From positions 1,088,001-1,152,000 of the forward strand of contig CAVSNY010000007.1 of assembly GCA_963729605.1 (NCBI GenBank): a stretch of DNA of 64,000 nt, given 5' to 3'. The stretch comes from an uncultured Gammaproteobacteria bacterium (GTDB lineage: Bacteria; Pseudomonadota; Gammaproteobacteria; DRLM01). Numbering within the stretch: the stretch's first letter is position 1; each line of letters opens with the position of its first letter. Under the pieces are notes generated by a model, which saw only the letters and a list, made by a program, of their open reading frames with translations, was not told where the DNA came from and did no database searches. Position numbers and translations under genes: made by a program. This document shows positions 1 through 64,000 of the stretch, piece after piece.

Positions 1-184
1 CTGCACGCCGCAGCAAGTGGCCCAGTTCGATGTCTACACCTGGGTCACCGACAACGGACAATTGTTGCCGAACGCCGTCAGCACGGTGACCGCCGCCGAC
101 GCCAGCGGCAGATACACGATCACTTTGGCCTGGACGCGCCGCGACGGCAGCAATGATCAAGTTTCCATGACGTGGTCGCCATGA
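1..184 (+). CDS. pilV: Type IV pilus modification protein PilV, 3' end (partial)
   Basis: Frame from nt 2 reads CTPQQVAQFDVYTW...LLPNA...YTITLAW...*, a PilV-like C-terminus; TGA overlaps the ATG of pilW (ATGA). Confidence 0.75.
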   Translation, partial: CTPQQVAQFDVYTWVTDNGQLLPNAVSTVTAADASGRYTITLAWTRRDGSNDQVSMTWSP

Positions 185-915
185 ATAATCTGAGAATAAA
201 CACTTCAGGTAAACACCAGCGCGGTTTGACGCTGATCGAATTGATGATCGGCCTCACCTTGGGTTTATTGATGACCGGTTTAATCATTCAGATTTTTCTG
301 TCGAACCGGCAGATTCACCGCTTCGGCGAGGCGATGTCGTTGCTGCAGGAGCAAGGCCGCTTCGCGATGAAAGTGATGAGCGATGATGCGCAAATGGCCG
401 GTTTTCGCGCCGTCATCGTCGGAGCAAACCCCGTGCAGAACTTAACTTCCGCTTTGCCCAACCGCTTGCAGGGCGCTAATAACAGCGGTGTCAATAACAG
501 CGATTCCTTCACCGTGCGTTATGAAAGCGCCAATCCCCGTGATTGCACCGGCGCGGTGGTGGCCAGCCCGGTAATCAATACCTACAGCGTGGCGACCGTC
601 GACGGTCAGTCGGTGCTCACCTGTAACGGCATTCAGCTCATGGATGGCGTGGAGGCTATGCAGGTGCTTTATGGCGAGGATACCGACGCCGACGGGGCGG
701 CCAATCGCTATGTATCGGTCATTCCGGCAAACGTGCTCAATGTGGTGAGCATGCGCATCTCAATACTTATCAGAAGCAGCGAGAGCGTCTCACCGGACAC
801 CGCCGCCCGCACGTACGCTGTGCTGGATCAGCAGTACGGTCCTTTCAACGACAGCCGCCTGCGGCGGGTTTATACCACCACTGTGCAACTACGCAATACT
901 GGATTGGCATCATGA
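181..915 (+). CDS. pilW: Type IV minor pilin PilW
   Basis: Prepilin cleavage motif QRG|LTLIELMI; PilW C-terminal LMDGVEAMQVLYGEDTD...RRVYTTTVQLRN. Confidence 0.9.
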   Translation: MNNLRINTSGKHQRGLTLIELMIGLTLGLLMTGLIIQIFLSNRQIHRFGEAMSLLQEQGRFAMKVMSDDAQMAGFRAVIVGANPVQNLTSALPNRLQGANNSGVNNSDSFTVRYESANPRDCTGAVVASPVINTYSVATVDGQSVLTCNGIQLMDGVEAMQVLYGEDTDADGAANRYVSVIPANVLNVVSMRISILIRSSESVSPDTAARTYAVLDQQYGPFNDSRLRRVYTTTVQLRNTGLAS

Positions 916-1469
916 ATTACCGAATTTTACAGCCGCAACTTCATCGGCAGCGGGGAGCCTCGCTGATCATTGGTTTATTGTTTCTCATCGTACTGACCCT
1001 GCTTGGAGTGACGTCCATGAGCAAGGCGGTGATGGAGGAAAAGGTCGCGCATAACCAGCGCGATACCGCCGTCGCGATGGAATCCGCCGAAAGTGGCTTG
1101 AAAGATATCGAGACTTGGCTGGATAGCCAACCGGTCAGGCCGCTCACCGTGAGCCTGGGTGGTACTTATGTGAGAGATAACGGTGCGTATAACGGACAAA
1201 CGGTCAATACCCAGAGTACGACGTGGTGGCAGAACAACGGAGTGCCGTATGGCACGCTGACTACCAACATGACTCCGTTGCCCAATGTGGCCAGTCAGCC
1301 GCTGATAGTTACCCAGCAAGTGGCTTGGTCGCCCGATACGCTGACCATGGCCACCAATTATGCGGAACAGGCCGGTGTTGCCTATTACGAGGTCAGCGCC
1401 CAGGGCGCGGGTCAAAACGCGGCGACCCGCGTCATTCTGCAAAGTGTTTACGCGAAGCGATTTAACTGA
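912..1469 (+). CDS. pilX: Type IV minor pilin PilX
   Basis: QRG|ASLIIGLLFL lacking Glu5, AMESAESGL, C-terminal ILQSVY; position between pilW and pilY1. Confidence 0.88.
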   Translation: MNYRILQPQLHRQRGASLIIGLLFLIVLTLLGVTSMSKAVMEEKVAHNQRDTAVAMESAESGLKDIETWLDSQPVRPLTVSLGGTYVRDNGAYNGQTVNTQSTTWWQNNGVPYGTLTTNMTPLPNVASQPLIVTQQVAWSPDTLTMATNYAEQAGVAYYEVSAQGAGQNAATRVILQSVYAKRFN

Positions 1470-1480
1470 AGAGGTGTGAC

Positions 1481-4400
1481 ATGGCCATCCGATTCATCCC
1501 CACCTGGCTGACACCGGCCAGCTTCATAGCGGCGAGCGCGATCGTTATCGCCGGATGGTCATTGACCGGGCAGGCCGCCTTGCTCAATCTCGCCACCGCG
1601 CCGCTGTACATGGGCACCAACGCCCAGCCCAATATCGTCTTGATCATCGATGATTCCGGAAGCATGGATTGGGAAGTGATCACGCAAGACGCCAACAACG
1701 ATGGCCGTTTCACCGGTACTCAACCCGACGGCACCAGTCCGTCGGGCAGCGGCAGCGTCAAACATCGCGACGATGATAATAATGGTACGGCGGATTGCAA
1801 TTTCTCCAGTGGGACGTTTTATGGATATATCTACGGTGTGGATTCGCCTTATAACACTTACTCCAACAGCAGCAGTCATTGCAATACGGCGGATGACCAA
1901 GAGTGGCGGTTCCGCAACTCCCAGTTCAATACCCTTTACTTCGATCCCAACCGCACTTACACGCCCTGGGCCGGCGTCGACAGCAGCGGCACTCCCTTCG
2001 GCAACATGCCTATCACCGCGGCCCGCTTGAATCCCTATAACGCCTCGTCGGTAACCATCGATCTCACTACCCGCAGCTCTCGCCGCGGAACTTCCAGTTA
2101 TGGCACCGCCGACCGCGACAACGACGGTCAGCCGGACGGATTCCGTTATTACACCTGGACCGATACCAACGGCAACGGCCGTTTCGATAACGGCGAAGAG
2201 ACGCAGTTCTTGATCAAAAACGCCAGTGCCGCCGTCAAACAGAATTTCGCCAACTGGTTCAGTTATTATCGCAGCCGCGAATTGGTGGCCAAGGCGGCCT
2301 ACGGCCGGGTCATCGCCGAAATCAAAAACGTGCGGATGGGTCTGGTGACCATCAATAATAACAACAGCGTCAACCGTGCGATCGCGGTAATGAACGATGA
2401 TCCCGCCACCGGTAATAAGCGTCTGTTGATGAACGCCTTGTACAGCATCGGCTCCGAAGGCGGCACGCCGTTGCAAACCGCGCTTAACGAGTGTGGAAAA
2501 TATCTCAGTTGCTTGTCCAACTCGCTGTTTTCCGTTTCCGGTTCCGGTTGTCCCGCGCTGTCCAGCGCGCTGGGCGGCAACTGCCAGCAGAATTACTCGA
2601 TCATGATGACCGACGGTTTCTACACCGGCACCGCGCCTTCGGTGGGCAATACCGACGGCGATAACAATACCGCCTTTGACGGCGGCGCCTTCGCCGACAG
2701 CTATAGCAATACCCTGGCCGACATCGCCATGAAATATTATGAGACCGATATTCAACCCGGACTCGCCAATAACGTGGCGATCGTGCCGGGCTTCGATGAA
2801 GCGAGACATCAACACATGGCGACGTATACGGTGAGCTTCGGTCAGCGCGGCACCTTGACCAGCGATCCTCCGGATTATACTTCGCCGTTTGCCTGGCCCA
2901 ATCCCAGCTTGGGGAATGCGCAGAAGATCGATGATTTGCGCCATGCCGCCTTCAACGGCCGGGGCCTGTATCTCTCGGCCAATGACCCGGATGCGCTGGT
3001 AAACGCGCTGCAAGAAGCGGTCGCCGACATCATGGCCCATACCAGCGCGGCGTCGGCCCTGGCCTTCAACACCACCAACCTCACCGCGGGCGCCACCGTT
3101 TATCAAGCGCGCTTCGAGAGTTTGTCGTGGACCGGCCAATTGCGTTATCTGCCGGTTTCCTCCACCGGCGTGATCGGCAATCAAACGGTGGATGCGGCGG
3201 ATTTGCTGCGCACCGCGGTGCCGGGTAACCGGGTCATTATTACCCGCAAGTCCGATACCGGTGCCGGTGTGCCGTTCCGCTGGGCATCGCTGGCCACGGC
3301 CCAACAGACTTTGCTCAACGCCAATAGCAGCGGCACCAATGACAGCAAGGGCTCACAACGTCTGGATTATCTGCGCGGGGTGCGTACCGGCGAGGCGAGC
3401 AACGGCGGCACTTTCCGTGATCGCACGGGCGTGCTGGGCGATATCATCAATTCCGGCCCTGTTTATGTCGGGATACCTGCCTTCTCTTACTCCTTCAACA
3501 ACTATGCAAGTTTCCGTACCGCGAATCTCAATCGCACCCCTATGGTTTACGTGGGCGCCAACGATGGCATGTTGCACGGCTTCGACGCCGTCACCGGCGT
3601 GGAGCGTATGGCCTATGTGCCCGGCGCGATTTACAACCGTCTGGGCCGTCTGACCGACACCAATTACAGCCACCGCTATTATGTGGACGGCACACCGACC
3701 GTGGGCGATGTGTATGTGAACGGGGCCTGGCGCACCATGCTGGTCGGCAGTCTGAACGGCGGCGGCCAGGGCATCTTCGCCCTGGATGTTACCAACCCGG
3801 CGGCATTCAGCGAAGCCAATGCCGCGCAAATCGTGAAATGGGAATACAGCGACACCCATGACGTCGACATGGGTTACAGCTATAGTCAGCCGGTGATCGT
3901 GCGGCTGGCCGATGGCCGCTGGGCCGCGGTATTCGGCAACGGTTACAACAACACCGAATCCGACGGCCGGGTGAGTACCACCGGCGCGGCGGTGCTGTAC
4001 GTGGTCGATATGGCCGACGGCAGCTTGATCCGCAAAATCAGCACCGGCGTCGGTACCGCGCAAGACCCCACCGCCACCAGCCGTCCCAATGGACTGGCGA
4101 CCACCGCGCCGGTCGATGTGAACGGCGACGCCATAGTGGACTATGTCTACGCGGGCGATTTGTTCGGCAATCTCTGGCGCTTCGATTTGAGCAGCGCCAA
4201 TTCCGCTTCGTGGGCGGTAAGCAACGGTGGTCAGGCGCTGTTCGTCGCGCGTTCCAGCGGCGGCTCGCCGCAGCCTCAGCCGATTACCGTGCGGCCGGTG
4301 GTTTCACGGCATCCGACGGATGCCAACAGCTACCTGGTGTATTTCGGTACCGGTAAATATATTGAACAAGGCGATAACGCCACGACCGGCCAGGTAACCC

Positions 4401-5359
4401 AGTCCTTTTACGCCATTTGGGATCGCAATCTCAGCGGCGCCGGCGCCAGCACCGTGCTGCGCAGCACCTTGCTCCAGCAGCAGATCAGCGGCCAAAGTCC
4501 CACCGCCAGCGGCGGCCAGGCGCGAATTACCACGAACAATACCATCGATTGGACTACCCATCGCGGCTGGTATATCGACTTGGTCAACCAAGCGAGCGGC
4601 GTCAACGGCGGTGAGCGGCAAGTCACCGAGGCGATATTGCGCGACGGCACGGTGATTTTCAGCACCTTGCTTCCCAATCCCGAAGTCTGCGGCGTGGGCG
4701 GCGGCAGTTGGCTGATGATACTCAAGGCCGCCGACGGCGCCCGACTGGATAGCTCGGTGTTGGATTTCAATGGCGACGGGGTGATTGACGATAACGATAA
4801 AGTGATGCCGACTTCCAGTGGTTCCGGCAGCACGGCCACCACCACGTCGTGTACCACCAGCACCACCACCAGCAGTACTACCAGCGGCGGGGGGTCCAGC
4901 GGAGGATCATCCAGCCGAGGTGGCCGCCGTGGTGGCGGTGGCGGAGGTTGGGGAGGCGGTGATGACACCACCACCACCACGGTCACCACCACTGTTACCC
5001 AGTGCACGATCAAAAACACCAGTACGGGCACTACGGTCGGCACCAGTACCAGCACCAATACTTGCACAAGGGTCACGACCAACGGTACGACATCGGCCCC
5101 GTCGTGCACGACGACGACCACCACCACGGGCAGCACCGGCGGCGGGGGTGACGGTGGCGGCGGTGGCGTACCGACGGGTAACGCGGTGGTAGGCAGCGGT
5201 AGTTATCAAAACAGTCAGGTGTCGGCGGGCCAGATGCTTAATAACTGTAACGGGCAAACCTGTATCGCCAACAACCACACGAGCGGCGAACCCGAGACTA
5301 ATTCGTTGAATCTGCCCGAGGTGCCGCAAGGCCGGGTTACGTGGCAAAAACTGCAATAG
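1481..5359 (+). CDS. pilY1: Type IV pilus adhesin PilY1 (vWA-like N-terminus plus PilC beta-propeller)
   Basis: Signal peptide, PNIVLIIDDSGSM, GTPL, MMTDG, YVGANDGMLHGF, YYVDG, YAGDLFGNLWRFD, GRVTWQKL. Confidence 0.93.
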   Translation: MAIRFIPTWLTPASFIAASAIVIAGWSLTGQAALLNLATAPLYMGTNAQPNIVLIIDDSGSMDWEVITQDANNDGRFTGTQPDGTSPSGSGSVKHRDDDNNGTADCNFSSGTFYGYIYGVDSPYNTYSNSSSHCNTADDQEWRFRNSQFNTLYFDPNRTYTPWAGVDSSGTPFGNMPITAARLNPYNASSVTIDLTTRSSRRGTSSYGTADRDNDGQPDGFRYYTWTDTNGNGRFDNGEETQFLIKNASAAVKQNFANWFSYYRSRELVAKAAYGRVIAEIKNVRMGLVTINNNNSVNRAIAVMNDDPATGNKRLLMNALYSIGSEGGTPLQTALNECGKYLSCLSNSLFSVSGSGCPALSSALGGNCQQNYSIMMTDGFYTGTAPSVGNTDGDNNTAFDGGAFADSYSNTLADIAMKYYETDIQPGLANNVAIVPGFDEARHQHMATYTVSFGQRGTLTSDPPDYTSPFAWPNPSLGNAQKIDDLRHAAFNGRGLYLSANDPDALVNALQEAVADIMAHTSAASALAFNTTNLTAGATVYQARFESLSWTGQLRYLPVSSTGVIGNQTVDAADLLRTAVPGNRVIITRKSDTGAGVPFRWASLATAQQTLLNANSSGTNDSKGSQRLDYLRGVRTGEASNGGTFRDRTGVLGDIINSGPVYVGIPAFSYSFNNYASFRTANLNRTPMVYVGANDGMLHGFDAVTGVERMAYVPGAIYNRLGRLTDTNYSHRYYVDGTPTVGDVYVNGAWRTMLVGSLNGGGQGIFALDVTNPAAFSEANAAQIVKWEYSDTHDVDMGYSYSQPVIVRLADGRWAAVFGNGYNNTESDGRVSTTGAAVLYVVDMADGSLIRKISTGVGTAQDPTATSRPNGLATTAPVDVNGDAIVDYVYAGDLFGNLWRFDLSSANSASWAVSNGGQALFVARSSGGSPQPQPITVRPVVSRHPTDANSYLVYFGTGKYIEQGDNATTGQVTQSFYAIWDRNLSGAGASTVLRSTLLQQQISGQSPTASGGQARITTNNTIDWTTHRGWYIDLVNQASGVNGGERQVTEAILRDGTVIFSTLLPNPEVCGVGGGSWLMILKAADGARLDSSVLDFNGDGVIDDNDKVMPTSSGSGSTATTTSCTTSTTTSSTTSGGGSSGGSSSRGGRRGGGGGGWGGGDDTTTTTVTTTVTQCTIKNTSTGTTVGTSTSTNTCTRVTTNGTTSAPSCTTTTTTTGSTGGGGDGGGGGVPTGNAVVGSGSYQNSQVSAGQMLNNCNGQTCIANNHTSGEPETNSLNLPEVPQGRVTWQKLQ

Positions 5360-5380
5360 GGAAGCAACAGGAGTCGAGAT

Positions 5381-5707
5381 ATGGTGCGTTCATTGGCAGG
5401 TTTTCTTTTAGCGGTGATGATGTCAGTCGGCGCGGCGCCGGCTTGGACCGCTCCCCCGGCCTACCCCGAGGAGTTCACCCGTACCGGGACCATGGATGAC
5501 AAGGGCCAGGACTATGTGGTCATCAATGACCAGCGTTACCTGCTCTCCAAAAACTTGCGGGTGCATACTCCGCAACGTTCCTTTTCGGTCTTGGCCGATG
5601 TAAAAGTGGGCGACTTCGTGGGCGCCAATGTCACCGGCGAGGGCGGCGGCAAGCTGGGCGTGGTGGAGGAATTGTGGGTACTCCCCAATCTCCGGCCGGT
5701 GCGCTGA
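5381..5707 (+). CDS. Small exported protein, PilY2-like
   Basis: 108 aa with signal peptide and VVINDQRY beta-rich core, lying between pilY1 and pilE. Confidence 0.6.
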   Translation: MVRSLAGFLLAVMMSVGAAPAWTAPPAYPEEFTRTGTMDDKGQDYVVINDQRYLLSKNLRVHTPQRSFSVLADVKVGDFVGANVTGEGGGKLGVVEELWVLPNLRPVR

Positions 5708-5712
5708 CGGCC

Positions 5713-6126
5713 ATGCGCGGCGAGACGGCGGGATTTAGTTTGATAGAGTTGATGATCGTGGTGGTGATCGCCGCAATCCTGGCCATGATCGCCTATCCGA
5801 GTTATCAAAATAAGGTGTATCAAAGCCGCCGCGCCGATGCCCATGCCATGTTGCTGGACGCGGCCATGCGTCAAGAACGTTTCAATAGCGACAATAATAC
5901 CTATACCACCAATTTGACATTGTTGGGTTATGCCTCGAATCCGGCGATATCCCCCGATGGTTTTTATAGTGTCGCCGTCGCGGCCGCCGCCGGCGGTATC
6001 GCCAATGGCTTTACCTTGACCGCCACCGCGCTGGCGCCGCAGACCGGCGATACCCAGTGCGCCACTATCACCCTCACTTCAACCGGCGTGAAATCTTCCA
6101 GTGCCGGGGTGGGCCGATGCTGGTAA
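5713..6126 (+). CDS. pilE: Type IV minor pilin PilE
   Basis: G|FSLIELMIVVVIAAILAMIAYPSY, SRRADA, DTQC...CW. Confidence 0.9.
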   Translation: MRGETAGFSLIELMIVVVIAAILAMIAYPSYQNKVYQSRRADAHAMLLDAAMRQERFNSDNNTYTTNLTLLGYASNPAISPDGFYSVAVAAAAGGIANGFTLTATALAPQTGDTQCATITLTSTGVKSSSAGVGRCW

Positions 6127-6420
6127 ATCCGTTTCGGCACTGATGCGGCATACGGCTGTTCGCGGCCGCACTCCTCCTTTTGCCTCCTCATGAAATCACC
6201 GCCTCGATGCCGGGATCATTCTTATCTTTTGAAGAGGGAAGCGAGGCAACGGTTTCCCCTTTTCACGCGGAGCCCATATTCCATCAATGACGAAGCGCCA
6301 TCCTAGTCGCATGCCGTGTCGCGTCCGCCGACGCGGCGGGGTGATATCCGCCGGCTAGCCTTCCTTGCGCCCCCCGACGTTCACGCGTTGGAAACGGGTA
6401 TCATGTCCGCTGTCCATGTG

Positions 6421-6873
6421 ATGGAGCGTTTTATGTCCCGGCCGGTCACCCCTTTGCTCGCCGCCGATGTGATCATCGAACTCACCGATCGCCCCGGGCG
6501 GCCCCTCGTGCTCATCGAACGCAAATACCCGCCCCACGGTTGGGCGATCCCCGGCGGCTTCGTGGAGGTGGGCGAGCGTCTCGAACAGGCGGCGCTGCGC
6601 GAGGCCGAGGAGGAGACCAGTCTGCGCGTCACCCTCAAGGTTTTGCTCGGCTGTTATTCGGCGCCGGACCGCGATCCGCGCGGCCACACCGTGACCGCGG
6701 TCTACGTCGGCGAGGCGCGCGGTGAACCGCTGGCCCGCGACGACGCCCGGCACCTCGCTTTATTCGCCCTCGATGGTTTGCCCGCGCAACTGGCCTTCGA
6801 TCATGACCAAGTCCTGCGAGACTACCGGCGTTACCGCGAGAGCGGGGCGGTGGCGCCGCTGCGTCTCGCGTGA
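6421..6873 (+). CDS. NUDIX hydrolase
   Basis: Nudix box GGFVEVGERLEQAALREAEEETSL, RDPRGH, LAFDH; start uncertain (6421 or 6433). Confidence 0.88.
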   Translation: MERFMSRPVTPLLAADVIIELTDRPGRPLVLIERKYPPHGWAIPGGFVEVGERLEQAALREAEEETSLRVTLKVLLGCYSAPDRDPRGHTVTAVYVGEARGEPLARDDARHLALFALDGLPAQLAFDHDQVLRDYRRYRESGAVAPLRLA

Positions 6874-6886
6874 GCGCCGCGGCGGG

Positions 6887-7195
6887 ATGGCCAAACCGCC
6901 GCGCGATGATTCCTTCCCCCGTTTCGTGCTGGAACGGCTCGACGCGCTGCCCGCGCTCCATGCGCGCGCCATGTTCGGCGGCCATGGCCTGTCTGTGGAC
7001 GGGCGTTTCTTCGATCTCGTTCGCGCCGCCCTCCTCGTTGGAAAAGGGACGTCATGGCGGCGTGAGCTTTCATCGCAGAGTCATGCTCCAGCCATTGCGA
7101 AGCACGACACATCGGCGCTACCCGCGCCTCACGCGCACCGCCGTCTTTGGGTATACTGCTGCGCCATGAACATGGGTCGCGCCGCCGCGCGCTGA
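6887..7195 (+). pseudogene. TfoX N-terminal-domain remnant
   Basis: SFPRFVLERLDALPALHARAMFGGHGLSVDGRFFDLV resembles TfoX_N; similarity is lost after about 50 codons. Confidence 0.6.
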
Positions 7196-7211
7196 AATCG
7201 AGGATCAATTG

Positions 7212-8324
7212 ATGAGCCGGTTCGAGGGAGAAGGCGACTATCGCCACGGATCGCCGGAATGCCTGGGCGTATTGCTGACCAATCTGGGTTCCCCCGAGGC
7301 GCCCACCGCGGAGGCGGTGCGCCGTTATCTGGCGGAATTTCTGTGGGACCCGCGGGTGGTGGAGATTCCCCGCCCGCTGTGGTGGCTGATCCTGCACGGG
7401 GTGGTGTTGCGCACGCGGCCTCAACGCTCGGCCCACGCCTATCAGCGGGTATGGACCGATGAGGGTTCGCCCCTGCTGGTGATCTCGCGCCGCCAGGCGG
7501 CGGCTTTACAACCGGTGTTGCAGCAACGCTGCGGCGGTCCGGTGCGGGTGGCGCTGGCCATGCGTTACGGCCAGCCGTCCATCGCCGCCGGTTTGCGGGA
7601 GCTGCGCGCCGCCGGCGCGCGCCGCATCATCGTGCTGCCGCTTTATCCGCAATATTCCGGCGCCACCACCGCCTCCACCTTCGATGCGGTGGCCGCGGTG
7701 CTGAAGACCTGGCGCTGGGTGCCGGCCCTGCGCTTCGTCAATCATTATCACGACGATCCCGCTTACATCGCCGCCTTGGCGCGCAGCATTCAAGATCACT
7801 GGCAGCAACAGGGCCGCGGCGAGCGTTTGTTGTTTTCGTTTCACGGCATGCCCAAACGCACCTTGCTGTTGGGCGATCCCTATCACTGCCAATGCCTCAA
7901 GACCGCCCGCCTGGTCGCCGAACGTTTGCAACTGGTACAGGGCGAGTGGCAAGTCACCTTCCAGTCGCGTTTCGGGCGGGCCGAGTGGTTGCAGCCTTAC
8001 ACCGATAAAACCCTGCAAGCCTGGGCCAAGGCCGGCCTGAAACGAGTGGACGTGGTCTGCCCGGGTTTCGCCGCGGACTGTCTCGAGACCTTGGAAGAGA
8101 TCGCCATGCTGAATAAAGAGGCCTTTTTGGCGGCGGGCGGCGAAAGTTTGCACTATATCCCGGCCCTCAACGATCGCGCCGACCATATGGCGTTTTTGGG
8201 AGACCTGGTGCTGCGCAACGCCCAGGGCTGGCCCGAGGCCGATGCGTGGTGGAATGCCGCGCGGCAGGCCGACGAGGCCGAGTCCTGCCGGCGGCGAGCC
8301 TTGGCCCTGGGCGCGGAACGCTAG
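7212..8324 (+). CDS. hemH: Ferrochelatase
   Basis: LLTNLGSP, LPLYPQYS, LFSFHGMP, FQSRFG, WLQPYT, GFAADCLETLEEI. Confidence 0.96.
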   Translation: MSRFEGEGDYRHGSPECLGVLLTNLGSPEAPTAEAVRRYLAEFLWDPRVVEIPRPLWWLILHGVVLRTRPQRSAHAYQRVWTDEGSPLLVISRRQAAALQPVLQQRCGGPVRVALAMRYGQPSIAAGLRELRAAGARRIIVLPLYPQYSGATTASTFDAVAAVLKTWRWVPALRFVNHYHDDPAYIAALARSIQDHWQQQGRGERLLFSFHGMPKRTLLLGDPYHCQCLKTARLVAERLQLVQGEWQVTFQSRFGRAEWLQPYTDKTLQAWAKAGLKRVDVVCPGFAADCLETLEEIAMLNKEAFLAAGGESLHYIPALNDRADHMAFLGDLVLRNAQGWPEADAWWNAARQADEAESCRRRALALGAER

Positions 8325-8677
8325 GTGCAAGCGACGAATTTTCACCCGTCTTTCTTATGTTTCATTTGGAAAATGACGATACCTTGTGTGTCATCATCGG
8401 CTGTGCTCTGATGTGACGGACAGCCGTCGTCGCCGGCGGAGATTCGGCATTGGACGCGGCGGTTTACCGCCACCCGCAGGCCGGCGCGCCATGCCGCGGC
8501 GCGGCCGGACCCGCCGGCAAGCCCGGTTTGACGGTGCTCTAAACCAGGGGGTCGTACTTTAGGCCGGGTGAAAGAGAAAATGGCAGGGACATTGCTTTTG
8601 TCATGGGGCCGGATGGCCGTTCAAGGAGGATGAAGGTGTCGGGAAGGATGAAAAGGCGGATCGAGAGAAGGGGAGTT

Positions 8678-10267
8678 ATGAACAATCGTAGTTTTCACCT
8701 GTTGTCCGCCGGTTTGATCGTGGTCCTGGGCGGTGTAGTGAGTCCGCTTCTGCAGGCCTCGGTCGATCCTACCCCGGTCCATTCCACCGAAGCCGATGTC
8801 CGGCAATCCGAGACTTTTCCTTTTCCCGAGGCCTTGCGCGACCACGTGGCGTTTTGGCGCAGCGTGTTTTCCGAGTGGCGGCAAAGCCAGGTGGCCCTGC
8901 ACGACATGAACTACCCCGGCATCGTCTATGAAGTCGTCGAGCTGGACGGCAAGGTGGGCGACTCGCTCACCGAGACCCAGCGCGAGCAGATCAAACAACA
9001 TCGCGAGCGTTGGGAGTCGCGCCTGCAAGGGATCGCCGCCGCCGAGCGGGACGGCACCGAACTCTCCGACCAGGACCGCGATCTGCGCCAGCGCCTGCTC
9101 AACGCCGGCGGCGCCACCGCGGTGGCCGAGGCCTATTTGCGGGTACGGAGCCAGCGCGGCGTGCGCGAGCGTTTCCGCCGCGGTTTGGAAATCAGCGGCC
9201 GTTACGACGCCGTGTTTCGGCGCGCCTTTCAAGAGGCCGGTTTGCCGGAAGACCTGGCCTATCTGCCCCACGTCGAATCGTCGTTTCAATACCACGCCCG
9301 ATCCTCGGCGGGCGCGGTGGGCATGTGGCAATTCACCCGCGCGGCCGGCCAGACCTTCATGACAGTGGATAAGGCCGTGGATGAGCGGCTCGATCCGGTG
9401 GCGTCGGCGCGCGGCGCGGCGCGTTATCTGAAACACGCCTATCAGCAATTGGGCGACTGGAGTCTGGCGGTCACGTCTTACAATCACGGCATTCAAGGCA
9501 TGGTGCGGGCCAAGGCCGAGTTCGGCACCGACTTCGGCCGCATCGTCAACGAATACAAGGGTAAAGCCTTCGGCTTCGCCTCGCGGAATTTTTACGCCGA
9601 GTTTCTCGCGGTGCGGGAAATCGCCAGCCAGCCGGAGCGTTTCTTCCCCGAGGGCGTGGCCTTCGAAGCGCCCTTGCGCGTCGATCACGTCGTGCTGGAC
9701 AAGCCGGTGCGCTCCCGCGCGCTTGCCAGCCGTTACGGTGTGGCGCATAGCGAATTGGTGAAGATGAACCCGGCCTGGAACGCGCGCGCCAGACGCGGCG
9801 ACATGGCGATTCCCGCCGGGGTGATGGTGACTCTGCCGTCCGGCACCTTGCTGGCCGCGGCGGAGCAGAATACCGCCTTATTGGCCGCCGCCACCCGTAA
9901 AAATGACGACGCCGCGCCGCGCGAGGCCGCGAGCCGGCAGACCAAACTGCACGTGGTGAAGGCCAACGAAACCTTGTCGGGTATCGCCAAGCGCTACAAG
10001 ATCGAGGTGGCGGCCTTGCGCGCCTTGAATGAACTGCCGCCCGATCGGGATATGTTGCGGATCGGCCAGAAATTGAAGGTGCATGAAGAAGGGCAAGTCG
10101 CCGCGGGAGACGACCCGGTCGTGCATGTGGTGCGCAAGGGGGATACGCCCTGGCTGATCGCGAGCAACTACGGCGTGACCGTGGCGGAGCTGCTGGCCAG
10201 CAATCAATTGACCAAACGTTCGGTCATCCGTCCCGGCCAGCGTTTAGGGATACCGGCCAACCGGTGA
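8678..10267 (+). CDS. MltD-like lytic transglycosylase with C-terminal LysM domains
   Basis: SLT motifs HVESSF, GMWQF, SYNHG; LysM repeats HVVKANETLSGIA and HVVRKGDTPWLIA; signal peptide after ATG 8678. Confidence 0.88.
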   Translation: MNNRSFHLLSAGLIVVLGGVVSPLLQASVDPTPVHSTEADVRQSETFPFPEALRDHVAFWRSVFSEWRQSQVALHDMNYPGIVYEVVELDGKVGDSLTETQREQIKQHRERWESRLQGIAAAERDGTELSDQDRDLRQRLLNAGGATAVAEAYLRVRSQRGVRERFRRGLEISGRYDAVFRRAFQEAGLPEDLAYLPHVESSFQYHARSSAGAVGMWQFTRAAGQTFMTVDKAVDERLDPVASARGAARYLKHAYQQLGDWSLAVTSYNHGIQGMVRAKAEFGTDFGRIVNEYKGKAFGFASRNFYAEFLAVREIASQPERFFPEGVAFEAPLRVDHVVLDKPVRSRALASRYGVAHSELVKMNPAWNARARRGDMAIPAGVMVTLPSGTLLAAAEQNTALLAAATRKNDDAAPREAASRQTKLHVVKANETLSGIAKRYKIEVAALRALNELPPDRDMLRIGQKLKVHEEGQVAAGDDPVVHVVRKGDTPWLIASNYGVTVAELLASNQLTKRSVIRPGQRLGIPANR

Positions 10268-10352
10268 TCGTTTAATCGACAGCTGTCCAAACGTGATGAT
10301 TTGGCGATGCCGGCGGTGGTTTTGCCGGCACAATGAGATGTGTCTGTAAGGT

Positions 10353-13300
10353 ATGGGACGGCGGGTAAAGCGTAATCGCCATCGGCGAGGGAGCGACAAG
10401 ATCAAAGGCGGTGCTTCGCACCAGCCGCCGCCCGTCGTGCACGAGCCGATCCCGCCCCCCGACCGCGTTGACGATGGCCCGGCCGCGCCTGCCCCGGACC
10501 AAAACGAAATAGTGGCATCGCCCGCCCCCCCCTCTCCCGCCGTTGTCCCGCCGCCCCCGATCGTGCCTTCGCCGCCCAAGTCCCGCCATAAGCCGTTTTT
10601 GGCGCCGCCCTCCGTCGCCGAGGTGCGGCGGCGGGGCGGTGGGGCATGGCGCTGGCTGGGGCGCTTGGTGTTCGTCTCGCTGGTGATCGCCGTGGCGGTG
10701 TTCGCCGTCAAGGAGATGGACGACTCCACCTTGCAGGCGCGTTATCTCGCCCAACTGGGTAAAGAGGTGAGTTTTCAGGTCGAGCCCGGCCCCGCCCCCG
10801 CCGATGAAGTTCGATTCCCGGTTGCCGGCCCTTTCGATGAGCGGCTGGGTTATGTGCGGATCCCGGCATTTTTGGCGGCGCTGACCGAGAAGGGTTACCC
10901 GGTCACCGCGCAGGCCCGGATGTCGCCGCGGATGCGGCAATTGGTGGATTGGGGCCTGTTTCCCGCCTACCGCGAAAAAAACCGGGCGGGCCTCACCATC
11001 CTCGACCGCCACGGCCAGCCGATCTACGCGGTGGGTTATCCCGGCCAATTGTACGGCGAGTTCGACGATCTCCCGGCCTTGATGGTGAGCGCCTTGCTGT
11101 TCATCGAAAACCGCGAACTGCTCGACGCCCCGTCGCCGACCCGCAACCCCGCGGTGGAGTGGGACCGTTTGTTCAAGGCGGTCGGTGAACTGCTGGTGAG
11201 CAAGGTGGTGGACGACGGCAGCAATGTCGCGGGCGGCAGCACCCTCGCCACCCAAATGGAAAAATACCGCCACTCCCCCGGCGGTCTCACCCTCTCGCCC
11301 AAGGACAAGCTGCGGCAGATGGCCTCGGCCAGCGTGCGCGCCTATCTCGACGGCGAAGACACCCGGGCCTACCGCCGGCAGATCGTCCTCGATTACATCA
11401 ACTCGGTGCCGCTGGCGGCGCGGGCCGGTTACGGCGAAGTAAACGGTATCGGCGACGGTCTGCTGGTGTGGTACGGGGCCCAACCGGCGGAGACCGATCG
11501 GCACTTGCGGCGCCTGGCGGTTGAACCCGATCAAGTGAACGAAACCTCCGCGCTGGCCTATAAACAAGTGTTGAGTCTGTTCCTCGCCCAGCGCCGGCCG
11601 TCGTTTTATTTATCGGGGAAACCCGAGCGTTTGGACGGCTTGACCAATCTCTATTTGGATATGCTCGCCGAGGCCGGCTACATCCCGCCGACGCTGCGCG
11701 ACGCGGCCAAGAAGGTGACGCTGCGTTTCCGGGTCGGCGTCGAGCCGCCGCCGGTGACCTTCACCGCCAGCAAAGCCAACAACGCGGTACGCAGCCGTCT
11801 GGCCCAAGTGCTGGACGTACCGCGTTTGTACGACCTGGATCGGCTCGACCTGACGGTGCGGACGACCTTGGACAGTGAATTGCAAGGCACGGTCACCCGG
11901 ACCTTGCGCTCCCTGAAAGACCCCGCCCCGGCGCATGCCTCGGGTTTATACGGCGAACGTTTGCTGCGCGAGGGTGATGATCTCGCACGCATCGTCTATA
12001 GCTTCACCCTGTTGGAACGCACGGCCGCCGGCAATCTGGTGCGGGTGCAGACCGATAATTTCGATCAGCCCTTCGACATCAACGAAGGCGTGAAACTGGA
12101 TCTCGGCTCCACCGCCAAGCTGCGCACCCTGATCAGCTATCTCAATGTGATAGTCGCCTTGCACGAACGTTACGCGGCGCTCGACCCCGCGGAGCTGGCC
12201 AAGGTGGAGATCAGCGCCAACAATCCATTGGCGCGCTGGGCGCTGGATCATCTCCAGACCAGCGAAGACCGCGGCTTGACCGCCATGCTCGAGGCGGCCA
12301 TGGACAGGACCTATTCCGCGAACCCCGCCGAACAATTTTTCACCGGCGGCGGCCTGCACAGCTTCGAGAATTTCAACCGCGAAGACGACGGCAAGATCGT
12401 CACGGTGCGCGAGGCGCTGCGCAATTCGGTGAACCTGGCGTTCATCCGCATGATGCGCGACATCGTGCGTTATTACATGACCGCCGTGCCCGGTTCGTCC
12501 GGCAAATTGCTGGAAGACAGCGCCGATGAACGCCGGCCGGTCTATCTGGCGCGCTTCGCCGACCGCGAAGGCAGCCAGTACATGCAGCGTTTCTACCGCA
12601 AGTACCAGGGCAAGACGCCGGAGCAGGCCCTGGAGTTGTTGGTGGCGGGGATGCGGGTGACGCCGGCGCGGCTGGCGATGGTGTTCAATTCCGTCACGCC
12701 GGTCGCCAGCCTCAACGACTTCACGGCATTTCTGCGCTCCAACCTGCCGGTCACCAATCTGACGGACAAGGACATCGCCGGCTTATTCGCGAAATACACG
12801 CCGGACAATTTTTCCTTGCCCGATCGCGGCTACCTCGCGCGCGTACATCCGCTCGAGTTATGGACCGTGGCCTATATGCGCGCCCATCCTGAGGCCAAGA
12901 TGCAGGAAGTGTTGGACGCCAGCCGCGAACAACGCCAGGAAGTGTATAGCTGGCTGTTCAAGACCCGCCACAAGAATGCCCAGGACAGCCGCATCCGCAC
13001 CCTGCTGGAGATCGAGGCGTTTCAAGAGATCCATCGCGAATGGAAACGGCTGGGTTATCCCTTCGACAGCCTGGTCGGTTCGTACGCCACCGCCCTCGGC
13101 AGTTCGGCGGATCGCCCCGCGGCGCTGGCGGAGCTGATGGGCATCATCGTCAGCGACGGCGTACGTTCGCCCAATGTGCGCATGGAAGAGTTGCATTTCG
13201 CCGAGGCGACCCCGTACGAAGCGGTGGCGACGCGGCAAACCGTGGCCGGCGAGCGGGTATTGTCGGCCGAGGTCGCGCAAGTAGTGCGCCGCGCCTTGGC

Positions 13301-13823
13301 CGACGTGGTGGAGCAGGGCACGGCGCGCCGTCTCAAAAAGGCCTTCACCTTGCCGGACGGCACGGTAGTGACCGCCGGCGGCAAGACCGGCACCGGCGAT
13401 CATCGTTTCGAGGTCTACGGCAAGGGCGGGCGTTTGATCCAATCGCGGGTGGTGAACCGCACCGCGACCTTCGTATTTTATATCGGCGACCGTTTCTTCG
13501 GCACGCTCACCGCCTATGTGCACGGCCCCGAGGCCGCCAACTACCGCTTCACCAGCGGCCTGCCGGTGCAGGTGTTGAAGACCCTCGCGCCGGTGATCAC
13601 CCCGCTGTTGATCGAGGCGAAGGGCGAAGAGTCGGCTGTGCCATCGGAGGAGGTGCACGCCGTCGAAGCGATGCCGCCGTCATCCGCCGAGCCGGTGGAC
13701 GACGTGCCGGAGGACGTAGTGAAACCCGCGCTGCAAACGGAAGGTGATCCCACCCTGGAGCTGGATGCGGAACCACCGCTGGAACCCGAGTTGGAACCCA
13801 AACTGGAAATGCCCAAGGAATAA
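10353..13823 (+). CDS. Large GT51 transglycosylase / transpeptidase-like protein (class A PBP-like)
   Basis: Pro-rich N-terminus, one TM helix, IENREL, GGSTLATQMEK; SxxK (STAK), SxN (SVN), KTGT. Confidence 0.82.
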   Translation: MGRRVKRNRHRRGSDKIKGGASHQPPPVVHEPIPPPDRVDDGPAAPAPDQNEIVASPAPPSPAVVPPPPIVPSPPKSRHKPFLAPPSVAEVRRRGGGAWRWLGRLVFVSLVIAVAVFAVKEMDDSTLQARYLAQLGKEVSFQVEPGPAPADEVRFPVAGPFDERLGYVRIPAFLAALTEKGYPVTAQARMSPRMRQLVDWGLFPAYREKNRAGLTILDRHGQPIYAVGYPGQLYGEFDDLPALMVSALLFIENRELLDAPSPTRNPAVEWDRLFKAVGELLVSKVVDDGSNVAGGSTLATQMEKYRHSPGGLTLSPKDKLRQMASASVRAYLDGEDTRAYRRQIVLDYINSVPLAARAGYGEVNGIGDGLLVWYGAQPAETDRHLRRLAVEPDQVNETSALAYKQVLSLFLAQRRPSFYLSGKPERLDGLTNLYLDMLAEAGYIPPTLRDAAKKVTLRFRVGVEPPPVTFTASKANNAVRSRLAQVLDVPRLYDLDRLDLTVRTTLDSELQGTVTRTLRSLKDPAPAHASGLYGERLLREGDDLARIVYSFTLLERTAAGNLVRVQTDNFDQPFDINEGVKLDLGSTAKLRTLISYLNVIVALHERYAALDPAELAKVEISANNPLARWALDHLQTSEDRGLTAMLEAAMDRTYSANPAEQFFTGGGLHSFENFNREDDGKIVTVREALRNSVNLAFIRMMRDIVRYYMTAVPGSSGKLLEDSADERRPVYLARFADREGSQYMQRFYRKYQGKTPEQALELLVAGMRVTPARLAMVFNSVTPVASLNDFTAFLRSNLPVTNLTDKDIAGLFAKYTPDNFSLPDRGYLARVHPLELWTVAYMRAHPEAKMQEVLDASREQRQEVYSWLFKTRHKNAQDSRIRTLLEIEAFQEIHREWKRLGYPFDSLVGSYATALGSSADRPAALAELMGIIVSDGVRSPNVRMEELHFAEATPYEAVATRQTVAGERVLSAEVAQVVRRALADVVEQGTARRLKKAFTLPDGTVVTAGGKTGTGDHRFEVYGKGGRLIQSRVVNRTATFVFYIGDRFFGTLTAYVHGPEAANYRFTSGLPVQVLKTLAPVITPLLIEAKGEESAVPSEEVHAVEAMPPSSAEPVDDVPEDVVKPALQTEGDPTLELDAEPPLEPELEPKLEMPKE

Positions 13824-13860
13824 GCCGCGGGCGGCATCAAGCATCATGCATTGAGATAAG

Positions 13861-14059
13861 CCCCCGGCTCTGCCGGGGGACTCAATCAGGCTTCGAATCC
13901 ATGCGTCGGAGTTTCACCGACGGCGCGGGAGATCCAGCGCCGCTTCATCATCCTCAATCAGGCTTCGCTCCGTGCGTCGTAGTTTCACCCCTTGGGGCTG
14001 TTGGGCAAATGGACTGTCAAGCGCCGTGTCAGGGCCCGAAGCGGACGGCGTTTTCACCC
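13861..14059. repeat. GC hairpin followed by 2-3 imperfect direct repeats of about 37 bp
   Basis: cccccggc-tct-gccggggg at 13861-13879; ctcaatcaggcttcg...gtttcacc at 13881-13918 and 13953-13989; weak third copy ending near 14058. Confidence 0.7.
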
Positions 14060-14085
14060 GTGCGGCGGTCGATGTTTGAGATTTT

Positions 14086-14258
14086 ATCCCCTCCTTTCAT
14101 AAGGAGGGGTGGCCCGCAGGGCCGGGGTGGTTTTGCTTTTTTGCCAAGGCGATCGGCGGCGAAGGCCCGGCGTGACATTGATGCAAGTGCGAAGCCGAGT
14201 GATTTCTGAACCGCACCACCCACTACGGGGGCACCCCTCCTCCAAAATGGGGAGGGGC
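14086..14258. repeat. Inverted pair of double-hairpin CCCCTCCT..AGGAGGGG palindromic elements
   Basis: tcccctcctttcataaggaggggtggcccgcagggccggggtgg and the inverted caccacccactacgggggcacccctcctccaaaatggggagggg. Confidence 0.75.
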
Positions 14259-14331
14259 ATCGCGGGCAACGGTCGTGATGAAGCGGCCTGTGTGTAAAGC
14301 GCCTGTAAGGCGCCCGCATTATTAACGGCGC

Positions 14332-15060
14332 TCAAGTCCCGCCCAAACTCTCCAAGTCGCAACCGGCCGCGTCGCACACCAACACGCTGCCTTGTTCGTA
14401 CCAATCGCCCAGCACGATGCGGCGCGCCGCGTGGCCGTCCAACTCGAAGTCGTGCACGGCGGGACGGTGGGTGTGGCCGTGGATCAATTGCCGTACGCCA
14501 TGCCGGCGCATGACGTTCGCCACCGCGTCTTGGTTGACGTCCATGATCGCCTCGGCCTTTTGACTGTTGCGTTCGCGGCTGGCGTCGCGGAACTGGCGCG
14601 CCATGGCGATGCGTTGCTCGATGCCCATGGCGAGGAACTGGCGTTGAGTCTCCGGATTGCGCACATGGGCGCGAAATTGCTGATACTCGATGTCGTCGGT
14701 GCACAGGGTGTCGCCGTGCATCAGCAGGGTGCGCTCGCCGTTCAAGTCGATCAAGGTGGGATCGGCGATCAAGCGGCAGCCGCTGAGTCGTTCGAAGGTC
14801 TCGCCCAATAAAAAATCCCGGTTGCCGTGCAGCACCGAGACCGGCACGCCACTATTGGCGAGCGCGCGGAAATTTTCCAGCACGGGTTGATAGGCGGGAT
14901 GAATGGCATCGTCGCCCAGCCACACTTCGAACAAATCGCCCAGCACATACAGTGCATGTGCCCGGGCCGCGCGTTCTTGGAGGAAGTCGAGCAGCAACGC
15001 GGTGATGGCGGGCCGCTCGGCGCTGAGGTGTAGATCGGAAATGAACAGGGTAGTGCTCAT
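14332..15060 (-). CDS. lpxH: UDP-2,3-diacylglucosamine hydrolase
   Basis: FISDLH, LGDLFE, GNRDFL, MHGD, IHGHTH, LGDW. Confidence 0.95.
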   Translation of the reverse strand: MSTTLFISDLHLSAERPAITALLLDFLQERAARAHALYVLGDLFEVWLGDDAIHPAYQPVLENFRALANSGVPVSVLHGNRDFLLGETFERLSGCRLIADPTLIDLNGERTLLMHGDTLCTDDIEYQQFRAHVRNPETQRQFLAMGIEQRIAMARQFRDASRERNSQKAEAIMDVNQDAVANVMRRHGVRQLIHGHTHRPAVHDFELDGHAARRIVLGDWYEQGSVLVCDAAGCDLESLGGT

Positions 15061-15159
15061 GAACTCATCTTCGCGTCCGGCGGCTGGGATGGTCGATGGA
15101 TCGATCCGCGTAACCCCGGTCCCGCTGCGATGAACGGGCCGGGATCGCGGTCGGCGATT

Positions 15160-15756
15160 TTATTTTGCCGCGCCCACCAGGGTGACCTTCTCGATGACCA
15201 CGTTCTGGCGCGGCGCATCGGAGGGGAAGGGGCCGGCGGAACCGGTGGCGACCTTGGCGATCTTGTCCGCGACGTCCATGCCTTCCACCACGGTGCCGAA
15301 CACCGTGTAGCCCCAGCCGCGGGGATTGGGCGCGGTGAAGTTCAGAAAATCGTTGTCCACCACGTTGATGAAAAACTGCGCGGTGGCGGAGTGGGGGTCG
15401 TTGGTGCGGGCCATGGCGATGGTGCCGCGCTTGTTGACCAGACCATTGTTGGCTTCATTTTCGATGGGCTGATGCGTGGACTTCTGCGTGAAGTCGGCGT
15501 TATAGCCGCCGCCCTGCACCATGAAATTGGGGATGACGCGATGAAAAATAGTGCCGTCGTAGTGGCCTTCATTGACGTAACGCAGGAAGTTCTCCACCGA
15601 CTTGGGCGCCTTGGCGCGGTTCAGTTCGATGACGATGTCGCCCATATTGGTTTGCATGCGCACCCGCGGCTGGTCGGCGGCGGCGCCCGCGCCCTGCGGC
15701 ACGACACTGAACATAGCGCACAGACCCAGCGCGGCGAAGAGGGGGGTTTTCTTCAT
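15160..15756 (-). CDS. Cyclophilin-type peptidyl-prolyl isomerase with signal peptide
   Basis: [40 protein letters not shown]; PpiA/PpiB family. Confidence 0.93.
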
Positions 15757-15896
15757 GATACGGTCCTTCTTTGAAATGAAAGATATGAAAGCGGATAAGA
15801 GCAGCGGCCCATGATAGACGTTTTGGACCCGTTAAGAAAGTTGGCGGGGCCACGCCGCCTTTGAGCTGCGGCCCGCTTTCCGCTACCATGCGCGCC

Positions 15897-17303
15897 ATGA
15901 ATCAGTCCGCCGTAAAAACCCGTTTCGCCCCCAGCCCGACCGGCTTGATCCACTTGGGCAATGTGCGCACCGCGCTGTTCAACGCCCTTTACGCCCGCCA
16001 CACCCGGGGGGTGTTTTTGCTGCGCATCGAGGACACCGATCTGGAGCGCAGCCGCGGCGAACACATCCTCGCCCTGATGGAGGACCTGCACTGGTTGGCC
16101 CTGGATTGGCAGGAAGGTCCCGAGGCCGACGACACCCACGGCCCCTATGCGCAATCCCAGCGCGGCGAAATTTATCAGCGCTATTTCTCGGTATTGGAAG
16201 AGCGGGGTTTGGCCTATCCCTGTTTCTGTTCGCCGCGGGAATTGGAGCTGTCGCGCAAGACCCAGCTGGCCGCCGGCCGCCCGCCGCGTTACGCGGGCAC
16301 CTGCGCGCGCTTGAACGCCGAGGAGCGGCAAAAGCGTTTGGATAAAGGGCTGCAACCCAACTTGCGATTCCGGGTGCCGGACGGCGACGTGGTCCGCTTC
16401 GACGATCTGGTGCGCGGACCGCAGGCCTTCGCCACCGGCGACATCGGCGACTTCGTGATCCGCCGCGCCGACGGCAACGCCGCCTTCTTTTTCAGCAACG
16501 CCCTCGATGATGCGCTGATGGAAGTGACGCACGTGCTGCGCGGCGAGGATCATCTCACCAATACCCCGCGGCAGATTTTGCTGCAACAGGCCCTGGGCCT
16601 GCACACGCCGCACTACGGCCACATCAGCATGATCGTCGGCGCCGACGGCGCGCCGCTTTCCAAGCGCACCGGCAGCCGCAGCGTGCGCGAGCTGCGCGAG
16701 GCCGGTTACCTGCCGCTGGCGGTGGTGAATTATCTGGCGCGGCTCGGCCACCATTACGAGAACAACGCCTATCTCGATCTGGATGGACTGGCCCGCGAGT
16801 TTGATCTCGGCAGACTCGGCCGCTCGCCGGCGCGCTACGACCCGACCCAACTCGATTATTATCAGCGCCAGGCGGTGCAGCACGCCGACGCGGACACCTT
16901 GTGGCAATGGATGGGCGAGCCGGTGCATGCGTTGGTGCCCGCCGCGCGGCGCGAGGAATTCGTCGCCGCGGTGCGCGGCAATATCGTGCTGCCGGGCGAG
17001 GCGCTGCATTGGGCGCGCATTCTTTTCGCGGAGACCCTGGAATTGCAGGACGAGGCGCAGGCGGTGGTGACGCAGGCCGGCGCTCAATTTTTCGCGGCGG
17101 CGGTCGCTGCCCTCGAGGCGCATCCCGCCGATTACGCGGCGATGGTCGAACAACTCAAACGCGGCAGCGGCGCCAAGGGCAAGGCCCTGTTCAAACCGCT
17201 GCGCGCGGCGCTCACCGGCGAAGTGGACGGGCCGGAGCTGGCGCCGTTGTTGTCATTGATCACCGCCGAGAAGGCACGGGCGCGCTTGGCGTATTGGGCA
17301 TGA
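15897..17303 (+). CDS. gltX: Glutamate--tRNA ligase (possibly a second GluRS paralogue)
   Basis: RFAPSPTG, HLGN, LRIEDTD, HVLRGEDH, PLSKR, PLRAALTG anticodon domain. Confidence 0.92.
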   Translation: MNQSAVKTRFAPSPTGLIHLGNVRTALFNALYARHTRGVFLLRIEDTDLERSRGEHILALMEDLHWLALDWQEGPEADDTHGPYAQSQRGEIYQRYFSVLEERGLAYPCFCSPRELELSRKTQLAAGRPPRYAGTCARLNAEERQKRLDKGLQPNLRFRVPDGDVVRFDDLVRGPQAFATGDIGDFVIRRADGNAAFFFSNALDDALMEVTHVLRGEDHLTNTPRQILLQQALGLHTPHYGHISMIVGADGAPLSKRTGSRSVRELREAGYLPLAVVNYLARLGHHYENNAYLDLDGLAREFDLGRLGRSPARYDPTQLDYYQRQAVQHADADTLWQWMGEPVHALVPAARREEFVAAVRGNIVLPGEALHWARILFAETLELQDEAQAVVTQAGAQFFAAAVAALEAHPADYAAMVEQLKRGSGAKGKALFKPLRAALTGEVDGPELAPLLSLITAEKARARLAYWA

Positions 17304-17308
17304 TAAAT

Positions 17309-17427
17309 GGAGTGGCTTGGCGCGGCGTAACCCGCCAAGCCGTCGCCGGAGGCGACGCCATGAATGCCATGAGTCACCTGCGGTGACACTGTCGGCGGGT
17401 CGCGGCCTTCGGCCTAACCCATCCTAC
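17309..17427. repeat. GTAG-type REP doublet (degenerate)
   Basis: cgtaacccgccaa and cctaacccatcctac arms similar to the copies at 24772 and 26840. Confidence 0.65.
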
Positions 17428-17446
17428 ATCGATAAACAATGACACT

Positions 17447-18934
17447 ATGCTGAAAATCCACAACAGCCTCACCAAGCAAAAAGAACCGTTCATGCCGCGC
17501 GTGCCCGGCAAGGTCGGCATGTACGTCTGCGGCATGACGGTCTACGACTACTGCCACGTCGGCCACGCGCGGGTGATGGTGGTGTTCGACGTGGTGGCGC
17601 GTTATCTCCGCGCCAGCGGTTACGACGTGACCTACGTGCGCAACATCACCGACATCGACGACAAGATCATCAAGCGCGCCGCCGAGAACGGCGAGACCAT
17701 GGCCGCGCTCACCGAGCGTTTTATCCAAGCCATGCATGAGGACAGCGCGGCGCTCGGCGTGCTGCCGCCCGATCACGAGCCGCGCGCCACGACCTCGATC
17801 GACGCGATCATCGATATGATCCAGTGCCTGGTCGAGCGCGGTTACGCCTATCACGCGAAGAACGGCGATGTCTATTACGACGTCAGCCGCTTCGAAAACT
17901 ACGGCGCGCTGTCCGGCAAGCGCGTCGAAGATTTGCGGGTCGGCGAACGGGTGGCGGTGGACGAGGCCAAGGACGATCCGCTCGACTTCGTGTTATGGAA
18001 GAGCGCCAAACCGGGCGAACCGAGTTGGCCATCGCCGTGGGGAGCGGGCCGGCCCGGCTGGCACATCGAATGTTCCGCCATGTCCACTCAATGTTTGGGC
18101 GACCACTTCGACATCCACGGCGGCGGCATGGATCTCATGTTCCCGCATCACGAAAACGAGATCGCGCAAAGCGAGGCCGCCACCGGCTGTCACTTCGTCA
18201 ATTACTGGATGCACAACGGCTTCGTGCAGATCAACGAAGAGAAGATGTCGAAGTCGCTGGGTAATTTCTTCACGGTGCGCGAGGTGCTCAAGCACTTAGA
18301 TCCAGACGATTCGTTACGTGCTGGTGAAATAATTCGTTATTTCATACTCCAAAGTCACTACCGCAGTCCTTTGAATTACTCAGAGGACAATCTACAGAAC
18401 GCAAAGAACAGTCTAACTAGGCTTTATAGATCTTTGCATCTCATAGGTGGGCTTTCTCCTAGCACAGATTTCACAGACGTGGAGCATGACTATCTGGCGC
18501 GTTTTCGAGCAGCTATGGATGATGACTTCAATACGCCGGAGGCATTGGCAGTCATCGCCAGTCTCGCGAACGAAGTTAACCGCGCAAAGGATGCTAATGA
18601 CCAAGAGAACGTCTTCAGGATGGTAGGCGCCTTGGTCGAAATGGGGAAATCGCTAGGCTTGCTTCAAAGAAAGCCAAAAGACTTTCTTAAGCTCACGACG
18701 ATTTCTCGATCATTTAGGTTTACCTGGAATAATGAAATTATAACTTCAGATGCATCGCGGCAAGACAATATTGTTGGGGCGGTGGATGCTCAAGTTAGTG
18801 AATTGGTGCTGCTTCGAGAGAAAGCCCGCAAGGAAAAGAACTGGGCCGAGTCCGATCGCATCCGCGACGAGTTGAAGGCCCAAGGCGTGATCTTGGAAGA
18901 CGGGCCGCAGGGCACGACCTGGCGGCGGGCTTAA
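17447..18934 (+). CDS. cysS: Cysteine--tRNA ligase
   Basis: [41 protein letters not shown]. Confidence 0.97.
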
Positions 18935-19137
18935 ACGGTTCGCGCGAGTCATGCCGCCATTTCGTACTCGCGCTTTTATAGCTCCCAGTGCTAGGTGCTT
19001 TTTTAGTCGGCGTGTAAGCTTGTTTACATCCTCACTCAGCGTGACGGAACGGCCGGCGACCCCGGCCGTTCGTTTGCGGGCTACTGGTACTGGGTCGCCG
19101 TAAAAAATTAAAACGTGATTGACATTGCCGCCGTCCT

Positions 19138-19455
19138 CACCACCCCGCCCCTGCGGGGCACCCCTCCTCAAAGAGGAGGGGAAAAAGATTTATATCTCCC
19201 GCGCTGGGCGGGGCTGAAGCGGCCGTTGACCGCTTCCTCAAAGAGGAGGGGAAAAGATTTATATTTCCCCTCCTTCGCGCTGGGCGGGGCTGAAGCGGCC
19301 GTTGACCGCCTCCTCAAAGAGGAAGGGAAAAAGATTTATATTTCCCCTCCTTTCCAAGGAGGGGTGGACGCGAAGCGGACGGGGTGGTTACGCCTTTCCA
19401 AGGAGGGGTGGACGCGAAGCGGACGGGGTGGTTACGTCTTTCCAAGGAGGGAAGG
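19138..19455. repeat. Palindromic element pair with internal tandem amplifications
   Basis: Three copies of cctcaaagaggaggggaaaaagatttatat separated by identical linkers, then 2.3 copies of a 42-bp unit cctttccaaggaggggtggacgcgaagcggacggggtggttacg. Confidence 0.85.
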
Positions 19456-19603
19456 ATCTATGTATGGTGGGCAGGGTGGTGACTTTTTGCAGGCGGGATG
19501 CGATAGATCGACGGCATCTTGATTCCCCGCGTGAGCTTGGATAACGCGGTTTTAGTAGACACGGAATTTTTAAACAATAACGCAAACCGAGGTTGACGCC
19601 ATC

Positions 19604-21373
19604 ATGGCTTGGGAAGCATGGCTTACGCTGAGTGTGATCGCCTTCTGCCTGTGGGCGCTGGTCACTAACCGTCTCGCGCCCGATGTGATTTTGGTGGGCG
19701 GGGTGATGGTGCTGATGCTCGCCAAGGTCATCACGCCGCAGCAGGCGCTGGCCGGTATGTCCAACGAGGGTATGATTACCGTGGGGCTGCTCTACATCGT
19801 CGCCGCCGGTTTACAGGAGACCGGTGTCGTGCAATGGCTGGGCGGCGCGCTGCTTGGCAAGCCGCGTTCCGTGGCGCACGCGCAAGTCCGGCTCATGGCG
19901 CCGGTGGCGATCATGAGCGCCTTTCTCAACAACACGCCGCTGGTGGCGATGATGATCCCGGCGGTGCGCGACTGGGCCAAGAAATATCAGATATCGCCTT
20001 CCAAGCCGATGATGCCGCTGAGCTACGCCGCCATCATCGGCGGCACCTGCACCTTGATCGGCACCAGCACCAACCTGGTCGTGAACGGTCTCTGGATCAA
20101 GGAGACCGGCGGCGACAACCTCGGCATGTTCGAGATCGCCTGGGTGGGCATCCCGGGCGTGATCGTGGTGATCGCCATGGTGCTGTTGCTCAGCCGCTGG
20201 GCCCTGCCCGATCGGCAATCGGCCATCAGCAAATTGGACAACGCCCGCAATTACATCGTGGAGATGATCGTCGAACCGGGCAGTCCGCTGCACGGCAAGA
20301 CCATCGAACAAGCCGGGCTGCGTCACTTGCCGGGCATGTACCTCATCGAGATCGAGCGCAACGGCCACAGCCTGCCGGCGGTCTCGCCCCAGGAGCGGCT
20401 GGCGGAGCATGATCGGTTGATCTTCGCCGGCGTGGTGGAGTCGGTGGTGGATCTGCACAAATTCCGCGGCCTGCAGCCGGCCACCGATCAGGTGTTCAAA
20501 CTCGACTCGCCGCGCAGCGAACGCTGCCTGGTCGAGGCGGTGGTCTCCGACAGTTGCCCGCTGGTGGGCAAGACCATCCGCGAGGGACGCTTTCGCACCG
20601 CTTATAACGCGGCGGTGATTGCCGTGGCGCGCAACGGCGAGCGCATTCAGCAGAAGATCGGCGACATCGAGCTGCGTCCCGGCGATACCTTGTTGTTGGA
20701 AGCGAACTCGTCCTTCGCCGCGCAGCAGCGCAATTCGCGCGATTTCTTTCTGGTGAGCCAGGTGGAGGATTCCACGCCGCCGCGTCACGACAAGGCCAAG
20801 ATCGCGCTCGCCATCCTGTTCGCCATGGTCTCGGCCGCCACCGCCGGCTGGCTCAGCATGCTCGAGGCGGCGATGATCGCCGCCGGCTTGATGGTGGTGA
20901 CAAAATGCATAGGCCTGACCGGCGCGCGGCGCAGCGTAGATTGGCAGGTGCTGATCGTCATCGCCGCCTCGTTCGGTTTGGGTACCGCGCTGGAGGTGAC
21001 CGGCGCCGCCACGGTCATCGCCCAGCAGGTGATCGCGCTCGCGGCGGGCGACGCCTGGCTTACGCTGTTATTCACCTTCGTCATCACCGCGGTGTTCACC
21101 GCGCTCATCACCAACAACGCGGCGGCGGTGCTGATGTTCCCCATTGTGATGCAGGCGGCCGAGACGCTGGCGGTGAGCCCGTTGCCGTTCGTCTTTACGT
21201 TGATGATCGCCGCCTCGGCGAGTTTCGCCACGCCCATCGGTTATCAGACCAATCTCATGGTCTACGGGCCGGGCGGTTATCGCTTCAGCGATTATTTCAA
21301 GATGGGCATTCCCATCACCCTCATGAAAGGCATCATCACGGTTATTATCGCGCCGTTGGTGTGGCAGTTTTGA
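19604..21373 (+). CDS. SLC13/DASS family permease with TrkA-C domains
   Basis: SAFLNNTP, GGTCTLIGTSTNL, two RCK-C repeats, ASASFATPIGYQTN. Confidence 0.9.
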   Translation: MAWEAWLTLSVIAFCLWALVTNRLAPDVILVGGVMVLMLAKVITPQQALAGMSNEGMITVGLLYIVAAGLQETGVVQWLGGALLGKPRSVAHAQVRLMAPVAIMSAFLNNTPLVAMMIPAVRDWAKKYQISPSKPMMPLSYAAIIGGTCTLIGTSTNLVVNGLWIKETGGDNLGMFEIAWVGIPGVIVVIAMVLLLSRWALPDRQSAISKLDNARNYIVEMIVEPGSPLHGKTIEQAGLRHLPGMYLIEIERNGHSLPAVSPQERLAEHDRLIFAGVVESVVDLHKFRGLQPATDQVFKLDSPRSERCLVEAVVSDSCPLVGKTIREGRFRTAYNAAVIAVARNGERIQQKIGDIELRPGDTLLLEANSSFAAQQRNSRDFFLVSQVEDSTPPRHDKAKIALAILFAMVSAATAGWLSMLEAAMIAAGLMVVTKCIGLTGARRSVDWQVLIVIAASFGLGTALEVTGAATVIAQQVIALAAGDAWLTLLFTFVITAVFTALITNNAAAVLMFPIVMQAAETLAVSPLPFVFTLMIAASASFATPIGYQTNLMVYGPGGYRFSDYFKMGIPITLMKGIITVIIAPLVWQF

Positions 21374-21426
21374 ACGGTGAGTCGTAAAAGGTTCTGAAGG
21401 TGTCGCGGTGATGCGCGGATGGCTAC

Positions 21427-22287
21427 TTACTTCATCGAGTGCAACTGTTCCGTCGCATACAGGGTGTTCTGCAACAGCGTCGCCACCGTCATCGGCCCGA
21501 CGCCGCCCGGCACCGGGGTGATCCAGCCGGCGCGTTGTCTGGCGACTTCGAAATCCACGTCGCCCACCAGCTTGCCTTCGGCGTCGCGGTTGATGCCGAC
21601 GTCGATGACGATGGCGCCCGGTTTGATCCACTCGCCTTTCACCAGCCCCGGTTTGCCGACCGCGACGACGAGGATGTCGGCGCGCGCCACATGGTCATGC
21701 AAATTTTTCGTGAAGCGATGGCAGGTGGTGACCGTGCAGCCGGCGAGCAATAATTCCAGACTCATCGGCCGGCCGACGATGTTGGAGGCGCCCACCACCA
21801 CCGCCTCCATGCCTTTGATGTTTTGGCCGGTGCTTTTCAGCAGCGTCATGACCCCGTGCGGCGTGCAGGGCCGCAGCGCCGGCAGGCGCACGGTGAGGCG
21901 GCCGATGTTGTAGGGGTGAAAGCCGTCGACGTCTTTGTCGGGATGGATGCGCTCGATCACGGTCTCGCTGTCGATGTGGCGGGGCAGCGGCAATTGCACT
22001 AGGATGCCGTCGATGTTCTCATCGCCGTTGAGTTCGTCGATCAGCTTCAATAGCGCGGCCTCGCTGGTGTCCGCCGGGAGGTCGAAGGATTGCGAGATGA
22101 ACCCCGCGTCGTTGCAGGCCTTGCGTTTGTTGTTCACGTACACTTCGGAGGCCGGGTCTTCGCCCACCAGAATCACCGCGAGCCCGGGCGGGCGCAGACC
22201 TTGCGCCGCCCGTTGCTGCACGGCGTGTTTGACCTCTTGGCGGATATGGCTAGCGATGGCCTTGCCATCGAGGATGTTAGCGCTCAT
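21427..22287 (-). CDS. folD: Methylenetetrahydrofolate dehydrogenase/cyclohydrolase
   Basis: [34 protein letters not shown]. Confidence 0.97.
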
Positions 22288-22375
22288 GGGCGGCGGCCTG
22301 CGACATTAAGAAAAAAGAGGACGAAGTTTCTCATGCGGCCGTATGCGCTTACAAGTTGAGCGCGTGGCTGGCCGA

Positions 22376-23242
22376 TTAGGGTTGCCGTAAAAGTTCTATC
22401 ATCCGCCGCGCGGCATTGGACAAGGTGCGGGCATTATGGTGGACCACGCCGAGTTCGCGCTGCAACCGCACGCCCCGCACCTTGAATTCGTGCAGGCTGT
22501 CGTCAATCAAGGTGCGCGGCAAAAGACTCCAGCCGAGACCGATCGAGGCCATGGTCTTGAGGGTCTCCAGGTAATTGGTGGACAGGCTGGTCTTGATGTG
22601 CGCGTCCAGCGGCGCGAAGCCTTTTTCCAGAATTTCGCGGGTGGCCGTTTGCCGTGCGGGCAGCAGGGCAGGGTGGCGCACCAAGTCGTTTGCCGATACC
22701 AGCTTCGCCTGAGCGAGCGCGTGGCCGTGGCCGCAGACGAAACACAGCGGATCATTCCAGATCGCAATCGCCGTCAATTCCGCCGGCGGCGCCAGCGGCA
22801 AGGTGATCACCGCGAGTTCCAGTTCGCCCTGCGTGACGGCCGCGCAGGCGGTCTCCGAATCGAGAAAATGCAGGTCCAGCTCCACCTCGGGATGACGCCG
22901 GCTGTAGTCGCGGAGGATGGCGGGCAGATGATGTTGGCCGACGTGGTGGCTGGTGCCGAGCCGCAGCGGTCCGGCCACCTCGCCGGCCAGATTGCGGATG
23001 GCGCGGCGGCTGTCTTCCATCTCGGTGAGGATGCGTTGCGCGCGCGGCAGCAGGGCGCGGCCGGCCTCGGTCAAGGTCACCTGGCGGCCGATGCGGTCCA
23101 GCAGCCGGGTGGCGAGTTCGTCCTCCAGCTGGGCGATGCGTTTGCTGACGGCGGGCTGGGTGAGGTGCAGTTCGTCGGCGGCGCGCGAAAAAGACGCTGT
23201 CTGCGCCACGGCCAGAAAGGCCCGTAACTGGGTGGTGTTCAT
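22376..23242 (-). CDS. LysR-family regulator divergent from leuC
   Basis: HTH SFSRAADELHLTQPAVSKRI, LTEAG. Confidence 0.92.
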   Translation of the reverse strand: MNTTQLRAFLAVAQTASFSRAADELHLTQPAVSKRIAQLEDELATRLLDRIGRQVTLTEAGRALLPRAQRILTEMEDSRRAIRNLAGEVAGPLRLGTSHHVGQHHLPAILRDYSRRHPEVELDLHFLDSETACAAVTQGELELAVITLPLAPPAELTAIAIWNDPLCFVCGHGHALAQAKLVSANDLVRHPALLPARQTATREILEKGFAPLDAHIKTSLSTNYLETLKTMASIGLGWSLLPRTLIDDSLHEFKVRGVRLQRELGVVHHNARTLSNAARRMIELLRQP

Positions 23243-23264
23243 CGCAGGGCCTCGTTGGGATCGA

Positions 23265-23279
23265 ATTCCTAAAGAGAAT
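23265..23279. promoter_or_regulatory. Putative LysR binding site
   Basis: ATTC-N7-GAAT dyad (T-N11-A) in the AT-rich divergent promoter region. Confidence 0.5.
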
Positions 23280-23359
23280 ACAATAAATAAAAATTATGAA
23301 TTTGTGTAATGATATCGGCGGCGCTAATATTTGCGGCATGAGCGCGAGGACCGGTGACG

Positions 23360-24762
23360 ATGAGTAAAACCCTTTACGATAAATTGTGGGACGCCCATGT
23401 GGTGCGGCAGAACGACGACGGCAGTTGCCTGCTTTATATCGACCGGCAATTGGTGCACGAAGTCACCTCGCCCAGGCCTTCGACGGCCTGCGCCTCGCGA
23501 AACGCGGTGTATGGCGGCGCGAGGCCAATCTCGCCACCGCCGACCACAATGTGCCGACCACCGGCCGCGCCCAGGGCATCGCCGATCCGGTCTCGCGCGT
23601 GCAGGTCGAGACCCTGGACAGCAATTGCGCCGAGTTCGGCATCACCGAATACAAAATGGATGATCTGCGCCAGGGCATCGTCCACGTCATCGGCCCTGAG
23701 GCGGGCGCGACTCTGCCCGGCATGACCGTGGTCTGCGGCGATTCGCACACCTCCACCCACGGCGCGCTCGCCGCGCTGGCCTTCGGCATCGGCACCTCAG
23801 AGGTCGAGCACGCGCTCGCCACCCAGTGCCTGGTACAGAAAAAATCGAAGAACATGCTGGTGAGCGTCGACGGCGCGGTCGGTCCTGGCGTCACGGCGAA
23901 GGACATCGTGCTCGCGATCATCGGCGAGATCGGCACGGCGGGCGGCAACGGTTACGCCATCGAGTTCGGCGGCGACGCGATCCGCGCGCTGTCGGTTGAA
24001 GGCCGCATGACCGTCTGCAACATGGCCATCGAGGCCGGCGCCCGCGCCGGCATGGTGGCGGCGGACGAGAAGACCATGGCCTACGTGCGTGGCCGGCCGT
24101 TCGCGCCGAAGGCCGAGTTGTGGGACAAGGCGGTCGCCGCGTGGCGCGATCTGCACAGTGACGCCGACGCCAACTTCGATCGTGTCGTGCGCATCGATGC
24201 GACACGCATCAAACCGCAAGTCAGCTGGGGCACCTCGCCCGAGATGGTGACGGCGGTCGACGCGCACGTGCCCGATCCCGCGCAGGAGAGCGACCCCGTC
24301 AAGCGCGAGGGCATGATCCGCGCATTGAAATACATGGGCCTCGCCGCCGGTACACCCATCACCGAGATCAAGATCGACAAGGTCTTCATCGGTTCCTGCA
24401 CCAACTCGCGCATCGAGGATCTGCGCGCCGCGGCGGCCGTGGTGCGGGGCCGCAAAAAGGCGGCGAACGTGAAGCAGGTGTTGATCGTGCCGGGCTCGGG
24501 CCTGGTGAAGAGGCAGGCGGAACAGGAAGGCCTGGACAAGATATTCACCGCCGCCGGTTTCGAATGGCGCGAGCCGGGCTGCTCGATGTGCCTCGCCATG
24601 AACGCCGACCGCCTCGAGCCGGGTGAGCGTTGCGCCTCGACTTCGAACCGCAATTTCGAAGGCCGCCAGGGCGCGGGCGGGCGCACGCATCTCGTGAGTC
24701 CGGCCATGGCCGCGGCGGCGGCGGTGGCGGGGCACTTCGTCGACGTGCGGGAGTGGGATTGA
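23360..24762 (+). CDS. leuC: 3-isopropylmalate dehydratase large subunit (one frameshift near 23472)
   Basis: [16 protein letters not shown] in one frame, QAFDGL..CGDSHT..GSCTN..GCSMC..STSNRNF in another; a C is missing from ccc(c)ag. Confidence 0.92.
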
Positions 24763-24771
24763 AATGGTGAT

Positions 24772-24989
24772 GTAGGGTGGGTTAGGCACGTCTTCGCGCC
24801 GTAACCCACCAACCGTCGCGCAGCGACTCCTCATGTTTTTAAGGGGAGGCTGGGCAGATCAATGTAGGGTGGGTTAGCGCAGCGTAACCCACCAATCCGC
24901 GCCGTCAGGCGCTCATTACGGGAAGCGATCAATGAGTTGCTGCGCGACGTGTCGATGGGTTACGCCGCCGATGCGGTTAACCCACCCTG
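24772..24989. repeat. GTAG REP cluster (three arms)
   Basis: gtagggtgggttag...gtaacccacc at 24772 and 24864; inverted arm ending aacccaccctgt. Confidence 0.85.
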
Positions 24990-25036
24990 TATTTCTTTAA
25001 GTTGAAATGGTTCAGTGGATTTTTTTAGGTGATGTT

Positions 25037-25678
25037 ATGGAAAAATTAACGACCCTGACCGGCCTGGCGGCGCCTCTCGACCGCGCCAACGTCGATACCG
25101 ATCAGATCATCCCCAAGCAATATCTGAAGTCGATACACCGCACCGGTTTCGGTCCGACCTTGTTCGACGATTGGCGTTATCTCGATCCGGGTGAACCCGG
25201 TATGGACCATCGCCAGCGGCGCGTGAACCCCGACTTCGTGCTGAACTTGCCGCGTTATCAGGGCGCGCGGATCCTGCTGGCGCGCGACAACTTCGGCTGC
25301 GGCTCCTCGCGCGAACACGCGCCGTGGGCGCTGCTCGACTACGGTTTTCGCGTCATCATCGCGCCGAGTTATGCCGACATTTTTTTCAACAACTGTTTCA
25401 ACAACGGCATTCTGCCCATCGTGCTGCCGGCGGTGGCGCTGGATAAATTGTTCAGCGAGACTATGGCCACGCCGGGCTATCAACTCACCGTCGATCTGGC
25501 GGCGCAGAGCGTGACCACGCCGGACGGTGAGTCGTTCACCTTCGACATCGATGCCTTCCGCAAATACAAACTGCTCAACGGCCTCGACGACATCGGTCTC
25601 AGCTTGCAGCATGCCGACGACATCAAGGCCTATGAGGCGCGTCGCCGCGCCGAGGCGCCGTGGCTGTTTTCGAGTTGA
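25037..25678 (+). CDS. leuD: 3-isopropylmalate dehydratase small subunit
   Basis: [31 protein letters not shown]. Confidence 0.96.
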
Positions 25679-25763
25679 ATGTAGGGCGGGTTGCACGATG
25701 CTCGCGCGTCGCTCATCAACTTGATGTCTTCGCGTTGGATGTTCCTTCTAATCAGGTGACTAC

Positions 25764-26837
25764 ATGACCAAAAAAATCGCTGTACTGCCCGGTGACGGTA
25801 TCGGCCCCGAGATCGTCGCCGAGGCGATGAAAGTCTTGGAGGCGCTGCGCGCCTTCGGTTTCAAATTCGAGGCCGAGCATGCGCCCATCGGCGGTGCCGG
25901 TTACGACGCGGCGGGCGATCCGCTGCCGGAAGCGACTTTGAAACTCGCCAAGCAGGCCGACGCCGTGCTGCTGGGGGCGGTGGGCGGCCCGAAATACGAC
26001 ACGCTGCCGCGCGATAAACGTCCCGAACGCGGTCTGCTGCGCATCCGCAAGGAGCTCAAACTGTTTGCCAACCTGCGGCCGGCGTTGCTTTATCCGCAAC
26101 TCGCCGCGGCTTCCAGTTTGAAGCCCGAAGTGGTGTCCGGTCTCGACATCATGATCGTGCGCGAACTCACCGGCGATATTTATTTCGGTCAGCCGCGCGG
26201 CATCGAAACCCGCGACGGCGAGCGGGTCGGTTTCAACACCATGGTGTATTCCGAATCGGAGGTGCGGCGCGTCGCGCACGTGGCCTTCGGAATCGCCATG
26301 AAACGCCGCAAACAACTCTGCTCGGTGGAGAAGGCCAATGTGCTGGAGTGCAGCGAGTTGTGGAAAGAGATCGTCATCGAAGTCGGTAGGGACTATCCCG
26401 AGGTGGCATTGAGTCACATGTACGTCGATAATGCCGCTATGCAGTTGGTGCGCGCGCCCAAACAGTTCGACGTGATCGTCACCGGCAATATCTTCGGTGA
26501 TATCCTCTCCGACGAGGCCTCGATGCTCACCGGTTCCATCGGCATGTTGCCCTCGGCTTCGCTCGACGCCGACAACAAGGGTATGTACGAGCCGATACAC
26601 GGTTCGGCGCCGGACATCGCGGGTAAAGGCATCGCCAACCCGCTCGCCACGATTCTTTCCGTGGCGATGCTGTTGCGTTATACCTTGCAGGAGGCCGGCT
26701 TGGCCGACCGCATCGAGGCGGCGGTGCAAAAAGTGCTGGCGCAGGGCTATCGGACCGGCGATATTTATACCGAGGGCACCCGCAAGGTGGGTACCGTCGC
26801 CATGGGCGACGCGGTGGTCGCGGCGCTGCGGCAATAA
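25764..26837 (+). CDS. leuB: 3-isopropylmalate dehydrogenase
   Basis: [39 protein letters not shown]. Confidence 0.97.
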
Positions 26838-26839
26838 AT

Positions 26840-26958
26840 GTAGGGTGGGTTAGCGAAGCATAATCCGCTGATCGCGCCGCCGGATGTATTTATCTGTAGG
26901 AGTCGCTGCGCGACGCTTGGCGGGTTACGGCGCGAAAGACGCGCCTAACCCACCCTAC
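26840..26958. repeat. GTAG REP doublet (REPIN-like)
   Basis: gtagggtgggttagcg... and ...cctaacccaccctac; the right 60 bp is close to the reverse complement of 24772-24832. Confidence 0.85.
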
Positions 26959-26980
26959 ATCGACGAGTGAGGATGAAGCA

Positions 26981-28093
26981 ATGAAACGAGTAGGACTGAT
27001 CGGCTGGCGCGGCATGGTGGGTTCGGTGCTCATGCAGCGCATGCAGGAGGAGCGGGATTTCGCCGTCATCGATCCGGTGTTCTTCACCACCTCGCAGGTA
27101 GGCGGTAAAGGCCCGGCCGTCGGCAAGGACGTGCCGCCGCTGAAAGACGCGCGCAGCGTCGACGAACTGAAAAACATGGAGGTGATCATCTCCTGCCAAG
27201 GCGGCGACTACACCGCCGAGATTTATCCCAAGCTGCGCGCCGCCGGCTGGAAGGGATATTGGATCGACGCCGCCTCCACGCTGCGCATGGACCCGGACAG
27301 CATCATCGTCCTCGACCCGGTGAACAGCGACGTGATCAAGCGCGGTCTCGCCCAGGGCGTCAAGAATTACATCGGCGGCAACTGCACGGTGAGCCTGATG
27401 TTGATGGCGGTCGGCGGTTTGTATCAGCGCGGTTTGATCGAGTGGATGACCGCCATGACCTATCAGGCCGCCTCCGGCGCCGGCGCCAATAATATGCGCG
27501 AACTGATCAAGCAGATGGGCAGCATCCACGCGGCGGTGAAAAAGGAACTCGACGACCCGGCCGGCGCGATCCTGGATATCGACCGCAAGATGGCCGAGCA
27601 CATCCGCTCCGACGCCTACCCGAAAGAGTTTTTCGGCGTGCCGCTCGCCGGCAGCCTGATCCCGTGGATCGACAAGCAGCTCGACACCGGCCAGAGTAAA
27701 GAAGAATGGAAGGGTCAGGCCGAGACCAATAAGATTCTCGGCCGCGAAGCCAGCCCGGTGCCCATCGACGGCCTCTGCGTGCGGGTCGGCGCCATGCGCT
27801 GCCACAGCCAGGCGCTCACCATCAAACTCAACAAGGACGTGCCGCTGGATGAGATCCACGACATCCTCGCCGGCCACAATGCGTGGGTGAAGGTCGTGCC
27901 CAACGAGCGCGAACGCAGCATGCGCGAACTCACGCCCGCCGCCGTCACCGGCACCTTGGGCATACCGGTCGGCCGGCTGCGCAAACTCAATATGGGGCCG
28001 CAATTCCTCAGCGCATTTACCTGCGGCGACCAGCTGCTGTGGGGCGCGGCCGAACCCCTGCGGCGCATGCTGCGCATCTTGCTGGAGCAGTAG
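26981..28093 (+). CDS. asd: Aspartate-semialdehyde dehydrogenase
   Basis: [34 protein letters not shown]. Confidence 0.96.
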
Positions 28094-28100
28094 TCACTCA

Positions 28101-29126
28101 GTGAATAAAACCTATCGTATCGCCGTGGTCGGCGTCACCGGCCTGGTCGGCGAGACCGCGCTGGCCTTGCTGGCGGAGCGCGGCTTTCCCGTGTCAGAGG
28201 TGTTTGCCCTCGATGTGAAAACCGCCACCGGCGGCCGGGTCGGATTCAAGGACGCCTATCTGCGCGTGCAAGACCTGGCGGCCTTTGATTTCACTCGAGC
28301 CGATCTGGCCTTGTTTTGCGTCGACGAGGCGCTGGCCGCCGAACACGCGCCGCGCGCTGCGGCGGCGGGCTGCGTGGTCATCGACGACAGCGCGCAATTC
28401 CGCCTCGACGAAGACGTGCCGCTGGTGGTGCCCGAGGTCAATCCGCAGACGCTCGCCGGTTTTAATCAACGCCGTATCATCGCCAATCCCAACACCGGGG
28501 TGACCCTCATGTCGCTGGTGTTGAAACCGCTGCACGACGCGGCGGGCATCGAGCGCATCAACGTCTGCACTTACCAAGCGGTGTCCGGCACCGGCAAGGC
28601 GGCGGTGGACGAACTGGCGGGTCAGTCGGCGGCGATCTTCAATATGAAGCCGCTCAAGAGCCGGGTCTATCCCAAACAAATCGCCTTCAATGTCCTGCCG
28701 CAGATCGGCGAACTCTTGGACAACGGTTACACCCGCGAAGAAATGAAAATGTTGTGGGAGACGCGCAAGGTGTTGGCCGCCCCCGATTTGCGCGTGAACG
28801 CCACCACGGTGCGGGTGCCGGTGTTTTACGGCCACGCCCTGGCCCTGCACATCGAAACACGCGACAAACTCGCGGTGGACGACGCGCGCCGTTTATTGAA
28901 GAAGGCGCCCGGCGTGAAGCTGATGGACACCCGCAAGGCCGGCGGTTATCCCACGCCGGTGACCGAGGCCGCCGGCAATGACGCCGTTTACGTCGGCCGG
29001 CTTCGCGAGGACCTCTCTCATCCGCGTGGTTTAGCCTTGTGGAGTGTGGCCGACAACGTGCGTAAGGGGGCGGCCTTGAATGGTATTCAAATCGCCGAGA
29101 TTCTGGTAAAAGATTACCTCAATTGA
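28101..29126 (+). CDS. Second Asd-family (Usg-like) protein lacking the catalytic Cys
   Basis: PLVVPEVN, ANPNTG instead of ANPNCS, YQAVSGTG, DNVRKGAALN. Confidence 0.85.
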   Translation: MNKTYRIAVVGVTGLVGETALALLAERGFPVSEVFALDVKTATGGRVGFKDAYLRVQDLAAFDFTRADLALFCVDEALAAEHAPRAAAAGCVVIDDSAQFRLDEDVPLVVPEVNPQTLAGFNQRRIIANPNTGVTLMSLVLKPLHDAAGIERINVCTYQAVSGTGKAAVDELAGQSAAIFNMKPLKSRVYPKQIAFNVLPQIGELLDNGYTREEMKMLWETRKVLAAPDLRVNATTVRVPVFYGHALALHIETRDKLAVDDARRLLKKAPGVKLMDTRKAGGYPTPVTEAAGNDAVYVGRLREDLSHPRGLALWSVADNVRKGAALNGIQIAEILVKDYLN

Positions 29127-29351
29127 GGTCGATTGGACGTGGACGCCGCGGCGCGACGGTCACGGCGGCCCATGGCGCAAGGGGGGCGTTCGTCCCGGGA
29201 ACTCGATGTAACTAAAGCAATTGGCGGACAAACCGATACGTATATCCGACACGTGTTGTCGCGCGTGATACAAGAGGATGGCCGCTAAGAGGGATGGGCC
29301 GGGATGTCAAAGGGTAGACGGGTGACAAGCAAAAAAGGGACACGCTCGAAT

Positions 29352-31901
29352 ATGCGCAAGCTTGCTTTAGTATTGGCGGTGGCCCTGGCTTCCGGACGAG
29401 CGTCTGCGCTGGGTCTGGGTGAAATCGAACTGCGCTCCGCCCTCAATGAACCTTTCAATGCCGAAATCCGTTTGCTCGCCGCGCAGCCCGCCGAATTGGA
29501 AGGCGCGGTAGTGCGCCTCGCGCCGCAGGAGTCATTTCAACAGGCCGGCATCGAACGTCCGGCGGCCTTGAGCGATCTGATTTTCAACGTGGTGCGCCGC
29601 GCCGACGGCACGGCGGTGATCCAAGTCACCTCCTCGCAGCCGGTGCGCGAACCCTACCTCGATTTCATCGTGCAGTTACGCTGGCCCACCGGTCGCTTGC
29701 TGCGCGAGTACACGGTCTTGTTGGATCCCCCGCTGTTCAGCGGCGACAAGCTGGCGCCGGTGTCGGCACCGGTCGCCGCCGCGCCGGCAGCGGCGCCGAC
29801 ACCGCGAGTCGCGCCGGTCGAACCGGCGCCCGCCCCCACCGAACAAACTCCCGCTAAGCCGGCCGTGTCCGCCGCGCCGGCGGTGGCACCTCGTCCGCCG
29901 CGCGCCGCGCCCGCGCCGCAAACCGCCGCGGACGGCGCGCGCAGTTATGGCCCTACTCAGCGCACCGATACCGCTTGGACCATTGCCGAGCAGGTGCGGC
30001 CCGACAACGGCGTCACGGTGTTCCAAGCCATGCTCGCCTTGCTGGCGGCCAATCCCGATGCGTTTTACAACGGCAACGTCAATAACCTGTTGGCCGGTTA
30101 TGTGTTGCGAGTGCCCGAACGTGAATTCATGACCGCCCTCCCTGCCCAGCAGGCGGAGCGCGAAGTCGCCCGCCAGTATGAGGCATGGCGGCAGGCCAAA
30201 CGGGGCGGTGTGCCCATGGCGCCGGCCGGCCAGCCGGTGGCCGAGGCGGCAAAACCCGCCGGTGAGCAAGCCGCCGCCAAACCCGCCGGCGAGGAAGCGC
30301 CGCGCCTGAAACTGGTGGCGCCCGCTCAGACCGCCACCCCCGGCGCGGGCGGCGGCGCCAGGCAGGGTATGGATCAAGTCCGCAGCGAATTGGCGATGGC
30401 CCTGGAATCCGCCGATGCCGCCCGCCGCGAGAATGAAGAATTACGCTCCCGTCTTTCCGCGCTGGAGGGACAGATCAATTCCATGCAGCGTTTGCTGACG
30501 CTGAAGGACGATACCCTCGGCAATCTGCAGCCAGGGCCGGGTGAGGCGGAGACACCTGCCGCGATTCCGGGCGGGGAGGTGCCACCGGCGGAAGGTCTGC
30601 CCGCCGAAACCGCGCCCGAGGCGGCGCAGCCCTCGCCCCGAGCGGAAACGCCGGTGCAGCCCGAGCCCGAACCGAGCTTGGATATCTTCGCTAATCCCAG
30701 CATCGTCGCGGCGGCGGGCGGGGCGGTTTTGCTGTTGTTGGCGGTGGCCTGGCTGGTGGCGCGCCGCCGCCGTGCCGGTGCCGATGACGACGGCGAGGCA
30801 CGGCTGGAACCCGTGATGGCCCAAGCCGCCCCGGCGGCGCCGGTTGAAAAATCCCCGGCGGCGAGCAGTCCGGAGGCGATGGCGGATCTCGAAGAACCGC
30901 TCAGCGCGCGGATGAGCGGCATGGCGGAAGAAGTGGCCAAGGGCGCGGCGAAAGATGTGAGCGGAACCGCCGACGGTCTCGATGTGCTGCACACCGCCGA
31001 GGGGGATATCGATCCCATGGTGGAAGCCGACGTCTACCTCGCTTACCGCCGTTATCAGCAGGCCGAGGCGTTGATTCAAGGCGCATTGGCCAAACAACCC
31101 CATCGTTACGAACTCAAAGGCAAGCTGCTGGAGATCTACTACGCGGCGCGCAATGTCGATGCCTTCCAGTCCTTGGCGGAATCGCTGTACGACGAGCTGG
31201 GTCAGAATGCCGACGATCCGCTGTGGTACCGCATCGTGCCCATGGGCGCTGAGTTGTTGCCCAATCATCCTTTGTTCAATCCCGCCTACGCCGCGCCTAA
31301 AACCAGCCCGGCCGCCGTCGGCGCCGGCTCGGCTTTATTCGCGGGCGATTTGCCCGGCGGCGGCAGCGGTCTCAGTCATGGCGACCATGAATCCGGCGCC
31401 CACAAAGACGACGATTTGTTCGGCGACGCGGCACCGGTCTACGGCACGCGCGTGTCGGATGAGACCAGCCTCGATCTGGATTTGAATGCCGATGCGGCCG
31501 GCGGCGCAGCCCCCGCCGGCACCGCGGACAAAATGGATTTCGATCTCAATATGGCTGACGAGGTCCGCCCCGATACCTTGGCCGGCGGACATAACGAAAA
31601 GGACATGGTCCCGGATATCACCGCCGCGCCGGCCCAGGCGGACGACTTGCCCGGCGGAAACGCCAAAGACCGGTGGGGGCTCGAGCCGGCCTTGTCCGAG
31701 TTCGGCAGCATGGATTTCAATCTGGATGACAGCGACTTCCTCGCCGGCACCGACGTGGTGGGCACCAAGCTGGACCTGGCCCGCGCCTATATCGACATGG
31801 GCGATCAGGAAAGCGCCCGTGAAATCCTTAATGAGGTGCTGGCGGAAGGCAACGATCAGCAAAAAGAAGAAGCCCGCGGATTGTCGCAGCAGCTCGCCTG
31901 A
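29352..31901 (+). CDS. fimV: FimV/HubP polar landmark protein
   Basis: ALGLGEIELRSALNEP, LysM-like region, coiled coil, TM helix, EADVYLAY, KLDLARAYIDMGD. Confidence 0.93.
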   Translation: MRKLALVLAVALASGRASALGLGEIELRSALNEPFNAEIRLLAAQPAELEGAVVRLAPQESFQQAGIERPAALSDLIFNVVRRADGTAVIQVTSSQPVREPYLDFIVQLRWPTGRLLREYTVLLDPPLFSGDKLAPVSAPVAAAPAAAPTPRVAPVEPAPAPTEQTPAKPAVSAAPAVAPRPPRAAPAPQTAADGARSYGPTQRTDTAWTIAEQVRPDNGVTVFQAMLALLAANPDAFYNGNVNNLLAGYVLRVPEREFMTALPAQQAEREVARQYEAWRQAKRGGVPMAPAGQPVAEAAKPAGEQAAAKPAGEEAPRLKLVAPAQTATPGAGGGARQGMDQVRSELAMALESADAARRENEELRSRLSALEGQINSMQRLLTLKDDTLGNLQPGPGEAETPAAIPGGEVPPAEGLPAETAPEAAQPSPRAETPVQPEPEPSLDIFANPSIVAAAGGAVLLLLAVAWLVARRRRAGADDDGEARLEPVMAQAAPAAPVEKSPAASSPEAMADLEEPLSARMSGMAEEVAKGAAKDVSGTADGLDVLHTAEGDIDPMVEADVYLAYRRYQQAEALIQGALAKQPHRYELKGKLLEIYYAARNVDAFQSLAESLYDELGQNADDPLWYRIVPMGAELLPNHPLFNPAYAAPKTSPAAVGAGSALFAGDLPGGGSGLSHGDHESGAHKDDDLFGDAAPVYGTRVSDETSLDLDLNADAAGGAAPAGTADKMDFDLNMADEVRPDTLAGGHNEKDMVPDITAAPAQADDLPGGNAKDRWGLEPALSEFGSMDFNLDDSDFLAGTDVVGTKLDLARAYIDMGDQESAREILNEVLAEGNDQQKEEARGLSQQLA

Positions 31902-32018
31902 GCGGGCCTCCATGCACGTAGACCGGCTACACGGGTCCACTGTCTCGCATTAGCGAAGCGCTGAAAAATTTCGTTGACCGCCAAGGCCCGAAGGACGCCA
32001 AGAAAAAAATCTCTTTAA

Positions 32019-33020
32019 GGTACCCACTTCGAGGTGGAAACCCGCAATGGCCTGACGGAATACAAACACTACATCAATGGTGCGGAAGGGCCGGTGGCGC
32101 TCTATACCACGCGAAGCAATGGTACTAACCAAATCGCCTATTTACATAAAGATCATCTTGGCTCGGTGGAGTTGGTGACGGATGAAAGTGGTATAGCCAT
32201 TGACGTGCGCAGCTTCGACGCGTGGGGCAAACCGCGTAATAGCAATTGGACCGATGCGGCCAGTCCGCTTGCCTTATATGAGACCCACCATGGCTATACC
32301 GGTCATGAGCACTTGGATGAAGGTCTCAGTCTGATCCACATGAACGCGCGGCTGTATGATCCGAAGCTGGGTCGGTTTATCCAGGCCGATCCGATAGGGA
32401 TAGAGGGGGGGATGAATTTGTATGGGTATGCCGCAAACAATCCCCTGGCATATGTGGATACAACAGGCCGTAATCCGCAGGCTCTATCTCGTTTTGCAAA
32501 GCCTCCCGTGGTACCTGGCACGCCCGGATACCAACCGCACGATGATCCGCAACCCGTGGTTTGGATTTCGCCTGAAGCTGATAGATGGGTGAGTGATAAG
32601 ATCAATGCACTAGGAGGGTTTGTTGGTGAAAGAATCAATTGGATTAATGCCGTAACAGGCTTCCCAATGCAGATCGGACAAGCGTGGCTGACATCCAGCC
32701 CGTTATCAGAAGCAGGTTATCGAGATTTTTTACTGTTTAACGAGGTTGCAGGGGGCGCAGAAGATTTCTTTGCAGGCACCAACTACACTGACAAAGTTTT
32801 AGGTCAAATGAAGCAGGGTGATCTTCATTCTTTCCCTGAAAGCGTTAAGGCATTTCAAGAGGCTGGCCAAGCCAGCAAAATTACCGGGGGAGACGGCATT
32901 GCACGAGATATGCTGAAAATTCCTGGAGAATATCGAGGTAAACAGGGGGATTTTGAGTTCATCAAAGAAGCAGATGGTTCTATCAATCACCGTCTATTTA
33001 GACCTGCTCCGGGACAATGA
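32019..33020 (+). pseudogene. Orphan Rhs core end plus C-terminal toxin domain
   Basis: YLHKDHLGS, FDAWG, GYTGHE, MNARLYDPKLGRFIQADP, NLYGYAANNP, then a variable tip; in-frame stop at 32016 immediately upstream, no Rhs body. Confidence 0.88.
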
Positions 33021-33023
33021 TCG

Positions 33024-33359
33024 ATGGAAAAATTTTGGTCAAGTGAAGTCGATATTATTTTGGGTGTGGGCCGTCCATTGGAAGATGTCGGTGTTCGTAA
33101 CTGGGCGCTTAGTCGGGAAGACGCCTTAGCTGCACTCACTAAGTTCGCTGAAATTGGAATTGCCGTATTAGGTGGAGATGTTTACTCCGACAACGGTGGG
33201 GTTGTTGAATCGAACTACGACAATTGGTATTGCAACCGTGACGATCATGAGTCCGATTCAGCTTACGTTGAGCGGAGCATTGCAGTGGCGAGGAATTACA
33301 TTGAGAAGTACAGAATGCCAGAAAGCAAGGTGCTTTTTGCAATAGTGCCTAAGATTTGA
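33024..33359 (+). CDS. Immunity protein, Imm40-like
   Basis: GVRNWAL..ILGGDVY-like (VLGGDVY)..YDNWYC motifs; starts 3 nt after the toxin stop. Confidence 0.75.
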   Translation: MEKFWSSEVDIILGVGRPLEDVGVRNWALSREDALAALTKFAEIGIAVLGGDVYSDNGGVVESNYDNWYCNRDDHESDSAYVERSIAVARNYIEKYRMPESKVLFAIVPKI

Positions 33360-33387
33360 TGTTGCAAAACGCGCGTAAGGCGTAATG

Positions 33388-34010
33388 GTAGGGCGCAATA
33401 ACCGGAGGGCATTGCGCCGGATGTAAATGACTATGATACTTGCGCAATGCCTGATTATCGACGCGCCTGGTGCCTCGGTGGCACGTATTTCTTTACGGTC
33501 AACCTGCTGCAAAGGCACGGCAATGATCTGCTGGTTCGCCGTATTGATACTTTGCGAGGCGTTGTGAAATCAGTTCGGGCACGCCATCCATTTCTGATTC
33601 ATGGATGGGTCGTGTTGCCTGAGCATCTTCATTGTGTGATCGAATTGCCGCCCGGTGATGGTGATTTTCCACCCGCTGGCGATTAATCAAAATGGAATTT
33701 TCCAAATCACTCCCGCAACGGAACGACGATCGCTTGTAAGGCGAAACGAGGTGAAAGGGGGATATGGCAGCGGCGTTACTGGGAACATCTGATTTGTAAT
33801 GAAGCGGATTTTCGCGCCCATATGGACTATGTGCATATCAATCCATTAAAACATGGATTAGTAGGGCGGGTCCGCGACTGGCCCTATTCGACGTTCCATC
33901 GCTTAGTCGACCAAGGCGTTTACCCCGAGGATTGGGCTGGAGGTGATGAGAATGCATTGGGCTATGACGATTGACATCCGGCGCAATGCCCTTCGGTTAT
34001 TGCGCCCTAC
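33388..34010 (+). mobile_element. REP-associated tyrosine transposase (RAYT) pseudogene flanked by inverted GTAG REPs
   Basis: 33447-33974: MPDYRRA..GGTYFFTV, VLPEHLH (HUH), IWQRRYWEH, DYVHINPLKHG, DWPYSTF, with three single-base deletions; 37-bp inverted repeats at 33388-33424 and 33974-34010. Confidence 0.92.
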
Positions 34011-34439
34011 GCGAGCTGATTCATGGATGGGTCGTGTTGCCTGAGCATCTTCATTGTGTGATCGAATTGCCGCCCGGTGATGGTGATTTTCCACCCGCTG
34101 GCGATTAATCAAAATGGAATTTTCCAAATCACTCCCGCAACGGAACGACGATCGCTTGTAAGGCGAAACGAGGTGAAAGGGGGATATGGCAGCGGCGTTA
34201 CTGGGAACATCTGATTTGTAATGAAGCGGATTTTCGCGCCCATATGGACTATGTGCATATCAATCCATTAAAACATGGATTAGTAGGGCGGGTCCGCGAC
34301 TGGCCCTATTCGACGTTCCATCGCTTAGTCGACCAAGGCGTTTACCCCGAGGATTGGGCTGGAGGTGATGAGAATGCATTGGGCTATGACGATTGACATC
34401 CGGCGCAATGCCCTTCGGTTATTGCGCCCTACGCGAGCT
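33594..34439 (+). repeat. 422-bp tandem duplication of the RAYT 3' part and right REP
   Basis: 33594-34017 is repeated at 34016-34439, apparently identical, overlapping at CT. Confidence 0.9.
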
Positions 34440-34456
34440 AACGGAGGTATACGGTG

Positions 34457-34861
34457 ATGAAGGTTTCTTGCCGCTACCTAGCTCTTTCCGAATTGCCGGG
34501 CACTTTTGATATGACCGCGTATAAGGAATTTGTTCGTCCTTTGGATTATGATTTTAGTCTTGTTCGCGGTGCCGACTATCTGGTGATAGGTGTCGTACAA
34601 AGAAAAGGGACGATATGGTTGTATGTAGTTCCGAGTAACGGTGAACTGGAACTCGATTTTGTTCCCGCAGCGTTATTTGTTTTCGACGAAGCGAAGATTC
34701 CAGTGGGTATGGTTGTAAGAATGGTTAATGAACCGCGACCAAGCCTAGAAATTTTGCCAGAAAGTCTAGCCCGCATTGAAGGATGGTTTGAGCGCTACAC
34801 AGACGAGGATGAGGAGATCGTCAAAATAATCAAATCTGAAGTTGAACGTCACAGTAAATGA
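34457..34861 (+). CDS. Hypothetical protein, possible orphan immunity protein
   Basis: 134 aa, lower GC, RBS ggagg, acidic C-terminus WFERYTDEDEE; context of a polymorphic toxin locus. Confidence 0.55.
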   Translation: MKVSCRYLALSELPGTFDMTAYKEFVRPLDYDFSLVRGADYLVIGVVQRKGTIWLYVVPSNGELELDFVPAALFVFDEAKIPVGMVVRMVNEPRPSLEILPESLARIEGWFERYTDEDEEIVKIIKSEVERHSK

Positions 34862-34875
34862 TGTGATTTCAAAGT

Positions 34876-34970
34876 CCGGTAGGTTGGGCTGAACGTTTTT
34901 TGTGAAGTCCAACATTACAACGGAGGCGAATGAAACGATGCGTTACCGGCGAGCCGATGCGGCGGATGGA
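34876..34970 (+). mobile_element. Second REP type plus 5' stub of another RAYT
   Basis: gtaggttgggct..agtccaac hairpin, RBS ggagg, then MRYRRADAADG, similar to RAYT N-termini. Confidence 0.65.
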
Positions 34971-35021
34971 AAAAGATGAACGCATCCGCTCAAGCCGAGT
35001 AGCCTAACGCGAGTGAGCCAA

Positions 35022-35174
35022 GTAGGGTGCATTCCATGCACCATTGCATGAGTTGGTATAACGATGGTGTTTTGATGATTAACACCATCATGGAATGAAA
35101 TGCCATGCGTAGGTGTATGACCGCTGGCGGTGGTTGTGTTGACGTGGATTGAAGGCGCATGAAATACACCCTAC
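35022..35174. repeat. Third GTAG REP doublet
   Basis: gtagggtgcattccatgcacc and the inverted ggcgcatgaaatacaccctac. Confidence 0.75.
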
Positions 35175-35241
35175 TTGGCCTGGCGCTCGTGGCGTTTTGC
35201 GGTTCAAGATGAATTAATCGGTGGTTCCTTGGCTTGAATAT

Positions 35242-35937
35242 ATGATGCATCCAATCATCCGCATCGCCAGTTTTGTCGTGTTCACCCTGATGCTTGTCAC
35301 CGGCGGGAAGGGTTCTCTGCTGATGGGCGCTGGTCTGCTCGCGGTTAGCTTTGCGCGGGCCGGAACAGGGGCGTGGCATCCCTCGTGGCGTATGGTGTGG
35401 CGCATGCGGTGGTTGTTTTTGTCTTTGGCGGTGGTGTATTTCTGGTTTACACCCGGCACGACTATCCTGCCGTCTTCCGCCGCCGTGGCCGCTTGGCTGC
35501 CCACGGTGGAGGGGCTTATGCAAGGCGGTTTGCGCATCACGGCCTTGGTGTTGATGGTGATGGCCGCCAGCTTGTTATTGCAAGTCACGTCGCGCGATGA
35601 GTTGCTGGCCGCGGTGTACTGGCTGGCCGCGCCCTTGCGGGTGGCGGGTGTGGCCCGCGAGCGCTTGGCGGTCCGGATCGCGCTGAGCCTGGCGGCGGTG
35701 GGCGAAGTGCAAACGCAATTGCGCGAGGTGTTGGCGGAGCGGCGGACGAAGGATTCGCCGTGGGTCCGCATCGGCGGGGTCGCCGCGGCGGTGTTCGGCC
35801 GGGTGATGGCGAGGGCGGAGGCCGCGCCTTGCGTGACGCTGAGTTTGCCAATGCATTCGGCGCCGCCCGCGGTGCAGTGGGGCTGGCCGGCACTGGTCGC
35901 TGCGTCGATGTGGGCGGCGGGCCGTTTGGCGGGATGA
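35242..35937 (+). CDS. CbiQ/EcfT-like membrane protein
   Basis: Hydrophobic, RMRWLFL, WFTPG, ELLAAVYWLAAPL, RLAVRIAL; typical neighbour downstream of fimV. Start uncertain. Confidence 0.7.
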   Translation: MMHPIIRIASFVVFTLMLVTGGKGSLLMGAGLLAVSFARAGTGAWHPSWRMVWRMRWLFLSLAVVYFWFTPGTTILPSSAAVAAWLPTVEGLMQGGLRITALVLMVMAASLLLQVTSRDELLAAVYWLAAPLRVAGVARERLAVRIALSLAAVGEVQTQLREVLAERRTKDSPWVRIGGVAAAVFGRVMARAEAAPCVTLSLPMHSAPPAVQWGWPALVAASMWAAGRLAG

Positions 35938-35949
35938 CGGCGCGGCGAA

Positions 35950-36068
35950 TTCAGCGCCGACCGGCGATAAAGCCCGGTAGGTTGGGCTGAACGTTTTTTG
36001 TGAAGCCCAACATCACAACGGAGGCGAATGAAACGATGCATTACCTTCAGCGCCGATCGGCGATAAAG
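35950..36068 (+). repeat. 72-bp REP/RAYT-stub copy flanked by 23-bp direct repeats
   Basis: 35974-36045 matches 34876-34947 with 3 mismatches; ttcagcgccgaYcggcgataaag at 35950-35972 and 36046-36068. Confidence 0.9.
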
Positions 36069-38229
36069 ACGATCGCCGCCAGCGGCGGCAGGTTGATGGC
36101 GATGGAATAGGGATAACCCATCCACGGTAAGTTTTCGGCCTCCACCTGGCCGGCATTACCCAGATTGCTCCCCGCATAAAGATGGGAGTCTGAATTCAGC
36201 GCTTCACGGTAAAGGCCGGGATAAGGCACGCCCAAACGGTAGTGCTCGCGCGGCACCGGCGTGAAATTGAGGACGATGACCGCGAGCTGTTCGCCGGCGC
36301 GGCGCAGATAACTCAATACCGATTGCGTCGCGTCGTGGCAGTCGATCCAGTCGAAGCCTTGGGCTTCGAAATCGTAGGCGTGCAGGGCGGGCAGTTCGCG
36401 ATAGAGTTTATTGAGATCGCCCACCAGCCGCCGCACGCCCTGGTGCAGAGGATAATCCAGCACGTACCAATCGAGTTCGGCGTCGAAATTCCATTCCCGC
36501 CCCTGGCCGAATTCGCAACCCATGAATAAGAGTTTCTTGCCCGGATAAGTAAACATATAGGTGTACAAGAGCCGCAGATTGGCGAAGCGCCGCCATTCGT
36601 CGCCGGGCATGCGATGGAGCAGGGAGGCCTTGCCGTGCACCACTTCGTCATGGGAGAAGGGCAGGATGAAATTTTCCGAGAAGCCGTACAACAGGCCGAA
36701 GGTGAGTTTGTCGTGGTGATAGTGGCGATGCACCGGGTCTTTTTGCATATAGGACAGGCTGTCGTGCATCCAGCCCATGTTCCACTTCATGCTGAAGCCC
36801 AGCCCGCCCAGCCAAGTGGGACGCGATACCATCGGCCAGGAGGTGGATTCCTCGGCCATGATCATGGTGCCGGGGAATTCGCTGTGGGTGACTTCATTGA
36901 GCTGGCGCAGAAAGGCGATGGCTTCGAGGTTTTCGTTGCCGCCGTGAATGTTCGGCACCCAATCATCGGCTTGCCGTGAATAATCGAGATACAGCATGGA
37001 GGCCACCGCATCGACCCGCAGGCCGTCGAGGTGAAATTCCTCCAGCCAGAACACCGCGCTCGACAATAAATAATTTTTGACTTCGTTGCGGCCGTAGTTG
37101 TAGATGAGCGTGCCCCAGTCGCGGTGTTCGCCGCGGCGCGGGTCTTCGTGTTCGTAGAGGGCGCTGCCGTCGAAGCGCGCCAGGCCGTGCGGGTCTTTGG
37201 GGAAATGGCCGGGCACCCAGTCGAGCAAGACGCCGATGCCGTGGGCATGGCAGTGATCGACGAAATAACGAAAGTCGTCCGGCGTGCCGAAGCGGCTGGT
37301 GACCGCGTAATTGCCGATGGTTTGGTAACCCCAGGAGGCGTCCAGCGGGTGTTCGGTGATCGGCAGCAATTCGATGTGCGTGAAACCCAGGGGCGTGACG
37401 TAGTCCACCAGGCGGTGGGCCAAGTCGCGGTAATTGAGAAAACCGCCCTGTTGATCGCGTTGCCACGAGCCGAGATGGACTTCGTATATCGACAAAGGCG
37501 CGTGTTGCCAATCATGAGTGGCGCGCGCGGTCATCCAAGGTTGATCTTGCCAGGTATAATCAGCTTCGCCGTGTACCACCGAGGCGGTGCTGGGGCGCAC
37601 CTCGAATTGTTGACCGTAGGGATCGGCCTTGAGCTGGATGGCGCCGCTGTCGCGGTTGCGCAGTTCGAATTTATACAATCGCGCCGGGCGCGAGTCCGGG
37701 GATGAACAACTCCCATACCCCGCTGCCGCCGCGGATGCGCATGGGATGACGGCGGCCGTCCCAGCGGTTGAAGTCGCCCACCACGCTGACCCGCGCGGCG
37801 TTGGGGGCCCAGGTGGCGAAGAGGACGCCGGCGATGCCCTCCACGACATGCGGGTGCGCGCCGAGCAGACGGTAGATATGCCAGTGACGGCCTTCGTTGA
37901 AAAGATGCAGATCGAATTCGGGGATCTGCGGCGGAAAACAATACGGGTCATAGCCGGTGACGACGGCGCCGCCGTCGGTCCGCCATTGCAATCGATAGCG
38001 GTCGGGCACCACGCCGCGGGCGCCCCGCCATTCGAAAAAGTCACCGCCCTTGACGCGCTGCATGGGCAACTTGCCGTCGAGGATCGCGACCGTTGCGGCG
38101 CCCGGCAGGATAAACCCGGACGAGTTCACCCCCGCGGCCGGGGTGTTTACCCAACACCGCGAAGGGATCATGATGCCGTGCTTCTACAATGAGCTGGAGT
38201 TCTTCTGGCGAGTGGCCGCTATTATCCAT
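36047..38229 (-). CDS. glgB: 1,4-alpha-glucan branching enzyme (frameshifts near 38110 and 37690)
   Basis: [48 protein letters not shown] spread over three frames. Confidence 0.93.
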
Positions 38230-38450
38230 CGAGATTAAGATGTCCTCTGGTGCGGTGTTACATTACGGGTCGCGCGCGGTTGAGCGGGTCGAGTCTGTTA
38301 TGGATTTTGATGTTACACCATTTCCATTTTGGCGCGGTTTTAATGTTAGCATATCGTTAAGATTGACTTGATCCCGAGGGGGCGTTAGCAACGCCGGGAT
38401 CGGCGATCCGCGCCGGGGTCACGTAAAAATACGGGAGGGAGAATAGCGTA

Positions 38451-39737
38451 ATGGATCGTATGCAAACGGAGCGTTTTGTCAGCCGGCTGACCCAAAACAC
38501 CCTGGCCTTGATTCTGGCCGGCGGGCGCGGTTCGCGTTTGAAGCAGCTGACTTACTGGCGCGCCAAACCGGCGGTGCCGTTCGGCGGCAAATTCCGCATC
38601 ATCGATTTTCCGCTTGTCCAATTGCGTCAACTCCGGCATCCGCCGCATCGGCGTGCTGACGCAGTACAAGGCGCACTCGCTGATCCGCCACATCCAGCAG
38701 GGCTGGGGTTTTCTGCGCGGCCGAGCTCAGCGAGTTCGTCGAACTGGTGCCGGCGCAGCAGCGGATCGACGACTACGTGGTACACGGGCACGGCCGACGC
38801 GGTGTTCCAGAATCTCGACATAATCCGCAGGCAACGATCCCGACTATGTCCTGGTCCTGGCCGGCGATCACATCTACAAGATGGATTACGGCCGCATGCT
38901 CGCCTATCACGTCGCGCAAGGGCGCCGACATGACCGTCGGCTGCATCGAAGTGCCGCTGGACGAGGCCACGCGCCTTCGGCGTCATGGCGGTCGACGAAG
39001 ACTGGCGCGTCACGCTTTCGACGAGAAGCCGCAGCAACCCGCGCCCATGCCCGGGCAGCCGCGACACGGCGCTGGCCAGCATGGGCATCTATGTCTTCAA
39101 CACCCAGTTCCTCTACGAGCAGCTGATCCGCGACGCCGACGACGCCGCACTCCAGCCACGATTTCGGCAAGGACATCATTCCCGCACTGGTCGCCGCGCT
39201 ATCGCGTGTTCGCGCCTATCCGCTTCGGAAGTGCGTAGCGAGGACGACAACGGCCCTACTGGCGCGACGTGGGCACGGTGGACGCGTACTGGGAGGCCAA
39301 CATGGAACTGATCGACGTGACGCCGGAGCTCAATCTCTACGACAAGACTGGCCGATCTGGACCTACCAGGAGCAACTGCCGCCCGCCAAGTTCGTCTTCG
39401 ACGACGAGGGCCGCCGCGGCATGGCGGTCGATTCGATGGTCTCCGGCGGCTGCATCATCTAGCGGCGCGACCGTGCGCCGCTCGCTGCTGTTCTCCAATG
39501 TGCGCGTCAGTCTCCGGATCGAATCGCAGGATTGCGGTGGTGTTGCCCGACGTGGAAATCGGCGAGCACTGCCGCGCTGCACCAAGGTGCGTGGTCGACA
39601 AGGGCTGCCGCATCCCCGACGGCACTGTCATCGGCGAGCGACCCGGAAGCAGGACGCCAAGCGCTTCTACGTCAGCGAAGAAGGCGTGGTGCTGGTGACG
39701 CCGGAAATGCTCGGGCAGAAATTCACCACGGCATTGA
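38451..39737 (+). CDS. glgC: Glucose-1-phosphate adenylyltransferase (many frameshifts)
   Basis: [63 protein letters not shown] in shifting frames. Confidence 0.9.
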
Positions 39738-41466
39738 TGTCCGCGTCATGCGACCGGCTGCAAGGTGGTGCTGTGCTGGCACATGCACCAGCCGGAATAT
39801 CGCGATCTGCTCAGCGGCGAATATCAGTTTCCGTGGACCTATCTGCACGCCATCAAGGATTACGTGGACATGGTGGCGCACCTCGAGCAGCGTGCCGGCC
39901 GCGCGGGCGGTGGTCAATTTCGCGCCGGTGTTGCTGGATCAGATCGACGATTACGCCGCGCAGATTCAGGTTACCTCAAGGACGCGCGACCGCTCTGCGC
40001 GATCCCTTGCTGGCGGCCTTGGATCGCGCCGGCCTTGCCGGTGCGCACCGAACAGCGTCTGGATTTGATCAAGATGTGCCTGCGCGCCAACCGCGGCCGC
40101 ATGATCGATCCCTATCCGCCGTTCAAACATCTCGCCGCAGATGGCGGATTGGTTGAAGGATGAACCGACGGCGGTCGAATATTTCAGCGAGCAATATCTC
40201 GGCGATCTGCTGGCGTGGTATCACCTGGCCTGGATGGGCGAGACGGTGCGGCGGCAAGACGCCCGCGTCGATCGGTTGATGAAAAAAGGCAGCGGCTACA
40301 CCTTGCATGAACGCCACGAACTGCTGATCGATGATCGGCGAGCTGGCGAGCGGCGTCATCGGCGCGTTACCGGGCCTTGGCCGAACGCGGCCAGATCGAA
40401 ATCTCGGTCAATCGCCGTACGCCCATCCCGATCGTGCCGTTGCTGATCGATCTCAGCAGCGCGCGACGAATCTTCGCCCGACGCGCCGTTGCCCTTGTTG
40501 CCGGCCTATCCCGACGGCGAGGCGCGCGCCCGCTGGCACATCGAACGGGGCATGGCCACTTTCGAGCGCCATTTCGGTTTTCGCCCGCGCGGCTGCTGGC
40601 CGTCGGAAGGCGGCGTGAGCGGCGCGGCGCTGAGTTTGTTCAATGAATACGGATTCCAATGGGCGGCCACCGGCGGCGGGGTATTGGGCAAATCGCTGCA
40701 AGCGGCCGGGATCGACGCGCGGCAAGACCGCGCACGCACATGGTATCGCCCCTATAAAATCACCGGCGGCGGCGACATCGCCTGTTTCTTCCGCGACGAC
40801 GCCTTGTCGGACAACTGTCGGGTTTCACCTACGCCACTTGGCACGGCGACGATGCGGTGGCCAATCTCGTGCATCAATTGGAAATCATCGCCGACCAGGT
40901 GGACGATCGGCAAACGTATCTGGTGCCCATCATTCTCGACGGCGAAAACGCCTGGGAGTATTATCCCAACAACGGCTACTATTTTTTAAACGCGCTTTAC
41001 CAAAAATTGTCCGCCCATCCGCGCCTCGAACTCACCACCTTCTCCGATTATCTGCGGAAGGGCGGACAAGCGGGCAGCTTGCCGCGCCTGACGGCGGGCA
41101 GCTGGGTGTACGGCACCTTCTCCACCTGGATCGGCGACGCCGACAAGAATCGCGCCTGGGATATGCTGGGCGCGGCCAAGCAGGCCTTCGATAAATCGCT
41201 GCGCTCCGGTTATCTGGTGGGCGACGCGCGCGCCGCCGCGGAGCATCAGCTCGCGGTATGCGAAGGCTCCGATTGGTGCTGGTGGTTCGGCGATTACAAT
41301 CCGGCGGCGACGCGTCAGCGATTTCGAGCGCCTGTACCGCCTGCACCTCGCCAATCTCTATCACCTGATCGGCGAGGAGCCGCCCGATTATTTGACCCAT
41401 GCCATCAGCCATGGCGGCGGCGGATCGCAGCATAGCGGTACCATGCGCCCGGGTCAGACGAGTTGA
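39737..41466 (+). CDS. Glycoside hydrolase family 57 protein (many frameshifts)
   Basis: [38 protein letters not shown]. Confidence 0.88.
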
Positions 41467-42943
41467 CCGATACCGTGAATAATCCATTGCTGCAACGGCG
41501 GGCCGGGATACTGTTGCACATCACGTCGCTGCCCGGTCCGGCGCGTTGCGGCACCTTGGGCGCCGAGGCCTATCGCTTCGTGGATTTTCTCGCGGCGGCG
41601 GGCCACAGCGTATGGCAGACCTTGCCGGTGGGGCCGCCGCACGACGACGGTTCGCCTTATCAATGCCTCTCGCTGCACGCCGGCGATCCCGCGCTCATCA
41701 GCATCGAGAATATGATTCAGTCCGGTTGGCTGGACGCCGCGGCAGCGGCGGAGCCCTGGAATGAATTGCTCGCCCATGCGCAGCGCGGCTTTGAGCGGCA
41801 CGCCGCCGCCGACCTGCAAAAACACTACGCCGATTTCGTCGCCGCCGAGCGCCATTGGCTGGACGATTACGCCTTGTTCCGCGTGTTGCGCGAAGAATGC
41901 CGGCACGCCGCCTGGGTCGATTGGCCCGCCGCGCTGCGCGACCGTGAACCCGCCGCGCTGGCGGCGGCGCGCCGGCGTTGTGAAGCGGCGATCCGGCTGA
42001 TCGGTTTCGAACAGTTCGTATTTTTCCATCAATGGCTGGCCTTGAAGGAATACGCCCACGGCCGCGGCGTTCTGCTGTTCGGCGACATGCCGATCTTCGT
42101 CGCCCACGACAGCGCCGACGTGTGGGCGCAGCCGCGATCTTTTCAGCTGGACGCGGACGGCCGGCCGACGGTGGTGGCCGGCGTGCCGCCCGATTATTTT
42201 TCGCGCCACCGGCCAGCGCTGGGGCAATCCCCACTATCGCTGGGAGCGCATGCAGCAGGACGGTTTCCAATGGTGGATCGGCCGGGTCGAGACGCAATTG
42301 CGGATGTTCGACCTGGTGCGCATCGATCACTTCCGCGGCTTCGAGAGCCTACTGGGAAATTCCCGCCGAGCACGCCGACCGCCATGCACGGGCGCTGGGT
42401 GCACGGCGCCGGGCGACGCCTTGTTTCAAGTGTTGCGCGCCTGTTTCGATCCGCTGCCGATGGTGGCGGAAGATCTGGGCATCATCACCGCCGAGGTCGA
42501 AGCGCTGCGCTTGAGCCACGGCTTTCCCGGCATGAAGATTTTGCAGTTCGCGCTTCGACGGCGGGCCGGCCAATCCTTATCTGCCGCACAATCACCAGGC
42601 GCTGTCGGTGGTCTACACCGGCACCCACGACAATGACACCACCCTGGGTTGGTATGCCGCGCTGGCGCCGGCGACGCGAACGTATGTCGACGACTACCTG
42701 CACGCCGCCGACGAGGCGATGCCCTGGCCGCTGATCCGCGCCTGCATGGCCTCGGTCGCCGCCTTGGCGGTGATTCCCATGCAGGATGCCCTGGCCTTGG
42801 ACGGCGCCCATCGCATGAACACCCCCGGCACCAGCGCCGGCAATTGGCGCTGGCGTTTCGAGTGGGCGCAAGTGGACGGCGCGCTGGCGCCGCGTCTGCG
42901 CCGTCTCGCCGAGCTTTATGGACGGGTGCCGCCGCGTCCGTAG
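41463..42943 (+). CDS. malQ: 4-alpha-glucanotransferase (frameshifts in the 3' half)
   Basis: GILLHITSLPG, GDMPIFV, RIDHFRG, AEDLG, YTGTHDNDT, RMNTPG, NWRWR. Confidence 0.92.
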
Positions 42944-42989
42944 CTTGGAGCGCCTTTACGCTGTGTCCAGCGCGGGGAATTCAGGCACG

Positions 42990-43016
42990 GGAAGCGAAAA
43001 TGCGATTTTCGCTTCC
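42990..43016. terminator. Perfect 12-bp hairpin between convergent malQ and glgP
   Basis: ggaagcgaaaat-gcg-attttcgcttcc. Confidence 0.55.
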
Positions 43017-43320
43017 TTAGATTTTCAAATGGCGTCATTGAAAATGGCGGCGCCTCCGTGTGCCGCGGGAACGTCTGAACAAATCGGAGGTTCCTCAATA
43101 AAATTTAAAGCAAGAATAAAATTTAAAACAAGCCGCGTCGCGGCGGCGTCCGGCACAAATCCCCGCGACAAAGAAACAGGATTCCGCATACCCGCCGCGA
43201 GTCGCTCGGAACACATTGAGGTCTGCGAAGAGGAAACACGCCGTTCTGAATTCGGCGGGTCCACGAGGACGTTGCCTCGCGGACCCTCCCGGTGGGCCGC
43301 CTTCGCCGCGGCCTAAGCCT

Positions 43321-45883
43321 CTACAACCACTTCATGCAGCCCATCTCGAAGCGATGGCTGAGCAAGGTATGATGGGGATAGATGCGGATTTTATAGTATT
43401 GCAGGCCCGGCAACGGCGGCGCCAAGTCGAGCCGGTAGCGGGTTTCGCCTTGCGGATTGTGATCCACCGCTTGGAAGTGATGACTGGCTTGCACGACGAA
43501 CTCCTCGCTCTCCGCCATCGTGCCCACCAGACATTCCACCGTGACATCCTGCGCCTGCAAGCCGTTGAGGTTGACCGTCACCTCGAGCGGCAAGGTGTCG
43601 CCCGCCCGCATCTGCAGTTGGCCGGAATCGACGCGCTGTAGACTGACGCCCGCCCAGCGGGCGTTGACCTGGTTTTTCCAGTGGGCCAGTTCGCGGGCGG
43701 GGGCGTGATTCCGTTCCTGCATCGCGCGGTGCTGGCGGCTGGCGGGACCGTAGAAATGGGTCACGTAATCCATCAGCATGCGTTGCGCGTTGTAGCGCGG
43801 GATCAACGTCTTCATCGAGGTCTTGGACATCTTGACCCAGCGTTCCGGATAACCGTGGCCGTTGCGCTGGTAATAGGACGGAATGATTTCCTTCTCGAGG
43901 ATGTCCAGCAGCTCATTGCTTTCTTCGCGGTCGCGGAAGGCGGCGTCGTATTCCGGGCCGTGGGGGGTGATGGCCCAGCCGTTGTCGCCTGTAATAACCT
44001 TCGCCCCACCAGCCGTCCAGCACGCTGAGGTTGAGTACGCCGTTGATGCCGGCCTTCTCGCCCGAGGTGCCGCTGGCCTCCAGCGGATATTGCGGGGTGT
44101 TCAGCCACACGTCGACGCCGGTCACCAGTTTGCGGGCCAGCGACATGTCGTAGCCTTCGAGCAGAATGATCTTGCCCTCGAATTCCGGGCGGTGCGAGAG
44201 GTCGTGGATCTGCTTGATGAGGTGCTGCCCCGGGATGTCGTGGGGATGGGCCTTGCCCGCGAAGATCAACATCACCGGCCGCAACGGGTCGTTGAGCAGG
44301 CGCGCGAGGCGGCCCGGATCGGCGAACAGCAGGGTGGCGCGTTTGTAGGTCGCGAAACGCCGCGCGAAGCCTATCAGCAAGGTGTCGGTGTTGTCGGGGG
44401 AAAGGCAGGAGAGTGAGCCGCTTGATCTGGGTGGCGCTCAGGCCGCTGCGGCGATGCTGGCGCAAGGCCCGCTCGCGGGTCTCGTCGAGCAATTCCGACT
44501 TTAAGGATTGATGCAGGCTCCAGAAGCTGTAATCGGGGATTTCATCCACCCGCTCCCAGTATTTTTCATTGGAGAGTTGGTTGCGCCATTCGCCGCCGAA
44601 ACGCATGTCGAACAGGCTCATCCATTCCCGGGCGAGGAAGGTGGGTACGTGCACGCCGTTGGTGACGTAGCTCACCGGGTTTTCCGCGGCGGGGACTTCG
44701 GGCCAGATATAACCTTCCATCTGCGAGGCGATGCCGCCGTGGATGCGGCTGACGCCGTTGTGAAACCGCGAGCCGCGCAGCGCCAGGGCGGTTTGATTGA
44801 AGCCGCCTTCGTTGCCGGGACTGCTGCCCAGGGCCAGGAATTCCGCCATGCCGATCTTGAGCTGCTTGGCGTATTGGGAGAAATAGGTTTCCATCAACTG
44901 CCGGTCGAAGATGTCGTGGCCGGCGGGCACCGGGGTGTGGGTGGTGAAGACGGTGCCGGCGGCCACCAGTTCGCGGGCGGCGTCGAAGTCCATGCCCTGT
45001 TCCACTTTTTCGCGGCATGCGCTCGAGGATCTGGAAGGCCGCGTGGCCTTCGTTGATATGCCATACCGTGGGTTTGTAGCCCAAGGCGCGCAGCGCGCGT
45101 ACGCCGCCGATGCCCAGCACGATCTCCTGCTGGATGCGGGTGTGGATGTCGCCGCCGTAGAGTTGATAGGTGATGGAGCGGTCTTCGTCGGAGTTGTGCG
45201 GAACGTCGCTGTCGAGCAGGATAGAGCTTGATGTGGCCGGCGGTGACTTCCCACACCTTGAGCGTGACGCGCCGCTGGACGATGTCGACGTGGACGTAGA
45301 GTTCTTCTCCCTCGCCGTTGCGCGCCGGTTGCAAGGGCAATTGGTCGAAGTCGGTCCGCATGTAATGCGCGATCTGCTTGCCGTGTCCGTCGATGGTCTG
45401 GGTGAAATAACCCTGGCGGTACAGCATGCCCACCGCCACGAAGGGCAGGCCGAGGTCGCTGGCGGCCTTGCAGTGGTCGCCGGCCAGAATGCCGAGGCCG
45501 CCGGAGTAAATGGGCAGGCTCTCGTGAAAACCGAATTCGGCGCAGAAATAGGCGATCAAATCCTGCTTGGCGTCCAGATGCGGCACCACTTCGGGACGCA
45601 TGCCTTCATGGCGGTAGGTGTCGTAGGCGGACAAGGCGCGGTTGAAGTCCTCGACGAACACCCGGTCGTCGGCGGAGGCGTTGAGCCGCGCCTGCGAGAC
45701 GCGGCGCAGAAAGGTCTTGGGGTTGTGGCCGCATTGATCCCACAATTCGGGATCGAGTCGCACGAACAGCCCGCGTACCCGCCGGTCCCAGCTGTAAAGT
45801 AAATCGTTGGCCAGTTCCTCCAGGCGCCGCAGACGCGCCGGCAGCGCGGCTTGAACTTCAATGCTAAAACGTGTCCCCATCAT
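43321..45883 (-). CDS. glgP: Alpha-glucan (glycogen) phosphorylase (about 4 frameshifts)
   Basis: [54 protein letters not shown]. Confidence 0.92.
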
Positions 45884-46095
45884 AAATTTGTTCCAATCCC
45901 TTCAGAGTGCCTTATGTATTTTCGTATGCGTAGCGCCATACTTGAGGCAATTAATATGCCTGAACCCAGCTTGCCGTATGGTTAGCGGATCGCGGCGAAA
46001 AGAATGTAGATTGATCTTAGGACATCACGGCGGCCTCTGGGTAGGTCCGCACATGTTTAATTATGAGGGGTATCGTTGTAATACCATTTTGGTCG

Positions 46096-46182
46096 TGGTG
46101 CCGGGAGGGAGAATCGAACTCCCACGATGTCACCATCACCGGATTTTGAGTCCGGCGCGTCTACCAGTTCCGCCATCCCGGC
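46096..46182 (-). tRNA. tRNA-Leu(CAA)
   Basis: Reverse complement gccgggatggcggaactggtagacgcg ccgga-ctCAAaa-tccgg, long variable arm, gttcgatt, ending cccggcacca. Confidence 0.95.
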
Positions 46183-46279
46183 CGTCAGGCGGCTAGTATA
46201 TGAATTTATTCGCCGCGGGCAAGTGATTTGTTGCGCGAACTTAACTTAAGTCGGGTGAACTTGATACTATGCGCGCGCC

Positions 46280-47314
46280 ATGCGCCGCAGTGACTTCCAT
46301 TATCCGCTTCCGCCCGCGCTCATCGCCCAGCGGCCCGCCGCCGAGCGCGGTGCCAGCCGTTTGCTATGTCTCGACGGTCCCAGCCGGCGGCTGGTCGATC
46401 GACGCTTTCGCGAGTTGCCGGACCTGCTGCGACCCGGCGATCTGCTTATCTTCAATGATACCCGCGTCATCCCCGCTCGCCTGTTCGGGGTAAAGGCCAG
46501 CGGCGGCAAGATCGAAGTGCTCGTGGAACGGGTGCTGGAGGAACGGCGAGTTTTGGCCCATATCAGGGCGAGCAAGGCACCAAAGCCGGGCATGTCTCTG
46601 TATCTGGAAGGCGGGCTGGAGGCCGAGGTGCGGGGCCGCGAGGGCGAGTTGTTCGAGCTGGTCTTCGGCGGCGAGCAGCCGGTGCTGAGTCTCTTGGAGC
46701 AACACGGCCACATCCCTTTGCCGCCCTATATCGACCGGCCCGATGCCGATGAAGATCGCGCCCGTTATCAAACCGTCTATGCCCGCCGGCCCGGCGCGGT
46801 GGCGGCGCCCACCGCCGGTCTGCATTTCGACGAGGCGATGTTGGACCAGTTGCGCACTCGCGGCGTGGAGAGCGCCTTCGTGACGCTGCACGTGGGCGCC
46901 GGCACCTTTCAGCCGGTGCGGGTCGATGAATTGAGCGCGCATCCCATGCACGCCGAATACGCCAACGTCAGCGCGGAAGTCTGCGAGCGTATCGCCGCCG
47001 CCCGCGCCCGCGGCGGCCGGGTGATCGCCGTGGGCACCACCGTCACCCGCAGTTTGGAGAGCGCGGCGGCGGGCGGCGAATTGCGGCCCTTCGCGGGCGA
47101 GACCCGTTTGTTCATCTATCCCGGTTATCGTTTCCGGGTGGTGGATGCCCTGATCACCAATTTTCATCTGCCGGAATCGACGCTGCTGATGCTGGTATGC
47201 GCCTTCGCCGGTTATGACTCGGTGATGGCGGCGTATCGCCACGCGGTGGAGCAGGAGTATCGGTTCTTCAGCTACGGCGATGCGATGTTCGTTACCCGTG
47301 ACGAGGGTGCCTAG
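46280..47314 (+). CDS. queA: SAM:tRNA ribosyltransferase-isomerase
   Basis: [44 protein letters not shown]. Confidence 0.97.
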
Positions 47315-47341
47315 TCTAGTGCGCCACTCCGTGGGCACTCA

Positions 47342-47448
47342 TCCCCTCCTCGGTCGAGGAAGGGTGGCGGCGGAAGGAGCTCGCTTCTCAGTCTCAGCTT
47401 AACCACCCCGGCCCTGCGGGCCACCCCGCCTTGAAAAGGCGGGGAGAA
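47342..47448. repeat. Double-hairpin palindromic element pair
   Basis: tcccctcctcggtcgaggaagggtgg and accaccccggccctgcgggccaccccgccttgaaaaggcgggga. Confidence 0.7.
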
Positions 47449-47647
47449 ACTTCTAGCCACACAGCTCCATTGTTGGCGGCGCACTACACTAGCCGGGCTT
47501 TACGCGAGTGCGGCCCGGGTGGGCCCGATTCAAAAAAGCTGATTGGCCGCCAAGGCGCGAAGGCCGCGGGGAGAAAAATCTCCGGATGCAGAGAAACGCT
47601 TGGCGATCGTGGTGTCTCGGCGGCGTGACGCTGGCGGGAACGGCTGT

Positions 47648-48424
47648 TTATTTTTCCACGAAGGCCCGTTCGATCACGTAGTGACCGGGTTCGCCGATGC
47701 GCGGCGAGATCTTGAAACCGCGTTGGTCGAGCAGGGCGCTGGTGTCCTTCAGCATGTGGGCGCTGCCGCAGATCATCGCGCGGTCGTGGGCCGGATCGAG
47801 CGGCGGCAGGCCGATGTCCGTGAACAATTTGCCGCTCTCGATCAAGTCATGCAGGCGGCCTTGGTTTTGAAATGATTCGCGAGTGACCGACGGGTAATAG
47901 ATGAGCTTTTCGCGGATCATGTCCCCGAGAAATTCATTGTGCTGCAAGGTCTGAGTGATGAAGTCCCGGTAAGCGAGATCGTTGACCTGGCGCACGCCGT
48001 GAAACAGCACGATCTTCTCGAAACGTTCGTAGGCGTCCGGGTCTTGGATAATCGGCATGAACGCGGCGAGGCCGGTGCCGGTGCTGAAGAGATACAGATT
48101 TTTTCCGGGGATGAGGTCGTCGATGATCAGCGTGCCGGTCGGTTTGCGGCTCACCAGCACGCTGTCGCCGACTTGCAGATGTTGCAGACGCGAAGTGAGC
48201 GGACCGTCCGGCACTTTGATGCTGAAAAATTCCAGATACTCTTCGTAGTTCGGGCTGACGATACTGTAGGCGCGCACTAAAGGCTTGCCGTTCACTTCCA
48301 GGCCGATCATCACGAACTGGCCGTTGATGAAGCGCAGGCCGGGGTCGCGAGTGGTTTTAAACGTGAAGAGTTTGTCGTTCCAATGATGGACGCTTAACAC
48401 GCGTTCTGTTGCATAGGTGCTCAT
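47648..48424 (-). CDS. fpr: Ferredoxin--NADP reductase (bacterial subclass I)
   Basis: RAYSI, GPLTSRL, STGTGLA, MICGS, C-terminal ERAFVEK. Confidence 0.94.
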   Translation of the reverse strand: MSTYATERVLSVHHWNDKLFTFKTTRDPGLRFINGQFVMIGLEVNGKPLVRAYSIVSPNYEEYLEFFSIKVPDGPLTSRLQHLQVGDSVLVSRKPTGTLIIDDLIPGKNLYLFSTGTGLAAFMPIIQDPDAYERFEKIVLFHGVRQVNDLAYRDFITQTLQHNEFLGDMIREKLIYYPSVTRESFQNQGRLHDLIESGKLFTDIGLPPLDPAHDRAMICGSAHMLKDTSALLDQRGFKISPRIGEPGHYVIERAFVEK

Positions 48425-48435
48425 GGTGTGGCCTT

Positions 48436-49383
48436 TTAACGTTGTGCGGATGTTTGCAGCGCCGCCACCAGGGCGGGCACGGCCTCGAAGAGATTCGCCA
48501 CCAGGCCGTAGTCGGCGACCTGGAAGATCGGCGCGTCCGGGTCCTGATTTATGGCGACGATGACTTTGCTGTCCTTCATGCCGGCGGTGTGCTGAATGGC
48601 GCCTGAGACGCCGACGGCGATATAGAGTTCCGGCGCCACCACCGTGCCGGTCTGGCCGACCTGGATGTCGTTGGGCGCGTAGCCGGCGTCGACCGCGGCG
48701 CGGGTGGCGCCCAGCGCGGCGTTGAGTTCCTTGGCGAGCGGGGCCAGTACCGCTTCGAATTGTTCGGCGCTGCCGAGCGAGCGCCCGCCCGACACCACCA
48801 CGCGGGCGGTCGCGAGCGCGGGGCGGTCGGAGACGTTGCGTTTTTCGCCCAGCCAGCGCGCTAAAGCAGTGGTGGCGGGCACGTCCCAGGATGTGATGCC
48901 GGCGCTGCCGCCGCCGGCCGCGGCGGTGAAACTGCTGGCGCGCACGGTCACGATCTGAATGGGGTCGCCGCTCTCCACCGTCGCGGCGACATTGCCGGCG
49001 TAAATGGTGCGTAAATAGGTCTTGGGGCCGGTGACGGCGGTCACGTCGGCGATCATCGCCACGTCCAGCAGCGCCGCGGCGCGCGGCAGCACGTTTTTGC
49101 TGAAGCTGGTGTGCGGCGCGAGGATGACCGCGTATCCACTGCCGTGGCGGACGAGCAGTTCGGCGACGTCCTCCGCAAGCGGGTGGGCGAGGTGTTCGGC
49201 ATCGGCGCGGATCACCTGCGCGACATCGGCTATGGCCGCCGCTTCTTCGGCGAGTGCGGCGGTGTCGTGACCCACTATCAGGATATGGACCGGTGCTTGC
49301 CAGCTCCGCGCGGCGGTGACCGCCTGGCGCGTCGCCTGTTTGAGTTTATGGCCGTCGTGTTCGGCGAGTATCAATACGCTCAT
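48436..49383 (-). CDS. etfA: Electron transfer flavoprotein alpha
   Basis: VVSGGR, GATRAAVDAG, QVGQTG, GVSGAIQH, INQDPDAPIF. Confidence 0.94.
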   Translation of the reverse strand: MSVLILAEHDGHKLKQATRQAVTAARSWQAPVHILIVGHDTAALAEEAAAIADVAQVIRADAEHLAHPLAEDVAELLVRHGSGYAVILAPHTSFSKNVLPRAAALLDVAMIADVTAVTGPKTYLRTIYAGNVAATVESGDPIQIVTVRASSFTAAAGGGSAGITSWDVPATTALARWLGEKRNVSDRPALATARVVVSGGRSLGSAEQFEAVLAPLAKELNAALGATRAAVDAGYAPNDIQVGQTGTVVAPELYIAVGVSGAIQHTAGMKDSKVIVAINQDPDAPIFQVADYGLVANLFEAVPALVAALQTSAQR

Positions 49384-50132
49384 GGCAACACCTTGGCTTC
49401 GACGCGGAGTTTTTCAACGAGTTCTTGCACGCTGGCGACTTTGCTGCCGGCCTTGCGCGCGGGCGGGTCGGCGACCTGGCGCTGGGTGAGGCGCGGGCCG
49501 GCATCGACCCCGAGTTCCGCCGCATTGATGGTCTGTATCGGTTTCTTCTTGGCCATCATCAGATTGGGCAGCTTGACGTAGCGCGGCTCGTTGAGGCGGA
49601 GGTCGGCGGTGATGACCGCCGGGAGGCGCAGGGCGAGGGTTTCGGTACCGCCGTCGATCTCGCGGGTGACTACGATCTCCTCGTCCCACACTTCGATCGC
49701 CGAGACGGCAACGCCTTGGCCGACGCCGAGCAGGGCGGCCAGCATCTGCCCGGCCTGGCCGGCGTCGCTGTCGATGGCCTGTTTGCCTAAAATGATCAGA
49801 TCCGGCTGTTCGCGTTCCACCACGGCCTTCAACAGCTTGGCCACCCCCAGCGGTTGCAGGACGGCGTCGGTCTCGACCAGAATGGCGCGATCCACGCCCA
49901 TGGCCAGCGCGTGACGCAGGACATCCTGGTTGGCGCTGCCGCCCAGCGACACGGCCACGACCTCGCTGGCCTTGCCCCGCTCTTTCAGGCGCAGCGCCTC
50001 TTCCACTGCGTTTTCGTCGAAGGGGTTGATGCCCATTTTGACGCCGGCGATGTCCACGTCCGAGCCGTCCGGCTTGATGCGGACCTTGACGTTGAAATCC
50101 ACCACCCGCTTGACCGCGACCAACACTTTCAT
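49380..50132 (-). CDS. etfB: Electron transfer flavoprotein beta
   Basis: MKVLVAVKRVVD, NPFDE, GKQAID, DLRLNEPRY. Confidence 0.94.
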   Translation of the reverse strand: MKVLVAVKRVVDFNVKVRIKPDGSDVDIAGVKMGINPFDENAVEEALRLKERGKASEVVAVSLGGSANQDVLRHALAMGVDRAILVETDAVLQPLGVAKLLKAVVEREQPDLIILGKQAIDSDAGQAGQMLAALLGVGQGVAVSAIEVWDEEIVVTREIDGGTETLALRLPAVITADLRLNEPRYVKLPNLMMAKKKPIQTINAAELGVDAGPRLTQRQVADPPARKAGSKVASVQELVEKLRVEAKVLP

Positions 50133-50192
50133 AACTACCTCCAATTGCGGGCTATTATGAACGCGGTTAAACTATTTGTGAAATAGATTGAT

Positions 50193-50207
50193 TAGATAAT
50201 AGTTATC
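50193..50207. promoter_or_regulatory. Putative LysR (FinR) binding dyad
   Basis: GATAA-tag-TTATC in the AT-rich divergent spacer. Confidence 0.5.
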
Positions 50208-50219
50208 GTATTTACAGAT

Positions 50220-51146
50220 ATGAGATACAGCTTACGACAACTGGAGGTGTTCGTCGCGGTGGGGCGCTGCGAGAGCGTATCGCGGGCGGCGGAGGCGCTC
50301 GCGCTGTCGCAGTCGGCGACCAGCACCGCCCTCGGCGAGTTCGAGCGCCAGTTCGACAGCCAACTGTTCGACCGCGTCGGCAAAACCTTGCGGCTCAATG
50401 AGCTCGGCCGGCAATTGCTGCCCAAGGCGGTCGAGTTGCTGGACCGGGCCCGCGAGATCGAGGACCTGCTGGAGGGCAAGGCCGGCTTCGGCGCCTTGCA
50501 GATCGGGGCCACCTTGACCATCGGCAACTACCTCGCGGCGCTGATCATCGCTTCTTTTCTTCAGCGCCACCCGGAAAGCCGCATCCGCCTGCAAGTGCAC
50601 AATACCGCCACCATCGTCCATCAGGTGGTGCATCACGAACTCGATCTGGGGCTGATCGAGGGCGATTGTCATCACCCCGACCTCGAGGTGCAGTCCTGGG
50701 TGGAGGACGAACTGGTGGTGTTTTGTTCACCCGAATACCCGCTCGTCCAACGCGGCGACGTGTCGCTGGAAGAATTGGCCGCGCAACCCTGGATTTTACG
50801 CGAACACGGTTCCGGCACCCGCGAGACCTTCGATCACGCCATGCGCCACCACCGCGTCCCGCTCAATATTCGCTTGGAACTGGAACACACTGAGGCCATC
50901 AAACGCGCCGTGGAGTTCGGACTGGGCATAGGCTGCATCTCGCGGCTGACCTTGCGCGAGGCCTTCCGCCGCGGCAGTCTCGTGCCTATCGCCACCCCCG
51001 CGTTGGATTTGCGCCGGCAGTTTCGCTTTCTCTGGCACAAGCAAAAATATCAGACCGCGGGCATGCGGGAATTCCTGGCGCTGTGCCGGGCCATGACCGC
51101 CGGTATTCAACGCAGTGACGAGATTCCGCTCCCGCTCATTTCTTGA
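50220..51146 (+). CDS. finR: LysR regulator, FinR-like
   Basis: MRYSLRQLEVF, LSQSATS, GATLTIGNY, LELEHTEAIKRAVE, HKQKY; divergent from an fpr-containing operon. Confidence 0.8.
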   Translation: MRYSLRQLEVFVAVGRCESVSRAAEALALSQSATSTALGEFERQFDSQLFDRVGKTLRLNELGRQLLPKAVELLDRAREIEDLLEGKAGFGALQIGATLTIGNYLAALIIASFLQRHPESRIRLQVHNTATIVHQVVHHELDLGLIEGDCHHPDLEVQSWVEDELVVFCSPEYPLVQRGDVSLEELAAQPWILREHGSGTRETFDHAMRHHRVPLNIRLELEHTEAIKRAVEFGLGIGCISRLTLREAFRRGSLVPIATPALDLRRQFRFLWHKQKYQTAGMREFLALCRAMTAGIQRSDEIPLPLIS

Positions 51147-51162
51147 GACCAAGAGAGTTACC

Positions 51163-52818
51163 ATGCAACGTGATGTGATGAATTACGACGTATTGATCGT
51201 CGGCGCCGGCCCGGCCGGCCTCGCCGCGGCGATCCGTTTGAAGCAACTGGCCGCGGTCGCCGGCAAGGAATTGAGCGTGTGCGTGCTCGAGAAGGGCGCG
51301 CAGGTCGGTGCGCACATCCTGTCGGGCGCGGTGATCGACCCCATCGCCATCAACGAGCTTCTGCCGGACTGGCGCGCGCGCGGCGCGCCCATCGTCACCG
51401 CGGTCAGCGACGATCAATTCCTGCTGCTTAGCGAGACCGGCCATTTCCATATCCCGCACGCGCTGGTGCCGCCGCTGATGCGCAACGACGGCTATTACAT
51501 CGTCAGCCTCGGCAAATTGTGCGCGTGGCTGGGCGAGCAGGCCGAGGCCCTCGGCGTGGAAATTTATCCGGGCTTCGCCGCCGCCGAGGTGCTGTACGGC
51601 GACGACGGCGGCGTGCGCGGTATCGTCACCGGCGACATGGGCGTCGCCAAAGACGGCACGCCCAAAGCGGGCTACGCGCCGGGCATGGAGTTGCACGCTA
51701 AATACACGTTGATCGCCGAAGGCGCGCGCGGGTCGCTCGCCAAACAATTGCGGGCGCGTTACGCGCTGGGCGAGGGCCGCGAGGTGCCGAAGTTCGGTCT
51801 CGGCTTCAAGGAACTGTGGCGGGTCGATCCGGCACGGCATCAACCCGGCAAGGTGATCCACACCTTGGGCTGGCCGCTCGACGACCGCACCGGTGGCGGC
51901 GGCTTTCTCTATCACCTCGAAGGCAATCGCGTCGCGGTGGGTTACGTGGTGCACCTCGATTACGCCAATCCTTATCTCAGCCCCTTCGACGAGTTTCAAC
52001 GTTTCAAGACCCACCCGGCGCTGCGCGAGGTGTTTACCAACGGTGAACGCCTGAGTTACGGCGCGCGCGCGATCACCGAGGGCGGGCTGCAATCGATACC
52101 CAAACTCACTTTCCCCGGCGGCGCGCTGATCGGCTGCAGCGCCGGCTTCGTCAATCTGCCGCGCATCAAGGGCAGCCACAACGCGATGAAGACCGGCATG
52201 CTGGTGGCGGAGGCGGCGTTTCAAGCAATTTGTGTGGAAGGCCGCGGCGGCGACGAACTCGGCGCCTATGCGACGGCGGTCGCCGCGTCGTGGGTTTATA
52301 AAGACCTCGACGCGGCGCGCAACGTCAAGCCCGCGCTGTCGCGCTGGGGTCTGCGCGGCGGCATGTTATATGCGGGCGTCGAGTTGTGGCTGCGCCGGTT
52401 CGGCGTCCGTCTGCCGTGGACGCTGCGCCATAGCAAGGCCGATCATGAAGCGCTGGCGCCCGCGGGCAGCCGCCAGCCCATCAATTACCCCAAGCCCGAC
52501 GGTGTGGTGAGTTTCGACCGGCTGAGCTCGGTCTATCTCGCCGGTCTGAGTCACGACGAGGATCAACCGGTGCATCTCAAACTCGCGCGGCCCGAGATCG
52601 CCATCGAACATAATTTGAAAATCTACGACGCGCCCGAGCAACGCTACTGCCCGGCAGGGGTTTATGAGATCATCCGGCCGGCCAATGAGCGGCCGCGTCT
52701 GCAGATCAACGCCGCCAACTGTGTGCACTGCAAGGCCTGCGACATCAAAGACCCCTTGCAGAACATCACCTGGGTGACGCCCGAAGGCGGCAGCGGGCCA
52801 AATTACGTGGAGATGTAG
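51163..52818 (+). CDS. ETF-ubiquinone oxidoreductase
   Basis: GAGPAG, GAHILSGA, YGARAITEGG, CPAGVYE, CVHCKACDIKDP. Confidence 0.94.
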   Translation: MQRDVMNYDVLIVGAGPAGLAAAIRLKQLAAVAGKELSVCVLEKGAQVGAHILSGAVIDPIAINELLPDWRARGAPIVTAVSDDQFLLLSETGHFHIPHALVPPLMRNDGYYIVSLGKLCAWLGEQAEALGVEIYPGFAAAEVLYGDDGGVRGIVTGDMGVAKDGTPKAGYAPGMELHAKYTLIAEGARGSLAKQLRARYALGEGREVPKFGLGFKELWRVDPARHQPGKVIHTLGWPLDDRTGGGGFLYHLEGNRVAVGYVVHLDYANPYLSPFDEFQRFKTHPALREVFTNGERLSYGARAITEGGLQSIPKLTFPGGALIGCSAGFVNLPRIKGSHNAMKTGMLVAEAAFQAICVEGRGGDELGAYATAVAASWVYKDLDAARNVKPALSRWGLRGGMLYAGVELWLRRFGVRLPWTLRHSKADHEALAPAGSRQPINYPKPDGVVSFDRLSSVYLAGLSHDEDQPVHLKLARPEIAIEHNLKIYDAPEQRYCPAGVYEIIRPANERPRLQINAANCVHCKACDIKDPLQNITWVTPEGGSGPNYVEM

Positions 52819-52908
52819 TGCGGTGATGTCGGGTGCTGATCACATTTGCTAAAAGCGGTGTGAGCAAGACCGCGCTTGTTCGATGCCGGGCGGCGTTCAA
52901 GGTAAGTC

Positions 52909-52933
52909 CCCTCTCCCGCTAGCGGGAGAGGGG
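52909..52933. repeat. REP-like palindrome
   Basis: ccctctcccgc-ta-gcgggagaggg perfect dyad between ETF:QO and tgt. Confidence 0.7.
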
Positions 52934-52990
52934 GTTGGAAGGGCCGGCGCCGGCATCCGTCATTCGGCGCGGTGTGTTCAATGAGCATAG

Positions 52991-54124
<1,134 letters not shown>

Positions 54125-54193
54125 TACCGGCCTTTCGCGGCCCCCGGGCACGGTGGGTGGCCAAAGGAATTCAAGTAAGGAGAAGAGGTTGTC

Positions 54194-54520
54194 ATGAGTT
54201 TTTTCATTTCGGATGCGTGGGCGGAAGCGGCTCCCGCCGCCCAAGACCCGGGTTTGATGGGCTTCCTGCCCTTGATCATCATCTTTGTGATCTTCTATTT
54301 TCTGCTGATGCGTCCGCAGATGAAGCGCGCCAAGGAACATCGCAAGCTGGTGGAAGCCCTGGGTAAGAACGATGAGGTGGTCACCAGCGGCGGTATCCTC
54401 GGCAAGATCACCGACGTGGAGGAAAGCATCATCACCGTGGAGATCGCCGAGGGCGTGCGCATTAAAGTGCAAAAAAGCGCGGTGTCTTCCCTCCTGCCCA
54501 AGGGTACCGTGAAAAGCTGA
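54194..54520 (+). CDS. yajC: Preprotein translocase subunit YajC
   Basis: FYFLLMRPQ, DEVVTSGGI. Confidence 0.95.
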   Translation: MSFFISDAWAEAAPAAQDPGLMGFLPLIIIFVIFYFLLMRPQMKRAKEHRKLVEALGKNDEVVTSGGILGKITDVEESIITVEIAEGVRIKVQKSAVSSLLPKGTVKS

Positions 54521-54563
54521 TACGCATCACCGACCCGCCTGAGCTGAGAAAGCACGCCTTCCT

Positions 54564-56417
54564 ATGAATCGCTACCCGCTTTGGAAATATCTCTTCATCG
54601 CCTCCATATTGCTGGTCGGTTGCATCTATGCGCTGCCCAATCTCTACGGTGAAGACCCTGCCTTGCAGATTTCCTCCACCCGCGGCGCGACAGTGGACGC
54701 CGCCACCGAAAGCCGCATCAAGGTCATGCTGCAGGAGGCCGGTCTCGCCATTCGGGGCAGCGAGCTGACGCCGGGCAATTTGCTGGTGCGTTTCAACGAG
54801 ACTCAGACCCAGCTCAAAGCGCAGGACATGGTCAAGCGCGAATTGGGCGACGATTACATCGTGGCGCTCAACCTGGCGCCGACCACCCCCGCTTGGCTGC
54901 GGGCCATCAATGCCCAACCCATGTATCTGGGCTTGGATCTGCGCGGCGGCGTGCACTTTCTGATGGAAGTGGATATGGCAGCTGTGCTGGAGCAAAGGGC
55001 GGAGCGTTACGTTGAAGATCTGCGCACCACCCTGCGCGATGAAAAAGTGCGTTACACCTCGGTGGCGCGGCGCGGCGCTAGCGTCGAGGTCAAGTTCCGC
55101 GGCGTCGAGGAGCGCAATGCCGCACGCGAGCATTTCCGTAAAACTTTCCCCGAATTGCAGTTGACCGAGAGTGAAGCGGGCGACGGCCAGCTCTTGATCG
55201 CGCAATTGACCGAGCAGCAGCAGCGCGAGACTCAGCGTTTCGCCGTGCAGCAAAACATCACCACCTTGCGCAACCGTGTCAACGAACTCGGCGTGGCCGA
55301 ACCGGTGATCCAGCAGCAGGGCGTGGACCGCATCGTGGTGCAGCTGCCCGGCGTGCAGGATACCGCGCGCGCCAAGGAAATTCTCGGCGCCACCGCCACC
55401 CTGGAATTCCGCATGGTGGACGAAGGACACAGCGCCGCCGACGCCGTGGCGGGCCGGGTGCCGCCCTCGTCGCGGCTCTATCGCAGCCGCACCGGCGAGC
55501 CGGTATTGCTGCAAAAACGCATCATCATCACCGGCGATTCCATCATCGACGCCGCCTCGACCATCGATCAGCGCGACGGCAGCCCGGCGGTGTCGATCAC
55601 CTTGGACGCCAAGGGCGCGCGCTCCATGCAGAACACCACGCAGGAGAACGTCGGCAAGCTGATGGCGGTGGTGTTCATCGAAAACAAAACCGAGACCCGT
55701 TATGTCAACGGCGAGGCGGTGAAGACCAAGAAACGGGTGGAAGAGGTGATCAACCAGGCCACCATCCGCGAGCCCTTCAGCAAACGTTTCCAGATCACCG
55801 GCCTCGACAATCCGGACGAGGCGCGCACCCTGGCCCTCTTGCTGCGCGCCGGCGCGCTGTCGGCGCCCATCGACATCATCGAGGAACGCACCGTCGGTCC
55901 GAGCCTGGGTCAAGAAAATATCGACAAGGGCTTCATGTCCTGCGTGATCGGCCTGATCGCCATTACCCTGTTCATGAGCATGTATTACCGGGTGTTCGGC
56001 GTGATCGCCAGCATTTCCTTGTTCATGAACTTGATATTGATGCTGTCGATTTTGTCCATGTTGCAGGCCACCCTCACCCTGCCGGGTATCGCCGGTATCG
56101 CGCTCACCATCGGCATGGCCATTGATGCCAACGTGCTCATCTTCGAGCGGATTCGCGAAGAGTTGCGCAACGGCAACACGCCGCAGGCGGCCATTCATGC
56201 CGGTTACGAACGCGCCTGGGGCACCATCGTGGATTCCAATATCACTACGCTCATCGCCGGCTTCTCGTTATTCCTGCTTGGTTCCGGGCCGATCCGCGGC
56301 TTCGCGGTGGTGTTGTGTATCGGCATTCTCACCTCGATGTTCAGCGCGGTGCTGGTGTCGCGCGCCATGGTGAACCTGGTTTACGGCCAGCGTAAGCTCA
56401 GCAAGCTGGCGATCTAA
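54564..56417 (+). CDS. secD: Protein translocase subunit SecD
   Basis: LGLDLRGG, RVNELGVAEP, GMAIDANVL. Confidence 0.97.
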   Translation: MNRYPLWKYLFIASILLVGCIYALPNLYGEDPALQISSTRGATVDAATESRIKVMLQEAGLAIRGSELTPGNLLVRFNETQTQLKAQDMVKRELGDDYIVALNLAPTTPAWLRAINAQPMYLGLDLRGGVHFLMEVDMAAVLEQRAERYVEDLRTTLRDEKVRYTSVARRGASVEVKFRGVEERNAAREHFRKTFPELQLTESEAGDGQLLIAQLTEQQQRETQRFAVQQNITTLRNRVNELGVAEPVIQQQGVDRIVVQLPGVQDTARAKEILGATATLEFRMVDEGHSAADAVAGRVPPSSRLYRSRTGEPVLLQKRIIITGDSIIDAASTIDQRDGSPAVSITLDAKGARSMQNTTQENVGKLMAVVFIENKTETRYVNGEAVKTKKRVEEVINQATIREPFSKRFQITGLDNPDEARTLALLLRAGALSAPIDIIEERTVGPSLGQENIDKGFMSCVIGLIAITLFMSMYYRVFGVIASISLFMNLILMLSILSMLQATLTLPGIAGIALTIGMAIDANVLIFERIREELRNGNTPQAAIHAGYERAWGTIVDSNITTLIAGFSLFLLGSGPIRGFAVVLCIGILTSMFSAVLVSRAMVNLVYGQRKLSKLAI

Positions 56418-56431
56418 ATAGGCGATAGTCG

Positions 56432-57367
56432 ATGGAATTTTTCCACATCAAAAAAGACATTCCGTTCATGCGCTACGCCAAGATCACCACCGTGGTCTCG
56501 GCGCTCATGTTCGTGCTGGCGGTCGCCGCGCTGGGCATGCGCGGTTTGAATTTCAGCATCGATTTCACCGGCGGCACGGTGATTGAACTGCATTATCCGC
56601 AGGCCGCCGATGTGCAGAAAATTCGCGGCGCCCTCGAAGGCGAAGAGTACCGCGATGTGACGGTGCAGAATTTCGGCAGTACCCAGGATGTGATGATCCG
56701 GCTGCGTTTGCAGGAGGGCGTGTCTTCGGCCCAGGCCAGTGAAAGCGTGATGACTTTGCTGCGGGCGCAGGATCCCAACGTCGAGTTGCGGCGGGTGGAA
56801 TTCGTCGGCCCGCAGGTCGGCGAGGAGCTGTACAACGGCGGCGCGCTGGCGCTGCTCCTGGTGTGCGCGGGCATCATGGTTTATCTGGCGATCCGCTTCG
56901 AGTGGCGTTTCGCAATCGCCGCGGTCATCGCCAATATGCATGACGTGGTGATCATTATGGGCTTTTTCGCCTTTTTTCAATGGGAGTTTTCGCTGGCGGT
57001 GCTGGCGGGCGTGCTCGCGGTACTGGGCTATTCGGTGAATGAATCGGTGGTGGTGTTCGACCGGATCCGCGAAAATTTTCGCAAGATGCGCAAGACCGCG
57101 GTGCCCGAGATCATCGACAACGCCATCACCCGTACCATGTCGCGTACCATCATCACCCATACCACTACCGAGATGATGGTGTTGGCCATGTTGTTCTTCG
57201 GCGGCGAGGCCTTGTTCTATTTTGCGTTGGCTTTGACCATCGGCATCCTATTCGGCATTTATTCATCGGTGCTGGTGGCCAGCCCGATCGTGATGTGGCT
57301 GGGCGTGTCGCGCGATAACCTGATGCCGGTGAAAAAAGAAGGCGCGGAATTCGACGTTCGGCCGTAA
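56432..57367 (+). CDS. secF: Protein translocase subunit SecF
   Basis: IDFTGG, VGPQVG, GYSVNESVVVFDRIRE. Confidence 0.97.
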   Translation: MEFFHIKKDIPFMRYAKITTVVSALMFVLAVAALGMRGLNFSIDFTGGTVIELHYPQAADVQKIRGALEGEEYRDVTVQNFGSTQDVMIRLRLQEGVSSAQASESVMTLLRAQDPNVELRRVEFVGPQVGEELYNGGALALLLVCAGIMVYLAIRFEWRFAIAAVIANMHDVVIIMGFFAFFQWEFSLAVLAGVLAVLGYSVNESVVVFDRIRENFRKMRKTAVPEIIDNAITRTMSRTIITHTTTEMMVLAMLFFGGEALFYFALALTIGILFGIYSSVLVASPIVMWLGVSRDNLMPVKKEGAEFDVRP

Positions 57368-57444
57368 GCGGACCGCTCGATGTCCGGCTGAATGGATTTG
57401 CGCTGCCGCCGCGCTGCGGCGTTAGTCGGAATGCTTGATTCCGC

Positions 57445-57464
57445 CCCCGGCATTCTTGCCGGGG
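57445..57464. terminator. Hairpin between convergent secF and GGDEF gene
   Basis: ccccggca-ttct-tgccgggg; weak U-tract. Confidence 0.4.
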
Positions 57465-57512
57465 CGCTTGTTATAAAAATCCCGTTGAAAGAGTGTAACT
57501 GCCCGGCCGGGT

Positions 57513-58901
57513 TCAGGCCGTGGAGGTGGATGTCGAAGTATTGCCGGTCGCCGCCGCTTCGGCGCGATCGAATTCGATGCGATTGCGGCCCAGCCGCTTG
57601 GCGCGGTACAGGGCGTGATCGGCGCGCTGGATGATGGCCTCGGGACTTTCGCCGGGGCGGTATAAAGTGAGTCCGGCTGAGAAGGTGGGCAAGGGAATGG
57701 TGCTGCCGTCGTATTGGAAATTGGTTTCCTGAGCGCGTTTTTGCACTTTACGAAGTGCCCGCAGCGCGCCTTCGATATGCGTATTGGGCAACAACACGGC
57801 GAATTCTTCGCCGCCGTAACGGGCGACCAGGTCGTGATGGCGGAAAATGGAGAGTATCTCGGCGGCGACCACCCGCAACACCTCGTCGCCGGCGGCATGG
57901 CCCAGTTTGTCGTTGACCGCCTTGAAGCCGTCGAGGTCGATCAAGGCCAGCGTCAACGGATTGCCGTAACGTTGCACGCGACCCACTTCATCTTGCAGGC
58001 GGCGCAGGAAGGCGCGGCGGTTGGGCAGGCCGGTGAGATCGTCGGTCAAACTCAAGAGGTGGATGCGGGTCAGCTCGTCGCTGAGTTGTTGGCTGTCGGA
58101 TTCGATGACACCCAGGAAATTTTGGGCTTCCTGCAATTTGTTGGCGATGGTCCGGTGTTCCACCAACAGCGATTGGGTCTCGCTGATCAATTGTTCGCGC
58201 ACCACAACGATGTCTTGTTGCGAATTGGTTTGTTGGAGTATCTCCAATTCTTTTTCCAGCATGGCGCCGATGGAAAGATTATTCTTGATACAGGCCGCCA
58301 CCTGATGCGCCAAGGCCTGTTGAATGCGTTGGATGCCTTGCCGTTTTTCGTCCAGATGGCGGCGATACGAACCGTCCACCCGTCGTTCGGGCGGAGAGGG
58401 ACGTTCGGGATGATCGGGCGCGACATCGGAGACGGGTTCCTCCATTTCGACGGCGGCGAGCGGAGCCGCCGCGACGAGCTCCGGCTTCCTGTCGCGAATA
58501 TTGAAACTTTCCAAGAGCGGCGCGATGCCCTGTTCGATGATGTCGTCGCTCTCGCGCATGCCGCGGGCGATGTCGTCGATATGCGCATCGAGAAACGCCT
58601 TCAGCTCGGCCAGGTCGCTCGCCGTGAAGGGCGGCGTGATTCGTACTTCCAATAGTTTCAGCTGGACTTGCAAGGGCGAATCGTCGGGTAACTGACGGGC
58701 GAGGGTGTCGAGCAGCAACATCAGCAGACCGGCGTAGGTCTGTTCGATTTCCTGGCTATGGGCTTCGGCGGAGCAGAGGGTTTGTTCGATGTAAGCGAAT
58801 ATGCTGGCGCCGCTTTCGCTGCGTTTGAGCGGTTCGAGCAGCCGTAGAATTTTCTTCGTCACGCTGGCACCCAAGATGTTTTCTTTTTTGTCCGGCAACA
58901 T
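57513..58901 (-). CDS. Diguanylate cyclase
   Basis: DDLTGLPNRR, DLDGFK, RHHD I-site, YGGEEF; helical N-terminus. Confidence 0.93.
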   Translation of the reverse strand: MLPDKKENILGASVTKKILRLLEPLKRSESGASIFAYIEQTLCSAEAHSQEIEQTYAGLLMLLLDTLARQLPDDSPLQVQLKLLEVRITPPFTASDLAELKAFLDAHIDDIARGMRESDDIIEQGIAPLLESFNIRDRKPELVAAAPLAAVEMEEPVSDVAPDHPERPSPPERRVDGSYRRHLDEKRQGIQRIQQALAHQVAACIKNNLSIGAMLEKELEILQQTNSQQDIVVVREQLISETQSLLVEHRTIANKLQEAQNFLGVIESDSQQLSDELTRIHLLSLTDDLTGLPNRRAFLRRLQDEVGRVQRYGNPLTLALIDLDGFKAVNDKLGHAAGDEVLRVVAAEILSIFRHHDLVARYGGEEFAVLLPNTHIEGALRALRKVQKRAQETNFQYDGSTIPLPTFSAGLTLYRPGESPEAIIQRADHALYRAKRLGRNRIEFDRAEAAATGNTSTSTSTA

Positions 58902-59256
58902 GGATTGCTCCTGTTATTGTTATCCATCCATGTTGAACGCCCCCTTCTATCCAGGTGGTGGATGTCGGGCGGCAAGAATTCCGTTTATGTGCTTAAGTTA
59001 ACCTCATTATGGACTTAAGCCCAGGCTACACCCTTTTCGCATTTAGGGGCTTCCTGACGCTGGTCACAGGGCCATCATGGCCTACCTCATAGCATTGAGG
59101 CTCATTTTATAGTCCGCAACACGCGAATTAATATAACACGGATTATAAGGGGGTAAAAACGGTTCGTGGGCGGCGGACCCTCCGTACTGCAAGGCGGCGG
59201 AAAATCGGGTATCCTTCTCCCTTTTTCCAGCCCCATCAGCTTTGTCAGGTGAGAAG

Positions 59257-60513
59257 ATGTTTACACGAGATATGAGGATAGCCGGTTTTGATGACGCGCT
59301 GTGGACGGCCATGGATCAGGAGACCAAGCGCCAGGAGGACCACATCGAACTCATCGCTTCCGAGAATTACGCCAGCCCTCGTGTGCTGGAGGCGCAAGGC
59401 TCTGTCCTCACTAATAAATATGCGGAAGGTTATCCCGGCAAACGTTATTATGGCGGCTGCGAGTACGTGGATATCGCCGAGCAGCTCGCCATCGATCGCG
59501 CCAAGGAATTGTTCGGTGCCGATTACGTCAACGTGCAGCCCCACTCCGGTTCGCAGGCCAATGCCGCCGTCTATATGGCCTTACTCAACCCCGGGGATAC
59601 CCTGCTTGGCATGAGCCTGGCCCATGGTGGACATCTCACCCACGGCGCCAAGGTCAGTTTCTCCGGCAAGATTTATAACGCGGTGCAATACGGCCTCGAC
59701 GTCGCCACCGGCGAGATCGACTACGATCAGGTGGACGCGCTGGCGCGGGAGCACAAGCCGAAGATGATCGTGGCCGGTTTCAGCGCCTATTCCCGGGTGG
59801 TGGATTGGGCGCGTTTCCGCGCCATCGCCGACGAGGTGGGCGCCTATTTGTTCGTGGACGTCGCCCACGTGGCGGGTTTGATCGCCGCCGGTCTGTATCC
59901 CAACCCGGTGCAAATCGCCGACATCACCACCACCACCACCCACAAGACCCTGCGCGGCCCGCGCGGCGGCATGATCATGGCCAAGGCCAATCCCGAGATC
60001 GAGAAGAAACTCAATTCCATGGTCTTTCCCGGCACCCAGGGTGGCCCGTTGATGCACGTGATCGCCGCCAAGGCGGTGGCCTTCAAAGAGGCGCTGCAAC
60101 CGGATTTCAAGGCCTATCAACAGCAGGTGATCGACAATGCCCGCGCGATGGCCGCGGTGATGATGGAGCGCGGCTACAAAATCGTCTCCGGCGGCACCGA
60201 CAATCACCTCTTTCTGCTGGACCTGATCGACAAGGACATCACCGGCAAGGATGCGGAGGCCGCCCTCGGCGCCTGCGATATCACGGTCAATAAAAACGCG
60301 GTGCCCAACGATCCGCGCTCGCCGTTCGTCACCAGCGGCATCCGCATCGGCACGCCGGCCATCACCACCCGCGGCTTCAAAGTCGCGGAGTCGCGGGCGC
60401 TGGCGGGCTGGATCTGCGACGTATTGTCCAATCTGAACGATTCAACCGTATTGGACCGGGTGCGGGATCAAGTGGCGGACATCACCCACCGCTTTCCGGT
60501 TTATCAAAAATAA
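59257..60513 (+). CDS. glyA: Serine hydroxymethyltransferase
   Basis: [34 protein letters not shown]. Confidence 0.97.
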
Positions 60514-60558
60514 ACCGGTTACCTGGCCGCGGGACGCGGCGGCGAAATAGGAACCAGC

Positions 60559-61086
60559 ATGCGTTGTCCGTTTTGTGGTACCGATGACACCAAGGTGGTC
60601 GATTCGCGGCTGGCCAGTGAAGGCCACTCGGTGCGCCGCCGCCGCGAATGCCTGTCCTGCGCCGAACGTTTCACCACCTTCGAGACCGCCGAACTGACCC
60701 TGCCGCCGATCGTGAAGAGCGACGGCCGGCGCGAGGTCTTCGATGAAGCCAAGCTGCGCGGCGGCATGCTGCGCGCGTTGGAGAAACGCCCGGTCGCCAC
60801 CGAGCGTTTCGAGGAGAGCATCACCCATCTGCTGCATCGTCTGCGCGCCAGCGGCGAGCGGGAAATCAGCTCGCGTTCCCTGGGCGAGTGGGTGATGGAC
60901 GAGCTGCGCAATCTGGACGAAGTGGCCTATGTCCGCTTCGCCTCGGTGTACCGCAGCTTTCAAGACGTCAACGCCTTTCGCGAAGAGATCGAACGCCTGC
61001 AGAATTCGCCGCCGCCGGACGTCAACAAGCAGCAGATTTCGCTGTTGCCGGATCCGGCGGGCAAGCGTAAAAATCCGGCGGCGTGA
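60559..61086 (+). CDS. nrdR: Transcriptional repressor NrdR
   Basis: [18 protein letters not shown] cone, YVRFASVY. Confidence 0.96.
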
Positions 61087-61131
61087 GGCCGCTGCGCATG
61101 GCGCGCGTTCTTCTTGAGCGACACCCGTTTT

Positions 61132-62271
61132 ATGTTCACCAGCGCTGATCATCAATTCATGAACCAAGCCCTGCGGCTCGCCGCGCGCGGTTTGTATTCC
61201 ACCGACCCCAATCCGCGGGTGGGCTGCGTGCTGGTGCGCGACGGCGCGGTCGTCGGCAGCGGCTGGCACGGCCGGGCCGGCCAGCCTCACGCCGAGGTGT
61301 TTGCATTGCGTGAAGCGGGCGAGCGCGCCCGCGGCGCCACGGCCTATGTCACCTTGGAACCCTGTTGTCATCACGGCCGCACCCCGCCCTGCGGTGAGGC
61401 CTTGATCGCCGCCGGCGTGACGCGGGTGGTGGCGGCCATGACCGATCCCAATCCGCTGATGGCGGGAAAAGGCTTGGCGCAATTAGCGGCCGCCGGTATC
61501 GCGGTTGTATCCGGTTTACTGGCGGCCGACGCGGCGGCGCTCAATCCCGGTTTCAGCAGCCGCATGCAGCGCGGCCGGCCCTGGGTGCGGGTGAAATCGG
61601 CGATGAGCCTCGACGGCCGCAGCGCGCTTGCCAACGGCGTCAGCCAGTGGATCACCGGCGCGGCGGCGCGGCACGACGTGCAACGCTGGCGGGCGCGCAG
61701 CTCGGCGATCTTGACCGGGATCGGCACGGTGTTGGCGGATGACCCGGCGCTCAACCTGCGCTTATCGCCCGCCGAATGGAACGAGCAAGGCGAAGGCGAA
61801 ATCCGCCAACCGCTGCGAGTGGTAGTGGACAGCCGCCTGCGTCTGCCGATCGATGCGCGCGTGTTGCGGACGGCCGGTGCGACACAGGTATTCACGTGCA
61901 GCGAGGACGCCGCCCGCGCCGCGCGGCTGCGCGAGGCAGGCGGGACGGTGAGCGTGGTGCCGCCGGGCGCGGGCGGCGTGGATCTCGCCGCGCTGTTGCG
62001 TGCGCTGGGTGCGCAAGGCATCAACGAAGTGTGGGTGGAGGCCGGCCCGGCTTTGAGCGGCGCGCTGCTCGCCCAGGGTTGGGCCGATGAATTGATTCTA
62101 TACTTGGCGCCCGCCTTGCTGGGCGACGCGGCGCGCGGCGTGTTTCAACTGCCGCAGTGGACGGCGTTGAATGAAAGTCTGTCGCTCAATATCACCGACG
62201 TGCGCGCGGTGGGCGCCGATTGGCGTATCATGGCGCAAATAAATAATCGTACAGCGACGGCGCAAGACTGA
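61132..62271 (+). CDS. ribD: Riboflavin biosynthesis deaminase/reductase
   Basis: PNPRVG, HAE, LEPCCHHGRTPPC, SLDG, WVEAG. Confidence 0.95.
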   Translation: MFTSADHQFMNQALRLAARGLYSTDPNPRVGCVLVRDGAVVGSGWHGRAGQPHAEVFALREAGERARGATAYVTLEPCCHHGRTPPCGEALIAAGVTRVVAAMTDPNPLMAGKGLAQLAAAGIAVVSGLLAADAAALNPGFSSRMQRGRPWVRVKSAMSLDGRSALANGVSQWITGAAARHDVQRWRARSSAILTGIGTVLADDPALNLRLSPAEWNEQGEGEIRQPLRVVVDSRLRLPIDARVLRTAGATQVFTCSEDAARAARLREAGGTVSVVPPGAGGVDLAALLRALGAQGINEVWVEAGPALSGALLAQGWADELILYLAPALLGDAARGVFQLPQWTALNESLSLNITDVRAVGADWRIMAQINNRTATAQD

Positions 62272-62273
62272 AC

Positions 62274-62945
62274 ATGTTTACCGGCATCATCCAAGCGAAA
62301 GGCGAGATCGCCGCGCTGCAACATCACGGCGGCGACGCCCGGCTGCGCATCGCCGCCGGCAAGCTCGATTTGAGCGATGCGTGCGTCGGCGACAGCATCG
62401 CCGTCAACGGTGTGTGTCTCACCGCGGTGGAATTGTTCGCCGGCGGTTTTCGCGCCGACGTGTCGGCGGAGACCTTGCGCTGCACCACCCTTGGCCGCTT
62501 GCGGAGCGGCGACGCGGTGAATCTGGAAAAGGCGTTGACCCTCGCGACGCCCTTGGGCGGCCATCTGGTGAGCGGTCACGTCGACGGCGTGGCCACGGTG
62601 ACGGAACGCGCCGAGATCGGCGGTTCGCTGCGGTTGGTGTTCGCCGTGCCCGCGCCCTTGGCGAAATACATCGCCGCGAAAGGCTCGATCTGCCTCGACG
62701 GCGTCAGCCTCACGGTGAACGCCGTGAACGGCGCGGTCTTCGAAGTGAACCTGGTGCCGCACACTTTGCAGGAAACCAACCTGGGCCGGCTCGCGGCCGG
62801 CGCCGAGGTCAACGTGGAGGTGGACCTGGTCGCGCGTTATTTGGAGCGTCTGGTCTTGGGCGACGACGCGGCCAAGCCGGCGGGCAGCGGTCTCACGCTG
62901 ACCGTCTTGACGCAACAGGGTTTTGTGAAAGGCGATGCGCGCTGA
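62274..62945 (+). CDS. ribE: Riboflavin synthase alpha chain
   Basis: MFTGII, GDSIAVNGVCLT, GGHLVSGHVD, DGVSLT. Confidence 0.95.
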   Translation: MFTGIIQAKGEIAALQHHGGDARLRIAAGKLDLSDACVGDSIAVNGVCLTAVELFAGGFRADVSAETLRCTTLGRLRSGDAVNLEKALTLATPLGGHLVSGHVDGVATVTERAEIGGSLRLVFAVPAPLAKYIAAKGSICLDGVSLTVNAVNGAVFEVNLVPHTLQETNLGRLAAGAEVNVEVDLVARYLERLVLGDDAAKPAGSGLTLTVLTQQGFVKGDAR

Positions 62946-62961
62946 CCCGCGGTCTCGCTGC

Positions 62962-64000
62962 ATGAGTGAAAGTAACGTGACGGCATTCAGTTCCACCTCC
63001 GAGATCATCGAAGACCTGCGGCGCGGCCGCATGGTGGTCATCGTCGACGACGAAGACCGCGAGAACGAAGGCGACCTGTTGATGGCGGCGGCCTGCGTAC
63101 GGGCCGAGGACGTCAATTTCATGGCCCGCTACGGGCGGGGCCTGATCTGCCTCACGCTCACCCAGGAACGCTGCGAGCGTTTGCGCCTGCCGCTGATGGT
63201 GGCGGGCACCCACGCCAAACACAGCACCAATTTTACGGTGTCGATCGAGGCGGCGCGCGGCGTGACCACCGGCATCTCCGCCGCCGATCGCGCGACCACT
63301 ATTCTCGCCGCGGTGGCGCCCGCGGCCGAAGCCGCCGATCTGGTGCAGCCGGGGCATATCTTTCCGTTGATGGCGCAGCCGGGCGGGGTGTTGACCCGCG
63401 CCGGCCACACCGAGGCGGGCTGCGATCTGGCGCGGCTGGCGGGTTTCGAGCCGGCGGCGGTGATCGTCGAGATCCTCAGCGAGGACGGCACCATGGCCCG
63501 CCGTCCCGAGCTGGAACGGTTCGCGGCGCAGCATGGCTTGAAGATCGGCACCATCGCCGACCTCATCCATTACCGCTTGCAAAATGAAAAGACCATCGAG
63601 CCGCTGGGTGAGTGCTCCCTGCCCACGGAATTCGGCGAGTTTCGTTTGTTGGCCTTCCGCGACAGTGTGGGTGGCGACAGCCATTTCGCGCTGGTGAAAG
63701 GGGTTTTGCGCGCCGACAGCCCGGTATTGGTCCGGGTGCATATGCTGGATACCTTGAGCGATTTGTTCGGCGCCGCCCGCAGCGACGCCCACTGGTCCTT
63801 GCGCGAGGCTTTGGCCCGTTTGGGGCGGGAGGACAGCGCGGTGGTGGTGGTGTTGCGCAAACCCGACGAGGCGCGCGCCTTGCTGGCGCGCATCCGCGAC
63901 TACCGCTTGCAGGCGCAGGGCGTGCATTTGCAGGCGCCGGCGGCGGGCGACGAACTGCGGACTTACGGCGTCGGCGCGCAAATCCTCGCCGAACTCGGGG
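62962..64000 (+). CDS. ribB: DHBP synthase fused to a degenerate GTP cyclohydrolase II domain (RibBX-like), partial
   Basis: [32 protein letters not shown]; then LVRVH...[11 protein letters not shown]; runs off the window. Confidence 0.9.

Follow-up and report, generated by a model that had tools for sequence, protein, structure and literature searches.

A sharply bounded, AT-rich patch in the cysteinyl-tRNA synthetase gene of an uncultured gammaproteobacterium and its probable origin by recombination

The cysS gene and its deviant patch

The window analyzed here is a stretch of 64,000 nucleotides from the genome of an uncultured gammaproteobacterium, the assembly of which amounts to 3.48 Mb in seven contigs, is 94.5% complete, and is perhaps metagenome-assembled. 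We refer to this genome as G000, to the genomes of relatives by further G numbers, and use the letters L for loci (L002–L009 being cysS loci of relatives), P for database proteins, and X for contigs from sequencing runs. The gene of interest encodes a cysteinyl-tRNA synthetase (CysRS): residues 1–494 align with residues 1–460 of the solved CysRS 1LI5/1U0B (E 6.5e-162), the signature motifs HVGH and KMSKS are kept at 37–40 and 266–270, and C28, C209, H234, and E238, which we take to be the zinc ligands of the enzyme, are invariant columns in an alignment of 62 sequences. It is the single match in the 94.5% complete assembly, and cysS was matched in 30 of the 31 genomes searched, G000 counted; most relatives have one full-length match, the extras being fragments into which the gene was split or weak matches to other proteins. 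The features discussed below are as follows.

17447–18934, + strand: cysS, cysteinyl-tRNA synthetase; an open reading frame of 495 codons plus stop, matching E. coli CysRS
17447–18295, + strand: native 5' part, codons 1–283, with the catalytic core through KMSKS and a conserved 11-residue block; third-position G+C (GC3) 0.85, family residues kept
18296–18823, + strand: the patch, codons 284–459, probably a replaced tract; GC3 0.44, hyperdivergent, both junctions bridged by contigs X1 and X5
18299–18325, + strand: short insert region, DPDDSLRAG, with seven extra residues in comparison with all relatives in the alignments
18692–18787, + strand: long linker insert, approximately residues 416–447, TTISRSF...DNIVGAV; a gap relative to E. 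coli CysRS after its residue ~403
18824–18934, + strand: native 3' tail, codons 460–495 plus stop, starting just before a conserved 14-residue block; GC3 0.86
19159–19470, no strand assigned: intergenic repeat array of tandem units of 70–76 nt and 44 nt with internal inverted repeats; context only, outside the mosaic, and the "adjacent palindromic element" of the original prediction

The edges of the patch were set with a two-changepoint likelihood scan of GC3 over the 495 codons, and the changepoints fall at nt 18296 and 18823, delimiting 528 bp in which GC3 is 0.44 in comparison with 0.85 elsewhere in the gene. The switch in third positions that was originally predicted from the letters alone is thus real, its proposed limits of 18295–18822 are correct to within one base, and, as also claimed, the frame stays open and the quoted motifs are present. 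The shift is not confined to third positions: total G+C drops from ~0.64 to 0.43–0.50 between about 18200 and 18800, ranging within the patch from 0.38 to 0.53 in 20-codon windows, and the first and second codon positions are shifted toward AT as well. The window has 32 likely genes that reach 200 codons, and the lowest 40-codon GC3 minimum among them is that of cysS (0.33; the next is 0.50); a chance effect is excluded.

[quoted passage not shown] An AlphaFold model built on the 62-sequence alignment (mean pLDDT 88, pTM 0.82) predicts most of the patch as confident helices, with pLDDT ~90–98; the loop at 331–343 is weaker, the 10-residue block 331–340 having a mean pLDDT of 76. The short insert would form the loop between predicted helices 277–284 and 289–301 (mean pLDDT 92 for the block 281–290). 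Among 98 aligned CysRS sequences, its seven residues are present only in G000 and in a second carrier of the patch, P0001, and in the distant P0056, this loop contains an insert that is not related to it. The long insert, the most AT-rich part of the patch (GC3 0.33–0.43), sits in the linker preceding the C-terminal domain and is poorly predicted: pLDDT is below 50 at 419–424 and 433–445 and mostly so across 419–445, with a weak predicted hairpin at 423–434. Both inserts noted originally are real in comparison with E. coli CysRS, but the long one is not novel. Linker inserts of ~15–25 residues are found in seven of nine family relatives (L002–L004 and L006–L009), which makes the G000 insert a longer version of a family feature rather than a new insertion. 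A weak imperfect palindrome lies within it (window positions 18741–18797; 73% over ~57–60 nt, E 0.017).

Native flanks, saturated patch, and independent contigs

The contrast between the patch and its flanks is stark. In comparison with the same-genus loci L002–L004, amino acid identity is 92–96% in the N part (residues 1–283) and 81–92% in the tail (460–495) but 40–42% in the patch, and across 19 relatives, from the same genus to the same class, the N part declines from 96 to 66% while the patch stays flat at 35–48%. At the nucleotide level, identity in the patch is that of random sequence, 0.46–0.48. The dN and dS values are 0.026 and 0.42 for the N part against L002 and 0.06 and 0.49 for the tail against L004, dS outside the patch being 0.4–0.6 in general; for the patch against L002, dN is 0.73 and dS is saturated. 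Accordingly, the comparison of dN/dS with relatives, proposed originally as a check, confines both the jump in dN and the saturation of dS to the patch, and where residues are identical, the agreement of their synonymous codons is ~0.8 in the flanks but ~0.3 inside. Up to and including codon 283, and once more from codon 460 on, the DNA of G000 follows L003 and L004 almost base by base. The patch was absent from all three same-genus species representatives, which bears on the original concern that relatives might share it at ordinary divergence. The neighboring GltX is 97% identical to that of G003 and 91% identical to that of G001, which identifies these genomes as close relatives and the cysS patch as the anomaly.

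Conserved positions tell the same story. All 227 family-fixed columns of the N part and all 29 of the tail are kept, whereas the patch core loses 20 of 68; likewise, the N part keeps 17 of 17 family-specific residues. A family-signature test within the patch had only five informative columns, of which one has the family state, one the common outgroup state, and three another state. The second half of the gene is variable elsewhere in the genus, too: in the control pair L002/L003, codon agreement is ordinary to about residue 320–370 and saturated only beyond. G000 stands apart in that the replaced tract begins ~90 codons earlier, right after KMSKS. The cysS gene of the closest relative, G003 (locus L002), is itself mosaic: it has AT-ending codons at ~272–284, just before the left junction of G000, and beyond about codon 361, its GC3 is low and its dS high up to the stop. 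The tail of G000 is nearer to L004 than to L002, though its N part is nearest to L002.

Sequencing runs of 12 studies contain part of the stretch, none of them perfectly (the best share of sampled words is 0.69). We compared four runs from four studies, the assembled contigs of which inform on presence and linkage and carry no frequencies. A 2,770-nt contig from a wetland, X1, covers 18198–18930 with eight differences in 733 nt and is 99% identical across the whole patch. A 1,526-nt contig from a bioreactor, X5, covers 17643–19150 with 55 differences and three gaps in 1,508 nt and has the substitutions H283Y, L336V, S337P, and A374V that distinguish P0001. The latter protein, encoded on another contig, has the same architecture as G000 and is 94% identical to it in the patch, with 16 substitutions overall: the two differ at 6 of 283 residues in the N part, 10 of 176 in the patch, and none of 36 in the tail. 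Finally, a 931-nt freshwater contig, X9, matches 18206–18291 with two differences and 18824–19150 with 13 differences, and between the two matching parts, it has ~499 unlike bases; X9 is from a close relative with a different cysS allele between the same breakpoints.

These contigs bear directly on the trivial explanation that a metagenome assembly produced the patch by joining DNA of another organism to cysS at conserved words. The state of the assembly, with its seven contigs, its incompleteness, and its perhaps metagenomic origin, would allow such an artifact, and the breakpoints do abut conserved blocks. However, X1 and X5, from two other studies, bridge both junctions, P0001 repeats the architecture with substitutions of its own, and no organism with a matching complete cysS was found in the databases searched. 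We therefore regard a chimeric assembly, against which the original prediction had asked for a check of the junctions, as hardly credible.

AT-rich cassettes in the family and in other synthetases

The linker shows a further pattern within the family. For 33 family sequences, consisting of 10 loci and of 23 proteins that among the 120 matches listed have an N part at least 80% identical to that of G000, we compared the linker (residues 395–459) and found its identity to be bimodal: the linkers are either identical or ~35–50% identical between strains whose N parts are identical. Examples of such pairs, with identities of the N part and the linker, are given below.

L008 and P0003: N part 1.00, linker 0.34
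P0002 and P0043: N part 1.00, linker 0.50
P0025 and P0119: N part 0.97, linker 0.36
P0073 and P0076: N part 0.96, linker 1.00
L004 and P0005: N part 0.95, linker 0.97

Gradual fast evolution would not yield such identities, and they point to the exchange of discrete cassettes. Taken with the codon-sharp junctions, the native flanks, the saturated dS inside, and the alternative allele of X9, they favor the in-frame replacement that was one of the two mechanisms proposed originally. We consider it probable that cysS of G000 is a mosaic gene in which a 528-bp in-frame tract has been replaced through recombination with a very divergent and AT-richer allele. The recombination would have swapped codons 284–459 and left the frame intact, with crossovers at the edges of the two best-conserved blocks flanking the variable half, the 11-residue block on the left and the 14-residue block on the right. 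The right breakpoint falls inside the predicted helix 442–462, off any domain border, which fits breakpoints set by DNA similarity and not by protein architecture. The event may then be a long instance of a family-wide exchange of AT-rich, mutually divergent linker cassettes among near-identical strains. Since the chimeric CysRS is the sole copy found and keeps the invariant catalytic and structural residues, the enzyme is presumably functional.

The deviation is not unique to cysS. The original claim that no other core gene looks like this stands for the 64-kb window, where 32 genes were compared by 40-codon GC3, but fails genome-wide, as leuS, valS, dnaN, clpA, and dnaG dip as well. The genome scan covered 1,543 nonoverlapping coding-like open reading frames obtained with a crude stop-to-stop filter, in which junk frames remained; the real genes were picked by eye and then with Pfam. 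The lowest 40-codon minima include those of leuS (0.23) and cysS (0.33), followed by valS (0.42) and, at 0.35–0.45, by dnaN, clpA, dnaG, and several defense-type genes; the dips of leuS and valS are comparable to that of cysS but shorter. The genes and their deviant segments are the following.

leuS, G000:C2:345071-347755 (locus L106:1072-3756): AT-rich, insert-bearing cassette at residues ~362–450
valS, G000:C6:229936-232875 (locus L114): AT-rich in-frame insert of ~30 residues at residues ~326–356, in the editing-domain region
dnaN, G000:C7:116456-117553: a 40-codon stretch of GC3 0.35–0.45 in comparison with ~0.7–0.75 elsewhere
clpA, G000:C3:295553-297829: a 40-codon stretch of GC3 0.35–0.45 in comparison with ~0.7–0.75 elsewhere
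dnaG, G000:C7:452043-453803: a 40-codon stretch of GC3 0.35–0.45 in comparison with ~0.7–0.75 elsewhere

In the leuS loop, G000, G003, and G008 each have a different AT-rich cassette (GC3 0.29–0.47), and G001, G002, and G005 have a short form of ordinary GC3; G001 has the short form even though its leuS flanks are 97% identical to those of G000. The nearest sequences to the G000 leuS cassette, P0272–P0274, are 53–60% identical to it, with flanks of only 59–79% identity. The valS insert (GC3 0.2–0.5) is missing from G001, G002, and G005, and G008 has a different one. Judged by their sequences, leuS and valS of G000 appear to carry the same kind of cassette as cysS, polymorphic among close relatives. 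Three synthetases are thus apparently affected, a pattern noticed post hoc in a crude scan that lacked a control gene set. The segments of the three genes show no mutual similarity, and no other copies of them were found in G000.

Simple import alone does not account for the AT-richness found in every cassette, whichever relative and whichever of the three genes is considered, and a systematic cause is needed: the pool from which the cassettes come may be AT-rich, or their composition may have decayed locally where GC-biased conversion does not act. The latter leads to an alternative account of the composition, in which the low GC3 is kept locally and was not inherited from a donor; the divergence could still stem from replacement. 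Either cassettes too divergent for heteroduplex formation escape GC-biased gene conversion and drift to the AT-biased mutational equilibrium, or rare AT-ending codons are selected at domain linkers. Every cassette is indeed AT-rich, whatever its sequence: GC3 is 0.22–0.50 in the cysS linkers of seven relatives, and the ranges in leuS and valS are similarly low. Moreover, the study from which the hypothesis of GC-biased conversion is taken reports, in its available text, a positive link between recombination and the GC content of genes in bacteria (PMC4450053). Local maintenance would, however, leave the amino acid divergence and the sharp edges unexplained, and the AT shift extends to the first and second codon positions; as an account of the low GC3, we consider it rather unlikely.

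Origin and meaning of the probable mosaic

If the patch was replaced through recombination, its donor should be sought, and we searched five collections, in which no sequence other than that of the second carrier came closer than 57%. Among 5.8 billion proteins, with the best 8,000 word-sharing candidates scored, P0001 was the only close match, the rest reaching at most 57% and mostly over ~69% of the patch. An exhaustive HMMER search of 1.84 billion cluster representatives gave no matches at E <1e-30 and no close free-standing fragment, with the reservation that this library is collapsed at 50% identity and may conceal a donor within a cluster. The genomes of ~185,000 species gave 48–52% at best, scattered over Gamma- and Betaproteobacteria, and identity was at most 42% in phages and at most 47% in plasmids. 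Mobile cysS genes do exist: cysS is annotated on Salmonella and Citrobacter plasmids and in jumbo phages (an Acinetobacter phage and Sinorhizobium phage Phosso), none of these being close to the patch. Plasmid records matching the patch number 599 and include 501 from Klebsiella. Within G000 itself, blastn (word size 7) and tblastn searches of the 3.48-Mb assembly for a template copy, a check suggested at the outset, found the self match only.

The separate phylogenies of the flank and the patch, likewise suggested, differ. The tree of the N part places G000 inside its own genus, with paths of 0.057–0.062 to the two nearest same-genus orthologs, whereas in the tree of the patch core (284–405), G000 and P0001 form an isolated pair, the stem of which measures 0.88 substitutions per site against a median branch of 0.14. 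The patch has residues that are rare or absent elsewhere, and together with the long stem, this makes it unlike the ordinary CysRS of any lineage sampled so far; the source of the allele would be an unsampled lineage, a fast-evolving one, or one that is both. The resolution of these trees is poor, with 11 of 95 branches starred in the 98-row patch tree. A 36-row tree pairs the patch with a long-branched Steroidobacteraceae sequence (SH-aLRT 88), a pairing that we do not trust. An AU test of 102 columns and 36 rows does not reject placement of the patch core within the own genus (lnL difference 10.8, p 0.258). The missing donor, the AU test, and the long stem all count against replacement, and the word "foreign" in the original prediction goes further than these results do.

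The same observations can be enlisted for an in situ burst of accelerated, AT-biased evolution, through hypermutation or diversifying selection, acting on a genus-type sequence with no foreign DNA involved. The long stem with some unique residues, the lack of a donor in any database searched, the unrejected genus placement, and the position of the patch linker insert at the same site as the family inserts would all fit. Such a burst needs both dN and dS to rise more than 10-fold within codon-sharp limits, however, in a genome without a template repeat, and the family cassette identities would be graded rather than bimodal. Nor is anything of the kind ongoing: the modest differences between the two carriers, 10 of 176 residues in the patch and 6 of 283 in the N part, and the 99% identity of X1 indicate that the patch evolves roughly like a less constrained domain and does not hypermutate. 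The localized hypermutation offered originally as the second mechanism is, as a continuing process, not supported by these figures, and we find an in situ burst in the past very unlikely. Replacement by an external allele, our preferred reading, has a difficulty of its own. A nucleotide divergence of more than 50% would have left ordinary RecA-dependent recombination with the original donor little homology for the first entry of the allele.

The drivers proposed together with these mechanisms, evasion of a toxin or phage factor and repeated cutting near the adjacent palindromic element, found no support. The repeat array downstream belongs to a dispersed family with 56 blastn matches on four G000 contigs, and in X9, which has the other allele, the match continues past the stop codon for 216 nt of the spacer, to 19150. 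An origin of the patch from the array was rejected, the array being dispersed and having no demonstrated link to the patch, and an Rfam search of 17000–19700 on either strand gave no match. As to the substrates of the enzymes, ARAGORN and Infernal found 40 solid tRNAs in G000 but not tRNA-Cys(GCA), tRNA-Leu(TAA), or a credible tRNA-Gly(GCC). The genes for tRNA-Cys, tRNA-Leu, and tRNA-Gly are clustered in E. coli, and one assembly gap probably explains all three absences; it deserves mention that the cognate tRNA of the mosaic CysRS is itself unassembled.

Several known systems invite comparison. Mosaic genes formed through intragenic recombination are familiar from the penicillin-binding protein genes of Streptococcus and Neisseria, and like these, the cysS block is sharp-edged, far more divergent than its flanks, located in an essential native gene, and represented by patchy alleles among strains. 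In the penicillin-binding protein genes, however, the donors are identifiable sister species at ~5–25% nucleotide divergence, and the selective agent is an antibiotic, whereas the cysS block is at random nucleotide identity and has neither a sampled donor nor a known selective agent. Prophages e14 and 21 integrate into the icd gene of E. coli and replace its 3' end next to the phage DNA; there, too, a divergent copy takes the place of a segment of a housekeeping gene, in frame and with icd function kept, but in cysS, native sequence resumes for the final 36 codons and extends at least 216 nt into the spacer beyond them. Incidentally, no integrase gene or mobile element was noticed beside the patch. 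A 3'-end replacement by a prophage or island was rejected on these grounds: the patch stops before the native codons 460–495, and the sequence to 19150 is common to the X9 strain. In Rickettsia, the copies of a family of palindromic repeats have inserted in frame into genes for essential proteins, at positions on the protein surface, and G000 resembles that case in having extra in-frame peptide segments in several genes of one genome. An element of the Rickettsia type was rejected as well, the segments of cysS, leuS, and valS being mutually unlike and without other genomic copies. Targets of diversity-generating retroelements share with the patch a sharply bounded hypervariable coding stretch with the frame kept; unlike them, the patch is a 528-nt tract in a cytoplasmic enzyme and not in a ligand-binding domain. 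Such a target, too, was rejected, blastn and tblastn having found no template repeat in the assembly.

The closest published concept is that of segmentally variable genes, defined in the accessible part of the source as genes in which a variable region of 70 residues or more accompanies a conserved core, with aminoacyl-tRNA synthetases named and ProRS given as an example (Zheng, Roberts and Kasif 2004, PMC387263). The cysS gene likewise combines a conserved core and a variable region, but the concept, as far as that part of the source goes, compares distant species and comes without within-species cassette exchange, compositional deviation, or codon-sharp breakpoints. Mosaic genes and the inclusion of synthetases among segmentally variable genes are thus already known (PMC387263, accessible part). 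In the portions of the literature open to our search, we found no account of bacterial synthetases in which cassettes of deviant composition are exchanged within species.

Genes essential to translation generally serve as markers of vertical descent, and here, about one-third of cysS has a separate history. The divergence of the patch is where ordinary homologous recombination should barely work, and related strains swap the linker cassette freely. In practice, phylogenies and strain typing in this group cannot safely rely on cysS, leuS, or valS unless their cassettes have been masked. A bolder proposal, to which we give a slim chance, is that CysRS, LeuRS, and ValRS of the family carry surface-loop cassettes kept as deeply divergent, exchangeable alleles within species. 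If that were true, frequency-dependent selection by an intracellular binder of synthetases, for example, a phage protein or a toxin, would be expected; phage T4 modifies the ValRS of its host. The AT-richness would then be a by-product, and the cassettes would offer a natural within-gene test of GC-biased conversion in bacteria. More generally, if the polymorphism is selected, it marks synthetase surfaces that are recognized by something in the cell or in its phages; if it is neutral, AT-rich, nonrecombining cassettes in GC-rich genes bear on the upkeep of bacterial GC content.
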